Source of the DNA: Longimicrobiales bacterium
Lineage (GTDB): Bacteria; Gemmatimonadota; Gemmatimonadetes; Longimicrobiales; RSA9
Direction of reading: 5' to 3'
Length of the DNA: 64,000 nt
NCBI GenBank assembly: GCA_035461105.1
Contig: DATHVV010000129.1
Location: 18,140 to 82,139 of the forward strand
Shown here: positions 1 through 64,000 of the stretch, one piece after another
Position numbering within the stretch: position 1 is the stretch's first letter
How the letters are laid out: each line of letters starts with the position of its first letter
Notes under the pieces: generated by a model
What the model saw: the letters and a program-made list of their open reading frames with translations, nothing else
Database searches by the model: none
What the model was told of the DNA's origin: nothing
Translations under genes and position numbers: made by a program

Positions 1-1087
<1,087 letters not shown>

Positions 1088-1369
1088 TCAGGAGCGCCGC
1101 GCGCTCCACAGCGCGCCCGCCAGCGCAGCCACCACGGTAATGGCGCTGACGATGAGCCAGGTCTTCATGAACGGCAGCCCGGTGAAGCGCAGCAACAGCG
1201 CGATCAGGGCCGCGCCGGCGAGGGCGATCACCAGGCCCGCCGCGAAGAAGCTCACCGTGAGCACCGAGGCTTTGCGGATGATGCGCTGTCGTGCGCGCGC
1301 CGCTTCCTCGGTTCGTGGATCAGGTCTCGTCACCGAGCCACTCCGAGAGCGGCGCGCGCCGTTCCGCAC
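1088..1369 (-). CDS. small hypothetical membrane protein (two predicted TM helices)
   Basis: ORF-track 93 aa with two hydrophobic stretches (VLTVSFFAAGLVIALAGAALIALLL and WLIVSAITVVAALAGALW). The GTG start at 1369 overlaps the hisS 3' end by 50 nt. An in-frame GTG at 1330 is an alternative start. No recognisable family. Confidence 0.4.
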   Translation of the reverse strand: MRNGARRSRSGSVTRPDPRTEEAARARQRIIRKASVLTVSFFAAGLVIALAGAALIALLLRFTGLPFMKTWLIVSAITVVAALAGALWSARRS

Positions 1370-2606
1370 CGCTCGCCATGGTCCGCTCGACGAGCACGCC
1401 GGCCGCCAGCTCCTCGGGTCCGAGCACGAGCACGCGGGCGGCGCCGCGAGCGTCCGCCTCCTTGAACTGCTTGCCGACGCCGACCGGACGCAGGGCGTAG
1501 AGCACTGATGCGCCGCGGGCGCGCAGTGCCCCGGCGACGCGCAGCAGCGTGGGTCGCTCGGCGGCGCTGACGGCGACCAGATAGTAGTCGACGCACGGAC
1601 GCGGATCGGGCAGCAGGCCGCGGTCCGCGAGCAGCTCGCCGAGCACGACGTCGCCCATCCCGAAGCCGACCCCCGGCAGGTCGATCGCGCCCACGTTCTG
1701 GAGCAGGTTGTCGTAGCGGCCGCCGCCGCAGATCGCGCGCAGCTCGCCCTGGCGGTCGAAGATCTCGAAGACGGTGCCCGTGTAGTAGGCGAGCCCGCGC
1801 ACGATCGCCGGGTCGAAGCGTACCCAGTCGGCGAAGCCGAGATCGCCGAGGCGCGCGGCGTACTCCTCGAGCCGGTCCAGTGCCGCCGCGACGTTCGGAT
1901 CGCCGCCGTGGCGCGCCCGCAAGCCGGCCAGGTCGTAGCCGCCGAAGATCGCGAGTACGCGCTCGGCGACGTCCGCCGCCAGCGCCACGTCCGTCCCCAG
2001 TCGGTCGCGGATCCCCTCGGGCGGCTCGCGGGTGAGCTTGTCGATCACGCTGTAGGTGGCGAGCAGGCGGTCGCCGGGCACCCCGGCACCGAGCAGCAGG
2101 GCCTCGAGCAGCCGCCGGTCGTTGAACCGCGCGACCACGTCAGCGGCCGTCAGGCCGAGCGCCCGCAACCCGTCCAGTGCTACCGCCAGTACCTCGGCGT
2201 CGGCGGCAACGTCGTCTTCTGCGAGGATGTCGACGTTCCACTGGAAGTGCTCGCGCAACCGGCCCCGTTGCGTCCGCTCGTAGCGGAACAGCTGCGGCGT
2301 CGAGAACCAGCGGATCGGCTTGCGCAGGCCACCCGCGCGGGCCGCCACCATGCGCGCGAGCGTCGGCGTCATTTCCGGACGCAGTGCCACGGCGCGCCCA
2401 CCCTTGTCCTCGAAGCTGTAGAGCTGGCGCACGATTTCGTCGCCGCTCTTCTCCGTGTAGAGATCGAGCGTCTCCAGCGGCGGACCGTCGTACTCCTCGA
2501 ACCCGTAGCGGCGCGCCACCTCGCGCCAGGCACCCATGATGTGGGAGCGGACCGACAGCTCGGCCGGATAGAAGTCCCGGAAGCCGGGCAGGCTTGTGTG
2601 CAACAT
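1320..2606 (-). CDS. hisS: histidyl-tRNA synthetase
   Basis: 428 aa. MLHTSLPGFRDFYPAEL...ALRPEMTPTLARMV... has the class-II HisRS motifs at full length. Confidence 0.97.
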   Translation of the reverse strand: MLHTSLPGFRDFYPAELSVRSHIMGAWREVARRYGFEEYDGPPLETLDLYTEKSGDEIVRQLYSFEDKGGRAVALRPEMTPTLARMVAARAGGLRKPIRWFSTPQLFRYERTQRGRLREHFQWNVDILAEDDVAADAEVLAVALDGLRALGLTAADVVARFNDRRLLEALLLGAGVPGDRLLATYSVIDKLTREPPEGIRDRLGTDVALAADVAERVLAIFGGYDLAGLRARHGGDPNVAAALDRLEEYAARLGDLGFADWVRFDPAIVRGLAYYTGTVFEIFDRQGELRAICGGGRYDNLLQNVGAIDLPGVGFGMGDVVLGELLADRGLLPDPRPCVDYYLVAVSAAERPTLLRVAGALRARGASVLYALRPVGVGKQFKEADARGAARVLVLGPEELAAGVLVERTMASGAERRAPLSEWLGDET

Positions 2607-2615
2607 CGATGGAAA

Positions 2616-3944
2616 CTAGACCGCGAAATCGACCGGCGGCAAGGTGAGATCGGAGCCGAACGGGCAGCGGCCGAGCATGATCAGCGCGTCGCCCACGGTG
2701 TGGAAGGACCCCGTGACCAGCACGCTTCCGCCGTCCGCTGCGGCCGCGCGCTGCGCCTGCCGCAGGGCGGCGCTGAAATCGGGGATGGCGCGGCCCCTGG
2801 GTGAGGCGATCTCGCGGGCGACGCGTGTCGGGTCCCAGCGCCGCTCCGCCGGCGCGGTCGGTGGCTCGGTGAGCAGGATGCGCTCCGCGACGGCCGAGAG
2901 CCGGCCGATCATGCCGGCCCAGTCCTTGTCGCCCAGCACACCCACCACCGCGGTGAGCGGGCGGGGTACGGGCAGCGCGCCGAGCGCGGCCACCAGCGCT
3001 TCCACGCCCGCGACGTTGTGGGCAACGTCCAAGAGCCACGGCACGCCGGCGATCCGCTCCCGCTGGAGCCGACCGGGCCAGCGCACCGCAGCGACGCCCT
3101 GCACGATCGCCGCATCGTCGGGACGCAGCCCGGCCGGCAGCTCGGCCAGGGCGCGCACCGCGAGCGCCACATTCCCGGCCTGGTGTGCGCCCAGCAGCGG
3201 CGTGGTCAGCCGCAGCGCACCGGCGGGACGCGCGACGCGCAGCACGGTTCCGTCCAGCGTCATGCTCTCGATCGTATAATCGTGGGGCCCCAGCGCGACC
3301 AGCGGCGCGCGCACCTCGGCGGCCCGCCAGCGGAAGACGTCGTGGGCCACGCCGGTCCACTCCCCGGTCGCGACCGGGACGCCCGCTTTGATGATCCCCG
3401 CCTTCTCGCGCGCCACCGCTTCCACGGTCGAGCCCAGGTACTGGACGTGATCGAGCGACACGTTGGTCAGCACGCAGACCGCCGGGATGATCACGTTGGT
3501 CGCGTCCAGCCGGCCGCCCAGGCCGACCTCGATCACGGCGGCATCGACCTGCGCTTCTGCGAGCGCGAGCAGCGCGATCGCGGTAGTGGCCTCGAAGAAG
3601 GATGGGCGCTCCTGCCGGATCGCCGGCCACAGCCGCTCGGCGGCCGCCAGCAGCGCCTGCTCCTCGATCGCCGCCCCCGCGACCTGGACCCGTTCCCGGA
3701 ACGTGCACAGGTGCGGCGAGGTGTAGAGGCCGACGCGTCGGCCGGCGGCATGGAGCACGCTCGCCAGGGTGGCGGCGACCGAGCCCTTGCCGTTCGTGCC
3801 GCCGACATGGAGGGCCGGATAGCGGAGCTGGGGATTACCAACGCCGGCGAGCATGCGGAGGGTTCGCTCCAGGCCCCAGCGGATGCCGCCCGTGAGCCTG
3901 GGGAACAGCTCCGCGACCAGCGCGTCGTAGCTGAGAGTGCTCAA
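2616..3944 (-). CDS. folC: bifunctional folylpolyglutamate synthase / dihydrofolate synthase
   Basis: 442 aa. Mur-ligase-type P-loop HVGGTNGKGSV. Sits directly after accD, the same accD-folC order as in E. coli. Confidence 0.92.
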   Translation of the reverse strand: MSTLSYDALVAELFPRLTGGIRWGLERTLRMLAGVGNPQLRYPALHVGGTNGKGSVAATLASVLHAAGRRVGLYTSPHLCTFRERVQVAGAAIEEQALLAAAERLWPAIRQERPSFFEATTAIALLALAEAQVDAAVIEVGLGGRLDATNVIIPAVCVLTNVSLDHVQYLGSTVEAVAREKAGIIKAGVPVATGEWTGVAHDVFRWRAAEVRAPLVALGPHDYTIESMTLDGTVLRVARPAGALRLTTPLLGAHQAGNVALAVRALAELPAGLRPDDAAIVQGVAAVRWPGRLQRERIAGVPWLLDVAHNVAGVEALVAALGALPVPRPLTAVVGVLGDKDWAGMIGRLSAVAERILLTEPPTAPAERRWDPTRVAREIASPRGRAIPDFSAALRQAQRAAAADGGSVLVTGSFHTVGDALIMLGRCPFGSDLTLPPVDFAV

Positions 3945-3955
3945 GCGCTGCGCGC

Positions 3956-4831
3956 TCAGGGAGCGGGCGGCACCGACGCTGCCTGCTCGGGCCGGTTCAG
4001 CATGTGGCGCAGCAGCCGACCGATCGTGAGCTTGAGCTCGCGCCGGTCCACGATCATGTCCACCATGCCATGCTCGAGCAGGAACTCCGAGCGCTGGAAC
4101 CCGGCCGGCAGCTCCTGCTTGATGGTCTGCTCGATCACGCGCGGTCCGGCAAAGCCGATCAATGCGCCGGGCTCCGCCAGATGCACGTCGCCGAGCATCG
4201 CGTACGAGGCGGTCACCCCGCCGGTGGTCGGGTCGGTCAGCACCGAGATGAAGGGGATGGACGCCTCGTGCAGCTGGGCCAGCACCGCCGAGGTCTTCGC
4301 CATCTGCATGAGGGAGAGGATTCCCTCCATCATGCGTGCGCCGCCTGATGTCGAGACCACGATCAGCGGGCGCCGCTCGGCCAGCGAGACATGCCCCAGC
4401 CGGGCGATCTTCTCACCGACCACGCTGCCCATGCTGCCGCCGATGAACGCGAAGTCCATGACGGCAATGCTGACCGGGATCGCCTCGAGCACGCCCGTCA
4501 CGGTGCGTACCGCGTCGCCTGGGCCATGCTGCCGCTCTGCCGCCTGCAGGCGGTCGGGATACGGCTTCAGGTCCACGAACTGGAGCGGGTCGGCGCTGCG
4601 TAGCTCGAGACCGTGCTCCTGGTACGCGCCCTCGTCGAGCAGCAGCACCAGATATTCCTCAGCGGAGATCCGGTTGTGGTAGCCGCAGGTCGGGCAGACG
4701 AACAGGTTCTGCTCCAGGCGCGCGCGGTAAAGAATCTCGCCACACTGGGGACACTTGTCGAAGACGTCGGAGGGCAGGTCGCGCCGGTCGCTCCCGCTCA
4801 GCTTCTGTTTCGGCTTCCGGAACCAGGCCAT
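3956..4831 (-). CDS. accD: acetyl-CoA carboxylase carboxyltransferase beta subunit
   Basis: 291 aa. N-terminal Zn-ribbon CPQCGEILY...CPTCGYH followed by a carboxyltransferase domain. Confidence 0.95.
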   Translation of the reverse strand: MAWFRKPKQKLSGSDRRDLPSDVFDKCPQCGEILYRARLEQNLFVCPTCGYHNRISAEEYLVLLLDEGAYQEHGLELRSADPLQFVDLKPYPDRLQAAERQHGPGDAVRTVTGVLEAIPVSIAVMDFAFIGGSMGSVVGEKIARLGHVSLAERRPLIVVSTSGGARMMEGILSLMQMAKTSAVLAQLHEASIPFISVLTDPTTGGVTASYAMLGDVHLAEPGALIGFAGPRVIEQTIKQELPAGFQRSEFLLEHGMVDMIVDRRELKLTIGRLLRHMLNRPEQAASVPPAP

Positions 4832-4832
4832 C

Positions 4833-6077
4833 TCAGATTCTCCCCTGCTCCAGCCCGACGCGCTGGGCCACGCCCAGGGCCATGTAGGTCGCCAGCAGGA
4901 ACGAGCCGCCGTAGCTCAGGAACGGCAGCGGAATGCCGGTGATCGGCATGACGCCGAGCGTCATGCCCACATTGACCAGGATGTGGGTGAGCCAGGCTCC
5001 CAGTATACCGAACACGACGATCCCCGCGAAGGGGTCCGGAGTTCGCTCGGCGAGCCGCGCCAGCCGCCACAGGATCACCAGGTACCCGAGCAGCACCAGC
5101 CCGGCGCCCCACAGGCCCAGCTCCTCGCCGATCACGCTGTAGATGAAATCGGTGTGCTGCTCCGGCAGGAACTTGAGCCGCTTCTGCGGCCCCTCCAGCC
5201 AGCCCTGGCCCAGCACGCCGCCGCTGCCAATGGAGATTTTGGACTGGATGACGTGATAGCCGGTGCCGCGCGGATCGCGGGACGGATCGACGAACGAGAT
5301 GAACCGGTTCTGCTGGTATGGCTTCAGCGAGTTCCAGAGCGGCCAGGCGATCGCACCCGTGACCACGTTCAGCGCGAGGATCAAGGCCCACTCCGAGAGG
5401 CTGGCCCGGTACAGGTACAGGAAGACGCAGAGCAGGATCATGTAGACGCTGTACGTCGCCGTGCCGACATAGCCCAGCGCCAGCCCGACCAGCGGACTGA
5501 GCAGCATGAACATGAGCCCGAGCGGCGCGCCGGCCCAGAAGAGGGTCGCCAGCAGCACACCGCCGAAAACCATGGCGGTGCCGAGGTCCGGCTGGGCCAG
5601 AATCATGAGCATGGGCACGATCGAGATCACGATCGGCTTCCACAGCCGCCAGATCGTTTCCGGCTTCTCGCGCCAGGCGCCCATGACCCGTGCCAGCATG
5701 AGCACGGTCGCGACGTTCGCGAACTGGGAGGGTTGCACCGAGACCGGACCCAGGCGCAGCCAGCTCTTGGTGCTGGCGGCGGTGCCCGCGCCCGTGCCGA
5801 TGACCAGCGTGGCGGCGAGCACGCCGAGGCTCACGATGTAGAGCGGCAGCGCCAGCCATTCCAGCCAGCGCACCGGCACGCGCATGACGATGAAGAAAAT
5901 GGTCAGCGAGATGAACAGCCAGACGAGCTGCATCCGCCAGGCGTTGGTGACGGCGGGGTCGGGCTGATCGAGCTGGCCGGCCGAGTACACCATCGCCACG
6001 CCGAACAGCGTCATGAGCAGCACCGTCGAGACCAGCGGCGGGTCGCCGAAGCTGCCGCGCAGCCGATTCAGGAACAT
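4833..6077 (-). CDS. rodA: SEDS-family peptidoglycan glycosyltransferase RodA
   Basis: 414 aa polytopic membrane protein. FtsW/RodA signature ...SKISIGSGGVLGQGWLEGPQKRLKFLPEQHTDFIYSVIGEELG... Lies directly downstream of mreD. Confidence 0.9.
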   Translation of the reverse strand: MFLNRLRGSFGDPPLVSTVLLMTLFGVAMVYSAGQLDQPDPAVTNAWRMQLVWLFISLTIFFIVMRVPVRWLEWLALPLYIVSLGVLAATLVIGTGAGTAASTKSWLRLGPVSVQPSQFANVATVLMLARVMGAWREKPETIWRLWKPIVISIVPMLMILAQPDLGTAMVFGGVLLATLFWAGAPLGLMFMLLSPLVGLALGYVGTATYSVYMILLCVFLYLYRASLSEWALILALNVVTGAIAWPLWNSLKPYQQNRFISFVDPSRDPRGTGYHVIQSKISIGSGGVLGQGWLEGPQKRLKFLPEQHTDFIYSVIGEELGLWGAGLVLLGYLVILWRLARLAERTPDPFAGIVVFGILGAWLTHILVNVGMTLGVMPITGIPLPFLSYGGSFLLATYMALGVAQRVGLEQGRI

Positions 6078-6080
6078 GAC

Positions 6081-6578
6081 TCAGCGTCCCCGATGTTCGC
6101 CGACCAGCGCACGGTAGACCGCCAGCGCGAGCACGCCCGCCACGGCGGTGATCAGCGCGCGCAGCGGCGCCTCGGCGAGCAGGCTGCCCCAGGGCCGGCC
6201 CGCCGGGCCACCCGCGGGCGCGACCAGCAGGTAGATCGCATCCGCCAGCCACTTCCCGATGAACACGTAGAGGCCGATGAACCCCAGGCTGCCGCCCTCG
6301 AACAGGTCGCGCGAGCGGGAGCCGAGCCAGGCGACTGCCACCAGCGCGACCGCGCTGGCGCCGAACGCGTTCAGCGAAAGCGCATCCGCCAGCAACCCGA
6401 GCACGAGGCCGAGCAGCGCCGCCCGCGGGCTGCTCAGCCGCCGTGCGCTCAACAGCACCGCAACCGCGATCAGGTCGGGGGTGTTCGCGCCCCAGCCGAA
6501 CCCGACGTGCAGCGCCAGGTGAAGCAGGACGAGCACCGCGACGAAGGTGCTGAACGCACGGTTGTCACGCGCAGCCAT
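6081..6578 (-). CDS. mreD: rod shape-determining protein MreD
   Basis: 165 aa hydrophobic protein between mreC and rodA. The call rests on size, hydrophobicity and position. Confidence 0.7.
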   Translation of the reverse strand: MAARDNRAFSTFVAVLVLLHLALHVGFGWGANTPDLIAVAVLLSARRLSSPRAALLGLVLGLLADALSLNAFGASAVALVAVAWLGSRSRDLFEGGSLGFIGLYVFIGKWLADAIYLLVAPAGGPAGRPWGSLLAEAPLRALITAVAGVLALAVYRALVGEHRGR

Positions 6579-7471
6579 CAGTTGCCTCCCGGCTGCGCTG
6601 CGGCGCTGGTGTCCTGCAGCTCAGGGTCGGGCGGCGCCGCCACGTGCCAGACGTCGGAGAGGTCACCCGCCGGCGCGATCCCGACCAGCACCTGGCGCGA
6701 TCCTTCCGGCCGTACCGCCGGCCGGATCAGGTAGCTCTTGCGCCAGCCCGTGTCAGCGTCCTCGATGCCGAGCACGGTGCCGATCATGACCCCGCGCGGG
6801 AAGACCGCTCCCCGTCCCGATGTGACGACCCGCGTGCCCGGCTGGATGTCGCTGTGAAAGGGGGCCCCGGTGAGTACCAGCAGGTCCTCTTCCCGGAACC
6901 GGCCGCGGCGCGCCTCCACCAGGCCGTAGGCACTCCCGTTCGCCGTCATCGCGCTGACCACGAACTGCGGGTGGGTCCAGTCGATCGCCTGTGCGATGTT
7001 CTGCCTGACTTCCCAGACGACGCCGAGCACCCCTTCCGGCGTCAGGATCGGACTGCCCTCCGTCACTCCCTCGCCCGCGCCGATGTCGATCAGGAACGTG
7101 CTCTCCGCTCCGGCCGTGCCGAGCCGGAGCACGTTCGCGGAGCGGAAGCTCGACTGCAGCCGCTCACGCAGCCCCACCGTCGCGCGTAGCTGCGCGTTCT
7201 CTTCCGCGAGCGCGGCCTGCGCCGCGACCAGGGCCACGAGGGAGTCGCGCTGCGCCCGCAGCGCGCCCACATCCACGCCGCGGCCGCGCCGCTGGGCCAG
7301 CTGCGCCTGCGCTCCGATGAAGGGACGCAGCACGGTCGCACGCAGGGCGGTACGCACCGGCTGCTGATAGGCCGCGGGCAGGATCAGGACGAGGAGGGCG
7401 AGCAGCAGGATGCCGCCGCTCAGAGCGGCGTCGCGCCGTCGTGTCTTTCTGCTGCCGTCGAAATCCAGCAC
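6578..7471 (-). CDS. mreC: rod shape-determining protein MreC
   Basis: 297 aa. N-terminal TM segment, a coiled-coil (AAQAALAEENAQLR) and then a beta-rich domain. Lies downstream of mreB. Confidence 0.85.
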   Translation of the reverse strand: MLDFDGSRKTRRRDAALSGGILLLALLVLILPAAYQQPVRTALRATVLRPFIGAQAQLAQRRGRGVDVGALRAQRDSLVALVAAQAALAEENAQLRATVGLRERLQSSFRSANVLRLGTAGAESTFLIDIGAGEGVTEGSPILTPEGVLGVVWEVRQNIAQAIDWTHPQFVVSAMTANGSAYGLVEARRGRFREEDLLVLTGAPFHSDIQPGTRVVTSGRGAVFPRGVMIGTVLGIEDADTGWRKSYLIRPAVRPEGSRQVLVGIAPAGDLSDVWHVAAPPDPELQDTSAAAQPGGN

Positions 7472-7606
7472 CTGGTGTCCCGATTCGGAAGTCTCTCAGC
7501 CGCGGGAGCGCCGTTCGACCCCGCCACCGCCCACCCCGCGTGCGAGTTCGCACACTTCGCGCCCGCAGGGACACGAGGGCGCGAACCGCCCGCCGACCAC
7601 GGGACC

Positions 7607-8647
7607 TCAGTTCTGCAGCACGCTGCGGAAACGTTCGAATTCGTCGAGGATCCGGCCCGCCCCGCGCACCACGCAGGTGAGCGGTTCCTCGTCAATGTGG
7701 ATGGGCAGATCAGTTTCGTGGGCCAGCAGCAGGTCCAGCCCGCGAATCAGCGCACCACCCCCGGTCATCACGATGCCGCGATCGACGATGTCGGAGGCCA
7801 GCTCGGGCGGTGTGATCTCGAGGGCGCGCCGCACCGCGTCGACGATCTGCTGAATCGGCTCCTGGATGCATTCGCGGATCTCCTGAGAGTGCACGCGCAC
7901 CGTCTTCGGGATGCCGCTCACCAGGTCGCGTCCCTTGACCTCCATCTCACGCTCGTCGCCGTTGTTGAACGCCGAGCCGATCTGGATCTTGATCGCTTCC
8001 GCCGTCGGCTCGCCGATCAGCAGGTTGTAGTTCTTTCGCAGGAAGCTCACGATCGCGTTGTCGATCTCGTCGCCGCCTACCCGGATCGAGTTGTCGGAGA
8101 CGATGCCGTTGAGCGCGATGACCGCGATTTCGGTGGTGCCGCCGCCAATGTCGATGACCATGTTCCCGGTCGGCGTATCCACCGGCAGACCCACGCCGAT
8201 CGCCGCAGCCATCGGCTCCGCGACCATGTAGACTTCCTTCGCGCCCGACGCCTGCGCACTCTGCCGCACGGCGCGACGCTCCAGCTCGGTGATGCCGGAG
8301 GGGACGCCCACGATCACACGCGGCTTCATCCGCAGGAAGCGCTTGCTCGTCACCTGCCGCAGGAAGTGCCGCAGCATCATCTCGGTGATGTCGACGTCGG
8401 CGATCACGCCGTCCTTGAGCGGCCGCACCGCCATGATGCCCTCGGGTGTGCGGCCCAGCATGCGCTTCGCCTCCAGGCCGATCCCCTTGATCCGGTGCGT
8501 GCCCCGTTCCACCGCGACCACGGAGGGCTCGTTGAGGACGATCCCCTCGCCTTTCACGTAGACGAGCGTGTTGGCCGTGCCCAGGTCGACGGCGATGTCG
8601 TTGACGGGCAGCAGTCGCCCTGTGCTAAACATGTCTCGCAGGCTCAT
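7607..8647 (-). CDS. mreB: rod shape-determining actin homolog MreB
   Basis: 346 aa. ...IAVDLGTANTLVYVKGEGIVLNEPSVVAV...DIGGGTTEIAV... is an actin/Hsp70-fold MreB. Confidence 0.97.
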   Translation of the reverse strand: MSLRDMFSTGRLLPVNDIAVDLGTANTLVYVKGEGIVLNEPSVVAVERGTHRIKGIGLEAKRMLGRTPEGIMAVRPLKDGVIADVDITEMMLRHFLRQVTSKRFLRMKPRVIVGVPSGITELERRAVRQSAQASGAKEVYMVAEPMAAAIGVGLPVDTPTGNMVIDIGGGTTEIAVIALNGIVSDNSIRVGGDEIDNAIVSFLRKNYNLLIGEPTAEAIKIQIGSAFNNGDEREMEVKGRDLVSGIPKTVRVHSQEIRECIQEPIQQIVDAVRRALEITPPELASDIVDRGIVMTGGGALIRGLDLLLAHETDLPIHIDEEPLTCVVRGAGRILDEFERFRSVLQN

Positions 8648-8776
8648 CGTGGTGGCTCGTCGACGCAGACCGGGCGCCGGCGTGAAGGAAGCCCTGGCGC
8701 CACGCCGACAGGCGGGACGCCTTGTAGCAGAAAAAGTTAACCGGGGTGCCGGGGAGCGGCAAGCACACCGCCGCCC

Positions 8777-9259
8777 TCAACGCCCGGTGCTCCCGAAGCC
8801 GCCCGCGCCACGTCCGCTCGCGGGCAGATCCTCCGTCTCCCGCCAGTCGATGCGCACGACGCGGGCGACCAGCAGCTGCGCGATACGCTCACCGTGCGCG
8901 ATCGGCTGAGGGGCACGGTCCAGGTTGATCAGCGGGATGCGGATCTCGCCGCGATAGTCGCTGTCGATGGTGCACGGGGTGTTGATGATGCTGATGCCGT
9001 GCCGGAGCGCGAGACCGGAGCGGGGTCGGATCTGCGCTTCCGTGCCTGCCGGCAGGGCCACGGCGAGGCCGGTGGGCACGAGCCGCCGCTCGAGCGGCTC
9101 GAGCACGAAATCCCCGCCGGCGTTGCGCAGGTCGACGGCTGCGGCGCCGGCCGACGCGTAGGCGGGCAGCGGCCAGTCGGCGGGGTAGCCGGCCAGCTTC
9201 CTGACCAGGACGGTGAGCGCGTCGGCGCCCACCGTCCCACCCGGCGATGGCTCGGTCAC
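8777..9259 (-). CDS. dut: dUTP diphosphatase
   Basis: 160 aa. dUTPase motifs ...IRPRSGLALRHGI...IDSDYRGEI...GERIAQL...GFGSTGR. The GTG start overlaps the ald stop (GTGA). Confidence 0.93.
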   Translation of the reverse strand: MTEPSPGGTVGADALTVLVRKLAGYPADWPLPAYASAGAAAVDLRNAGGDFVLEPLERRLVPTGLAVALPAGTEAQIRPRSGLALRHGISIINTPCTIDSDYRGEIRIPLINLDRAPQPIAHGERIAQLLVARVVRIDWRETEDLPASGRGAGGFGSTGR

Positions 9260-10368
9260 AGCACCTTCTCGACCGGAGTGTAATCCAGGCCGAATGCCTC
9301 GGCGACACCGGGATACACGACCTTGCCCTTGACCACGTTGAGCCCGAGCGCGAGCGCCCGGTCCTGCTTCGAGGCCGCTTTCCAGCCCTTGTTGGCCAGG
9401 GTCAATGTGTACGGGAACGTCGCGTTCGTGAGCGCCAGCGTAGAGGTACGCGACACCGCGCCCGGCATGTTCGCGACCCCGTAGTGGATCACGCCATCGA
9501 CCACGTAGATCGGGTCCTCGTGCGTGGTCGCCCGGATGGTCTCGACGCAGCCGCCCTGGTCGACCGCGACGTCGACGATGACCGAGCCCGGCTTCATGAG
9601 CTTGAGGTCCTCGCGCCGCACCAGATTCGGGGCCTTCGCGCCCGGCAGCAGCACGGCGCCCACGACCACGTCCGCCTTCTGGATCTGCTCGAGGATGTTG
9701 GTCCGGTTCGAGTACAGCATCGTGCAGTTGGCCGGCATCACGTCATCGAGGTAGCGCAGCCGGTTCAGCGAGATATCCAGGATGATCGTGTTGGCGCCCA
9801 TGCCGGCCGCCATCTTGGCCGCATTGATGCCGACGATGCCGCCCCCGAGCACCACCACCGTGGCGGGCTCCACGCCGGGCACGCCGCCCATCAGGATGCC
9901 GCGACCGCCGAAGAACTTCTCCAGGTATTTCGCGCCCTCCTGCACCGCCATCCGCCCCGCCACTTCCGACATCGGTGTCAGCAGCGGCAGCTCGCCGTTG
10001 GGCAGCTGCACGGTCTCGTACGCCAGGTGCACCGAGTCGGAGTCGATGCAGGCGCGGGTGAGCGGGTCGGAGGCGGCGAAATGGAAGTACGTGAAGATGA
10101 GCTGGTCGGGGCGCATGCGCGGCCACTCGGCCGCGATCGGCTCCTTGACCTTGATGATCATCTCGGCCTTCGCCCAGACCTCGTCGGGCGTGTCCAGGAT
10201 GATCGCCCCCGCGGCCTGGTAGGCGCTGTCCCCGAATCCGCTGCCCTCTCCCGCACTCCGCTCGACGTACACCGTGTGACCGGCGGCGACCAGCGCCTCC
10301 GCGCCGCCCGGAACCAGGGCGACCCGGTTCTCGTTCGTCTTGATCTCCTTCGGAACGCCTATGATCAT
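9256..10368 (-). CDS. ald: alanine dehydrogenase
   Basis: 370 aa. MIIGVPKEIKTNENRVALVP... N-terminus and the VVVLGGGIVG Rossmann motif. Confidence 0.95.
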   Translation of the reverse strand: MIIGVPKEIKTNENRVALVPGGAEALVAAGHTVYVERSAGEGSGFGDSAYQAAGAIILDTPDEVWAKAEMIIKVKEPIAAEWPRMRPDQLIFTYFHFAASDPLTRACIDSDSVHLAYETVQLPNGELPLLTPMSEVAGRMAVQEGAKYLEKFFGGRGILMGGVPGVEPATVVVLGGGIVGINAAKMAAGMGANTIILDISLNRLRYLDDVMPANCTMLYSNRTNILEQIQKADVVVGAVLLPGAKAPNLVRREDLKLMKPGSVIVDVAVDQGGCVETIRATTHEDPIYVVDGVIHYGVANMPGAVSRTSTLALTNATFPYTLTLANKGWKAASKQDRALALGLNVVKGKVVYPGVAEAFGLDYTPVEKVL

Positions 10369-10391
10369 GGCCGTCTCTCGCGAGTTGAGGA

Positions 10392-11627
10392 TTACGTCAG
10401 CGGTCCCAGCCTCAGGACCGTCTGACGGTCAGGATCGTAGTAGGTCGCGGCAAGGGCCGCCACCTCCTCCGCCGTCACGGAATCGACGCGCTCCACGACC
10501 TCCTCAAGCGACCGGAACGGCTCGTCGTAGAGTGCCGTTCCAGCCAGCCGGTGCAGGCGGGCACTGCTCGATTCGAGCGACAGCGCGATCTGCCCTTTCA
10601 CCTGCCCCTTCACGTCCCGCAGCTCCTCCGCGCTCAGGCCTCCGCCCGCGAGCCGCGCCAGCTCCTCGCGCAGGACCCCTTCGGCGCGGTCGGCGGAATC
10701 CGGCCGGGTGCCCACGTACAGGCCCACGTAGCCGGCATCCCGATAGAACGACTGGTAGGAGAAGACCGCGTAGGCGAGACCGAGCTCCTCGCGTACCCGC
10801 TGGAAGAGGCGCGAGCTCATGCCGCCCCCGAACGCATTCGAGAGCAGCACCATCGCGAAGCGCCGCGCATCCCCGTGCCCGAAGCAGGGCGTACCGAAGA
10901 CGATGTGGGTCTGGGCGCTCGCGCGGTCGACCCGCTCCCGGCCGGCGGGCCGTCCGTTCGGCAGCGGCGGACGAGGCGCCACCGCTCCCGCCGGGCGCTC
11001 CGCCACCAGCGCGGCGACCTGCGCCACGAAGCGATCGTGGTCCACGTTGCCGGCCGCCGCGAACACCAGGTTGCCGGGGTGGTAGAGCGCGGCGTGCGTG
11101 CGCTCCAGGTCAGCGGCGCGCAACGCCGATACCGTCTCGCGCGTGCCCAGGATGCTGTAGCCGTACGGATGCTCGCCCCAGAGCGTGGCGGCGTGCAGGT
11201 CGAAGCAGAGGTCGTCCGGCGTATCCTCGACCGTGGCAATCTCCTCGAGCACGACCTCACGCTCCAGCTCCAGGTCGCTCTCGCGAAGCAGCGGATCGAG
11301 GACCAGGTCGCCGAGCACGTCCAGCGCCAGGTCGACGTGCTCGTCGAGGACGCGCGCCTGGAAGCTGGTATGCTCGCGCGTCGTGTATGCGTCCAGCGAG
11401 CCGCCCACCCGCTCCAGCACCAGCGCCAGCTCGCGCGCGCTGCGCCGGCGGGTACCCTTGAACACCATGTGCTCGAGCAGATGGCTCACGCCCATCTCCT
11501 CGGCGCGCTCCGTCACCGATCCTGCCCGGACCCATATGCCGAGCGATGCCGAGCGCAGGCCCGGCATCGCTTCCGTGAGGACGACGAGCCCGCTGCCGAG
11601 CTCGCTGCGACGATACTGCTCGCTCAC
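10392..11627 (-). CDS. M16-family (insulinase/pitrilysin-like) zinc peptidase
   Basis: 411 aa with the inverted zinc motif HLLEHMVFKGT. GTG start overlaps the pnp stop (GTGA). The pnp-M16 peptidase pairing is common in bacteria. Confidence 0.9.
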   Translation of the reverse strand: MSEQYRRSELGSGLVVLTEAMPGLRSASLGIWVRAGSVTERAEEMGVSHLLEHMVFKGTRRRSARELALVLERVGGSLDAYTTREHTSFQARVLDEHVDLALDVLGDLVLDPLLRESDLELEREVVLEEIATVEDTPDDLCFDLHAATLWGEHPYGYSILGTRETVSALRAADLERTHAALYHPGNLVFAAAGNVDHDRFVAQVAALVAERPAGAVAPRPPLPNGRPAGRERVDRASAQTHIVFGTPCFGHGDARRFAMVLLSNAFGGGMSSRLFQRVREELGLAYAVFSYQSFYRDAGYVGLYVGTRPDSADRAEGVLREELARLAGGGLSAEELRDVKGQVKGQIALSLESSSARLHRLAGTALYDEPFRSLEEVVERVDSVTAEEVAALAATYYDPDRQTVLRLGPLT

Positions 11628-13732
11628 TCGGCCGCGCCCGCCCCGGCCGCGGCCTCTTCCTTGATCACTGCCTTGCGCGAAAGCCGCATCTTCCCCTTCT
11701 CGTCGATCGACAGCAGCTTGACCCGCACCAGCTCACCCTTCTTGAGCACGTCCTCCGTCTTCTCGACCCGGCCTTCCTGGATCTCCGAGATGTGCAGCAG
11801 CCCCTCGGTGCCCGGCAGGATCTCGATGAACGCGCCGAACGTCGTCGTCGACTTGACCACGCCCTCGTAGATCCGCCCGATCTCCGGCGACTCCGTCATC
11901 CCGGCAATGCGCGCCCGGGCCCGCTCGCCACCCTCGCCCGATACGCTCGCGATCGTGACCGTGCCATCATCGCTGATGTTGATCTGCGCGCCCGTCTCCT
12001 CCTGGATCGCGCGAATCGTCTTGCCCTTGGGTCCGATGATCTCACCAATCTTGTCGACCGGTACCTTGATCGTGATGATGCGCGGCGCCCACTGCGAGAG
12101 TTCCGCACGCGGCGTCTCCAGCGCCTTCTCCATCTCACCCAGGATGTGCAGTCGGCCCTGGTTCGCGCGCTGCAGCGCCTCGCGCATGAGCTCCAGCGTG
12201 ATGCCCTCGATCTTGATGTCCATCTGGATGGAGGTCACGCCGTTGCGCGTGCCCGCCACCTTGAAGTCCATGTCGCCGAGCGCGTCCTCCATGCCCAGGA
12301 TGTCGGTCAGCACCACGACCTGCTCACCTTCCTTGATCAGCCCCATCGCCACCCCGGCGCAGGCGCCGCGGATCGGCACGCCCGCGTCCATCAGCGCGAG
12401 CGAGGACGCGCACACCGTCGCCATCGACGAGGACCCGTTCGACTCGAGCACTTCCGACACGATGCGGATCGTGTATGGGAAGTCCGCGTAGTCCGGCAGC
12501 AGCGGCTGGATCGCCCGCTCCGCGAGCGCGCCATGTCCCATCTCGCGCCGCGACGTGCCGCGCAGCGGCTTCGCCTCGCCCGTCGAGAACGGCGGGAAGT
12601 TGTAGTGCAGCATGAACGACTTGGTCATCTCCGTGGCCGAGTCGATCGACTCGATTCGCTGCTCGTCCGTCTGCGTCCCCAGCGTGACCACGCCCAGTGC
12701 CTGGGTCTGGCCGCGCGTGAAGAGCGCCGAGCCGTGCGTGCGCGGCAGCAGCCCGACCTCGGACGCGATCGGCCGCACCTCGTCCGGACGGCGGCCATCA
12801 GCGCGGATCCCCTTCTGCAGGATCTGGTGGCGCATCGCCTGCTTCTCGTGGTCGGACATCACCTGCCGGATCATGTCCTCCTGGTCCGGGAAGTCTTCGG
12901 CCAGCGTGAGCATCACTTCGGCGCGCAGCGTCGCCAGCGCCTCGTTGCGTGAGGTCTTGTCCGCCAGGCTCATCGCCTCGCCCATCCGCGTCGCCGCCAG
13001 CTCCGCGATGCGGGCCTCGAGGTTCTCCGGCAGCTCGGGCTCGCTCCACGCCATCTTCGACTGCTGCAGACCCGCCATGAACTCGTGCTGAATGCGGATC
13101 AGCTCGCGGATGCCCTCGTGCGCCACGATCAGACCCTCGGCGATCTCTTCTTCCGGCACCTCGACTGCGCCGCCCTCGACCATCAGGATGCCGTGCTCGG
13201 TGCCCGCCACCACGATCTCGACGTCGCTGAACTCGAGCTGCTGGAACGTCGGGTTGAGCACCCACTGCCCCTGGATGCGACCCACGCGCACCGCCGCGAT
13301 CGGGGCGGCGAACGGAATCTTGGAGAGGTTCAGCGCCACCGAGGTGCCCAGGATCGCGAGCACGTCGGCCCGGTTCTCCTGGTCCGCCGAGAGCACGTGC
13401 ACCATGATCTGCGTCTCGTTCTGGAAGCCCTCCGGAAAGAGCGGCCGGATCGGCCGGTCGATCAGCCGCGCCGACAGGATCTCCTGCTCACCGGGCCGGC
13501 CCTCGCGCTTGAAGAAACCGCCCGGGATCTTGCCCGCCGCATAACTGCGTTCCCGGTACTCGACCGTCAGCGGGAAGAACGGCAGGTGCGTCGGCCGGTC
13601 CTGCGCCACCGCGGTCGCCAGCAGCACCGTATCTCCGTACTGTACCAGACACGAACCGTGCGCCAGCTTCGCCATGCGCCCGGTCTCCAGCGTCAGGGTA
13701 CGACCCGCGAACTTCCACTCTTTCCTGTGCAT
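11624..13732 (-). CDS. pnp: polyribonucleotide nucleotidyltransferase (PNPase)
   Basis: The ORF-track entry 11624..13807 is trimmed to the internal ATG at 13732 (MHRKEWKFAGRTLTLETGRMAKLAHGS...), which is preceded by a purine-rich stretch. Contains two RNase PH domains plus KH and S1 domains. Confidence 0.96.
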   Translation of the reverse strand: MHRKEWKFAGRTLTLETGRMAKLAHGSCLVQYGDTVLLATAVAQDRPTHLPFFPLTVEYRERSYAAGKIPGGFFKREGRPGEQEILSARLIDRPIRPLFPEGFQNETQIMVHVLSADQENRADVLAILGTSVALNLSKIPFAAPIAAVRVGRIQGQWVLNPTFQQLEFSDVEIVVAGTEHGILMVEGGAVEVPEEEIAEGLIVAHEGIRELIRIQHEFMAGLQQSKMAWSEPELPENLEARIAELAATRMGEAMSLADKTSRNEALATLRAEVMLTLAEDFPDQEDMIRQVMSDHEKQAMRHQILQKGIRADGRRPDEVRPIASEVGLLPRTHGSALFTRGQTQALGVVTLGTQTDEQRIESIDSATEMTKSFMLHYNFPPFSTGEAKPLRGTSRREMGHGALAERAIQPLLPDYADFPYTIRIVSEVLESNGSSSMATVCASSLALMDAGVPIRGACAGVAMGLIKEGEQVVVLTDILGMEDALGDMDFKVAGTRNGVTSIQMDIKIEGITLELMREALQRANQGRLHILGEMEKALETPRAELSQWAPRIITIKVPVDKIGEIIGPKGKTIRAIQEETGAQINISDDGTVTIASVSGEGGERARARIAGMTESPEIGRIYEGVVKSTTTFGAFIEILPGTEGLLHISEIQEGRVEKTEDVLKKGELVRVKLLSIDEKGKMRLSRKAVIKEEAAAGAGAAE

Positions 13733-13807
13733 GTTCTCTCTCTTTTCTTTCGCCGCTGCGCCCCATCCCTGCGACGAGGCGCGCCTGTGGATCCTGCCTG
13801 AAAACAC

Positions 13808-13847
13808 GCGCAGCGGGACACGCCCTCCTCGGGGCGCCCCGCTGCGC
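13808..13847 (-). terminator. rpsO-pnp intergenic stem-loop (attenuating terminator or processing hairpin)
   Basis: GCGCAGCGGG (13808-13817) pairs with CCCGCTGCGC (13838-13847). On the minus strand the stem is followed by GUGUUUUC. It lies between the rpsO stop (13879) and the pnp start (13732). Confidence 0.5.
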
Positions 13848-13878
13848 GCTCACTTCCGCCGGTGCCGGACCGTGCCGA

Positions 13879-14139
13879 TCAGTGCCGCAGCCCCAGCTCG
13901 TCGATCAGCCGACGGTACCGCTCCAGGTCCGTCCGCTTCAGATACTCCAGCATGCGGCGCCGCTTGCCCACCATCTTGAGCAGCCCGCGCCGGCCGTGAT
14001 GATCCTTGCTGTGCGTCCGGAAATGCTCGGTCAGGTCGTTGATGCGCGCGGTGAGCAGCGCGACCTGCACGGCCGCGCTGCCCCGATCGGTATCGTGCAG
14101 CGCGTGCTGGCGGATGACCGCGTCCTTGTCGAACCCCAT
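13879..14139 (-). CDS. rpsO: 30S ribosomal protein S15
   Basis: Trimmed to the internal ATG at 14139 ([54 protein letters not shown]...), giving 86 aa. GGAGG lies 9 nt upstream. Confidence 0.95.
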
Positions 14140-14343
14140 GGTTCGGAGCCTCCTCGAGAGTCGTATGCTGGTCGGGAAGCGACCGTGTGTTGCACCGATT
14201 CGCACAACAGCCTATCAACTTAGGCAATTGCATGGGAGAGAACAAGGTGAGGCGTCGGGGCCGGGCCTCGGACGCGACCGGGGCGACCGGCGCGGAGGGG
14301 GCAGCCCGGGCCCCGCGGCGCGCTCGGCGCCGGCGGGTCGCGC

Positions 14344-15261
14344 TCAGGCGGGGCGCAGCGCGGCCTTCGCCGCCTCACAGTCGCGCTCCATGGCACTCAC
14401 GAGCGCACGCGTGGAGGCGAAGCGGGCGATGTCGCGGATGCGGGCGATGAAGTCGACGCGCAGGCGCGAGCCGTAGAGGTCGCCCGCGAAGTCGAAGAGG
14501 TGGAGCTCGATGGAGGGCGGCAGGCCGGGAAAGGTCGGGCGCGGGCCCAGGTGCAGCACCCCGTCGGCGTAGCGGTCCCTCAGCGCGGCGCGCACGGCGT
14601 ATATGCCCTCGTGCGGCACCAGCTTGTCGGCGTGGTCGATCTGCAGGTTGGCGGTCGGGAAGCCGAGCCGGCGGCCGGCGCCTTCACCGCGCACCACGCT
14701 CCCGGAGATCGAGTAGGGGCGGCCCAGCCCGGCCGTGGCGGCGGCGACGTCGCCGAGCTCGAGCGCGGCGCGGATCCGCGAGGAGGAGATCGCGCCGCTC
14801 TCGATCTCGACCGGGGCAACGACGTCGACGCCGAACCCGAGCTCGGCGCCGATCTGGCGCAGCGTCTCGACGTCCCCGCTCCGCCCGCGCCCGAACCCGT
14901 GGTCGTAGCCGATCACGAGGTGGCGCATGCCCAGGCGCGCGATCAGGATCTCCTCGACGAACTCGCGGGGCGTGCGCCGCGCAAGCGCGGGGGTGAAGCG
15001 GAGCAGCGCGACGTAGTCGAGCGGTGCCTGGGCCAGGATCTCCACTTTCTCGGCCGGCGTCGAGAGCAGGCGCGGCGCGAACTCCGGCCGTACGATGCGA
15101 AGCGGGTGCGGATCGAAGGTGACGAGCAGCGTCGGCAGGCCGCGCCGGGCGCCGTCCGCGGAGAGCTCCTCGAGAACCGCGCGATGGCCGCGGTGCACGC
15201 CGTCGAACGTGCCCACCGTCGCCACCACCCCCGCTCCCGGGATACCACGGCGATCAGGCAT
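14344..15261 (-). CDS. ribF: bifunctional riboflavin kinase / FMN adenylyltransferase
   Basis: Trimmed to the ATG at 15261 (MPDRRGIPGAGVVATVGTFDGVHRGHRAVLEEL...). Overlaps the truB stop by 8 nt. Confidence 0.92.
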   Translation of the reverse strand: MPDRRGIPGAGVVATVGTFDGVHRGHRAVLEELSADGARRGLPTLLVTFDPHPLRIVRPEFAPRLLSTPAEKVEILAQAPLDYVALLRFTPALARRTPREFVEEILIARLGMRHLVIGYDHGFGRGRSGDVETLRQIGAELGFGVDVVAPVEIESGAISSSRIRAALELGDVAAATAGLGRPYSISGSVVRGEGAGRRLGFPTANLQIDHADKLVPHEGIYAVRAALRDRYADGVLHLGPRPTFPGLPPSIELHLFDFAGDLYGSRLRVDFIARIRDIARFASTRALVSAMERDCEAAKAALRPA

Positions 15262-16132
15262 CGCTGAACACCTTGCGGGGATGGGCGCGCCCGTGCTCGA
15301 CGCGGGCGATCGCGACCAGCAGGCCGGCCTGCCCGAGCGCCGCGGCGGGTGAATCCGGGAGCGCGACATCGACGGCGCGCCCGTGCCGGACGTGCTCCAG
15401 CGCGACCGCATCCAGCTCGGCGCTCGGCAGGTGAGAGAGCGCGGCCAGCGACGGGGTGAGCGCCGCCGCGGCGCGCTCCGGACCGAGGTCGCCCATGCCC
15501 AGCGCCCGGCTCACGTGCCAGCTGCCGATCGCGGTCCTGCGGAGCTCGGCCAGGTGTGCTGGAACGCCGAGGTCGTCTCCCGCATCTCGTGCAATAGCAC
15601 GAATATAGGTACCGCTGGCGCAAGTGGTTTCGAAGCTTGCGAGCGGCGGGTCCCACGCCAGCAGGCGGATCGAGTGGATCATCACCTCGACCGGTTTGGG
15701 CAGGACGGCTTCGCCCCTGCGCGCGCGCTCGTACAGCCGCTGGCCGGCCTGTTTCTTCGCGGAGAACGCAGGCGGGCGCTGCAGGCGCAGCCCCTGCTGA
15801 CGCTCGAGTGCAGTCGCGACCTCGGTGTCGGCCAGGTCGCGCCAGCGCTCCGAGGTGGCGGTGGTGGTACCGGTCGGATCATCGGTATCGGTCGCGATGC
15901 CGAATCGGATGACCGCGGTGTAGCTCTTGGGTAATGACCCCAGGTACTCGGTGATGCGGGTGGCGCGGCCGAGGCACAGCAGCAGCAGTCCGGAGGCGAA
16001 CGGATCGAGCGTGCCGGTATGGCCGACGCGTCGCTGGCGGAGCGCGCGTCGGGCGGCGGCTACGACATCGTGGGAGGTCGGGCCGATCGGCTTGTCGACG
16101 GGGAGGATGCCGTCCAGCTCAGGCGACGTCAT
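15254..16132 (-). CDS. truB: tRNA pseudouridine(55) synthase
   Basis: 292 aa. ...GILPVDKPIGPTSHDVV...VGHTGTLDPFASGLLLLCLG... contains the catalytic Asp motif. Confidence 0.95.
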   Translation of the reverse strand: MTSPELDGILPVDKPIGPTSHDVVAAARRALRQRRVGHTGTLDPFASGLLLLCLGRATRITEYLGSLPKSYTAVIRFGIATDTDDPTGTTTATSERWRDLADTEVATALERQQGLRLQRPPAFSAKKQAGQRLYERARRGEAVLPKPVEVMIHSIRLLAWDPPLASFETTCASGTYIRAIARDAGDDLGVPAHLAELRRTAIGSWHVSRALGMGDLGPERAAAALTPSLAALSHLPSAELDAVALEHVRHGRAVDVALPDSPAAALGQAGLLVAIARVEHGRAHPRKVFSDA

Positions 16133-16562
16133 CGCCGCCGGCCGTACCCCGGGCTTCCGGGTCCGCCGCGGCCTCGGCGTCCCCTTCCCGCTCCGGGTCT
16201 CCAGGCGTCTCGGGCGCCCGGTTCCGGTGGATGTCGGCGATCAGCTCGTCGATGCGGCGGACGTGGCTGAGTGAGTCGTCGAGCTCGAATCTCAGCTCGG
16301 GCACGCGCCGGATCCGCATGCGCCGCCCGAGCTCGCCGCGGATGTAGGGAGCGGCAGCGCGCAAGCCGGTGAGCGAGGATTCCTGCTCGTCCGCATCGCC
16401 CGCGACGCTCACCCTGATGCGGGCCTGCTCGAGGTCGGGCGTCACCCGCACATCGGTGACCGTGACCATGCCGATGCGCGGGTCGCGCACCTGCAGTCTC
16501 AGGATCTCGGTGATTTCGCGCCGGATCTGCTCTCCGACCCGGGCCACGCGGCGACTGGCCAT
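16119..16562 (-). CDS. rbfA: ribosome-binding factor A
   Basis: 147 aa. MASRRVARVGEQIRREITEILRLQVRDPRIGMVTVTDVRVTPDL... Conserved position downstream of infB. Confidence 0.93.
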   Translation of the reverse strand: MASRRVARVGEQIRREITEILRLQVRDPRIGMVTVTDVRVTPDLEQARIRVSVAGDADEQESSLTGLRAAAPYIRGELGRRMRIRRVPELRFELDDSLSHVRRIDELIADIHRNRAPETPGDPEREGDAEAAADPEARGTAGGDDVA

Positions 16563-16625
16563 ACAGCGCTGCCCCCCACTGATGTGGCGAGCGGCGGCTC
16601 GCCGATGCGAGGCCGCCGCCCGCTC

Positions 16626-16907
16626 CTAGAAGTACGTCCGGTACGCGTCGATCACCCGCACCCGGCCATCACCGGCGACGAAGTCGTCGAGCGACTGCAG
16701 CACCCGTTCCGCCTGCCGACGCTCCGCGCTCACCGTGCACGCGGTCAGCTCGGCACGCTGCCACAGGTCCTGGTGGTCGGTCTCGGCGACCGCGACGTGG
16801 AAGCGATGGCGCAGCCGCTCACGCAGGCTCTTCACCGCGCTCCGCTTTTCCTTCAGCGACTGGGCCCCGACCACCTCCAGGTCCCAGACGATCACGCCGA
16901 TCGCCAC
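16626..16907 (-). CDS. DUF503 (YlxP-like) protein
   Basis: C-terminal 93 codons of ORF 16626..17066 taken from an in-frame GTG at 16907 (VAIGVIVWDLEVVGAQSLKEKRSAVKSLRERL...). This is the conserved slot between infB and rbfA. The longer ORF would overlap infB. Confidence 0.7.
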   Translation of the reverse strand: MAIGVIVWDLEVVGAQSLKEKRSAVKSLRERLRHRFHVAVAETDHQDLWQRAELTACTVSAERRQAERVLQSLDDFVAGDGRVRVIDAYRTYF

Positions 16908-16923
16908 CGGTGCCGGGCCGGCG

Positions 16924-19680
16924 CTAGCTGTCGGCCGCGGCGCTGCTCGCGAGCGTACGGGCGACTTCTTCGACCCGGTAGCACTCGACGTGGTCCCCGA
17001 CCTTGAGGTCGTTGAAGCCGTCGATGCTGAGGCCGCACTCGAAGCCCTCGCGCACCTCGCGGACATCGTCCTTGAAGCGCTTGAGGCTGCCCAGCGTGCC
17101 CTCGTAAACCTGCACCGCGTCGCGCACCAGGCGGACCCGGCTCTTCCGGTCGAGCACGCCTTCCAGCACGTAGCAGCCGGCCACTGTGCCGATGCGCGGC
17201 ACCTTGAAGATCTGGCGCACCTCGGCGACGCCCAGCAGCACTTCCTTCTCTTCCGGTGTCAGCATCCCCTCGAGCGCCGAGCGCACGTCCTCGACCGCCT
17301 CGTAGATGATGTTGTAGAGCCGGATGTCGACACCCTCGCGCACCGCCACCGCCCGGGCCTCGCCGGTCGGGCGCACGTGGAAGCCGATCACGATCGCTCC
17401 CGCGGTGGTCGCGAGCAGCACGTCGGACTCGTTGATCGCGCCGACGCCGCGGTGGATCACGTCCACCTGGACTTCGCTCGTGCCCAGCTGCGAAAGCGAG
17501 TCGGAGAGCGCCTGCACCGAGCCGTCCACGTCGCCCTTGATGATCAGGTTGAGCGTCGCGGTCTTGCCCTCGGCGAGGAGGCGGCTGATGTCGGTCAGCT
17601 TCACGCCCCGGCTCTTGATCCGCAGCTGCTTCTCGCGGTCGAGCCGCTGCCGGGTCTGGGCGATCTCGGCCGCCTTCACCGCGTCCATGGCGACCAGGTT
17701 GTCACCGGCCTGCGGGACCCCCGCCATGCCGAGCACCTGCACCGGGATCCCGGGACCCGCCTGCTTCACGATCTTGCCGCGCTCGTCCAGCATGGCGCGC
17801 ACCCGGCCGTCGTAATGGCCGCACACGAACGAGTCGCCCACGTGCAACGTGCCGTGCGTGACCAGCACGGTCGCGACCGGTCCCTTGCCGACGTCGAGCT
17901 GCGCCTCGATGACCGTGCCCTGGGCCTCGCGGTCCGGGTTCGACCTGAGGTCGAGCACCTCCGCCTGCAGCAGGATCTTGTCGAGCAGGTCCTGCATATT
18001 GGTGCCCTTCTTGGCGCTCACCTCCTGGGACAGCACCTCGCCGCCGAAGTCCTCGACCACCACCTCGTGCTGCAACAGGTCCTGCTTGATCTTGCCCGGC
18101 TCCGCGCCCGGCAGGTCCACCTTGTTGATGGCGACGATCATCGGCACGCCTGCGTTCTTGGCGTGGCTGATCGCCTCGATCGTCTGCGGCATCACTGAGT
18201 CGTCGGCGGCGACCACCAGCACCACGATGTCGGTCACCTCGGCGCCGCGCGCGCGCATCGCGGTGAACGCGGCGTGGCCCGGCGTGTCCAGGAACGTGAT
18301 CGCGCGGCCATCCTGCAGCTTCACGTGGTAGGCGCCGATGTGCTGCGTGATGCCGCCGGCTTCGCCCGCGATGACGTTGGTCTTGCGGATGTAGTCGAGC
18401 AGCGACGTCTTGCCGTGATCGACGTGACCCATGACGGTGACGATCGGCGGGCGCGGCTTGAGATCCTCCGGCGCGTCGACCGCGGTGCTCTCCATCATGT
18501 CGGCGCCGTACTCCTGCTCGCGCACCGCCCGGAACCCGAACTCGTCGAGCAGCAGCTCGATCTGGTCGAAGTCGAGCCGCTGGTTGATCGTGACCATGAG
18601 GCCCAGGTTCTTGAACGCGCTGCCGATGATCTGGTTGGCGGGCACGTCGATCAGCTCGGCCAGCTCCGCGACCGTCAGGAACTCGTTGACGCGCACGATC
18701 ACCGCCTCCTCGGCGGCGCGACGCTGGCGCTCGGCGGAGGCGGCCACGCGCCCGGCCTCCCGGTCATCGTGACGGTGGCGACGCTTCTTACCCCCGGTCT
18801 TCAGCTCGCTCATGACGCGGGCGATGTTCTCCTGCACCGCGTCCTGGTCCACCCGGCGCTTGCCCTTCTTGCCCTTCTTGGCGTCCGGCTTCCGGCCGGG
18901 CGCGGTCGGGCTGGTCGTGGGTGCGGGGGCGGAGCCGCTGCGCCGGCCGTCGGGGGTGAAGCCCTCGGCCTGGATGCGCACGGTGCCCCCGGGCGCAGCG
19001 CTGGCCGCCGGCGAGCTGGAGGCGGCGGGCCGCGCGGGCGTGCGGCCGAGCACCTCGGCGGCGCGCCGCAGCTTCGGGCGCACCCGCTCCGGAATCGGCG
19101 CCGCGGCCGGCGCGGTCTCGCCCTCCGCACTGATCGCCGGCTCCGCGAGCTCGGGCTCGGCCGCCGTGAGCTCGGGCTCCGGCTCCGGCTCGGCTTCCGG
19201 CTCGGCCGCGGGTTCGCGCTCCGGCTCGACGATGGCACGCTGGCCGAGCGCGGCCATGGCGGCCGCGATGTCGGTCACCTGCTGGCCCATCTCGACGGCC
19301 GCCGCTTCGGACGCCTCGGGCGCGATCGCATCGGCCGAGTCGGCGAACGCGCCCGCCGTCTCGTCGGCGCCGACCAGCTCCGTCTCCTCCGGCTCGGGCA
19401 GGTCCGACTTCTTGCGACGGCGCCGCTTCGTGGTGGTGGTCTGCACCTCCTCCATCACGGCTTCGAGCGATTCCTCGACCTCCGTATGCCCGGCGCGGCG
19501 CTCGCGCTCGAGGCGCGCGCGCAGCTTCGCGACGGTGGCGTCGTCGACGGTCGATGCCTCGCTCGTCGCGCGCACGCCCATGCCCCGGAGAAGGTGCAGC
19601 ATCTTCTCCGGTTCCACCTTGAACTCTCTCGCTACTTCGTAAACGCGCATAGCCTGGACTGTACCTCGAGAAACGGACAT
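16924..19680 (-). CDS. infB: translation initiation factor IF-2
   Basis: ~918 aa. Low-complexity Ala/Glu/Pro N-terminal region, then the GTPase domain ([16 protein letters not shown]...DTPGH...NKVD) and C-terminal domains. Start is ambiguous: GTG 19683, ATG 19680 (TGATG coupling with the upstream gene) or ATG 19650 ([10 protein letters not shown]...). Confidence 0.96.
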
Positions 19681-20000
19681 CACGCCGAAGGCTCCGCGGC
19701 CAGCAGCGACTGCAGCCTTCGACCGAGCGACGAGTCGATCAAGCCCACCGCTCCGAGCGGCGCCCGGCCGACCGCGGCGCCGAGTTGCACCCTGTCAAAA
19801 CGAATCACGAACGGGATCCGCCGGGCCGCGAGCAGCGGCGCCAGCTTCCCACGACTGTTCTCTGAGGCGTCCGCCGCGAGGACCGCGAAGGTCAATCGTC
19901 CGCTCCGCGCCGCCTCCCGCACCCGCTCCGTCCCCGGCAGCACCGTGCCTGCCCGGGCAGCCAGGCCGAGCAGCTTCAGGGCCTGCTCAGCCGGCGTCAT
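19680..20000 (-). CDS. L7Ae/L30e-family RNA-binding protein (YlxQ-like)
   Basis: Trimmed to the ATG at 20000 (MTPAEQALKLLGLAARAGTVLPGTERVREAARSGRLTFAVLAADASEN...). Occupies the nusA-infB spacer position and overlaps the nusA 3' end by 14 nt. Confidence 0.72.
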   Translation of the reverse strand: MTPAEQALKLLGLAARAGTVLPGTERVREAARSGRLTFAVLAADASENSRGKLAPLLAARRIPFVIRFDRVQLGAAVGRAPLGAVGLIDSSLGRRLQSLLAAEPSA

Positions 20001-21441
20001 TCTCCGGCCCGCGCGCTTCGCTGCGCGGCGCCGTGGTGCGCGTCGGCTCCAGCGGCGGGAGCGGCAGGCCGAGAATGTCGGCCGCCAGCTCCCGGGCCTC
20101 GGCAAGCTCCTGCTCCGAAGGCGAATCGCCCCCGGCGGAGTCCTCGCCGCCGCCCTCCTCGACCGTCAGCGACTCGATGAGACGCAGCACCTCGTCGGCA
20201 TCCGCTTCCGTGATGCCGGCGACGCGCAGCAGATCTTCACGCTCAAGGTCGATAATGTCCAAAAATGTAGTATACCCGGCACTCTCCAGGGCCGCCAGAG
20301 TCGGCAACGGCAGGTCGAGCTCGCGCAACGGGAAGTCGGCCACCTCGTACTCCGGCTCGCCACCGCCGAACAGCGCCGCATCGGCGCCGCGCTCGAGCCA
20401 CTCGCGGCTGCCGTAGAGGTCGACCTGCCAGCCGATCAGCTGGCTGGCGAGCCGCACGTTCTGGCCGTTGCGCCCGATCGCCAGCGAGAGCTGGTCCTCG
20501 TCGACGATCGCGGTGATCACGCGGCGCGACGAATCGCTCAGCACTTTCGCGACCTTGGCGGGGGCGAGCGCCCGGCGCGCATAGATCTCGGGGTCGGGAT
20601 GCCACGGCACGATGTCGATGCGCTCGCCGCCCAGCTCGCTCACCACGGCCTGCACCCGCGAGCCTTTCAGGCCGACGCAGGCACCCACCGGGTCGATGCT
20701 GTCATCGCGCGAGGAGACGGCCAGCTTGGTGCGGCCGCCCACCTCGCGGGCAATGCCCTTGATGTCCACGATGCCCTGGTAGATCTCGGGCACCTCGAGC
20801 TTGAAGAGTGCTGCCACGAACTCGGGCGCGGCGCGCGACAGGATCAGGCGCGGACCCTTGGGGGTCTCTTCCACCCGCTTCAGCACGGCACGCATCGGCT
20901 CGCCCTGCCGAAACCGCTCGCGCGGGTTCTGCTCCTTCCACGGGATGATGGCCTCGGCGTCGCGGCTCTTGTTGAGCATGATCACCATCTTGCCGCGTTC
21001 GACCTGCTGCACCTCCCCGGAGAGCAGCTCACCCACCTTGCTCGCGTACTCGTTGCGGATCTTGTTCCGCTCGCCTTCGCGTACCCGCTGAATGATGCGC
21101 TGCTTGGCGGCCATGACCGCGTTGCGGCCGAACTGCGTGAAGTCCACCGGGATCTCGAGCACGTCGCCCACCTCGAAGTCCGGGTCGTCCCAGCGCGCCT
21201 CCTCCAGCGAGATCTCCCGCGAGGTGTCCTCCACCGTTTCCACGACTTCCTTCAGCACGATGATGACGATGTCGCCCTCGCCCTCGTCGATGCGGACTTC
21301 CGCCTGGACGTTCGGCCCGAAGCGGCGCGCCAGCGCCGCCATGATGCCGTCCTTGATCAGGTCGTGCAGGTCGTCGCGCGACAGGTTCTTGTTCGCGATC
21401 ATCTCGCGGAACGCCGCGATTACCGGTGCTGCGTTGCCCAT
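19987..21441 (-). CDS. nusA: transcription termination/antitermination factor NusA
   Basis: Trimmed to the ATG at 21441 (MGNAAPVIAAFREMIANKNLSRDDLHDLIKDGI...). S1 and KH domains plus a C-terminal HhH acidic repeat. Confidence 0.96.
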   Translation of the reverse strand: MGNAAPVIAAFREMIANKNLSRDDLHDLIKDGIMAALARRFGPNVQAEVRIDEGEGDIVIIVLKEVVETVEDTSREISLEEARWDDPDFEVGDVLEIPVDFTQFGRNAVMAAKQRIIQRVREGERNKIRNEYASKVGELLSGEVQQVERGKMVIMLNKSRDAEAIIPWKEQNPRERFRQGEPMRAVLKRVEETPKGPRLILSRAAPEFVAALFKLEVPEIYQGIVDIKGIAREVGGRTKLAVSSRDDSIDPVGACVGLKGSRVQAVVSELGGERIDIVPWHPDPEIYARRALAPAKVAKVLSDSSRRVITAIVDEDQLSLAIGRNGQNVRLASQLIGWQVDLYGSREWLERGADAALFGGGEPEYEVADFPLRELDLPLPTLAALESAGYTTFLDIIDLEREDLLRVAGITEADADEVLRLIESLTVEEGGGEDSAGGDSPSEQELAEARELAADILGLPLPPLEPTRTTAPRSEARGPENDAG

Positions 21442-21481
21442 GTCGTCTCCCCCTCTGTCCGTCGCCGGGTCCCAGCGTCCG

Positions 21482-21970
21482 CTAGTCCCAGCGGAAAACG
21501 AGATTCGCCCGCGCAATCTCGGCGCGCGGTATCTCCACACTCGATCCATCCTCGAGCCGGAGCGTGATCCGCTCCTGCCCGCCCTCGCCGCTCACCCCCA
21601 CCAGCTCGCCGGTCAGCCGCTTCTCCTTGCGCCCGGCCAGCGGCCCGGTCCCCTTGACCGCGACCTCCCGACCGGCGAAGCGCTCGAAGTCGCGACGCCG
21701 CACCAGCGGCCGCTCCAGCCCGGGGGAGGAGACCTCCAGGACGTAGCGCTCCGAGAGCTCGGGTGCCTCGTCCAGATAGCTCTCCAGCGCCCGGCTGACG
21801 CGCGTGCAGTCGTCGATCGAGACGCCCTTCCCGGGCGCCGAGTCCGGCAGGTCGATGCGGACCCGCAGGATCGGTCGCGTCTTCGACCCCGCCCGCTCGA
21901 GCTCCACGAATTCCAGCCCCAGCGCCTCGATGCGCCGCTCGAGCTCGCGTTCCAGACTCTCGTCGCTCAT
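21482..21970 (-). CDS. rimP: ribosome maturation factor RimP
   Basis: Trimmed to the ATG at 21970 (MSDESLERELERRIEALGLEFVELERAG...YVLEVSSPGLERPL...). Lies immediately upstream of nusA. Confidence 0.9.
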   Translation of the reverse strand: MSDESLERELERRIEALGLEFVELERAGSKTRPILRVRIDLPDSAPGKGVSIDDCTRVSRALESYLDEAPELSERYVLEVSSPGLERPLVRRRDFERFAGREVAVKGTGPLAGRKEKRLTGELVGVSGEGGQERITLRLEDGSSVEIPRAEIARANLVFRWD

Positions 21971-21982
21971 GTCCGTATCGAC

Positions 21983-22009
21983 AAAAAAAAGCGGGGGTTT
22001 GGCCCCCAC
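21983..22009 (-). terminator. intrinsic terminator 12 nt upstream of the rimP start codon
   Basis: Minus-strand RNA reads GUGGGGG-CCAAA-CCCCCGC followed by U8 (A8 on the plus strand at 21983-21990). 7-bp stem with one G.U pair. Confidence 0.7.
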
Positions 22010-22052
22010 TTCCTCAGCAGCCGACCCGCGCCGGCCGTGCAGAACTGTAATC

Positions 22053-22081
22053 AAGATAAAGGAATGGGCCGGCGGATTCAA
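22053..22081 (-). promoter_or_regulatory. putative sigma-70-type promoter of the rimP-nusA-infB leader
   Basis: Minus strand reads TTGAAT (22081-22076), a 17-nt spacer, then TATCTT (22058-22053), within a locally AT-richer patch. It lies upstream of the terminator at 21983-22009. Confidence 0.45.
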
Positions 22082-22188
22082 GGACGCGCGGCCGCGCCTT
22101 CTCCACCGGCACACTTGGCCGGGCGACGGGTCGGCACCTCCGAGCGTGCCGCCGGATGCCGGTCGCCCGCCGATCCGGCCGTCCCGGA

Positions 22189-22662
22189 TCAGCTCCCCGG
22201 AAGGTGCTCGTCGATCTCGGCGGTCCAGCTGATCGCGACCGCGGCGGCGAGGCTGCGCGCCGTGGGGCACTTTTCCTGGTGCCGCGAGAGGGCTCTTTCC
22301 ACGGCCGGGCGCGCCTCCGCCGGCACGCGCAGCTGGTAGCGCACGTGGATTCGCGTGAGCCGGACGATTCCGTCCACCAGCTCGTTGGTGCCTTCGACCC
22401 GTGCGGAGATGTCGGCCGGGGGTAGATCGATCCCGCGCGCTGCCAGCGCGCCATTGAGGGTTCCCAGCATTCAGCCGCCGGTCGCGGCCACGATGTAGTC
22501 CACTGGCAGCGGCAGATCGCGCTCGGCGTCGAGCCGGAAATGGCTCTTGATGGGGCCGTGCACGCCGACGTCGATGACGCCCCCGGCGTCGAGGTGCAGG
22601 CGCCGGTGCACGCCCGCCACCTTCTCGATGCGGGCCCCGGCCACGTAGAGCGGCTCACTCAT
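22189..22662 (-). CDS. OsmC/Ohr-family peroxiredoxin-like protein with an in-frame TGA at the conserved Cys position (candidate selenocysteine; alternatively a pseudogene)
   Basis: ORFs 22471..23130 (used from the internal ATG at 22662, MSEPLYVAGARIEK...) and 22189..22470 share one frame and are separated only by TGA at 22471-22473: ...PVDYIVAATGG-TGA-MLGTLNGALAARGI...HQEKCPTARSL... The joined product is a 157-codon full-length OsmC fold. Confidence 0.6.
22432..22460 (-). promoter_or_regulatory. SECIS-like hairpin downstream of the in-frame UGA
   Basis: The mRNA forms GCGCGC-UGGCA-GCGCGC (22451..22435) starting 19 nt after the UGA. An optional lower CCC/GGG stem extends it. There is a G in the apical loop. 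Confidence 0.3.
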
Positions 22663-22883
22663 GCGTCCTCCTGTCCGGCGCCCGCAGGATTCTCGGGCGG
22701 TTTGACTGGGGTGTCCCCGGGCCGGTAGCCGAAGCAGGCCAGCACGGGCAGGCGCGGGTAGCGCGGGAAGCGCGCGTCGAAACGGGAACGCTCGCAGAGC
22801 CAGAAACGCGACCCGCGCGCGTTCTCGACCACGCGGTGAAAAGCGCAGTCGGAGCAGAGGCCGGGCTCGGGACCGGCAGGCAT
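22659..22883 (-). CDS. small conserved cysteine-rich protein (CxxC...C...C), function unknown
   Basis: 74 aa. MPAGPEPGLCSDCAFHRVVENARGSRFWLCERSRFDARFPRYPRLPVLACFGY... Strong GC3 bias. Its stop overlaps the OsmC-like start (ATGA). Confidence 0.7.
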   Translation of the reverse strand: MPAGPEPGLCSDCAFHRVVENARGSRFWLCERSRFDARFPRYPRLPVLACFGYRPGDTPVKPPENPAGAGQEDA

Positions 22884-22892
22884 GGGCCAGAC

Positions 22893-23684
22893 TCACGCGG
22901 CGCGTACGCCGAGCACGCCGAGCTGCCGCTCCCGGCACCCGGCGCGATGCGACCAGAACGCCCCTTCCGCACAGCGCGTGCAGTGCGCCGAGAGCGTAAT
23001 GCGCGCCGCCGGGATGCCGGCCCGGAGCCCGCGCTCCGCGATGACGGCGCGCAGATCCAGCTGCATCCGGTCGGTTGGCCCGCGGTCGAGGCCGAGCGCA
23101 GTCGGCACTTCCGCGCCGACCTGGTAACACGCGCCGCAGATCGCCGGGCCGCAGTGGAGCTCAAGGTCGCGCGCTGTCGACCCGGCCCCCCCGTCGAGCG
23201 CCGCGATCCCCGCCTCCAGGATACCGGTAGCGACCCCGCGCCAGCCGCCGTGCAGGAGCGCGATCGCGCGTCGCACCGGGTCGACCAGCGAGATCGGGAC
23301 GCAGTCGGCCACGGAGACCGTGAGCAGCACCCCGGCCTGGCGGGTGGCGTGGCCATCTGAATCGTCGGCGACCAGCAGGCCGGCCGGCAGGTCGGCATGC
23401 CACAGGACGCGCGCGCCGTGCACCTGACGGGCGTGCAGCGCGGTGGGCAGCCCGGTCGCTTCCCGCAGCGCGCGCCAGCGCCCGAGCGCGGTCGCGACCG
23501 CGACCTCACCGAACAGTCCCATGTCGAGGCCGTCCCCGGCGCGACCGGTCGTACCCTGCACCAGCCAGGGATGACGGCGCGTCCATTCGGGATGCGTCCA
23601 GAGCGGGAAGGTCCCGGTCGCCTCCTCGCGGACGCGCCGCACCCCGCCCGGCGGAGTCGGCCGCGGGGCCGGCGCAGCGCTCAC
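22893..23684 (-). CDS. pgeF: YfiH/PgeF-family (DUF152, laccase-domain) peptidoglycan editing factor
   Basis: 263 aa. ...QVHGARV...SDGHATRQAGVLLTVSVADCVPI...ALLHGGWRG...HCGPAICGACYQVG... Confidence 0.88.
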   Translation of the reverse strand: MSAAPAPRPTPPGGVRRVREEATGTFPLWTHPEWTRRHPWLVQGTTGRAGDGLDMGLFGEVAVATALGRWRALREATGLPTALHARQVHGARVLWHADLPAGLLVADDSDGHATRQAGVLLTVSVADCVPISLVDPVRRAIALLHGGWRGVATGILEAGIAALDGGAGSTARDLELHCGPAICGACYQVGAEVPTALGLDRGPTDRMQLDLRAVIAERGLRAGIPAARITLSAHCTRCAEGAFWSHRAGCRERQLGVLGVRAA

Positions 23685-24022
23685 GCGTCCGGCGATTCGG
23701 GCGCGTGGGAGTGGTGCACGGCATGCGCCCGATGCTCATCGAGCAGGCGCCGCAGCTCGGCGACCTCCTCGCGCAGTGCATCGAAATCACGCCGCGACAC
23801 GAACTCGAGCCGCTCCCGCACTTCCTCGACCGCCTCGTGAGCCCGTCGCATCGTGTCGCGCGCGGCCTCTTTCGCGCGCTCGGGCGAGATGTCGCCGCGA
23901 TCCTTCAGGTCGTCGAAGCTCTGCTCGACGGCATCGCGCAGCGCGCCCAGGATGCCGGTCACGGCGCGCAGTCCCTCGCGGAACGCGTCGCCCGGATCGG
24001 TGCGCTTCCGGTCATCGGTCAT
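23681..24022 (-). CDS. coiled-coil protein, BMFP/UbiK- or phasin-like
   Basis: Trimmed to the ATG at 24022 (MTDDRKRTDPGDAFREGLRAV...EFVSRRDFDALREEVAELRRLLDEH...). Its stop overlaps the pgeF start (ATGA). The family assignment is tentative. Confidence 0.6.
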   Translation of the reverse strand: MTDDRKRTDPGDAFREGLRAVTGILGALRDAVEQSFDDLKDRGDISPERAKEAARDTMRRAHEAVEEVRERLEFVSRRDFDALREEVAELRRLLDEHRAHAVHHSHAPESPDA

Positions 24023-24032
24023 GAATCTTCTC

Positions 24033-25325
24033 CTAGTCCTCGCCGCGTGAGTCGGCACGCGCAATCGACGCGCCCAGCGCCCGCAGTCGTTCATCGATGC
24101 GCTCGTAGCCGCGCTCGATCTGCGCGACGTTGTAGATGGTGCTCTGTCCCTCGGCGCCGAGCGCGGCGATCAGCAGCGCCATGCCGGCCCGGATGTCCGG
24201 GCTCTCGACGACGGCGGCCTGCAGGCGCGAGGGTCCGATCACCACCGCGCGATGCGGGTCGCAGAGCACGATCCGCGCGCCCATCCCGATCACCTTGTCG
24301 GCGAAGAACATGCGCGACTCGAACATCTTCTCGAAGATGAGGATCGTGCCGCGGCACTGCGTCGCCACCACCAGCGCGATGGAGGTGAGGTCGGCGGGAA
24401 ACGCGGGCCACGGCCCGTCATCGATTTTCGGGATGTGACCGCCGAGGTCCATGCGTACCACCCGCTCCTGCTCGGCCGGCACGAACAGGTCGCGGCCGCG
24501 CGGCTCGCAGCGGATGCCCATGCGCTCGAAGCCGAGCAGCGTGGAGTCGAGATGCTCGAGGGCCGCGTCCTCGATGAGGATCTCGCCGCCGGTCACCGCG
24601 GCCAGGCCGATGAAGCTGCCCACCTCGATGTGATCGCTGCCGATGCGGTAGCGTCCGCCGTGCAGGCGATCGATGCCCTCGATCGCCAGGATCCCCGTGC
24701 CGATGCCGGTGATGCGGGCGCCGAGCCCGTTCAGCATGTGGCAGAGGTCCTGGACGTGCGGCTCGGCGGCCGCGTTGCGCAGCCGGGTGTGTCCCTTGGC
24801 GAGCACGGCTGCCATGACCGCGTTCTCGGTGGCGGTCACGCTCGGCTCGTCGAGGAAGATGTCGGCGCCGCGCAACCCGGCGGTCTCCAGGTGATAGCCG
24901 CGGTCCGCCTGCACCACGGCGCCGAGCCGGGAGAGGGCCAGGAAGTGAGTGTCGACGCGACGGCGGCCGATGATGTCGCCACCCGGGGGCGGCAGCTCCA
25001 TGCGACCGACCCGCGCCAGCATCGGTCCGGCCAGCAGGATGGAGGCGCGGATGCGCGCGGCCTGGGCCGGCTCGATGTCGGTGAGCCCGACGTCGCGCGC
25101 GTGGATGCGTACGGTGTTCGGCGCGATCCAGGCGCACTCCGCTCCCAGCTGGCCGAGCAACTCGATGAGCGTGCGGACGTCGCGAATGTCCGGCACGTTC
25201 TCGAGCACGACCTCCTGGTCGGTGAGCAGCGTTGCCGCGATGATCGGCAGCGCCGCGTTCTTGTTGCCGGCGGGCCGAATGGTGCCGTTGAGCGGCCGGC
25301 CGCCATCTACGAGGAACTTCGGCAT
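24033..25325 (-). CDS. murA: UDP-N-acetylglucosamine 1-carboxyvinyltransferase
   Basis: Trimmed to the ATG at 25325 ([34 protein letters not shown]...), 430 aa. The 653-aa ORF in the track is a spurious upstream extension. Confidence 0.97.
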
Positions 25326-25431
25326 CAGACCGTTCTCCGGGATGCGGTGCGCAAGACGCGGCCGGCAGGGCGCGTTGCACAGAACATACCGGGTAGCGCG
25401 GGCGGCCGCCAAACCCCTGGGCGAGCACAGC

Positions 25432-25460
25432 TTGCCCGAGCGCGTGCCGGAGCCTAAGCT
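25432..25460 (+). promoter_or_regulatory. putative sigma-70-type promoter for the PII-like/antiporter operon
   Basis: TTGCCC (25432-25437), a 17-nt spacer, then TAAGCT (25455-25460), 59 nt upstream of the ATG at 25519. The -10 hexamer is the same as in the rplM promoter candidate. Confidence 0.35.
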
Positions 25461-25518
25461 AGCCGGACCTTGCCAGGCCGCCGCGCGCCTCGCGCAATTC
25501 ACCCCGGAGCGTGCCGCA

Positions 25519-25872
25519 ATGCAGCTGCTGATATCGGTGATCAACCAGGAAGAGAAGCTCGATGAGATCCTGTCGGGCTTCCTGGAGCTGGGCATCACGG
25601 GGGCGACCGTGATTCGCAGCGAGGGCATGGGCCGCGTGCTCTCGCACGACCTGCCGATCTTCGCCGGACTGCAGACGCTGCTGTCGCGGGCGCGACCGCA
25701 GAACGTGACCATCTTCAGCGTGATCGGCGACCCCGCCAAGGTGGACGGCGCGCTGGCGCTGCTGCAGGACATCTGCGGTGACCTGAACGACCCGGCCACC
25801 GGGATCGCGTTCACGCTGCCGCTGAACCGGGTCGTGGGCCTCGCACCCGAGCTGAGTCCCGGGGAGGTCTGA
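25519..25872 (+). CDS. PII-like (GlnB-fold) small signalling protein
   Basis: Trimmed to the ATG at 25519. The 117-aa product [41 protein letters not shown]...[47 protein letters not shown] follows the beta-alpha-beta-beta-alpha-beta PII pattern with a T-loop-like insert. Confidence 0.7.
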
Positions 25873-25874
25873 GC

Positions 25875-27134
25875 GTGAATGCGCTGCTCGGCGCGCTCGT
25901 GCTGTTCCTGCTGGGCGTGCTCGGCGTGCGCTTCTCGTTCACGGGCCCGGGCACGCCGATCGGCTGGCGCTTCTTCTTCGTCACCGGCACGCACTTCCTG
26001 ATCATCGGGCTGTTACTCGGACCGTACGCGCTCGAGCTGCTCACACCCGCCGTCCTCGGGCAGCTCTACCCGCTGCTGGCGCTCGGGCTCGGCTGGGTGG
26101 GACTGCTCTTCGGCCTGCAGTTCGACCGCCATCAGCTCACGCTGCTCACGCCCCGCCTGGTGGCGCTCGCGGTGCTCCAGGCGACGTTCGCGTTCCTCGC
26201 GTTCCTTGCCATCGGCATGGCCCTGTTCGCGTCCGCCGGTGCGCTGCACGGCGGCGCCCGCGCCGCGCTCGCGGCGGCCGCGGCGACGGCCTGCGTGTCC
26301 AGCCCACTCGGCATCGCCGTGGTCAGCAATTTCCTGCGCGAGCGTGGCCGGCTGACGGAGCTGCTGCTGCTGATCGCGAGCCTCGATGCGGTGGTCGGCA
26401 TCGTCGCCCTGCAGCTGGCGTTCGCGTTCTACAATCCGAACGTCCTGTACGGTGCCGGTGTCGCGGCGGCCCCGCTCACGTGGCTGGCGCTCGCCCTCGC
26501 CCTCGGCATCAGCTTCGGGATCATCTTCCTGTGGCTCACGCGGCCCAAGCCGACCCGAGAGGAGCTCACGCTGTTCGTGCTCGGCATCGCCATGTTCCTG
26601 TCGGGCGCTGCGCTGCACCTGGGTCTTTCGACGCTGTTCGTAGGCATGGTCGCCGGCGCCGTGATCGCGAACCTGTCGCCGCTGGAACGGCGCGTGTTCA
26701 ACGTGCTGCAGGGCTGGGAGAAGTCGATCTACGTGGTGCTGCTCGTGCTCATGGGCGCGATGATCGACCTGGCCACCTGGCTGATCGTGCCGCTCGCGAT
26801 CGGCTACACGGCCGTGCGCCTGGTCGCCAAGCTGCTGGGCGGTTGGGCGGCGGCGCGGCTGGTCGCTCGCGATGCGCGCCCGCCCGCCCTGATCGGCCTC
26901 GGGCTCGCCGCACAGGGCGGCATGAGTCTCGTGCTGGTGTTGAGCGTCACGCTCTCCTTCGGCGCGCTGGGCGGAGCCCAGCCGGCCGTGATCACGCTGC
27001 TGGTCAGCACGGTCGTGCTGGGTGTGATCCTGAGCGAGCTGCTGGGACCGTTTCTGACCCGGCACCTGCTGCGGCGCACGGAGGGCGGGATGCGCGGGGA
27101 CGTGATCGTGCCCCGGGAGGCGAATGCGCGCTGA
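25875..27134 (+). CDS. cation:proton antiporter (Na+/H+ exchanger / CPA family)
   Basis: 419 aa with about 12 hydrophobic segments. GTG start lies 2 nt after the PII-like stop. Confidence 0.82.
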
Positions 27135-27981
27135 TCTGCAGCTGGCGGTGGCGCAGCTCGATGCGCGGCCCGGTGCGCTCGCCGCCAATGCCGCCGCGGT
27201 GCGCGCCGCGGCCGTCGCGGCCCGGGCGGACGTGCTGCTCACGCCGGAGCTGTCGCTGACCGGCTACGACGTGCGCGATCGGGCCGCGGCGCTCGCTCTG
27301 CCGCTCGCCCTCGGCAGCACTCCGGGCGCCCCCTTCGAGGCGCTGCACGACGCGCCCGGCCTGGTGATCGCGGGGGCGATCGAGGCGGGCCCGGAGACAG
27401 TGCCGTACAACGTCGCCATGGGCGTGGCGGGGGCCAGCATACGGCACCTGCACCGCAAGATCTATCTGCCGACCTACGGAATGTTCGATGAAGCCCGGTG
27501 GTTCGGCAGCGGCGGCAAGCTGGAGCCCTGGTCACTCCCCGGCGGCTGGCGTGCCGGCGTGCTGGTCTGCGAGGACTTCTGGCATCCGGGGCTCGTGTAC
27601 GTCCTCGCCAGCGCGGGCATCGACGTGCTGCTCGTGCTCGCGGCCGCGCCCGGACGCGGCGTCTGGGAGGGCGGTGCGCACGGCGACTTCGCGTCCGCCG
27701 ATGCCTGGGAGGGAATCGCCTGCACCACCGCGCGCCTCTACGGGATCTACGTCGCCCTCGCCAACCGGGTGGGGGTCGAGGGGGCGGTCACGTTCGCGGG
27801 CGGGTCGCTGATCGTTTCCCCCGAGGGTGTGGTGCTCGCGCGTGCCCCCGCGCTCGAGCCGGCCACGATCCGGGCGACGCTCGAGCCGAACGCCCTGGCA
27901 CGCGCGCGGCGACCGGCCTTCCACGGCCGCGACGACGATCCGCGGCTGGTCGCGCGCGAATTGCTGCGGCACCATGGCTGA
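27124..27981 (+). CDS. carbon-nitrogen hydrolase (nitrilase superfamily; NadE glutaminase-domain-like)
   Basis: 285 aa. Glu-Lys-Cys triad contexts TPELSLTGY, HRKIYLPTYGMFDE and GVLVCEDFWHP. Overlaps the antiporter stop by 11 nt. Confidence 0.88.
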   Translation: MRADLQLAVAQLDARPGALAANAAAVRAAAVAARADVLLTPELSLTGYDVRDRAAALALPLALGSTPGAPFEALHDAPGLVIAGAIEAGPETVPYNVAMGVAGASIRHLHRKIYLPTYGMFDEARWFGSGGKLEPWSLPGGWRAGVLVCEDFWHPGLVYVLASAGIDVLLVLAAAPGRGVWEGGAHGDFASADAWEGIACTTARLYGIYVALANRVGVEGAVTFAGGSLIVSPEGVVLARAPALEPATIRATLEPNALARARRPAFHGRDDDPRLVARELLRHHG

Positions 27982-28525
27982 GGCCGACCTCCGGCACGAG
28001 CGCGTCGGCCGCGTGGTAGGCGGGGTGCTTCGCCAGGCCGTAGCCGATGCTGACGCGCCCGGGCTGGTCATACTGGAAGACGCGACGCCCGAGGGCGCTC
28101 TGGCCCGGGACTGGGCGGAGCGCGCGCTGGGCGAAGCCCGGGTGTGGCCCGCTGGATCCGGTGGCGCGGGGCTGGTCGCCCACCCGGCGAACAAGACGGT
28201 GCTGCTGCTCGCGCCCGTCCACGCGCCGCTGCTGCCGCTCGGCGACCTCTATGCCTCCCAGGTCGAGGCCCTGGCCGGGGCGTGGAGTGCGCCTCCCGAC
28301 GTCGCGGCGCTGGCCGAAGCGGCAGGCGGGATCGCCATGCTGGATGGGGCGCTCCAGCGCTGGCTGGAGAGGGGGCAGGGCCCGGAGCCGGCGTTCCGCC
28401 TGCTCGGGACCGCGCTGGCCGCCCGGCTCGAGGCGCTGCTGGCGCGGAACCGGGCCGCCCGCTGGCGTCCCGGACTGGTGCCCAAGCTCGGGGCACGCAC
28501 GCTCGGGGTGGACCTCTTCGAGTGA
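27974..28525 (+). CDS. NAD+ synthetase (NadE)-like domain protein with degenerate PP-loop
   Basis: Trimmed to the ATG at 27974 (ATGGCTGA overlap with the upstream gene). 183 aa. ...GLVILEDATPEGALARDWAE... sits where NadE has SGGxDS, and ...HPANKTVLLLAP...LLPLGDLYASQVEALA... resembles the NadE core. Confidence 0.65.
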   Translation: MAEADLRHERVGRVVGGVLRQAVADADAPGLVILEDATPEGALARDWAERALGEARVWPAGSGGAGLVAHPANKTVLLLAPVHAPLLPLGDLYASQVEALAGAWSAPPDVAALAEAAGGIAMLDGALQRWLERGQGPEPAFRLLGTALAARLEALLARNRAARWRPGLVPKLGARTLGVDLFE

Positions 28526-28629
28526 GCGAGTGGCTGTTTCCGGCCGGAGATTTGCTTCTGGTGGGCGACGGCCAGGCTGCACGCGGCAGCCGCAGATCGC
28601 AAACCTGATCTTCACTGGAGGTGGTGGAT

Positions 28630-29001
28630 ATGAACGACCGGGACAGGACGGATCTTTGGACCGCGGTCGCGATCGGCGCCGTCGTCGGCATCGGCGCGGC
28701 GCTGCTGCTGCGTGCCGAGGATGAGCCACGCGTCGCGAAAATGATGAAGGGGCTCAAGCCGCTGCAGAAGAAGGCCGGCCGCGCCGTGCGCGGCGCCCGC
28801 CGCGAGCTCGCCCGGCACGCGTCGGATCTGGGCGACACCGGCGAAGACCTGCTCAAGGACGGAGCGCGCTCGCTGCGCGCGCTGCGCAAGGATGCGGCGA
28901 AGATCGTCGCTGAGGCGCGCGAGGAGCTCGAGGACATGGCCGAGAGCGGCCTGAAGCAGGCCCGTCGCACTGCGAAGCGGACCCGGCGGCGGTTCGCCTG
29001 A
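28630..29001 (+). CDS. YtxH-like membrane-anchored coiled-coil (stress) protein
   Basis: ATG at 28630 preceded by GGAGG 8 nt upstream. N-terminal TM segment (LWTAVAIGAVVGIGAALLL) followed by a charged helical region. Confidence 0.68.
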   Translation: MNDRDRTDLWTAVAIGAVVGIGAALLLRAEDEPRVAKMMKGLKPLQKKAGRAVRGARRELARHASDLGDTGEDLLKDGARSLRALRKDAAKIVAEAREELEDMAESGLKQARRTAKRTRRRFA

Positions 29002-29014
29002 GTCAGCGCGGGTA

Positions 29015-29944
29015 GTGCGCGCGAAGCGGCTCAGCCTCCTGGGCGCGCTGGGCTGCGCGCTGCTGCTGCTGGGCTTCCTGCCCGACGCGGCGGCGGCGTT
29101 CGGCCCGGCTACGCACATCTACATCGGCCGCCACCTGCTCGACGTGCTGGCGCTGGTGCCGGACACCGTCGGCGCGCTGTTGCGCGCCTACCCGCAGAGC
29201 TTCCTGTACGGCTCGGTCGCCGCCGACATCTCGTTCGCGAAGAAATATGTCCCCGCCGGCCGGCACTGCCACTTCTGGCACGTCGGCGAGGAGATCCTGG
29301 AAGCGGCGGAGAACGATCGGCTGCGCGCGGTCGCCTACGGCTACCTGAGCCACCTGGCTGCCGACACCATCGCCCACAACTTCTTCGTGCCCCGCCAGCT
29401 ACTGCTTACCAGCAGTACCAAGGCGCTCGGCCACGGCTACTGGGAGCATCGCCTCGACACCCAGCTGGGCGAGCCGTTCGGCAACATCGCGCGCGAGGTG
29501 GTGCTCGAGTACGATCACTCCGAGGCCGACCACCTCTTCGATTCCGTGCTGAGCGGGACGATCTTCTCGTTCGAGACGAACCGGCGAATCTTCCGGGGCA
29601 TGATCCGGGCGCAGGACAACGATCGCTGGAAGGCGATCTTCGACCGGGTGCTGCAGAACTCGCGCTGGGACCTGGCCCCCGAGACGATCGACGAGTACAC
29701 GGCCCTCGCCTTCGATTTCGTGGTCGACTACCTCCAGCGCGGACGCGATTCGGTCGCCGCCGGATTCGATCCCGTCGGCGACTTCAATCTCACGCTCGCC
29801 AAGAAGGTCCGTCGGCTGGCGCTGCGCGAGGGGAAGCTGACCCGCCCCGATGTGCTGCGCGACCTGGCGAACGACTTCTTCCCCCTGCCCCGCCCCGAGC
29901 TCGGGCACTGGCAGCGGCGCCAGTACGCGACGAACGGGCGCTGA
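29015..29944 (+). CDS. secreted zinc-dependent phospholipase C-like family protein
   Basis: 309 aa. Signal peptide (LLGALGCALLLLGFLPDAAAAF) followed by His-rich motifs GPATHIYIG...YGSVAADI...HLAADTIAHNF. Confidence 0.7.
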   Translation: MRAKRLSLLGALGCALLLLGFLPDAAAAFGPATHIYIGRHLLDVLALVPDTVGALLRAYPQSFLYGSVAADISFAKKYVPAGRHCHFWHVGEEILEAAENDRLRAVAYGYLSHLAADTIAHNFFVPRQLLLTSSTKALGHGYWEHRLDTQLGEPFGNIAREVVLEYDHSEADHLFDSVLSGTIFSFETNRRIFRGMIRAQDNDRWKAIFDRVLQNSRWDLAPETIDEYTALAFDFVVDYLQRGRDSVAAGFDPVGDFNLTLAKKVRRLALREGKLTRPDVLRDLANDFFPLPRPELGHWQRRQYATNGR

Positions 29945-29947
29945 GGT

Positions 29948-31366
29948 TCACTCCTCGAGTCGTATCCGCAGCAGCTCGGTGAGGCGCTGCGGGTCGGCGC
30001 GCCCGCCCGACAGGCGCATGACCCGTCCCACGAAGAAGTCGAAGAGCCGGTTCTCGCCGGCACGGTAGCGACGCACTTGCTCGCCGTGCGCGCGCAGCGC
30101 CTCCTCGATCCATCCGCCCAGCGCGCGCGGGTCCCCGATCTGCGTCCAGCCCCGCTCCTCCACGATGTCCGCCGGCTCGCAGCCCGTGGCCGCCGCCTCC
30201 GCGAAGACGAGGCGCGCGAGGCGTCCGGAGACGCGACCGCTCTCGACCAGGGCGATGAGCCGGGCCAGGCGCTCCGGCGGCATCGGAAAGCCGCAGTCCT
30301 GACCGCGCTCGTTGCGCCACGCCAGGACCTCGGTCATGACCCAGTTCGCGGCCAGCTTGGGGTTGCCGCCGGCGGCCGCCACCGCCTCGAAGTGCTCGGC
30401 AACGGACCGGTCGGCGACGAGCACCTCCGCATCGTACGCCGACAGGCCGAACCGCTCCCGCAACCGGCGCTCGCGCGCGTCGGGCAGCTCCGGGAGCCCG
30501 GCCGCGATGCGCGCCACATCGGCCGGGGGCACCTGCAGCGGCGGCAGGTCAGGCTCCGGGAAGTAGCGGTACTCGTCGAGCTGCTCCTTGGAGCGCAGGC
30601 CGCGCGTCGTGCCTGCCTCCGCGTCCCAGAGCAGCGTCTCGCTCGCGATCGTGCCGCCCGCCTCCCGGATGCGCGTCTGCCGAGCGATCTCGTAGCGGAG
30701 CGCCCGCTCCACGTGCGCGAACGAGTTCAGGTTCTTGACCTCGGTCTTGCTGCCCAGGCTCTGATCACCGGCCCTGCGCACCGACACGTTCACGTCCACG
30801 CGCAGGTGGCCTTTCTCCAGGTCGCAGTCACTCACCTCCAGGTACTCGAGGAGGCGACGCAGCCGCGTCAGGAAGTGACGCGCCGCGGCGGCTTCGCGCA
30901 GGTCCGGCTCGGTCACGATCTCGATCAGCGCGACGCCGGCACGGTTCAGGTCGATCGCCGTCCGATGCGGGAAACGGTCGTGGTGCGAGCGTCCGGCATC
31001 CTCCTCGAGGTGCACGCGCCGGATCCGCACCGGCGCCTCGCCCCAGTCGGTGCGGCCGGCCACCGCGAGCGGCCTCTCGAGCTGCGTGATCTGATATCCC
31101 TTGGGCAGGTCCGGATAGAAGTAGTTCTTGCGCTCGAAGCCGCTCTCGCGCCGTACCGTGCAGCCGAGCCCGAGCGCGGCGCGCACGGCCAGCTCCACCG
31201 CGCCGCGGTTGAGCACCGGCAGCGACCCGGGCAGACCGAGGCAGACCGGGCAGACGCGCGTGTTGGACGGCGCCTCGAAATCGACGGCGTCACCGCAGAA
31301 CAGCTTCGTGCGGGTGAGCAGCTGCACGTGGATCTCCAGCCCGATGACAGCCTCCCAGCCGCTCAC
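29948..31366 (-). CDS. gatB: Asp-tRNA(Asn)/Glu-tRNA(Gln) amidotransferase subunit B
   Basis: Trimmed to the GTG at 31366, which overlaps the gatA stop (GTGA): VSGWEAVIGLEIHVQLLTRTKLFCG... The ATG at 31420 would overlap gatA by 58 nt. Confidence 0.95.
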   Translation of the reverse strand: MSGWEAVIGLEIHVQLLTRTKLFCGDAVDFEAPSNTRVCPVCLGLPGSLPVLNRGAVELAVRAALGLGCTVRRESGFERKNYFYPDLPKGYQITQLERPLAVAGRTDWGEAPVRIRRVHLEEDAGRSHHDRFPHRTAIDLNRAGVALIEIVTEPDLREAAAARHFLTRLRRLLEYLEVSDCDLEKGHLRVDVNVSVRRAGDQSLGSKTEVKNLNSFAHVERALRYEIARQTRIREAGGTIASETLLWDAEAGTTRGLRSKEQLDEYRYFPEPDLPPLQVPPADVARIAAGLPELPDARERRLRERFGLSAYDAEVLVADRSVAEHFEAVAAAGGNPKLAANWVMTEVLAWRNERGQDCGFPMPPERLARLIALVESGRVSGRLARLVFAEAAATGCEPADIVEERGWTQIGDPRALGGWIEEALRAHGEQVRRYRAGENRLFDFFVGRVMRLSGGRADPQRLTELLRIRLEE

Positions 31367-32802
31367 GGGTAGCTCCGCTCGAGGGCGCGTGCGGCGCGCA
31401 GCATGTCGGCCTCGCGCCACCAGCGCGCGATGAACTGGCCACCCACGGGCAGCGCCCCGACGCGCCCGATCGGCAGCGATATCGCGGGCAGCGCCGCCAG
31501 GCTGGACGGCGTAACGAACACGTCGGCCAGGTACATCTCGTATGGGTTTGCGGTCTTCTCGCCGAACCGGAACGCGGGCGCCGGCGCGGTCGGTGCGAAC
31601 AGCACGTCGATGCCGGTGTCGAACGCCCGCTTGAAATCATCCGCGATCAGCCCGCGCACCTGCTGAGCGCGCCCGTAGTGCCGCTCGTGGTAACCGGACG
31701 CGAGGATGTAGCTGCCGAGCATAATGCGCCGCTTCACCTCGGCGCCGAAACCGCGCGAGCGGCTCAGCTCGTACACGTCCGTCGTCGATGCCGCGTCCGG
31801 CGCTCGCTCACCGAAGCGCACGCCGTCGAAGCGGGCCAGGTTGCTGGAAGCCTCGGCCGGCGCGAGCACGTAGTAGGTCGGGATCGCGTGCCGGGTGTGC
31901 GGCAGCGAGACGTCGCGGATCACGGCCCCGAGTGCGCGCAGCCGATCGAGTGCGTCGTGGCAGTGCGCGGCGACACCGGCGTCGAGCTCCTCCGGGAAGT
32001 ACTCGCGCGGCACGCCGATTACGAGATCCGCGATCGAGTCACGGGTGTCCTCGAGCTCCGCCGGGTCGCGCTCGCTCGCGGTCGCATCGCGCGGATCCGC
32101 GCCCGCGACGACGCGCAACAGGAGCGCCGCATCGGCCACGTTCGCGGCGATCGGGCCGACCTGGTCGAGCGACGAGGAGAATGCGATCAGCCCGTACCGG
32201 CTCACCCGCCCGTAGGTAGGTCGCACGCCGACCACGCCGCACAGCGCGGCCGGCTGCCGCACCGAGCCGCTCGTCTCCGAGCCGAGCGAGACCGGCACCA
32301 GGCCGGCCGCGACCGCGGCCGCCGAGCCGCCCGAGGAGCCGCCCGGCACGCGTTCCGGATCGTGTGGATTGCGCGTCGGACCGAAGGCCGAGTTCTCGGT
32401 CGATGAGCCCATCGCGAACTCGTCGAGGTTCGTCTTGCCGACGATGATCGCGCCCGCGGCCCGCAGGCGCCGCACCACGGTTGCATCGTAGGGGCTGCGA
32501 TAACGCGCCAGGAAGCGCGACGCGCAGGTAGTCGGAAAGTCGATCGTGCAGAGGTTGTCCTTGATCGCGACCGGTACCCCGGCGAGCGGGCCGCGGCGGG
32601 CGGGCGGCAGCGCATCGACGGCGCGGGCCGCGCTGATCGCCGTTTCGGAATCGAAGGACAGGAATGCGTGCAGCCCGTCCGGGCCCTGCTCCCGAGCGGT
32701 AATCGCCTCGAGCGCCGACTGCACGACTGCCGCGGCACTGATCCGTCCCGCGCGCACCGCCGTCGCGGTCTCGGTCGCCGGACGTGCGTGCAGCGCGCTC
32801 AT
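31363..32802 (-). CDS. gatA: Asp-tRNA(Asn)/Glu-tRNA(Gln) amidotransferase subunit A
   Basis: 479 aa amidase-signature protein (...GGSSGGSAAAVAAG...). Confidence 0.97.
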   Translation of the reverse strand: MSALHARPATETATAVRAGRISAAAVVQSALEAITAREQGPDGLHAFLSFDSETAISAARAVDALPPARRGPLAGVPVAIKDNLCTIDFPTTCASRFLARYRSPYDATVVRRLRAAGAIIVGKTNLDEFAMGSSTENSAFGPTRNPHDPERVPGGSSGGSAAAVAAGLVPVSLGSETSGSVRQPAALCGVVGVRPTYGRVSRYGLIAFSSSLDQVGPIAANVADAALLLRVVAGADPRDATASERDPAELEDTRDSIADLVIGVPREYFPEELDAGVAAHCHDALDRLRALGAVIRDVSLPHTRHAIPTYYVLAPAEASSNLARFDGVRFGERAPDAASTTDVYELSRSRGFGAEVKRRIMLGSYILASGYHERHYGRAQQVRGLIADDFKRAFDTGIDVLFAPTAPAPAFRFGEKTANPYEMYLADVFVTPSSLAALPAISLPIGRVGALPVGGQFIARWWREADMLRAARALERSYP

Positions 32803-33088
32803 GGCGCGAGCACGCGGGGTACCGTGAAGAAACCTTCGCGCCAGGCGGGCGCGATTTCCGCGATCGGCCGGGTGAGCGGGTCGGCGTCGGCGATGTCGCG
32901 GCGCCGTGCCACGGCCGGCTCGAGCGCGAGCGGCGCGGCCTGGTCGGGCTCGACGTCGATCGCGAGCAGCTCCTCGATGTGACCCAGGATGTCGCCCAGT
33001 TGTTGCGCGAGCCGCGCCATCTCGGCGGGTGTGAGTCGCAACCGCGCCAACCGCGCGATCTGCTCCAGCTCGCTCGCGGCGACCGACA

Positions 33089-33092
<4 letters not shown>
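32799..33092 (-). CDS. gatC: Asp-tRNA(Asn)/Glu-tRNA(Gln) amidotransferase subunit C
   Basis: 97 aa. ...ELEQIARLARLRLTPAEMARLAQQLGDILGHIEEL... Shares 4-nt overlaps with both neighbours. Confidence 0.9.
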
Positions 33093-35416
<2,324 letters not shown>

Positions 35417-35446
35417 GGGATCGGAATGGCGGGGAAAGGTACCGCC

Positions 35447-36730
35447 TCAGCGCGTGATGCGCTCCATGCGGGCGTACTCGGCGAGCGCGGGCGGCAGCTG
35501 GATGCTGCCGTCCGCCTGCTGGCCGCTCTCGAGCACCGCGATGAGGGTGCGCGGTAGGCCGGTTCCGGAGCCGTTCAGGGTGTGCGCGAACTCCGGCCGG
35601 GCACCGAGCGCCGGCCGATACCGGATGTTCGCACGGCGCGCCTGGTAGTCGTTGTAGAGCGAGCAGCTCGACACCTCGAGCCAGCGCTGCACGCCGGGTG
35701 CCCACACTTCCAGGTCGTAGGTCTGCGCATTGGCGAAGCCCAGGTCGCCGCCCGCGAGCAGCAGCACCCGGTAGCGCAGGCCGAGCCGCTGCAGCACCGC
35801 CTCGGCGTGTGCGGTCAGCTCCTCGAGCGCCGCGCGACTCGCCTCGGCGCGCTCGAAGCGCATCAGCTCCACCTTGTCGAACTGGTGGACGCGCAGGATG
35901 CCGCGCGTGTCCTTGCCGTGCGAGCCCGCCTCCCTCCGGAAGCAGGGCGTATAGGCGACGTACCGTTTCGGGAGCGCATCCGGCTCCAGCACCTCGCCCG
36001 CGTGCAGGTTCGTTACCGGTACCTCCGCGGTGGGCACCAGGTAGAGCCGGTCCTCAGTCACGAAGTACATGTCGTCCGCGTACTTCGGGAGGTGGCCCGT
36101 GCCGAGCGCGGAGGTCTCGTTCACCAGCAGCGGCGGCGAGAGCTCCGTGTAGCCGTGCTCGCGGGTGTGCATGTCGAGCATCAGGCTGATCAGAGCCCGC
36201 TCGATGCGCGCGCCGGCGCCGACGTAGACGGGAAAGCCGCTGCCGGTGATCTTCGTGCCGCGCGGCAGATCCAGGATGCCCAGGTCCTCGCCCAGCTCCC
36301 AGTGCGGCCGGGGCTGGAAGTCGAAGCTCGGCTCGGGACCCCACTCGCGCACCACCACGTTGGCATCCTCGCCCCCCGGCGGCACCGCCGCCTCCGGCAG
36401 GTTCGGGATGTTGAGCAGCAGGTCGCGAACGCGTGTCTCGATCTGGGTCAGCTCGCCCTCGAGGGCACCCATGCGCTCGCCCACCTCGCGCATGCGCACG
36501 ATCAGCGGCTCCGCCTCCTCGTGGCGACCCTTCGTCTTCAGACGACCGACCTGCGGCGAAACCTCATTGCGCTCCGCACGCAGCGCATCGACCTGGGCGA
36601 TCAGCGCGCCGCGCTGCTCGGCGAGCGCGAGCACCTCCTCGAGCGCCGCCAGCGCCTCCGGCTTGCCGCGTCGCTCGAGGGCCGCGCGCACCCGGTCCGG
36701 AGCCTCCCGGATCACCCTGAGATCTAGCAT
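35447..36730 (-). CDS. serS: seryl-tRNA synthetase
   Basis: 427 aa. N-terminal coiled-coil arm plus a class-II catalytic core. Confidence 0.97.
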   Translation of the reverse strand: MLDLRVIREAPDRVRAALERRGKPEALAALEEVLALAEQRGALIAQVDALRAERNEVSPQVGRLKTKGRHEEAEPLIVRMREVGERMGALEGELTQIETRVRDLLLNIPNLPEAAVPPGGEDANVVVREWGPEPSFDFQPRPHWELGEDLGILDLPRGTKITGSGFPVYVGAGARIERALISLMLDMHTREHGYTELSPPLLVNETSALGTGHLPKYADDMYFVTEDRLYLVPTAEVPVTNLHAGEVLEPDALPKRYVAYTPCFRREAGSHGKDTRGILRVHQFDKVELMRFERAEASRAALEELTAHAEAVLQRLGLRYRVLLLAGGDLGFANAQTYDLEVWAPGVQRWLEVSSCSLYNDYQARRANIRYRPALGARPEFAHTLNGSGTGLPRTLIAVLESGQQADGSIQLPPALAEYARMERITR

Positions 36731-36737
36731 GGCGTGG

Positions 36738-37328
36738 TCAGTCCGGCGGGATCAGCGAGCGGTCCGCGCAGTACGGGTTGTTCACCGTCTCGACCCGGGC
36801 CCGACCTGCCGCAACGTCGATCTCGATGGCCCGCAGCTTCGCATAATGGACGCCGGTGCCCGTGCCGTCCGCGCACAAGGCCGCGCGGGTTCGCACCACG
36901 TACACGACATCGCCGCTCAGAGCCACCGGCTCGCGGCTGTACAGCATGCTGTCGCCGGGGGCCTGCCGCAGCTCGGTGAACGAGGTGTTGGTCAACACCG
37001 TGATCGCGGCGCGCGAGCTGGCGTGACCCGGGAAGTAGCTCGCCGGCGCCAGCGCCAGGCCCTCCGTGCCGTCCATCAGCACGACATCCCATGCGCCGAT
37101 GGCGGCCGCCGATTCGATCTCCAGCGCGAACGGCGGCTCGCCGGCCAGGTCCAGCGCGGCCGGCCGCCCCTGCAGCTCCACGCGCGACGCCGACCACACT
37201 TCCAGCGTGTCCGGTACCGCCGACCATGTGCGCGGCCCGAACGGGTCATCGCACGCGCCCGTCGAGAGCACGATCATGCACAGCGCCAGCAGGCCCGACC
37301 CGCGCATGCCCCAATCTCCGATTCGCAT
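36738..37328 (-). CDS. hypothetical lipoprotein
   Basis: Trimmed to the ATG at 37328, or alternatively 37307 (MRGSGLLALCMIVLSTGACDDP...). Signal peptide with a lipobox-like ...TGAC. No recognisable family. Confidence 0.55.
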   Translation of the reverse strand: MRIGDWGMRGSGLLALCMIVLSTGACDDPFGPRTWSAVPDTLEVWSASRVELQGRPAALDLAGEPPFALEIESAAAIGAWDVVLMDGTEGLALAPASYFPGHASSRAAITVLTNTSFTELRQAPGDSMLYSREPVALSGDVVYVVRTRAALCADGTGTGVHYAKLRAIEIDVAAGRARVETVNNPYCADRSLIPPD

Positions 37329-37506
37329 TCGCAACCTCAAGTAAACCGTGAGGATAAGCACCGACCGCGAGCCCGAGCAAGGGCGCGCATGTCGAACGTG
37401 TCGCGGTCGCCCGCCGTCGGCGCGTCGGCGGCGCTCGCCCGCCGGACGCCGCCGCAGCGCGCCCGTCTCCCGGAGCGCCGGCAGTCGCTCAAGTCCCGAT
37501 ATCGCA

Positions 37507-37535
37507 TTGACTTCGGGCTGCCCTCGCGGTACACT
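37507..37535 (+). promoter_or_regulatory. sigma-70-type promoter for the response-regulator/nucleotide-sugar operon
   Basis: TTGACT (37507-37512), a 17-nt spacer, then TACACT (37530-37535), about 120 nt upstream of the ATG at 37656. Confidence 0.55.
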
Positions 37536-37655
37536 GTCCGCGCCACCGCGGGAGGCGCACGCGCACGGGCAGGCCACGTCGCAGGGCATGATTTTGGCAA
37601 AGGGGCGCCACATCAGGCCGGGACACGGCGTCTGATCACCCGAACCCGCCAGCGC

Positions 37656-38051
37656 ATGTCACCGCACTCGCCGGCAGACGCTCAACGCCACGTGCTCGTG
37701 ATCGACGACGAGCCGTACATCGGGCGCATCATCCAGCTAAAGCTGGAGCACGGCCCCTACGCGGTGGAGGTGTACCAGGACGGCGCGGCTGCGCTCGACC
37801 GGCTTCGTACCGAGCGACCGGTCGATTTGATCCTGCTGGACATCATGATGCCGCACATGAACGGGTTCGAGGTGCTGAGCGAGCTCCGGCAGCTGCCCGG
37901 GCACGAGCAGACGCCGGTCATCATGCTGACGGCGAAGGGTCACGCGACGGACCGGGAGCAGGCGGCGTCGCTCGGCGCGTCGGACTTCCTGACGAAGCCC
38001 TTCAGCCCCAAGAAGCTGCTTGCCCGCATCGACGAGATCTTCACCAGCTGA
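37656..38051 (+). CDS. single-domain (CheY-like) response regulator
   Basis: Trimmed to the ATG at 37656, 131 aa. VLVIDDEPY...DLILLDIMMP...MLTAKG...KPF retains all receiver-domain acidic, Thr and Lys positions. Confidence 0.9.
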   Translation: MSPHSPADAQRHVLVIDDEPYIGRIIQLKLEHGPYAVEVYQDGAAALDRLRTERPVDLILLDIMMPHMNGFEVLSELRQLPGHEQTPVIMLTAKGHATDREQAASLGASDFLTKPFSPKKLLARIDEIFTS

Positions 38052-39096
38052 CCATTTCTGGGTCGTGATCCTGGCGGGCGGCGTCGGCTCGCGTTTCTGG
38101 CCGGTGAGCACTCCCGCGCGGCCGAAGCAGGTGCTGCCGCTCGCGGGTGCGGAGCCGCTCATCCGGCAGACCGTCGAGCGTATCCTGCCGCTCGTTCCGC
38201 CCGCACGGATCCGGGTCCTCACCGGCGCCCATCTGGGCGCGCCGATCCTGGCGGCCGCGCCGCAACTCGGCACGGACAGCCTGCTGCTCGAGCCGCGCGC
38301 GCGGGGCACCGCGCCGGCGCTGGCGTGGGCGGCCCACGCGCTGGTCCGGCACGATCCGGCTGCGGTCATGATCTCGCTGCACGCGGACCACGTGATCGCG
38401 CCTGCGGACGCGTTCCGAGCGCTGCTGGCGGAAGCGGCGGAGCTGAGCGTCCGGCACCAGCGTCTGTTCACGATCGGCGCGTCTCCCACCAGACCGGAAA
38501 CGGGCTATGGCTACATCCGTCCCGGTGACGCGCTCGAGCCGGGATCCGCCGCCCGTACGGTCGCGGCTTTCGTCGAGAAGCCGGACGCCCCCACGGCGGC
38601 TCGATACATCGCGGAGGGCTGCCTCTGGAACACCGGCCTCTTCGTCTGGCCGGCCGCGCTGTTGCTCGAGGAGCTGTGCGCGCACACGCCCGAGCTGGCC
38701 GCGCTGCTGTCGCTGCTCGACGCGGGTGATGATGCCGGGTTCTTCGAGCGGGCTCCCGAGCTGACCATCGATGTCGGGCTGCTGGAGCGGACCGACCGGG
38801 TCGCGGTGCTGCCGGCGACGTTCGCCTGGGATGATGTCGGCGCCTGGGACGCCGTCGCCCGCACCCGCACGGCGGACGTCGCCGGGAATGTCACGGTGGG
38901 CAGCGTGCACGCGGTGCAGGCCCGCGATTGCGTCGTCTGGGCGGAGGAAGGGATGGTCGTGCTGTTCGACGTCGCCGATCTGGTCGTCGTGCGCGCCAAC
39001 GGCATAACCCTGGTCGCGCCGAAGGCCCGGGCGGCCGACCTCAAGCAGCTGCTCGAGGCCCTGCCGCCCGGGCTGGCAGGCGGGGGCTCCGGATGA
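38020..39096 (+). CDS. mannose-1-phosphate guanylyltransferase-like nucleotidyltransferase
   Basis: 358 aa. ...VVILAGGVGSRFWPVSTPARPKQVLPL...GYGYI... The ATG at 38020 overlaps the regulator by 32 nt. A GTG at 38065 is an alternative start. Confidence 0.82.
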   Translation: MPASTRSSPADHFWVVILAGGVGSRFWPVSTPARPKQVLPLAGAEPLIRQTVERILPLVPPARIRVLTGAHLGAPILAAAPQLGTDSLLLEPRARGTAPALAWAAHALVRHDPAAVMISLHADHVIAPADAFRALLAEAAELSVRHQRLFTIGASPTRPETGYGYIRPGDALEPGSAARTVAAFVEKPDAPTAARYIAEGCLWNTGLFVWPAALLLEELCAHTPELAALLSLLDAGDDAGFFERAPELTIDVGLLERTDRVAVLPATFAWDDVGAWDAVARTRTADVAGNVTVGSVHAVQARDCVVWAEEGMVVLFDVADLVVVRANGITLVAPKARAADLKQLLEALPPGLAGGGSG

Positions 39097-40310
39097 CCGA
39101 GCTGATCGTCTTCGATGATGCGGTGGCGCGCACGTGGGCGCCGTTCGCACTCACCCGCCCCATCGGTGAGCTGCTGTTCGGCGCGCTCGTGCAGCGTGCC
39201 CGGCTCGAGCGCGTCGTCGGTGCGCCCTGCGCCGGATACCTCGGCTGTCCCGAACTGGCCGGCTTCGAAGAGCCGGGGGCGCCGCCGGTGCTGACGGGCG
39301 AGCCGGCTGCCGACCGGGCGCGCGTGTACCTGTGCTCGCGGGTTGTTCCCGACTGGGGGGCGAGTGTGCGCTGGCCGGCCGAGCGGGCGGCCGTGCTGAT
39401 CGACGGCCGGGTGGCCGGCTGGTACGTGCCGGGGGGAGCCTCCGCCCCCGCCCCGGCCGTGCTCGCCGACCCGACCTCGGCGGCCGTGCCCGGTCCTCCT
39501 CTCGAGCTGCCCGGCCGCTGGCTCGAGCACGTCTGGAACCTGGTGACGGAGAATGCCGAGCAGGTGGTCGCCGATTTCGGGGCGCTCTCCGATCCCGCCG
39601 TCAACCCCACCCCGCCGAGCGACGCCATCGGCTTCCGGCCCGGCATGCTCCACCTGGGTGCGCAGGTCGTGCTCGAGCCCGGGGTGGTGCTCGATTTCAG
39701 CGAGGGCCCGATCTGGCTCGATGACCGGGTCACGGTGCGCGCCTTCACCCGCCTGGCCGGTCCGGCGTTCGTGGGACCCGACACGGTGCTGCTGGGCGGC
39801 CCCTACAGCCACGTTTCGGTGGGGCCGGGGTGCAAGGTGCATGGCGAGCTCGAGGCGAGCGTGATCCTCGGCTACAGCAACAAGGCGCACGACGGGTTCC
39901 TGGGCCACGCGTACCTGGGCCGCTGGGTAAACCTCGGCGCCATGACCACGAACAGCGACCTGAAAAACAACTACGGCACGGTGCGGCTGTGGACGCCGGC
40001 CGGGACCGTCGACACGGGCGAGATGAAGCTAGGCTGCCTGCTCGGCGACCACGTCAAGACCGGCATCGGCGCGTTGCTCAACACCGGCACCGTGGTCGGC
40101 GCGGGCGCCAACCTGTTCGGCACGGCAATGCCGCCCAAGTACGTGCCCCCGTTCAGCTGGGGCAGCGGCGAGGACCTGGAGCGCTACGACATCGAGAAGT
40201 TCCTGGTCACCGCGGAGCTGGCCATGGCGCGTCGCCGGCAGCATCTGAGCGAGGCCATGAAGCGGCTGCTGCGGGAGGCCTGGCAACGCGATCCCGGGGT
40301 GCCTGCATGA
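39093..40310 (+). CDS. putative sugar nucleotidyltransferase with left-handed beta-helix (alternative GlmU-like family)
   Basis: Trimmed to the ATG at 39093 (ATGA overlap with the upstream gene). MTELIVFDD... followed by hexapeptide-repeat-like sequence ...GYSNKAHDGFLGHAYLGRWVNLGAMTTNSDLKNNYG... Confidence 0.75.
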   Translation: MTELIVFDDAVARTWAPFALTRPIGELLFGALVQRARLERVVGAPCAGYLGCPELAGFEEPGAPPVLTGEPAADRARVYLCSRVVPDWGASVRWPAERAAVLIDGRVAGWYVPGGASAPAPAVLADPTSAAVPGPPLELPGRWLEHVWNLVTENAEQVVADFGALSDPAVNPTPPSDAIGFRPGMLHLGAQVVLEPGVVLDFSEGPIWLDDRVTVRAFTRLAGPAFVGPDTVLLGGPYSHVSVGPGCKVHGELEASVILGYSNKAHDGFLGHAYLGRWVNLGAMTTNSDLKNNYGTVRLWTPAGTVDTGEMKLGCLLGDHVKTGIGALLNTGTVVGAGANLFGTAMPPKYVPPFSWGSGEDLERYDIEKFLVTAELAMARRRQHLSEAMKRLLREAWQRDPGVPA

Positions 40311-41137
40311 TGCGCGTCACGGTGCTCGGCAGCGGCAGCGCGGGCAACGCCACCCTGGTGGAAGCCGAGGGCGTGCGCGTGCTGATCGACGCCGGTTTCA
40401 GCGGCCGCGACCTTGCCGCCCGCCTGGAGAGTGTCGAGATCCCGCCGGAATCGCTGCAGGCCATCCTGATCACCCACGATCACGGCGACCATAGCCGCGG
40501 CATGGGAGTCCTCGCCCGCCGGTACGGAGTGCCGCTCTACCTGACGCCGCGCACTGCGGCCGCGTGCGCGCGCCTGCTGAGCGGTCGCGAGGTGGTGCGC
40601 AGCTACCAGGCCGAGCGCCCGCTGCGCATCGGTCCGCTCGAGGTGCAGCCGTTCCTCACCGTGCATGACGCCGCCGACCCGATCGCGATCACGATCCGCC
40701 ATGTGGCGAGTGGCTGCCGCATGGGGATCGCCACGGACCTGGGACGGCCGACGGCCGCGGTGCGCGCCGCACTGGCCGGCTGTCACCTGCTCGTGCTCGA
40801 GGCCAATCACGATGATGCCATGCTGTGGCAGGGGCCCTACCCCTGGTCGGTGAAGCAGCGCATCGCGTCCAGCCATGGGCACCTCTCCAACCGGGCCGCC
40901 GCCGAGCTCGCGCAGGAGCTGCATCACACCGCCCTGGGCTGCGTCGTGCTCGCGCACCTGAGCGAGCACTGCAACGTGCCGGCACTCGCGCGCGAAGTGC
41001 TCGGCATCGCCCTCGAACGCATCGGCTACCGCGGGGCACTGAGCGTGGCTGGCCCCGCCCGGCCGCTCGCGCCGATCGATGTGATGGAGATCCGCCGGAA
41101 GGTGGGCGCCACCTCGGAGCAGCTCACGCTGCTCTGA
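40307..41137 (+). CDS. MBL-fold metallo-hydrolase (YycJ/PhnP-like)
   Basis: Trimmed to the ATG at 40307 (ATGA overlap). MMRVTVLGSGSAGNATLVE...ILITHDHGDHSRG... contains the HxHxDH motif. Confidence 0.88.
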   Translation: MMRVTVLGSGSAGNATLVEAEGVRVLIDAGFSGRDLAARLESVEIPPESLQAILITHDHGDHSRGMGVLARRYGVPLYLTPRTAAACARLLSGREVVRSYQAERPLRIGPLEVQPFLTVHDAADPIAITIRHVASGCRMGIATDLGRPTAAVRAALAGCHLLVLEANHDDAMLWQGPYPWSVKQRIASSHGHLSNRAAAELAQELHHTALGCVVLAHLSEHCNVPALAREVLGIALERIGYRGALSVAGPARPLAPIDVMEIRRKVGATSEQLTLL

Positions 41138-41153
41138 GGCGGCGCCGTCCGCG

Positions 41154-42566
41154 CTATATCCCGAACCAGCGCATCAGGTCGTTGCCGATCGCCCAGACCA
41201 TGATGCCAATGATCACGATGAAGCCGAGCTGGGAGAGGCGCATGCGCTGCTCGATCGAGAGCGGACGCCGGCGGATCCCCTCGATACCCAGGAATACGAG
41301 GTGACCACCGTCCAGCACCGGTATCGGCAGCAGGTTGATGACCGCGAGGTTGACCGACAGCAGCGCCATGAAGGCGAGCGTTTCCATCAGCCCCATGCGT
41401 GCCACCTGGCCGCTCAACTGGGCAATCATGATCGGGCCGCCGACGCTGCGGGCCGAGTGCCGGCCGGTGATGATGCCACCCAGGAAGTCCAGGGTCATCA
41501 CGACCATATCCCAGGTCTGCTTCGCGCCGCTGCCGATCGCGGCGATCGGGCCGACCCGCACCAGGTCCGGCGATATCGGCGCCGCCATCACGCCGATACG
41601 ACCGTAGCTGCGCGCCCCCTGCCGATGTTCCTCGGGCGTGACCGGGATCTGGAGCAGCTGGCTGTCGCGCTGCACCTCCAACACCAGCGGCCTGCCGGGG
41701 CTCGCCTCGATCACGCCGGCGAAATCCTGCCAGGTGGACACTGGCTGACCGTCCGCGCGGATGATCCGGTCACCGGCCTCGAGGCCGGCGCCTTCCGCAG
41801 CACTGCCGGAGACCACGTCCCCTAGCACGGCCGCGCTCTCCCGGTGCGGCTGGATCGCGCCGAGCAGGCTGCCACGCAGCGAGTCGGCGGCCGGCAGCTC
41901 GATGCGGACGGACGCCCCATCCGCGAGCGTCAGGTCGAGCGGCCCTGCGCGCGACTGGAGGATCGCCCGCTGCAGCTCCGCCCACGTGGATACGTCCCGG
42001 GTTCCGACGCGTGAAACGGTGGTCCCCGGGGGCAGCGTCGCGAGCACTTCCGTGCCCGGCGGCAGCAGCTCCTCGCGCACGTCCGTGAGCACCGGACCGC
42101 GGTCGCGCACCACGCCCCAGACCATCGCGATCGCGCTGAACACCACGAACGCGAACAGCAGGTTCATGATTACGCCCGCGGAGATCACGAGGGCCCGGGC
42201 CCAGAGCGGCTTCGACTCGAAATCGCGCGGCCGCACGGTGCGTGGCGCGCCTTCCTTGCGATGCTCCACCATCTCGGTGAGCGTGGTGTCGCCCCCCTCG
42301 ATCGCCTCCATCTCCTCCATGCCGGCCATCTTGACGTAGCCGCCCAGCGGCAGCGCCGAGATGACGTACTCGGTCTCGCCCCGCCGGAATCCGACGACCT
42401 TCGGCCCGAACCCGATGGAGAAGCGAGGCACCTCGATGTCCACCGCCTTGGCGGTCAGGAAATGCCCGAGCTCGTGCACGAAGATGAGCACGCCGAGCAC
42501 GATGATGGTCGCGACGACCCAGTTCTGAAAAAGCCAGCCGAAGTCTACGGCGAGAGTGGCGAGCAT
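41154..42566 (-). CDS. rseP: RIP site-2 zinc metalloprotease RseP (M50)
   Basis: 470 aa. HELGHFLTAKA motif, PDZ region and multiple TM segments. Confidence 0.93.
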   Translation of the reverse strand: MLATLAVDFGWLFQNWVVATIIVLGVLIFVHELGHFLTAKAVDIEVPRFSIGFGPKVVGFRRGETEYVISALPLGGYVKMAGMEEMEAIEGGDTTLTEMVEHRKEGAPRTVRPRDFESKPLWARALVISAGVIMNLLFAFVVFSAIAMVWGVVRDRGPVLTDVREELLPPGTEVLATLPPGTTVSRVGTRDVSTWAELQRAILQSRAGPLDLTLADGASVRIELPAADSLRGSLLGAIQPHRESAAVLGDVVSGSAAEGAGLEAGDRIIRADGQPVSTWQDFAGVIEASPGRPLVLEVQRDSQLLQIPVTPEEHRQGARSYGRIGVMAAPISPDLVRVGPIAAIGSGAKQTWDMVVMTLDFLGGIITGRHSARSVGGPIMIAQLSGQVARMGLMETLAFMALLSVNLAVINLLPIPVLDGGHLVFLGIEGIRRRPLSIEQRMRLSQLGFIVIIGIMVWAIGNDLMRWFGI

Positions 42567-43702
42567 CAGGCTCCTATCGTCCGGGTAGACAACTCACGCG
42601 CCCACTGGTCCGCTGCGAGCACCTGCTCGAGCGACGTCACCGCCACCGGGTCGTGCGCCCCGAGCGCGCGCTCTATGGTGCGCGCGATCGCCGGGAACGG
42701 AATGCGGCCCTCCAGGAAGCCCGCGACGGCGACCTCGTTGGCGGCATTGTATACTGCCGGTGCCGTGCCGCCCGCGCGACCGGCTTCGAGCCCCAGGCCG
42801 AATGCGGGAAAGCGAACGCCATCGATGGGCTCGAAGCTCAGTGTCCCGGCAGCGAGCGGGTCGAAGCTGCGGGTGCCGGCGTCGGGGATCCGCCCGGGAT
42901 GCGTCAGGGCGTAGAGAATGGGCAGCTCCATGGTCGGGAAGCCTAGCTGCGCCAGCACGGAACCGTCCACCAGCTCGACCATCGAGTGGATGATGGACTG
43001 CGGGTGAACGACGACCTCGATCGCATCGTAGGGCATCCCGAACAGGAAATGGCCTTCGATCACCTCGAGCGCCTTGTTCGCGAGCGTCGCCGAATCGATG
43101 CTGATCTTCGCGCCCATTTCCCAGGTCGGATGCTGCAGCGCTTCCGCGGGCGTGACGCTTTCCAGCTCCACGGCGGAGCGATTGCGGAACGGGCCGCCCG
43201 AGGCCGTGAGGATCAGCCGGCGCATGCCGGTCTGCCCGCTCGCGGCAAGGCACTGCAGGATCGCGCTGTGCTCGCTGTCGATCGGCACCAGCTCGCCGCC
43301 CCCCTGGCGCAGCGCCGCGAGCACGAGCGGACCGCCGGCCACCAGCGACTCCTTGTTTGCGAGCGCCAGGCGCTTCCCGGCTCCGAGGGCGGCGAGCGTC
43401 GCTTCGAGGCCGGCCGCCCCGACCATCGCGTTGATCACGACATCGGCCCGGGGATGCGCAGCCGCTTCCAGCAAGGCCGACCGCCCACCCCGGAGCCGGC
43501 CACCGCATTCGCTGGCCCGTCCGGCATCGGCCAGCACCGCGAGCTCGGGCTGGAATCGAGCGACCTGCGCCTCCAGTTCCACGACCCGCTGATGCGCGGC
43601 CAGGGCAACTATCCGGAACCGGTCCGGGTGGCGCGCGACGACCGCGAGCGCGCTCCGCCCGATCGAGCCGGTCGAGCCGAGGACGGCTACTCCGAGAGGC
43701 AT
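42566..43702 (-). CDS. dxr: 1-deoxy-D-xylulose 5-phosphate reductoisomerase
   Basis: 378 aa. ...VLGSTGSIGRSAL...LANKESLV... Confidence 0.96.
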   Translation of the reverse strand: MPLGVAVLGSTGSIGRSALAVVARHPDRFRIVALAAHQRVVELEAQVARFQPELAVLADAGRASECGGRLRGGRSALLEAAAHPRADVVINAMVGAAGLEATLAALGAGKRLALANKESLVAGGPLVLAALRQGGGELVPIDSEHSAILQCLAASGQTGMRRLILTASGGPFRNRSAVELESVTPAEALQHPTWEMGAKISIDSATLANKALEVIEGHFLFGMPYDAIEVVVHPQSIIHSMVELVDGSVLAQLGFPTMELPILYALTHPGRIPDAGTRSFDPLAAGTLSFEPIDGVRFPAFGLGLEAGRAGGTAPAVYNAANEVAVAGFLEGRIPFPAIARTIERALGAHDPVAVTSLEQVLAADQWARELSTRTIGA

Positions 43703-43706
43703 TCGG

Positions 43707-44609
43707 CTAGAGCACCGCGCTCAGGTACCAGAACGCCACGGGAAAAGCGAACAGCAGCGAATCCACCCGGTCGAGCAGGCCGCCATGGCCCGGGAAGAGC
43801 GTACCCGAATCCTTGACGCCGGCCTCGCGCTTGAGCAGAGACTCGACCAGGTCGCCGAGCTGCGCGACGACGCTGACGAGCGCACCGCCCGCCGCGCCCA
43901 CCGCCCAGTCGAGCGGAATGCCCGCCAGCCTGGAGGCGAGCCATCCGTAGAAGGCACCGCCGATGACCGTGACGACCACGCCGGCAGCTGCGCCCGCGAC
44001 CGTCTTCGCGGGACTCACCGTCGGGATCAACTTGCGCCGGCCGAACGCCCGACCGCCGAAGTACGCGCCGGTGTCGCTGATCCAGGTGAGGATCAGCGGG
44101 AAGCCCACCAGCAACGCGCCCGCCAGCTGGGCGTCGGGGCCCGGGAACGCGCTCCCGGCGGTGCCGTCAGTGAGCGGGGACAGCCCGGCGGGCGCGAGGT
44201 AGCGCAGGAACATGGCATAGCTCAGCGTGCCCCCCAGCAGCAGCGCCGCGAGCACCGTCACCGCGACCGCCGACAACGGCGCGCCCGCCGTCCCCCGCAG
44301 CCAGATCGCGGCCGCTCCCAGCACCAGCGTGGCCAGGATCAGGGCCAGCCAGAACCAGGGCGCCGCCGACTCGGGCACGGGCCGCGCGGTCGCCAGCAGC
44401 ACGAAGGTGGCTGCCAGCGCCGCCGCGGCGAGCGTGAACGGCTGCACGCCGCGCTGCTCCGCCATCCGGCACAGCTCGACGGCCCCGACCGCAGCCGCGG
44501 CGGCCAGCACCAGGCCCATGATCCAGCCGCCGGCGTAGACTGCCGCGACGACCACCGGGATGCCCAGCCCGGCTACCCCCAGGCGACGCCCCAGATCGGA
44601 GCCTGCCAT
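43707..44609 (-). CDS. cdsA: phosphatidate cytidylyltransferase
   Basis: Trimmed to the ATG at 44609 (MAGSDLGRRLGVAGLGIPVVV...). Polytopic, with the C-terminal CDS signature ...SLLKREAGVKDSGTLFPGHGGLLDRVDS... Confidence 0.9.
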   Translation of the reverse strand: MAGSDLGRRLGVAGLGIPVVVAAVYAGGWIMGLVLAAAAAVGAVELCRMAEQRGVQPFTLAAAALAATFVLLATARPVPESAAPWFWLALILATLVLGAAAIWLRGTAGAPLSAVAVTVLAALLLGGTLSYAMFLRYLAPAGLSPLTDGTAGSAFPGPDAQLAGALLVGFPLILTWISDTGAYFGGRAFGRRKLIPTVSPAKTVAGAAAGVVVTVIGGAFYGWLASRLAGIPLDWAVGAAGGALVSVVAQLGDLVESLLKREAGVKDSGTLFPGHGGLLDRVDSLLFAFPVAFWYLSAVL

Positions 44610-44611
44610 GC

Positions 44612-45370
44612 TCAGCTCGCGCTCACGCGGCCGAACCGGCGCTCGCGGCCCTGATAATCCTGGATTGCCGCAAAGAGATGCTCTCTCCGGAAGTCGGGCC
44701 AGTAAACCGGCGTGATGTGCAGCTCGGTGTACGCCACCTGCCACAGCATGAAATTCGAGATGCGCTGCTCGCCCGAGGTCCGGATCAGCAGGTCCGGGTC
44801 GGGCACTTCGGCGGTGTAAAGCTCGGCCGCGAACCGGGCTTCGTCGATCTCCGCCGGCAGCAGGCGCCCGCTCGCCACCTGGTCGGCGAGGCGCCGCGCG
44901 GCGCGCACGATCTCGGCGCGCGCTCCGTAACTCAGCATCAGGTTCAGGTCCAGGCGGGTGCCGTCCGCCGTATGCTGCTGGATCTGCTCGACCGCGCGCC
45001 GGGGCGCGGCCGGCATGCGGTCCAGCTCGCCGAATACCCGCACCCGCACGCCCTGCCGCTTGAGCTCGACGCGCTCCTTGACCACGTAGCGCTGCAGCAG
45101 CTTCATGAGTGCGGCCACCTCGGCCGCGGGACGGTCCCAGTTCTCCTGGGAGAACGTGAACAGCGTGAGCACCTGGACACCCGCCTCGATGGCGCCCTCG
45201 ATGACGTCGCGCACCGATGTCATGCCGGCCGCGTGACCGCGGAAGCGCGGCAGTCCGCGACTCCGGGCCCAGCGGCCGTTTCCATCCATGATCACGGCGA
45301 TGTGGGCGGGCACCGGCCCGCCCAGCCGGATCGCCTGCAACAGCTCAGCCCGCGTGGCAGAAGACTCCAC
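44612..45370 (-). CDS. uppS: di-trans,poly-cis-undecaprenyl-diphosphate synthase
   Basis: 252 aa. ...HIAVIMDGNGRWA...IRTSGEQRISNFMLWQ... Confidence 0.95.
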   Translation of the reverse strand: MESSATRAELLQAIRLGGPVPAHIAVIMDGNGRWARSRGLPRFRGHAAGMTSVRDVIEGAIEAGVQVLTLFTFSQENWDRPAAEVAALMKLLQRYVVKERVELKRQGVRVRVFGELDRMPAAPRRAVEQIQQHTADGTRLDLNLMLSYGARAEIVRAARRLADQVASGRLLPAEIDEARFAAELYTAEVPDPDLLIRTSGEQRISNFMLWQVAYTELHITPVYWPDFRREHLFAAIQDYQGRERRFGRVSAS

Positions 45371-45371
45371 G

Positions 45372-45923
45372 CTAGACCTCCATCACCTCCTCCTCCTTCG
45401 TCTTGAGGAGGCTGTCGACCTTGGCGATGTACTCGTCGGTGAGCTTCTGGATGCGGTCCGTCTCGCGCTTCGCCTCATCCTCGCTCAGCTCGTGGGCGTC
45501 CTTGCGACGCTTGATTTCCTTGTTCGCGTCCTGGCGCGCATGCCGCACCGCGATGCGCCCGTCCTCCGCGTAGCGATGCAACATCTTCACCAGCTCCTTG
45601 CGACGCTCCTCGTTGAGCGCCGGGATCGGCACCCGGATCACGTTCCCGTCACTCGACGGATTGAGTCCGAGGTCCGAGTCACGAATGGCCTTGTCAATGG
45701 CCTTCGTGAGTGATTTGTCGAACGGCTGAACGATCAGCAGGCGCGGCTCCGGCGTGCTCACCGAGGCGACCTGGTTGAGCGGCATCCGGGAACCGTACGC
45801 TTCCACCCGCACCATTTCGAGCAGCGCCGGGGACGCCTTGCCCGTGCGCACCCCGCCGAACTCGCGCCGCATCGCCTCGAGCGCCTTGTCCATGTGCGCC
45901 CTGGCTTCGCCGTACGTAGGCAT
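45372..45923 (-). CDS. frr: ribosome recycling factor
   Basis: 183 aa. Canonical RRF sequence and the conserved pyrH-frr-uppS-cdsA-dxr-rseP order. Confidence 0.96.
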   Translation of the reverse strand: MPTYGEARAHMDKALEAMRREFGGVRTGKASPALLEMVRVEAYGSRMPLNQVASVSTPEPRLLIVQPFDKSLTKAIDKAIRDSDLGLNPSSDGNVIRVPIPALNEERRKELVKMLHRYAEDGRIAVRHARQDANKEIKRRKDAHELSEDEAKRETDRIQKLTDEYIAKVDSLLKTKEEEVMEV

Positions 45924-45973
45924 TCCGATTCCTCCGTGTGATTACCGGGGCCGGGAAAATACCCCCGGCCCGC

Positions 45974-46693
45974 TCACGAAACCAGCGTCCCCATGCGCTC
46001 CCCGCGCAGGGCCGCCGCGACCGCCCCCTTCTCGTGCAGGTTCAGCACGATAATGGGCAGATTGTTCTCCTTGCACAGCGAGACCGCGGCCGCGTCCATC
46101 ACCTTCAGCTCCCGGGCGAGTACGTCCTGGTAGGTGAGGCGCGGAATGAACTCCGCGGTCGGGTCCTTGACCGGGTCCGCCGTGAATACGCCGCTCACCT
46201 TGGTGGCCTTGATCAGCACGTCGGCGTGGACTTCGATCGCGCGCAGGACCGCCGCGGTATCCGTCGAGAAGTACGGGTTGCCGGTACCGCCCGCGAAGAT
46301 CACGACGCGCCGCTTCTCCAGGTGCCGCAGCGCGCGTCGCCGGATATAGGGCTCGGCGAGCGCCTCCATGCGGATCGCCGTCAGCACGCGCGTCTCGACA
46401 CCCTTGCGCTCGAGCAGGTCCTGCAGCGCGAGCGCGTTGATGATGGTGGCGAGCATGCCCATGTAATCCGCGCTCACCCGATCCATGCCCTGCTGGCTGG
46501 CCTGCGTGCCGCGTACGATGTTGCCGCCGCCGATCACCAGGCCCACGTCCACGCCCATGGCATGCAGGTCGCGGATGTCCTCGGTGAGCCGGTTCACGAC
46601 CGGTGGCGCAATGCCGAAGCCCTGCTCGCCGGCCAGTGCCTCACCGCTCAGCTTCAGGACCACCCGCCGGTACTTCAGGTCTTCGGCAGCCAT
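45974..46693 (-). CDS. pyrH: UMP kinase
   Basis: 239 aa. ...[13 protein letters not shown]...GGGNIVRG... Confidence 0.96.
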
Positions 46694-46695
46694 GA

Positions 46696-47292
46696 CTACT
46701 CTCCCATCGCGTAGCGCACGAAGCGACGCACCACGATGTTCTCGCCGGTCTTCGCGGTCGCTTCCTGGACCAGCTGCCCGACCGTGATGTCCGGGTTCTT
46801 CACGAACGGCTGCCGCAGCAGTGTCCGCTCCTGGTAGAACTTCTTCAGCTTGCCCTCGGTGATCTTGTCCCAGAGGTTCTCGGGCTTGCCCTCCGCCTTC
46901 ACCTGCTCGCGGAAGATGGCGCGCTCGCGATCGACCACGTCCGCAGCGATACCCGCCTCATCGACGGCGAGCGGGTCGGAGGCCGCAACGTGCATGGCCA
47001 GGTCGCGGATCAGCGTCTGGAAGATCTCGTTACGCGCGACGAAATCGGTCTCGCAACCGACCTCGACCAGCACCCCGATGCGCCCGCCCATGTGCACGTA
47101 GCTGCCGATCGCGCCCTCTTTCGTCTCCCGCCCGGAACGCTTCGCGGCCTTTGCCGCCCCTCTCGTCCGCAGCAGGTCGATCGCCTTCTCCACGTCACCG
47201 CTGGTCTCCTCGAGCGCCTTCTTGCACTCCATCATGCCCGCGCCGGTACGCTCGCGCAGCTCCTGCACCTGCTTTGCCGATATCGCCATCAT
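46696..47292 (-). CDS. tsf: elongation factor Ts (short form)
   Basis: 198 aa. ...[26 protein letters not shown]... Confidence 0.95.
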
Positions 47293-47419
47293 TCGCCCGT
47301 TCGTTCTCGTTCAGGTTCGGACCCGGCGCTACCACGCGCCGCGACCTCAACAAAAAGCGCTGCAGGGCTGCAGGGAAAGCAGCGCTGCAGCGCTTCCATG
47401 CGCTGGGCAGCAGGACCGG

Positions 47420-48325
47420 CTACGCCTCTTCCCCGCCCTCGGCCGCCGGCGCAGCGGCGGCTTCCTCTTCGCCCTCGCCCGGCGTGCGCAGCGTCGCGAT
47501 CACGTCGGCGCGCGGCCGGCGCTTGCGGCGCGGACGCCGGCGCTTGCCCTTGTCCTCGGCCGACGTGTCCTGGGCCAGCCCGCCTTCGCTCGAGTAGGTC
47601 GAAGCCTCCACCTCGTCGGCACGGCGGCGCGCGTCCGGCGGCAGCTCCCGGCGGGCCTGCTCGATCGCATCGGCGATCGAGCCTGCGATCAACGATACCG
47701 CGCGGATCGCATCGTCATTGCCCGGGATCGGGTAGTCGATCTGCTCCGGGTCCGCGTTCGTGTCCGTGATCGCGATCACCGGGATGCCCAGCTTGCGGGC
47801 TTCCTTGACCGCGATGGTCTCGCGTCGCGAGTCGACCACGAAGAGGGCGCCCGGCAGGCGGCCCATGTCCTTCACGCCGCCCAGGTATTTGTCGAGCTTG
47901 TCCCGCTCGCGCTGCAACAGCAGTTGCTCCTTCTTCGTGTAGAACTCGTACGCACCCTCATCCAGCCCGCGCTCGAGGTCCTTGAGCCGACGGATCTGCT
48001 TCTTGATCGTCGTGAAGTTGGTGAGCATGCCGCCCAGCCAGCGCTCCGTCACCCAGAACGAACCGCAGCGCGCCGCCTCGGCCTCGACGATGGGACGCAG
48101 CTGCCGCTTCGTGCAGACGAACAGCAGGCGGTCGCCCTCGAGCGTCACCTCGCGCGCCGCCTGCGCCGCCGCCTGCAGCGCCAGATGCGTCTTCTTCAGG
48201 TCGATGATGTGAATGCCGTTGCGCTCCGCGAAGATGTAACGCTTCATCTTCGGGTTCCAGCGGCTGCGCTGATGGCCGAAATGGACGCCGGCCTCGAGCA
48301 GGTCCTGCAGCTGTGTCTCCGCCAT
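47420..48325 (-). CDS. rpsB: 30S ribosomal protein S2 (with charged C-terminal extension)
   Basis: 301 aa. ...LLEAGVHFGHQRSRWNPKM... The last ~55 aa form a basic/acidic tail that I do not expect in a canonical S2. Confidence 0.96.
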   Translation of the reverse strand: MAETQLQDLLEAGVHFGHQRSRWNPKMKRYIFAERNGIHIIDLKKTHLALQAAAQAAREVTLEGDRLLFVCTKRQLRPIVEAEAARCGSFWVTERWLGGMLTNFTTIKKQIRRLKDLERGLDEGAYEFYTKKEQLLLQRERDKLDKYLGGVKDMGRLPGALFVVDSRRETIAVKEARKLGIPVIAITDTNADPEQIDYPIPGNDDAIRAVSLIAGSIADAIEQARRELPPDARRRADEVEASTYSSEGGLAQDTSAEDKGKRRRPRRKRRPRADVIATLRTPGEGEEEAAAAPAAEGGEEA

Positions 48326-48420
48326 GTGCCTCGTACTCTCGGGGTTGTGCCTCCACCGCGTTCGCCCGCAGCGCCGACCTTTTCAGGACCCCAGCGCCGC
48401 GTCCCGCGGTGTGCGTGATG

Positions 48421-48449
48421 CGTACGGCCGGGACGGCCCCGGCCGTACG
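48421..48449 (-). terminator. perfect 11-bp stem-loop just downstream of the rpsI stop (possible terminator or stabiliser; no U-tract)
   Basis: CGTACGGCCGG-GACGGCC-CCGGCCGTACG, starting 14 nt after the rpsI stop codon. Confidence 0.35.
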
Positions 48450-48462
48450 GTGAGTGCTCCGG

Positions 48463-48852
48463 TTACCGCTTCGAGAACTGGAACCGCTTGCGCGCGCCCG
48501 GTCGGCCCGGCTTCTTGCGCTCGACCTCGCGCGGGTCACGCGTCAGCATCCGCTTCTCGCGCAACGCGACCCGCAGCTCGGCGTCGTAGTGCAGCAGCGC
48601 CCGGGCAAGACCCAGCCGGATCGCGCCCGCCTGCCCGGTCGTGCCGCCGCCATCCACGTTCACCCGCACGTCCATGCGGCCCTGCGTGTTCGTGGCCGCG
48701 AGCGGCTCCTGGATGTGCTGCTGCAGCGAATGGCGCGGGAAGTAGTCGCTGATGGTGCGGCCGTTGACGGTCCATTGCCCGCTGCCCGGCGTCATCCAGA
48801 CCCGGGCCACGCTCGACTTCCGGCGGCCGATCCCGTGGAACTGATTTTCCAT
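48463..48852 (-). CDS. rpsI: 30S ribosomal protein S9
   Basis: Trimmed to the ATG at 48852 ([20 protein letters not shown]...KKPGRPGARKRFQFSKR), 129 aa. TAATG overlap with the rplM stop. Confidence 0.95.
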   Translation of the reverse strand: MENQFHGIGRRKSSVARVWMTPGSGQWTVNGRTISDYFPRHSLQQHIQEPLAATNTQGRMDVRVNVDGGGTTGQAGAIRLGLARALLHYDAELRVALREKRMLTRDPREVERKKPGRPGARKRFQFSKR

Positions 48853-49283
48853 TATGCGATCTCGTAGGGCTGGGGCTGCTGGGCCGCGTGCGGATGCTCC
48901 GGGCCCGCGTACACCTTCAGCTTGCGGCGCATGAGCCGGCCGAGATTGTTCTTCGGCAGCATCCCCTTGACCGCCAGACCGATCACCCGCTCCGGGTGCT
49001 TCTCGATCATGGTACGGAACGGGATGAACCGCTCGCCGCCCATGTAGCCCGAGTGGCGGAAGTACGCCTTGTTCTCGGCCTTGTTGCCGGTCAGCCGAAC
49101 CTTCTCCGCATTGATCACGACCACGAAATCGCCCGTGTCGAGATGCGGCGTAAACATCGGCTTGTGCTTGCCCCGGAGCAGCTGCGCCACGTGGCTCGCG
49201 AGTCGGCCCAGGACCTGGTCCTGCGCGTCGACCACCAGCCACCGGCGCTCGATCTCCGGTGCCTTCGGGGTGTAGGTTTTCAT
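48852..49283 (-). CDS. rplM: 50S ribosomal protein L13
   Basis: Trimmed to the ATG at 49283 ([30 protein letters not shown]...), 143 aa. Confidence 0.95.
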
Positions 49284-49317
49284 GCGAGCCCTGTAAGTGA
49301 CGTCAGTAAAGCTCTGA

Positions 49318-49346
49318 AGCTTAGAACAACCCACAGACCTTGTCAA
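49318..49346 (-). promoter_or_regulatory. sigma-70-type promoter of rplM-rpsI
   Basis: Minus strand reads TTGACA (49346-49341), a 17-nt spacer, then TAAGCT (49323-49318), about 35 nt upstream of the rplM ATG. Confidence 0.6.
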
Positions 49347-49407
49347 CCGCGAAAAAAGCGCGAAATGGCTGGAGCCACGCGGCGAAATTCTCGGAACGGA
49401 TTGACGG

Positions 49408-49477
49408 CGGGTGGGGGTGGGGGTGGGCGTGGGGGTGGGGGAAAGGCGGGGGTACGGCGGGCGGGGGCTGGGGGGCT
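49408..49477 (+). repeat. G-tract-rich element containing an imperfect (TGGGGG)5 hexamer microsatellite
   Basis: Plus strand reads gcgggTGGGGGTGGGGGTGGGCGTGGGGGTGGGGGaaaggcgggggtacggcgggcgggggctgggggg. It is intergenic between the rpoD stop and the rplM promoter. Confidence 0.85.
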
Positions 49478-49504
49478 CCCGCGCAGCGCTGGGCGAAGCG
49501 CACG

Positions 49505-49528
49505 CCGCCGGCGCGGGGGCGCCGGCGG
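49505..49528 (-). terminator. 10-bp GC hairpin immediately after the sigma-factor stop codon (no U-tract)
   Basis: CCGCCGGCGC-GGGG-GCGCCGGCGG, 2 nt from the TAA at 49531-49533. Confidence 0.35.
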
Positions 49529-49530
49529 GC

Positions 49531-50394
49531 TTACTTCGTCAGGTAGGTCTCCAGGTAACGCGCGCGGGAGGCGTGGCGCAGCCGGACCAGGGCCTTCTCC
49601 TTGATCTGGCGCACGCGCTCACGGGTGATGCCCAGCATGGCGCCGATCTCCTCGAGGGTCATCGGGTCATGCCCATCCTCGAGCCCGAAGTAGAGGCGCA
49701 GGACCTTCGCTTCGCGCTCCTTGAGTGTGCCGAGGGCCTCCTCGACGGTGCTGGCGAGGGCGCGCTCGTAGGTCTCGTCATCGGGCCCGGCGGAGAACTG
49801 GTCGGGCAGGTAGTCCAGCAGGCGGTTGTCCTCGCCGGGCGTGAGCGGCGCGTCGAGCGAGAGGTGCGTCTGCGAGATCGCCAGGGTCCGCTCCACTTCG
49901 TCCTCGGTCAGGTCCAGCTCACCGGCCAGCTCCTCGAGCGTCGGTTCGCGGCCGAGCTCCTGGAGCAGCGTGGAGGAACGCTTGCCGATGCGGTGCAGCG
50001 CACCGGCCCGGTTGAGCGGCACGCGCACGATGCGGCTCTGCTCGGCGAGCGCCTGCAGGATCGCCTGGCGGATCCACCAGACCGCGTACGAGATGAACTT
50101 GATGCCCTTGGTCTCGTCGAACTTGTGGGCGGCCCGGATCAGGCCGAGGTTGCCCTCGTTGATCAGGTCGCCGAGAGCGACACCCTGGTTCTGGTACTTC
50201 TTCGCGACCGAGACGACGAAGCGGAGGTTGGATCGGACCAGCTTGTCGAGCGCCTCCTCCTCACCTGCCCGGATGCGACCGGCGAGCTCGACCTCGTCCT
50301 CGCGGGTGAGCAGCGGGTAAGCGCTGATCTCCTTGAGGTACTGGTCCAGCGAGCTCTCCTCGTACTGTCCCCTGCGGCTGGAATTGAAGCCCAT
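49531..50394 (-). CDS. RNA polymerase sigma-70 family factor (group 1/2-like, compact 287 aa)
   Basis: Regions 1.2 to 4 are present: ...[20 protein letters not shown]...[38 protein letters not shown]...[12 protein letters not shown]...[24 protein letters not shown]... Confidence 0.93.
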
Positions 50395-50478
50395 ACGGCA
50401 CTCCGGTGATGCGACGTCGTGTGGCCGGCCCCTGGTTGCGATCTATTCCGGCAGCATCCGCTGCGGCGCGTGCGCCGC

Positions 50479-51069
50479 CTAGTGCACGGTATGTCCAATG
50501 CGTGACCAGCGAATGCCGCGCGCTCCCGGCTGCGCGGCGCGAGTCGGAGCGACTGACACGTAGACGACGAGCGGCTCGCCCCGGATGGCTGCCCGGCGCA
50601 GGAGCCCCCGGGCGTACGACGCCGCGAGCAGCTGCTCGTTGCGATAGACCACTTTGCCGCGCATCTCACGCGTGTCACCGGGCACGCCGATGATGCGCTT
50701 CAGGTAGCTGGGTCGAGGGTCGTGGTCCGGATCGAAGATGACGATGTCGTCGCGGACCGGCTCCGTGAGCGCAGGGAGCGCGACGCCGGCGCGGGGTACG
50801 CGGGCGCCGAAGACGGCTTTGTTCACGAGGAGGAAATCGCCCGCAAGCAGCGTGTTCTCCATGCTTCCCGTCGGAATCCGGAACGCTTCGATGAGAAAAC
50901 TGCGAACGATCAGGAAGAAGCCGAGCGCGATGGCGAGCGCCCGCAACCAGCGCCAGGCCCAGCGCCCGGAGGCGAGTGGTGACGGAGCGGCGCCGGCGTA
51001 CCCTGATGCCGCGCGATCCGCTCCTCCGCACTGCCGCCGACTGCTGCTCGACCCGAGCACCCGGTTCAT
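50479..51069 (-). CDS. lepB: signal peptidase I (S26), compact and atypical
   Basis: 196 aa. TM segment, Ser box IPTGSMENTL, Lys box SYLKRIIGVPGD and a C-terminal ...GIRWSRIGHTVH. I could not find the GDNR..S.DSR box E. Confidence 0.78.
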   Translation of the reverse strand: MNRVLGSSSSRRQCGGADRAASGYAGAAPSPLASGRWAWRWLRALAIALGFFLIVRSFLIEAFRIPTGSMENTLLAGDFLLVNKAVFGARVPRAGVALPALTEPVRDDIVIFDPDHDPRPSYLKRIIGVPGDTREMRGKVVYRNEQLLAASYARGLLRRAAIRGEPLVVYVSVAPTRAAQPGARGIRWSRIGHTVH

Positions 51070-51136
51070 CCTAACCGAAGGTCAGTACGGTGTCAAACAC
51101 CAGTGGACCCGGCACTTCCCGCGCGAGGTCCGGTCT

Positions 51137-51196
51137 CCGCCCACCCCCGCCAGCCCCCTCATCCGTCTCCCTGTCCCTATCCCTATCCCTATCCCC
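51137..51196 (+). repeat. C-tract-rich element ending in (CCCTAT)3CCCC hexamer repeat (G-rich on the transcribed-sense minus strand)
   Basis: Plus strand reads ccgcccacccccgccagccccctcatccgtctccctgtCCCTATCCCTATCCCTATCCCC. The repeat core is at 51175-51196 and abuts the ALDH stop codon (51196-51198). Confidence 0.85.
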
Positions 51197-52689
51197 TAAA
51201 GATCATACGTGTCGATCTGCGCGCGCTGCAGGCGGCCGGAGTAGTCGACGTAGCCGACCTTCGTCTCGGAGTAGAAGTGGTAGACCTCCCAGCCGCCCTC
51301 GCGGTGACCATTGCCGGTCTGCTTGACGCCGCCGAAGGGAAGGTGCGCCTCGGCGCCGATCGTGGGAGCGTTCACGTACGTGATGCCGTTGTCGAGCTCG
51401 TTGAGCGCGCGGAAAGCGAGCTCGACGTCGCGCGTGTAGATCGAGCTGGAGAGGCCGTAGGGCACCTCGTTGTTCACGCGGATCGCCTCGTCCATGTCGC
51501 GGATCCGGATGACGCTGAGCACGGGTCCGAAGATCTCCTCGCAGGCGAGGCGTGAGCCGGGGCGGACGCCGCGCAGAATGGTGGGCTGGAAGAACCAGCC
51601 GTCGTCCAGAGCGGGGCCGGCGGCGCGGTCGCCGCCGAGCAGCACGTCGTCACCCTCGTTCCGGGCGATATCGACGTACTCGCCGCATTTCTCCATCGCC
51701 GACTCGTTGATCATCGGTCCCACGTCCACGCCCTCCTCGAGACCGGAGCCGAGACGCAGCTGCCCGGCGCGGTCCACGAGCAGCTGCAGCATGCGATCGT
51801 GAATCTTCTCGTGCAGCAGCAGCCGGCTGGTGGCGGTGCAGCGCTGTCCGGTGGTACCGAACGCGCCCCAGAGCGCGCCCTCCACGGCGAGCTCGAGGTC
51901 GGCGTCGTCCATGACGATCTGTGCGTTCTTGCCGCCCATCTCGAGCGAGAGCCGCTTGTGCATGCGGCCGCACACCTCGCCGAGCTGCGATCCGACTTCG
52001 GTCGAGCCGGTGAAGGAGATGAGGGCGATGTCGGGGTGCTCGACGATCGCGGCGCCGATCTTCGAGCCCGAGCCGTTCACGAGCTGGATGACCTCGGGCG
52101 GCAGGCCGGCCTCGAGCAGCGCCTCGACGAGCAGGGTGACGCTGTGAGGGACTTCCTCGGCGGGCTTGATGATGACGGCGTTGCCGCACACCAGCGCCGG
52201 GAAAGTCTTCCAGGTGGGGATCGCCATGGGGAAATTGAAGGGCGTGATCAGGCCGGCAATGCCGATCGGGCGCCGGTAGCTCATCGCCCACTTGTTACGC
52301 AGCTCGCTGGGCACGGTATGGCCGAACAGGCGGCGTCCCTCGCTGGCGGCGTAGTAGGCAGTGTCGATGCCCTCCTGCACGTCACCGCGCGTCTCGTTGA
52401 GCACCTTGCCCATCTCGCGCGTCATGGCGCGGGCGATCTCCTCCTTGCGCGCCGCCAGGATGTCGCCCGCACGCTTGATCACGTCGCCGCGCAGGGGCGC
52501 CGGCGTGCGCTTCCACAGCTCGAAGCCTCGTTTCGCGGATGCGACGGCGCGCTCCAGGTCCTCCTTCGTGGAGCGTGGCCATTCGCCGATGACGTCGTTC
52601 GTGTTGGCCGGGTTCAGGTTCTCCCGGTAATCGCCCTTGGCCGGCTCGACCCACTCGCCGGCGATGAAGTTCAGATGGCGCTGCGCCAC
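51196..52689 (-). CDS. NAD(P)+-dependent aldehyde dehydrogenase
   Basis: 497 aa, GTG start with GGGAG 7 nt upstream. Catalytic contexts LEMGGKNA and GQRCTATSR. Confidence 0.93.
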
Positions 52690-52705
52690 TTGGCTCTCCC
52701 TTTCA

Positions 52706-52723
52706 CGGGGTCCTGTGACCCCG
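52706..52723 (-). other. 7-bp stem-loop between the ntrC-like stop and the ALDH start
   Basis: The RNA reads CGGGGUC-ACAG-GACCCCG. There is no U-tract and the function is unknown. Confidence 0.3.
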
Positions 52724-52728
52724 CCCCG

Positions 52729-54096
<1,368 letters not shown>

Positions 54097-54097
54097 G

Positions 54098-54736
54098 TCA
54101 GGGCGCAGTGCCGCGGCCGACCAGCACGAGCGAATCGCCGCGGATGTAGGCGGATGTGGCGCCGCTCGGGAGCGGCAGCGGAATCGCGTCGGAGGGCAGG
54201 CCGGGCTCATCGCGCCGGCCGAGCCGGTTCAGGGCGGCCGGCACCAGGCGCCGGGGCAGCGGGATGCGGGCCACCGTGACCTGGTCGATCGCCAGCGCGA
54301 CCCGGTCGTTCGGGAGCGGGAGCAGCGAGCCGGTCAGCGTGAGCTCCGACGTGTCCGGCAGGATGGCGGCGGCCTGACCCAGCTCCGCCACGCTGGGCAG
54401 CCGGTCGATGGGCACGCGCGCGCCCAGGCGCAAGCGGTCGCCGTCCAGCTCGACCCGGGTGCTGTCCACGAAGCCGGGCAGCACGCCCGCGTAGCGGTAC
54501 CTGAGCAGGCTCTGCAGCTCGACCTCGCTCAATGCGACCCGCTCGCCGCGGCTCAGCGACTCCAGCTTGCGCTCCGCGGCGTCAGCCAGCTCCGGGCTCG
54601 GCAGCAGCACCGGCGTCGCGGGCGCGCCGCGCAGCTCGCGCCAGGCGCTGCCGAGGCGGTCGCGGTAGAGCCAGGCGCCGGCGAGCAGCGCGAGCACCAG
54701 CACCAGCACGATGATCCGCCGCAGGCACCCGAACAT
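54098..54736 (-). CDS. hypothetical membrane-anchored protein
   Basis: Trimmed to the ATG at 54736 (MFGCLRRIIVLVLVLALLAGAWLY...), with a single N-terminal TM segment. TGATG overlap with the thpR stop. No recognisable family. Confidence 0.5.
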   Translation of the reverse strand: MFGCLRRIIVLVLVLALLAGAWLYRDRLGSAWRELRGAPATPVLLPSPELADAAERKLESLSRGERVALSEVELQSLLRYRYAGVLPGFVDSTRVELDGDRLRLGARVPIDRLPSVAELGQAAAILPDTSELTLTGSLLPLPNDRVALAIDQVTVARIPLPRRLVPAALNRLGRRDEPGLPSDAIPLPLPSGATSAYIRGDSLVLVGRGTAP

Positions 54737-55296
54737 CAGGCGGCCAGCGGCGCGGCCAGCACGCACTCGTAGCGCGCGCCGCGGGGAGAGAGGTGACTGC
54801 GCATGAGGTCCACGGTTCCGATCTCGACGCAAGCGTCGTAAGTGATCCGGTCGAGCAGCGACGCCGCGTCGCGCAGCGTACCGGTCGGGGCATCGCGGCG
54901 GGTGCGCCCCACCGTGATGTGGGGGTGGAACCGGCGCGGCTCGGCCGGGAAGCCGAGCGGTGCGATCCCCTGCTCCACCGAGTGCTGCAGCGCCGCGAGG
55001 CGGTCGTGCGCCGCAACCCCGATCCAGAAGATGGCGGGGCGCCCGCGGCTGGGAAACGCGCCGGCGCCTGCCAGGCTCAACGTGAACGGAGCATGCCGCG
55101 CCGCGACGCGCGTGAGCGCGTCGACGACCGCCGGGAGAGCCGCGTCCGCTACCTCGCCGAGGAATTTCAGAGTCAGGTGGTAGGCCGACGCCTCCAGCCA
55201 GCGCACCGGCAGCGACGATTGCACCAGCGGAGCGAGGGCCGCCGCCATCTCGAGCCGCAACGGCTCGGGCAGGTTCACCGCGACGAACCCTCTCAT
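54736..55296 (-). CDS. thpR: RNA 2',3'-cyclic phosphodiesterase (2H family, ThpR/LigT)
   Basis: Trimmed to the ATG at 55296 (MRGFVAVNLPE...). Two HxT/S motifs are present: HLTLKFLG and HPHITVGR. Confidence 0.85.
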   Translation of the reverse strand: MRGFVAVNLPEPLRLEMAAALAPLVQSSLPVRWLEASAYHLTLKFLGEVADAALPAVVDALTRVAARHAPFTLSLAGAGAFPSRGRPAIFWIGVAAHDRLAALQHSVEQGIAPLGFPAEPRRFHPHITVGRTRRDAPTGTLRDAASLLDRITYDACVEIGTVDLMRSHLSPRGARYECVLAAPLAA

Positions 55297-55321
55297 GCCG
55301 GCCCGGCCTCGTGCGTCGGGC

Positions 55322-56500
55322 TCATGCCGGTCGCGCATCACGGGCGGTCGCGAGCACCTGGGCGACGGCCTCGATCGCGCGCTCCAGCTCGGCTTCCGTC
55401 GTCGTGCTGCCGATCGAGAAGCGCACCGCGCCGGTGCGGTCGGTACCGAGCAGACGGTGCACTTCCGGGGCGCAGTGCAGGCCCGGTCGCACGAGCACGC
55501 CGTGCTCGCGATCCAGGCGCAGCGCGAACGAGGCCGGGTCGATCGCGTCGGCGACTACCGTGACGATCGGCACCCCCTGGGGAGCGGCCGGCGAGAGCAC
55601 GCGCAGTCCGGGGATCGCGAGCAGGCCATCGCGCAGCGTCGCCTTCAGGTTGCCGAGGCGGGCGTGCACCCGTTCGATGGTGTCGTGCAGCACCAGCTCC
55701 GCGCCGGCGGCCATGCCGGCAATGCCGGGACCGTTCAGCGTGCCCGCTTCCAGGTGATCGGGCAGCGGCTCCGGCATGCGCGGCTGCATCGAATCGCCGC
55801 CCGTGCCGCCGACCAGCAGCGGCTCGATGTCGAGCCCGGGCCGCAGCCACAGGGCCCCCGTGCCCTGGGGTCCGAGCAGGCCCTTGTGGCCGGTCAGAGC
55901 GACGGCGTCGACGCCGCTCGCGGCGACCGCGAGCGGCGCATGACCGGCCAGCTGCGCCCCGTCCAGCAGGACGAGCGCGCCGGCGGCGTGCGCGCGCCGC
56001 GTGAGTGCCGTCACGTCGAGGGCAGTGCCGAGTACGTTGGAGGCGCCGTTCACCACGAGCAGGCGGGCCCCGTCCAGCGCCTCGTCGAGCGCGTCGTCAT
56101 CGAGGGCGCCGCTGGCGTCGCCGGGCACGAGCACGATCTCCACGCCGCGTTGTTCGCGCAGGCGGTACACGGGACGCAGCACCGCGTTGTGGTCGTACAC
56201 GGTGACCACCACGCGGTCGCCGGGACCGAGCAATCCGGCCAGCGCCGTATTGAGCGCGTGCGTGGCGTTGTGCATGAACGCGATGCGACCCGGATCGCCG
56301 GGGATGTCGAGCAGTCGCGCCAGCGCCTGCCGGCAGCGCAGCAGGACGCGCTCGGCCGCGATCGCCAGGCGATGGCTGCCGCGCCCGGGCGTGGCGCCGA
56401 TCTCCTCCAGGTACTCGACGACCGCGCGTGTGACGGCCGCCGGCCGGCGCGCCGTGGTGGCGGCATGGTCCAGGTAGATCAGGTCGGTGAGTGAGCTCAT
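55322..56500 (-). CDS. class-V aminotransferase / cysteine desulfurase family protein
   Basis: 392 aa. ...IYLDHAATT...ALTGHKGLLGPQG (PLP-binding Lys)...RPGLHCAPEVH (active-site Cys context). Confidence 0.88.
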   Translation of the reverse strand: MSSLTDLIYLDHAATTARRPAAVTRAVVEYLEEIGATPGRGSHRLAIAAERVLLRCRQALARLLDIPGDPGRIAFMHNATHALNTALAGLLGPGDRVVVTVYDHNAVLRPVYRLREQRGVEIVLVPGDASGALDDDALDEALDGARLLVVNGASNVLGTALDVTALTRRAHAAGALVLLDGAQLAGHAPLAVAASGVDAVALTGHKGLLGPQGTGALWLRPGLDIEPLLVGGTGGDSMQPRMPEPLPDHLEAGTLNGPGIAGMAAGAELVLHDTIERVHARLGNLKATLRDGLLAIPGLRVLSPAAPQGVPIVTVVADAIDPASFALRLDREHGVLVRPGLHCAPEVHRLLGTDRTGAVRFSIGSTTTEAELERAIEAVAQVLATARDARPA

Positions 56501-56709
56501 CCGTCCCCGCCCAGGTCGAGCGTTACGTAGCGGAATCCGAGCGCTTTCACACGAGGCGCGAGCGAGGCGATCTCGGCCACGGCATCGAGTCGCACGTTGC
56601 CAATGACTGCGATGCTGCGGTCATGGCCGGCAATGCCGACGCGCGCGTCGGCGAAGCCGGCATCCTGCAACAGCGTGCGCGCCGCTACCGCACGCTCGTC
56701 ATCACTCAT
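56497..56709 (-). CDS. small protein resembling the C-terminal domain of LarE
   Basis: 70 codons (MSDDERAVAARTLLQDAGFADARVGIAGHDRSIAVIGNVRLDAVAEIASLAPRVKALGFRYVTLDLGGDG). ATGA overlaps at both ends. It aligns by eye to the LarE tail ...RGLRELGYRELRVRHHGDAARIEL...ALQVAGFTRVLLDVEGY... Confidence 0.5.
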   Translation of the reverse strand: MSDDERAVAARTLLQDAGFADARVGIAGHDRSIAVIGNVRLDAVAEIASLAPRVKALGFRYVTLDLGGDG

Positions 56710-57584
56710 ACGCCCGTCCCCAGCTGCACCAGCGCCTCGTTCAGGGCACCGCGCCGGTACCCTTCGACATCGAGCAGCACCCGCGTGAAGCCGGCGACCT
56801 GCAGGGCCCGCACGATCGCGGCGGCATGTGCGGACACGGCGCAAAGCTCGGCTCCGGGCAGCTCGATGCGCGCGGCATCGCCATGATGGCGTACGCGCAG
56901 CTCCCGGTAGCCGAGCTCCCGCAGCCCGCGCTCCGCCGCCTCCACCTGGGCCAGCCGTTCCGGGGTCACGGCCAGGCCGTAGGGGAGACGGCTCGCCAGG
57001 CAGGGCGCGGCGGGCTGGTCCCAGGTCGGCAGGCCGAAGGCGCGCGAGAGTGCCCGGATATCCGCCTTCGTCAGCTCGGCCTCGAGCAGCGGGGCCCGCA
57101 CCGCGTGCTCCTGCGCCGCGCGCGCACCGGGACGATGGTCGCGGACGTCGTCCGCGTTCGAGCCGTCCAGTAGTTGTGCGAGGCCGCGCACCGCAGCGAC
57201 CGTGGCCAGCCGCCGCCACAGCTCGGTCTTGCAGAAGTAGCACCGGTTCGCAGGATTGGCGGCGTAGTTCGCGTCGTCCAGCTCGTCGGTATCGATCTCC
57301 AGGTGAGGCACGCCGATGAGCGCGGCGCAGTGCCGCGCCGCAGCGCGCTGAACCTCGGGTACCGACGCGCTGATGCCGGTCACGGCGAGGACTGCGTCGG
57401 TGCCGAGCGCCTGTACCGCGGCCTGCGCGAGCAGCACGCTGTCCACTCCCCCCGAGTACCCGATGCATACCGAGCCGCACTCGCGCAGCAGCGCGAGCAG
57501 GCGCGCGTAGCGTTCGCGCAGTCCTGGTTCGAGCTGCTCGAACGCGGTGCTCCCGCGCGGCGATCGTTCCTGCATCGGGCTCAT
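56706..57584 (-). CDS. larE: PP-loop ATP pyrophosphatase, LarE-like sulfur transferase family (three-Cys type)
   Basis: 292 aa. PP-loop GYSGGVDS, a CxxC motif (RCYFCKTELW) and PCLASRLPYG. Confidence 0.85.
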   Translation of the reverse strand: MSPMQERSPRGSTAFEQLEPGLRERYARLLALLRECGSVCIGYSGGVDSVLLAQAAVQALGTDAVLAVTGISASVPEVQRAAARHCAALIGVPHLEIDTDELDDANYAANPANRCYFCKTELWRRLATVAAVRGLAQLLDGSNADDVRDHRPGARAAQEHAVRAPLLEAELTKADIRALSRAFGLPTWDQPAAPCLASRLPYGLAVTPERLAQVEAAERGLRELGYRELRVRHHGDAARIELPGAELCAVSAHAAAIVRALQVAGFTRVLLDVEGYRRGALNEALVQLGTGV

Positions 57585-57624
57585 GGGGGAAGCTTAGAGC
57601 CTGTCCCCCGACACAACAAGCCGT

Positions 57625-58167
57625 TCAGAAGAGATCACCCTGCTGCCGGCCGGCCGCCGGGTAGCGTACCCGGGCGTCCGCCCCGATCACCGCATGCGGG
57701 TTGAGGGAATGGAGATCGGCGCGACCGGGCGAGAGGATGTGGCGCACCTCCACGTCGCGCGCCACGAGGGCGTCCGCGATCAGCTGGCGGTGGCACCGCC
57801 ACGGGACCGCCTCGGCACACATGATGGCGGTGACCCGCCGCTGCGCGCCGCGCCGCAGCTCGTCGAAGGCCTGCTGCCAGGCGGGGTCATCCATGTGATC
57901 GGCATAGGCCCGGAAGCCGGCCGAGCGCCAGGCATCGTTCGGCGAGTCGGCGCGCGGCGTGCGCCGCCCGCCCAGCTCCGGCGCATGCTCGTAGGCGATG
58001 CCGCGGACGGGCAGCTCGGCCGCGAGCGACTCTCCGGAGAAGTGCGGGTGGCGCCGCGATGCGGGATACCGCCGCACATCGACGAGTCGCTCCACCCCGT
58101 GGCTCAGCAGCAATCCCAGGAACTCCGCGAGCGGTCGCGTCGAGTGTCCGATCGTGAACAGCGTCAT
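57625..58167 (-). CDS. DUF488 family protein
   Basis: Trimmed to the ATG at 58167 (MTLFTIGHSTRPLAEFLGLLLSHGVERLVDVRR...AIMCAEAVPWRCHRQLIAD...), 180 aa. Confidence 0.85.
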   Translation of the reverse strand: MTLFTIGHSTRPLAEFLGLLLSHGVERLVDVRRYPASRRHPHFSGESLAAELPVRGIAYEHAPELGGRRTPRADSPNDAWRSAGFRAYADHMDDPAWQQAFDELRRGAQRRVTAIMCAEAVPWRCHRQLIADALVARDVEVRHILSPGRADLHSLNPHAVIGADARVRYPAAGRQQGDLF

Positions 58168-58289
58168 GTCGCCGAAGAGCGCGGGAATCGGGCCAGCGCG
58201 AAGGAGGCGCACAGCGGACCCCCTCGCGGCGGTTGGGAAATGGATTCGCGGACGCCGAAAAGGACGAGCCAGGTACGCGGGCGGCGCGC

Positions 58290-59825
58290 TCAGGCCGGCT
58301 GGCGAGTCCGGTCGACGGTGCGGTAGTGGATTGCTTCCGCCACGTGCCCGGCGCCGATCGCATCGGCCGCCGCCAGGTCCGCGATCGTCCGCGCGACGCG
58401 CAGCAGGCGATGCCAGCCGCGGGCGGAAAGCCCGAGTCGCGAAGTCGCCTGGCGCAGCAGCGACTCGGCGCGCGTTTCGAGCTGACAGTGCAGCCGCACC
58501 TCGCGCGGACTCATGTGACTGTTCGCATGCATGCCGGGAATGCCACGCAGGCGCGCGCTCTGCCCTGCGCGCGCCGCCAGCGCGCGCGCGCGCACGACCT
58601 CGCTGGACTCGCCGGTACGTCGCTGCACGAGCGCAGCCTCCGGCAGCGGGGGCACCTCGATGTGCAGGTCGAACCGGTCGAGCAGCGGGCCGGAGATGCG
58701 TGCGCGATACCCGTGCACCTCGCGCGGCGTGCAGATGCAGCGGCCATCCCCGCTGTCCGCGAACCCGCACGGGCACGGGTTCATGGCGGCCACAAGCATG
58801 AAGCGCGCGGGATAGCTGAGCGCACCCCGGGCCCGGCCGATCTGCACGCTGCCATCTTCGAGCGGCTGGCGCAGGCTTTCCAGCACCGACCGCCGGAACT
58901 CCGGGAGCTCGTCCAGGAACAGCACGCCGTGGTGCGCCAGCGAGACCTCGCCAGGACGCGGCACGCTACCTCCGCCCACGAGGCCGGCGTCCGATATCGT
59001 GTGGTGCGGCGCCCGAAACGGGCGATGAACGAGCAATGACTGGCCCGGTCGCAGGCGCCCCGCTACCGAGTAGACCTTGGTGACCTCGATCGCCTCCTCG
59101 TGCGTGAGCGGCGGCAGGATGCCCGGCAGACGCCGCGCGAGCATCGACTTGCCCGCGCCCGGCGGTCCGCGCATCAGCAGGTTGTGCTGCCCCGCAGCGG
59201 CGATCTCGAGAGCGCGGCGTGCGCTCTCCTGCCCCTTGACATCCGCCAGGTCCAGGTCGCAGAGCGGATCCGGCCGCTGAGGCCCGACGCCCGGCGCCGT
59301 CCGCGGCAGGCGGAGCCGGCCCCGCAGGTGGCTCACCACCGCCTGCAGGCTGTCCGCCCCGCGCACGTCGAGCGCGCTCACGACGGCGGCTTCGGCCGCG
59401 TTCGCGTGGGCCACGAACAGCGTGGCTATCCCCTCGGCGGCGCACCGGGCTGCGATCGGCAGCACGCCGCGCACGGGCCGAACTTCGCCGTCCAGCCCGA
59501 GCTCCCCGAGCAGTGCGCTGCCCTGCACCGCCTCGGACTCGACTGCACCCGTCGCGACCAGCAGCCCCACCGCGAGCGGCAGGTCGAACGCGCTGCCGTC
59601 CTTGCGAACGTCGGCCGGCGCCAGGTTCACCGTGATGCGCCGGGGCGGCAGCTCGAATCCGGCATGCGCGAGCGCGGCCGTCACGCGTTCCCTCCCCTCG
59701 CGCACCGCGCTCTCCGGCAGCCCGACCACGTTCATGCATGGCAGTCCGCGCGCCAGATCGACCTCGACGCGGACCAGGAATGCATCCACCCCGAGCACGG
59801 CACCGCTGATGATCTGTGCGAGCAC
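58290..59825 (-). CDS. comM: YifB/ComM family Mg-chelatase-like AAA+ ATPase
   Basis: 511 aa. MLAQIISGAVLGVDAFLVRVEVDL...LMRGPPGAGKSMLA... Confidence 0.94.
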   Translation of the reverse strand: MLAQIISGAVLGVDAFLVRVEVDLARGLPCMNVVGLPESAVREGRERVTAALAHAGFELPPRRITVNLAPADVRKDGSAFDLPLAVGLLVATGAVESEAVQGSALLGELGLDGEVRPVRGVLPIAARCAAEGIATLFVAHANAAEAAVVSALDVRGADSLQAVVSHLRGRLRLPRTAPGVGPQRPDPLCDLDLADVKGQESARRALEIAAAGQHNLLMRGPPGAGKSMLARRLPGILPPLTHEEAIEVTKVYSVAGRLRPGQSLLVHRPFRAPHHTISDAGLVGGGSVPRPGEVSLAHHGVLFLDELPEFRRSVLESLRQPLEDGSVQIGRARGALSYPARFMLVAAMNPCPCGFADSGDGRCICTPREVHGYRARISGPLLDRFDLHIEVPPLPEAALVQRRTGESSEVVRARALAARAGQSARLRGIPGMHANSHMSPREVRLHCQLETRAESLLRQATSRLGLSARGWHRLLRVARTIADLAAADAIGAGHVAEAIHYRTVDRTRQPA

Positions 59826-59989
59826 GCAGCCTCCGATCGGTTTCAGCGGATGCCGGCGTCTGCGCCGAACTCCACTGCGATGTCTCGGCCGAGCCGACGA
59901 GAGCGGTCAGGAACGCCGCGCGCGGCAGGTTCGAGGATGCTCGCGTCGGCGGGGCGCGGCCATGGCGAACGGAGACGATTACGGACCCG

Positions 59990-60829
59990 TCAGCGCGCGC
60001 TGGCCACCGCCGCGCGTACCGTCGCTTCCATGAGCAGCGCGACCGTGAGCGGGCCGACGCTTCCGTACTGCGGGTGCCAGGCGCCGAGCTGCGTACGGGT
60101 GCGCTCGGGCAGCCAGTCGGGCGGACGCGGGGGCTGGTAGTACGCCGCGTCGACGAGCACGGCGCCCGAGCGCAGATGGCGCAGGGCCTCGCGCGAGGGC
60201 AGCGCACCCGTGACCACGGCCGCGTCGACGCCCGCCAGCTCGTCCCCGAGCGCGGCATCGAGCGGATCCGTGCGCGCGCACACCGCGCCGCGCGCGATGC
60301 AGAGCAGCAGCAGCGTGCGGCTGGTGACATCGTCGGCACCGATCACGAGGATGGTGCGGCGCAACAGGTCGCCCAGCCCGTCGGCGAGCAGCTCGAGCAC
60401 GGCAAGGGGGGCGGCCGGCACGAAGCGGGGAGCGCCCGTGAGCAGCCGGCCCAGGCCGAGCGGCCCCGCCGCGTCGATGTCCTTGGCGGCCAGGATGGAC
60501 TCTGCGCAAAGCTCGCCATCGACTCGGGGCGGCAGCGGGAACTGCAGGAAGATGCCATCCACGCCGGCGGCTTCGTTCATGGCGTCGATCGCGGCCCGGA
60601 CGACAGAGGTGCCGGTGTCGGCCGGAAACTGCTGTGCTCGGAGCATCAGGCGGGCGGCTTCGAACGCGGCCCGCTTGATCGCGATGAAGCGCCCGCTGGC
60701 GGCATCATCCGCGGCCAGCACGGCGAGCGCAGGCGCCCGTCCGAGACGCGCGTGCGCGTCTTCGATCGCCGGAGCCAGGGCGCGGATGCGCGCGGCCGCC
60801 ATGATCCTGCCCTGTGTTTCCCTTGCCAT
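59990..60829 (-). CDS. FolD-like methylenetetrahydrofolate dehydrogenase/cyclohydrolase homolog (divergent)
   Basis: 279 aa. ...VDGIFLQFPLPPRVD...AAKDIDAAGPLGLGRL...GSVGPLTVALLMEATV... matches the FolD framework, but the dinucleotide-binding segment reads VIGADDVTSRT. Confidence 0.7.
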   Translation of the reverse strand: MARETQGRIMAAARIRALAPAIEDAHARLGRAPALAVLAADDAASGRFIAIKRAAFEAARLMLRAQQFPADTGTSVVRAAIDAMNEAAGVDGIFLQFPLPPRVDGELCAESILAAKDIDAAGPLGLGRLLTGAPRFVPAAPLAVLELLADGLGDLLRRTILVIGADDVTSRTLLLLCIARGAVCARTDPLDAALGDELAGVDAAVVTGALPSREALRHLRSGAVLVDAAYYQPPRPPDWLPERTRTQLGAWHPQYGSVGPLTVALLMEATVRAAVASAR

Positions 60830-60985
60830 GACTCATGACCGTACGGCGCTCCGGGGCAGGGCCGCAACCTCCCGGGCGCGATGCCTTTCGAAACCCCGGC
60901 ATCGGGGCGCAGTATTAGCGGAGGGGCACGCGCCGTGCACCCGGCGTATGCCGAGGGCGCGGTTGAGCGAATCGCTGGAGGACGC

Positions 60986-62464
60986 ATGAAGGCGCGGGCA
61001 TTGGGAAACGCGGCGCTGCTGCTGCTGGTCGGCGGCACCGCGTGCGAGATCGCGGAGAACGCCCGGGCCGAGCCGCGCGACGACGCGCGTGCCGAGCTGG
61101 AGCGGCAACTGGGCGGAGCGGTGCCGCTCGTGCTGGACACCGCCTCGGCAGTGCGGCTCTCGGGCGCGTTCCGGGGGGCGGCCGCGACGGCGCTCGACGC
61201 GGTCGTTCAGATCGCGGTGACCAGCCGGGGGGTGCTGCGGGCGCCGCCCGGCCCGTTCCACGATTTCGCGATTCCGAATGATGGGCAGGAGCGGCTCATG
61301 CAGGGCAACGGTTCCGGCTTCATCTTCGATGAGCGGGGTCACATCCTGACGAATCACCACGTCATCGAGAACGCGGTGGACATCCGGGTCACGCTCGTGG
61401 ATGGTCGCGAGTTCGGCGCGGAGCTGGTCGGCTCCGACCCGAACAGCGACGTGGCCGTGATCCGCATCCAGGGCGACGACCTGCCGGTTGCGGCGATCGG
61501 TGACTCGGACAACCTGAAAGTCGGGGACTGGGTGCTCGCGCTGGGCAGTCCGCTGGGGCTTCGCTTCACGGTCACCGCCGGCATCGTGAGTGCGACCGGC
61601 CGCAACATCGGCATCCTGGGACGCGCCGGTACCGAGCTCGAGGCCTTCATCCAGACCGACGCGGCGATCAATCCGGGCAATTCGGGTGGTCCGCTGGTCG
61701 ACCTGAAGGGTCGGGTGGTCGGCATCAACAGCGCGATTCAGACCCAGACCGGCTACTTCGCGGGCGCGGGGTTCGCCATCCCGATCAACCTGGCCCGCAA
61801 GTTCGCCGACGATCTCGTCGAGTACGGCGTCGTGCACCGGCCGCGCCTGGGCGTGGTGATCGACGAGGTGAACGATGCCGATGCGGAGGTCTACAAGCTG
61901 CCGCGCGTGGGCGGCGTGGAAGTGAGGGCGGTCACGCCCGGCGATGCAGCCGATCGGGCGGGCGTGCGCATGGGCGACGTCATCCTGAACATCAACGGCG
62001 AGCCCGTAGCGGGTGTGTCCGAGCTGCAGGCGCGCATCGCGCGCTTCCAGCCGGGCGAGGAAGTGGAGCTCGGCATTGCGCGCTATGGGACGGTGTTGAG
62101 TGCGAAGGTCAAGCTCGGCGAGTTCGAGGCGGCGCCCCGGCGCACCTCCGACGTGCGGCTGGAGCGCGGCTCGCTCGGCTTCACGGTCGCGCCCATGCCG
62201 GTGGAGTACGCTGGGGCGCTCGGCCGGCCCGGCCGGCGCGACGTGCCGATCGTGCAGGAAGTCGATCAGCTCGGGCCGGCGTTCGAGGCCCGGCTCCGCC
62301 CCTCGCACGTCATTCTCCAGGTGAACGGCAGAGAGGTGCGCACCGTGGCCGATGTACGCCGGGCCACCGCCCGCCTCGGCAGCGGGGACGTCGTGTCGCT
62401 GGTGGTCCTCGATCCGCGCCAGGAGGAGGCGCTGCCGACGATCATCAACTACCGGATTCGCTGA
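60986..62464 (+). CDS. HtrA/DegP-family periplasmic serine protease with PDZ domains
   Basis: Trimmed to the ATG at 60986 (GGAGG 4 nt upstream; MKARALGNAALLLLVGGTAC...). Catalytic contexts TNHHVI, DVAVIR and GNSGGPLVD. Confidence 0.93.
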   Translation: MKARALGNAALLLLVGGTACEIAENARAEPRDDARAELERQLGGAVPLVLDTASAVRLSGAFRGAAATALDAVVQIAVTSRGVLRAPPGPFHDFAIPNDGQERLMQGNGSGFIFDERGHILTNHHVIENAVDIRVTLVDGREFGAELVGSDPNSDVAVIRIQGDDLPVAAIGDSDNLKVGDWVLALGSPLGLRFTVTAGIVSATGRNIGILGRAGTELEAFIQTDAAINPGNSGGPLVDLKGRVVGINSAIQTQTGYFAGAGFAIPINLARKFADDLVEYGVVHRPRLGVVIDEVNDADAEVYKLPRVGGVEVRAVTPGDAADRAGVRMGDVILNINGEPVAGVSELQARIARFQPGEEVELGIARYGTVLSAKVKLGEFEAAPRRTSDVRLERGSLGFTVAPMPVEYAGALGRPGRRDVPIVQEVDQLGPAFEARLRPSHVILQVNGREVRTVADVRRATARLGSGDVVSLVVLDPRQEEALPTIINYRIR

Positions 62465-64000
62465 GCGGCGCCGGGCCGGGCGGGGGCACCGCGCGCAGCA
62501 GCACGCGTACGGTGGTGCCCACCCCCGGCGCGCTCTCCACCCGGATCGCGCCACCCCAGCTCTCCACCAGGCGGCGCACGATCGCCAGGCCGAGCCCGCT
62601 GCCCGAGGAGCGCGTCGAGAAGTGCGGCTCGAAGACGCGGTCGTGCAGCTCGCGCGGAATACCGCTGCCGGTATCCTCCACCTCCAGCTCCACCGATTCG
62701 CCCTGCGCCAGCGCGCGGACCACGATCTCGCCGCTGCCATCGAGCGCGGCGCGGGCATTCTCGAGCAGGTTGAGCAGCACTTCCTTCAGCTCTCCGGCCC
62801 GGGCCTGCACGCGCGGCACGCCCGGATCGATCACGGCGTGGTACCTGATCGGCTCATCACTGGTGCGATATAGCGTGAGTGCCTCGCGCACTACTGCGGC
62901 GATGTCGACGACCTCGAGCGGACCGGCGGGCAGTGCCGGCGCGCCGTAGCGCGAGAAGGCGCGGGCGATCTCGCTCAGACGGTCGATCTCGCGCAGGATC
63001 TCGTGCACGCTGCTGTCCAGCACCGCGCCGAACTCGGGATGCCGGTCCCCGTACGCGCGCCGCAGGTGCTGCACCGACAGCTTGATCGGCGTGAGCGGGT
63101 TCTTGATCTCGTGGGCGACCTGTCGTGCCATCTCGCCCCAGGCCAGGACACGCGCGCTGCGCAGCTCGCGGACCCGCGCCCGCCGCAGGCGGCGCACCAT
63201 CCGGTTGAAGGACGTGTAGAGCTGCCCGAACTCGCCCTGCTCCCCTTCCGGCAGGCGTACCCGCAGACGCCCGGCGCCCACCATCGCCGCAGCGCGGCGC
63301 AGCTGGCCGATCGGACCCGCGAGGGCGCGTCCGACGGCGACGGAGAGGGCGAGCGAGAGCAGCGCGCCCACCAGCACGGCGAAGAGGATCAGGTGGGAGA
63401 GCTGGCGCTGCCGGATCGCGGTGTCGCCGGACACGAGCGTCATCGGTACGGCGAGGGTACCGCTCGGCGGCAGCGAGTGGTAGGCCGTCACGAAGCGCTG
63501 ATCGCCGAACGGCTGCACGTCGATCGACGCCGCCTCCTCGCCGCTGCGGAGCAGCCGGTAGGCACCGGGCGGCATCCAGGCTCCGTATACGCCCAGGTCG
63601 AGCGCCTCTGGCGATGAGACGTCGAGCAGCTCGCCGCGGTGGTAGCGCAGCACATCGGCACCGGCATGCGACGCCAGCTCACGCAGGTCGCCCCGCGATT
63701 CGGCGAACTCGGCGACGGCCTGCCGCGCGGCGCGGGCGGCGACGCCGGCCGTGGCGCGCTCCACTTCCTGGGCGAGCGCTCGATAGGCGACGTAGCCGAA
63801 CGCGGCGGTCGGCAGCAGGAAGAACCCGAAGAGCGCGACCGTGACGCGCGCCCGGAAGCTTCCCAGCCAGGCGCTCCAGGCGCCACCCGCCACCGGTGAG
63901 GATCCACTCGCGAAAGCGCCCGCGGTCCAGAGCAGCAACAGCACCAGCAGGTTGAAGGCGGTGAGCAGCGCAGCGCGGGCCAGCCAGACGCCGAGCGGCG
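62445..64000 (-). CDS. sensor histidine kinase, NtrY-like (5' end beyond the window)
   Basis: HAMP region, H-box ARQVAHEIKNPLTPIKLSVQHL and an HATPase domain. The reading frame stays open upstream of the listed GTG at 63944 through to position 64000 (...PLGVWLARAALLTAFNLL...). Confidence 0.88.
   Translation of the reverse strand, partial: PLGVWLARAALLTAFNLLVLLLLWTAGAFASGSSPVAGGAWSAWLGSFRARVTVALFGFFLLPTAAFGYVAYRALAQEVERATAGVAARAARQAVAEFAESRGDLRELASHAGADVLRYHRGELLDVSSPEALDLGVYGAWMPPGAYRLLRSGEEAASIDVQPFGDQRFVTAYHSLPPSGTLAVPMTLVSGDTAIRQRQLSHLILFAVLVGALLSLALSVAVGRALAGPIGQLRRAAAMVGAGRLRVRLPEGEQGEFGQLYTSFNRMVRRLRRARVRELRSARVLAWGEMARQVAHEIKNPLTPIKLSVQHLRRAYGDRHPEFGAVLDSSVHEILREIDRLSEIARAFSRYGAPALPAGPLEVVDIAAVVREALTLYRTSDEPIRYHAVIDPGVPRVQARAGELKEVLLNLLENARAALDGSGEIVVRALAQGESVELEVEDTGSGIPRELHDRVFEPHFSTRSSGSGLGLAIVRRLVESWGGAIRVESAPGVGTTVRVLLRAVPPPGPAPLSESGS

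Follow-up and report, generated by a model that had tools for sequence, protein, structure and literature searches.

The gene considered here lies on the minus strand of the 64-kb window, by which we mean the whole stretch of DNA that was analysed. Two open reading frames (ORFs), 22471..23130 and 22189..22470, abut on this strand in the same frame, and the sole separator between them is a TGA codon at 22473..22471, directly followed by ATG. Read from the internal ATG at 22662, they make up a predicted OsmC-like selenoprotein gene at 22189..22662 (minus strand), with 157 sense codons and a terminal TGA stop at 22191..22189. The in-frame UGA is codon 64 of this gene (22471..22473, minus strand) and is predicted to encode selenocysteine (Sec64) at the column of the peroxidatic Cys; the junction peptide around it reads ...DYIVAATGG-U-MLGTLNGALAAR. 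The extent of the coding sequence is supported by the reading frame, by a Pfam match that runs across the TGA, by a conserved N-terminus, and by equal selection on the two halves. The original prediction had described the two abutting ORFs, the TGA-ATG junction, and a 157-codon read-through peptide, and all of these agree with the ORF list and the sequence.

Several features surround this reading frame. A Shine-Dalgarno-like AGGAGG, read from the sequence at 22667..22672 (minus strand), is separated by a spacer of 4 nt from the start ATG and would serve as the ribosome-binding site; the N-terminal MSEP.Y encoded after this start is also found at the start of homologs. Towards the 3' end, a TGC at 22267..22269 (minus strand) encodes the other conserved Cys, the resolving Cys132 of the motif EKCPTA, and this residue is invariant in all homologs. 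Upstream lies a Cys-rich ORF of 74 codons (22659..22883, minus strand), whose TGA stop overlaps the ATG of the predicted selenoprotein gene (ATGA). The two genes are probably co-transcribed and translationally coupled, and the small protein may belong to the same functional unit as the OsmC-like protein. In 39 OsmC loci, a homologous small ORF precedes the osmC gene on the same strand, and the ORF in the window has no Pfam or NCBIfam match. It should be mentioned that the gene order pgeF, small Cys-rich ORF, osmC, and rimP-nusA-infB occurs in only about 30 of 145 loci, the Cys orthologs among them; we therefore rejected the rimP-nusA-infB neighbourhood as a family-wide feature.

TGA ends 30 of the 44 putative genes in the window, including the OsmC-like gene itself, and is the most frequent of the ordinary stops. 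For this reason we rejected a reassigned genetic code, and the recoding at codon 64 must therefore be local, as had been argued at the outset from the normal use of TGA elsewhere in the window. When every in-frame TGA with coding-like flanks in the window was examined, no other credible case of recoding emerged; the remaining candidates were explained by an antisense frame and by a normal boundary between genes. Searches with Rfam, on the whole window at gathering thresholds and on 22100..22800 at E <= 10, gave only chance matches (mascRNA and mir-8521).

The OsmC domain and the column of the TGA

When Cys is put at codon 64, the joined product matches the Pfam OsmC family (PF02566) with 50.4 bits (cut-off 27.5), over residues 51-146 and profile positions 6-99 of 100, and the match runs across the TGA. 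When the halves are searched separately, 32.4 bits remain for the C-terminal half, and there is no match for the N-terminal half. The two halves thus form one OsmC domain, as had been predicted.

Among solved structures, the joined protein aligns with OsmC of Thermus thermophilus (1UKK, E = 3e-6) and of Escherichia coli (1QWI/1NYE). In these alignments, the TGA column corresponds to the Cys of AAHAGC in 1UKK and of AAHAAC in 1QWI (Cys59), and EKCPTA corresponds to EGCPVS and AGCPVS, the latter containing E. coli Cys125. The correspondence with Cys59 and Cys125 given in the original prediction is therefore correct. Both redox-active positions that are conserved in the two-Cys peroxidases of the OsmC/Ohr type are present, the peroxidatic one as the TGA column and the resolving one as Cys132. 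By family membership, the protein may act as a hydroperoxide reductase, and a peroxidase cycle of the two-cysteine type would be expected, as in OsmC and Ohr.

The window protein shares with the OsmC proteins of E. coli and T. thermophilus and with Ohr the fold family and the equivalence of both active positions (U64 with Cys59, Cys132 with Cys125). It differs from them in having Sec, as predicted, in place of the peroxidatic Cys, and its similarity to them is low: besides the E value against 1UKK given above, the NCBIfam model for the OsmC family peroxiredoxins (TIGR03562) gives 23.3 bits, below its cut-off of 85.8. It also has an N-terminal extension with conserved HRR and GVHGP, which is not seen in the OsmC proteins of E. 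coli and Thermus or in Ohr.

Relatives and the conservation of the TGA

A protein search returned 812 relatives, of which about 20 are full length (152-161 aa; 23 by one count). Most of the others, amounting to hundreds of entries, are fragments of about 90 aa that start at the residue right after the column. Sixteen full-length homologs were aligned, and 12 of them have Cys at the column (including P0034, a deletion variant). The Trp at this position in P0017 is TGA, as confirmed on the DNA, and P0016 has the same W; both residues come from gene calling with a different genetic code, in which TGA is read as Trp. In P0005, the codon at the column is a real GGA.

At the DNA level, two scans of collections with one genome per species detected relatives in 267 species and yielded 91 loci, 90 of which, each from a different species, carry TGA at the column; the one remaining locus is a deletion variant with a Cys. 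Even when a metagenome scan was led by queries of the Cys form, TGA was found in 78 of 80 loci. In total, TGA occupies the column in 168 of the 171 fetched loci, and the stop is never TAA or TAG. The TGA form is also present on several complete chromosomes (OZ242201.1, OY970192.1, OZ220691.1, NZ_OZ253465.1, NZ_OZ250143.1, OZ242312.1, and CP070670.1). Orthologs with TGC or TGT at this position are rare (L092, L093, L094, L299, and L371); two Cys orthologs, L094 and P0006, are syntenic and lie upstream of rimP-nusA-infB. These counts agree with the expectation that relatives would show Cys or TGA at this column and that conservation would continue beyond it.

The N-terminal half is present in frame upstream in 173 of 174 loci. 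The ratio pN/pS is 0.45 upstream of the TGA and 0.48 downstream, and the mean pairwise differences at the first, second, and third codon positions are 0.28/0.21/0.50 upstream and 0.27/0.24/0.52 downstream, so that the third position is the most variable on either side. Because both the variability by codon position and pN/pS match across the TGA, the two halves are translated in one frame and under the same constraint.

These comparisons bear on the simplest reading of the locus, in which the window contains a pseudogene, produced by a TGC-to-TGA nonsense mutation, or an error of base calling or assembly. TGA is one base away from TGC or TGT, and a single sequence cannot tell the difference; an identical TGA in 168 loci, assembled independently of each other from a range of species and samples, is hard to reconcile with either cause. 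Decay would also be visible downstream, as the original prediction had pointed out, but the TGA-bearing relatives keep the frame in both halves, with neither decay nor frameshift after the TGA and with similar pN/pS on its two sides. We consider this explanation already refuted by the comparative data and leave it next to no probability.

A second alternative takes the TGA as a true stop. The halves would then be separate polypeptides that jointly form an OsmC-like fold, with the second one started at the ATG by termination-reinitiation. This would suit the ATG that directly follows the TGA in 116 of 141 unique genes, as it does in the window, and gene callers do annotate the C-terminal half as a protein of its own of about 90 aa. 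However, the full-length homologs that contain Cys read C-M-L-G-T-L at the column, so that the Met after it is ancestral, and the remaining 25 of the 141 unique genes have CTG, CTA, or CTC in place of the ATG; the downstream half is therefore not independently initiated. A split gene would, moreover, yield a product without the catalytic residue that defines the OsmC family, and it leaves unexplained why the codon is always TGA and never another stop, as well as the selected hairpin described below. We regard such a split as very improbable. The comparative evidence makes it very likely, in our judgement, that the in-frame TGA of the OsmC-like gene is a selenocysteine codon.

The downstream hairpin and the selenocysteine machinery

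A predicted bacterial selenocysteine insertion sequence (bSECIS) lies in the coding region just 3' of the UGA. Its core is GCGCGC-UGGCA-GCGCGC at 22435..22451 (minus strand), with the 5' arm at 22451..22446, the loop at 22445..22441, and the 3' arm at 22440..22435. The stem begins 19 nt after the UGA and the loop contains a G, exactly as first described; the U and A of the loop can form a seventh pair, which leaves a GGC triloop. The published bSECIS consensus has a loop of 3-9 nt with the pattern N1-G-[G|U]-N-N2 and G within its first two positions, a stem of 4-16 bp, a distance of 16-37 nt from the UGA, and a minimum free energy of <= -7.5 kcal/mol (PMC13188914). The element in the window falls within these ranges, with 6 bp in its stem, or 7 when U·A is counted, the loop UGGCA, a distance of 25 nt from the UGA, and a folding energy of -12.8 kcal/mol.

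The folding energy of the single sequence was dropped as evidence for a SECIS, as its z score of -1.75 is unremarkable at 70% GC, with 11 of 200 shuffled sequences folding as well. Since this value alone is weak, it is only through comparative data that the SECIS call becomes convincing. RNAalifold recovers the stem from 32 diverse sequences; with the structure fixed, 98.4% of the cells are paired, slid registers give 5-68%, and in two pairs both partners change. All six pairs are formed in 138 of 141 unique TGA genes but in only two of the five Cys genes with DNA (Fisher p = 4e-4). This control is small, as Cys forms stay rare even in a search led by them, and the hairpin is partly favoured by the G-A-L-E-V-R peptide itself when the genome is rich in GC, as those two Cys genes indicate. 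In the syntenic Cys ortholog L094, the stem is lost and two of the six pairs are left.

Within the 141 TGA genes, covariation is seen at four pairs of the hairpin, with statistics that are inflated by shared ancestry. The pair at alignment columns 27-35 is A-U in 100 genes, G-C in 31, G-U in 8, and C·U in 2, with no A·C. The pair at columns 26-36 is C-G in 134 genes, U-A in 4, and G-U in 2, with one mismatch, and that at columns 23-39 is G-C in 119, G-U in 19, and C-G in 2, again with one mismatch. The switch from A-U to G-C is synonymous on one arm (Ala GCA/GCG) and at the same time replaces an amino acid on the other (Val GUG/Ala GCG). The loop is UGGNN in 135 of the 141.

The synonymous sites point in the same direction. 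Across the codons of the stem (+7 to +12), synonymous heterozygosity is 0.20, compared with 0.47 for the remainder of the gene (Mann-Whitney p = 0.001). The Ala at +8 is encoded by GCA in 64 of 85 genes, and GCA accounts for about 6% of the Ala codons elsewhere in the same genes; the Val at +11 is encoded by GTG in 67 of 68 genes, and GTC dominates elsewhere. For the Gly at +7, GGG and GGA are never used. Conservation and covariation of the hairpin among the TGA orthologs, on which the original prediction had made its case depend, are thus both found, and the synonymous sites are constrained as well. On this comparative evidence, the hairpin is a selected RNA element, kept together with the TGA in well above a hundred Gemmatimonadota genomes.

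The prediction had also proposed a covariance-model search around the hairpin, and here the outcome was negative: the Rfam models gave no match to a SECIS family on 22100..22800 at E <= 10. Bacterial SECIS elements are heterogeneous (PMC13188914) and usually escape these models, and the missing match therefore carries little weight. Compared with the SECIS elements of E. coli fdhF and fdnG, the predicted element in the window is likewise a hairpin in the coding sequence just 3' of the UGA, with a small loop that contains a G and a spacing within 16-37 nt. It differs from them in having no sequence similarity, a short stem (6-7 bp), and no evident bulged U.

We then come to the machinery that decodes UGA as Sec. 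ARAGORN found no tRNA in the 64-kb window, and tRNA-Sec, selA, selB, and selD are absent from the window and from the flanks of the OsmC loci; a tblastn search of the window and all of these flanks with E. coli SelA, SelB, and SelD gave only a cross-match to the GTPase IF-2. The lineage as a whole gives a different picture. A GC-biased DNA probe that represents TDVTGFGLLGH, a universal motif of SelD, and was validated with PDB 3U0O and 2YYE caught selD in one Longimicrobiales and one Gemmatimonadaceae contig, and a follow-up genome scan with a selD profile found at least three further Gemmatimonadota selD loci. All four complete Gemmatimonadota selD genes have TGA at the catalytic HGAG-U-A[CS]KLG; SelD itself is therefore a selenoprotein there. 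In a Gemmatimonadaceae MAG (locus L141), a tRNA-Sec with the anticodon TCA adjoins selD (found by ARAGORN, and with 77.9 bits by Rfam RF01852, threshold 47). A SelD profile search returned many entries from Gemmatimonadales and Longimicrobiales, a large share of which are fragments of 325 aa; such fragments are consistent with a TGA near the N-terminus.

One MAG, GCA_036259495.1, has both a selD gene (P0159, the Cys form, on DATABQ010000587.1) and a TGA-OsmC locus (L021, on DATABQ010000555.1). In addition, Table S4 of a published study lists one SelA (COG1921) and one SelB (COG3276) for each of the Gemmatimonadetes bins bin43 and bin94 (PMC5649159). The Sec machinery is thus shown to be present at the level of the lineage, with selD and tRNA-Sec found here and SelA and SelB taken from the literature. 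The finding as a whole confirms that UGA-to-Sec recoding operates in the lineage of this organism.

The remaining alternative is that the UGA is read through by a near-cognate tRNA-Trp or tRNA-Cys, with the hairpin as a generic stimulator of read-through. The lack of selA and selB in the window and in the OsmC flanks would allow this, but the two proteins are reported in the Gemmatimonadetes bins just mentioned (PMC5649159), and the lineage has tRNA-Sec and a SelD that carries UGA at its own catalytic Cys/Sec site. Read-through of this kind also fails to account for the position of the UGA, at the column of a redox-active Cys, which is the classic site of Sec/Cys exchange, and for the fit of the hairpin to the SelB-type bSECIS consensus in both its spacing and its G-G loop. 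Very little probability, in our view, attaches to such decoding.

From these observations, the following model can be proposed for the insertion of Sec. As the ribosome nears the UGA, the mRNA 19-35 nt past this codon would fold into a GC-rich hairpin of 6-7 bp with a G-G apical loop, a SECIS that would be embedded in the codons for G-A-L-A/E-A/V-R. SelB·GTP·Sec-tRNASec would bind this hairpin and bring Sec to the A site against release factor 2, and after the insertion of Sec, translation would proceed to the true stop at 22191..22189. In the finished protein, Sec64, in the place of the peroxidatic Cys, would attack (organic) hydroperoxides, by analogy with OsmC and Ohr, and then form a selenenylsulfide with the resolving Cys132, which a dithiol reductant would recycle. 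The recoding part of this model is strongly supported by the sequence comparisons, and the chemistry part is suggested by family membership; we infer the binding of SelB, the incorporation of Se, the peroxidase chemistry, and the nature of the reductant.

Known OsmC-like selenoproteins and the meaning of the clade

OsmC-like selenoproteins were reported in 2005 by Zhang, Fomenko and Gladyshev from the Sargasso Sea, as members of COG1765 with the motif UxxT, represented by three Sec and ten Cys sequences (PMC1088965). A selenoproteome review of 2026 lists the OsmC-like family (PF02566) and does not mention Gemmatimonadota (PMC13188914). The statement that OsmC-like Sec proteins had appeared in metagenomic selenoproteome surveys was therefore accurate (PMC1088965, PMC13188914). 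The window gene belongs to the OsmC superfamily and represents a new clade within a kind of selenoprotein that was already known and whose mode of action it would share. It has in common with the known OsmC-like selenoproteins the OsmC fold, a UGA-encoded Sec, as predicted, in place of the first redox-active Cys, a SECIS with a G in the loop downstream, and the existence of Cys homologs.

There are also differences. The motif of the window clade is U-M/L-L-G-T, that is, U-x-x-x-T with the Thr at +4, not the UxxT of the 2005 family. That family came from ocean surface plankton, whereas the window clade comes from soil, sediment, and sponges. The ratio of Sec to Cys forms is 168 to 3 in the loci fetched here by similarity, against 3 to 10 in the 2005 survey (PMC1088965). 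The clade is found in Gemmatimonadota (Longimicrobiales, Gemmatimonadales, and Ca. Palauibacter) and in a few MAGs labelled as Acidobacteriota or Eisenbacteria. The NCBIfam model for the "OsmC-related (seleno)protein" (NF041052) gives the window protein 31.2 bits, below its cut-off of 95 bits, and the protein therefore belongs to a different subfamily, related to the curated selenoprotein family and outside it. A stronger statement is that the clade is a separate, uncatalogued OsmC subfamily in which Sec is near-fixed across the phylum and which has its own SECIS in the G-A-L-E-V-R codons; this we put forward tentatively, at slightly less than an even chance.

The existence of an OsmC-like selenoprotein changes no concept, and the value of the finding is practical, for annotation and for SECIS variants. 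Public annotation routinely splits or truncates the gene, and the hundreds of public proteins of about 90 residues named "OsmC family" or "hypothetical" are in fact the C-terminal halves of this selenoprotein. Because the NCBI model for OsmC selenoproteins misses the clade, automated pipelines will go on truncating it. The 141 unique sequences of UGA plus hairpin, with their natural compensatory variants, form a comparative set for the specificity of SelB for its SECIS in Gemmatimonadota.

A well-supported selenoprotein clade is thus added to the Gemmatimonadota. If the separate subfamily is real, it would represent a second, independent recruitment of Sec in the OsmC superfamily and would provide a marker selenoprotein for the phylum; Sec would then be near-fixed in mostly aerobic bacteria of soil, sediment, and sponges (Gemmatimonadota and some MAGs labelled as Acidobacteriota). 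The predominance of Sec over Cys at the peroxidatic site in these largely aerobic bacteria bears on the question of why peroxidases retain Sec.

Selenocysteine machinery in Gemmatimonadota

All four complete selD genes from Gemmatimonadota (L215, 4001-5059; L216, 3428-4447; L225, 4001-5047; and L234, 4001-5044) have a TGA at the catalytic position of the motif HGAG-U-A[CS]KLG, and the SelD proteins that they encode are, judged from these sequences, themselves Sec-containing. GC-rich hairpins, which are candidate SECIS elements, are located 3' of the UGA in the selD genes: the first stem begins approximately 10 nt after the UGA, at the same position in L215 and L234 but with a different sequence, and a second hairpin, GCGCAG-GUU-CUGCGC, follows approximately 27 nt after the UGA in three of the four genes. 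In a Gemmatimonadaceae MAG (locus L141, JBHELH010000119.1), selD directly adjoins a tRNA-Sec gene (6993..7087, minus strand), which has the anticodon TCA and matches Rfam RF01852 with 77.9 bits.

Cys and Gly at the catalytic column of the OsmC-family protein

Among 91 genomic loci, the TGA of the selenoprotein gene is absent only from L015 (3001-3411; protein P0034), which encodes Cys, not Sec, at the catalytic column and lacks about 15 residues right before it (…ETPD-CWGTLNG…). Cys (CMLGTLIGALEVRQV) is also found in a sister group consisting of L092 and L093 (both 3001-3462). The neighbourhood of this paralog differs, the gene being divergent and located beside ctaA/ctaB (COX15, UbiA) and cytochrome c oxidase genes, and these neighbours hint at a tie to haem or respiratory oxidative stress.

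Gly occupies the Sec column in a single short metagenomic contig (L380, 366-833; protein P0005). Its GGA codon is one base away from TGA, and the downstream hairpin is fully kept (GCGUGC-UGGAG-GCACGC); either this gene lost its catalytic residue very recently, or the codon stems from an error in the reads or the assembly.

A small Cys-rich ORF upstream

Directly 5' of the selenoprotein gene lies an ORF of 74 codons (window 22659..22883, minus strand) with a CSDC...C motif, whose stop codon TGA shares bases with the selenoprotein ATG in an ATGA overlap. Searches of Pfam and NCBIfam returned no matches to this ORF. In 39 related loci a homolog of this ORF likewise precedes the OsmC-family gene in the same orientation; one of these loci is L094, in which that gene is the Cys-encoding syntenic ortholog. 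The Cys-rich ORF may encode a co-translated partner of the selenoprotein.

Annotation artefacts in public databases

Public databases contain hundreds of proteins of 88-105 aa (matches P0024-P0120) that are C-terminal halves of the selenoprotein, the annotation having dropped both Sec and the N-terminal 63 codons. They carry the names “hypothetical protein”, “OsmC family protein” and “organic hydroperoxide reductase OsmC/OhrA”. Two other database proteins, P0017 and P0016, show Trp at the Sec column. The DNA of P0017 (L379, 283-768) has TGA at this position; the Trp in P0017, and likewise in P0016, is an artefact, the gene caller evidently having used a code in which TGA specifies Trp. These Trp-bearing entries pass as full-length, non-Sec homologs.
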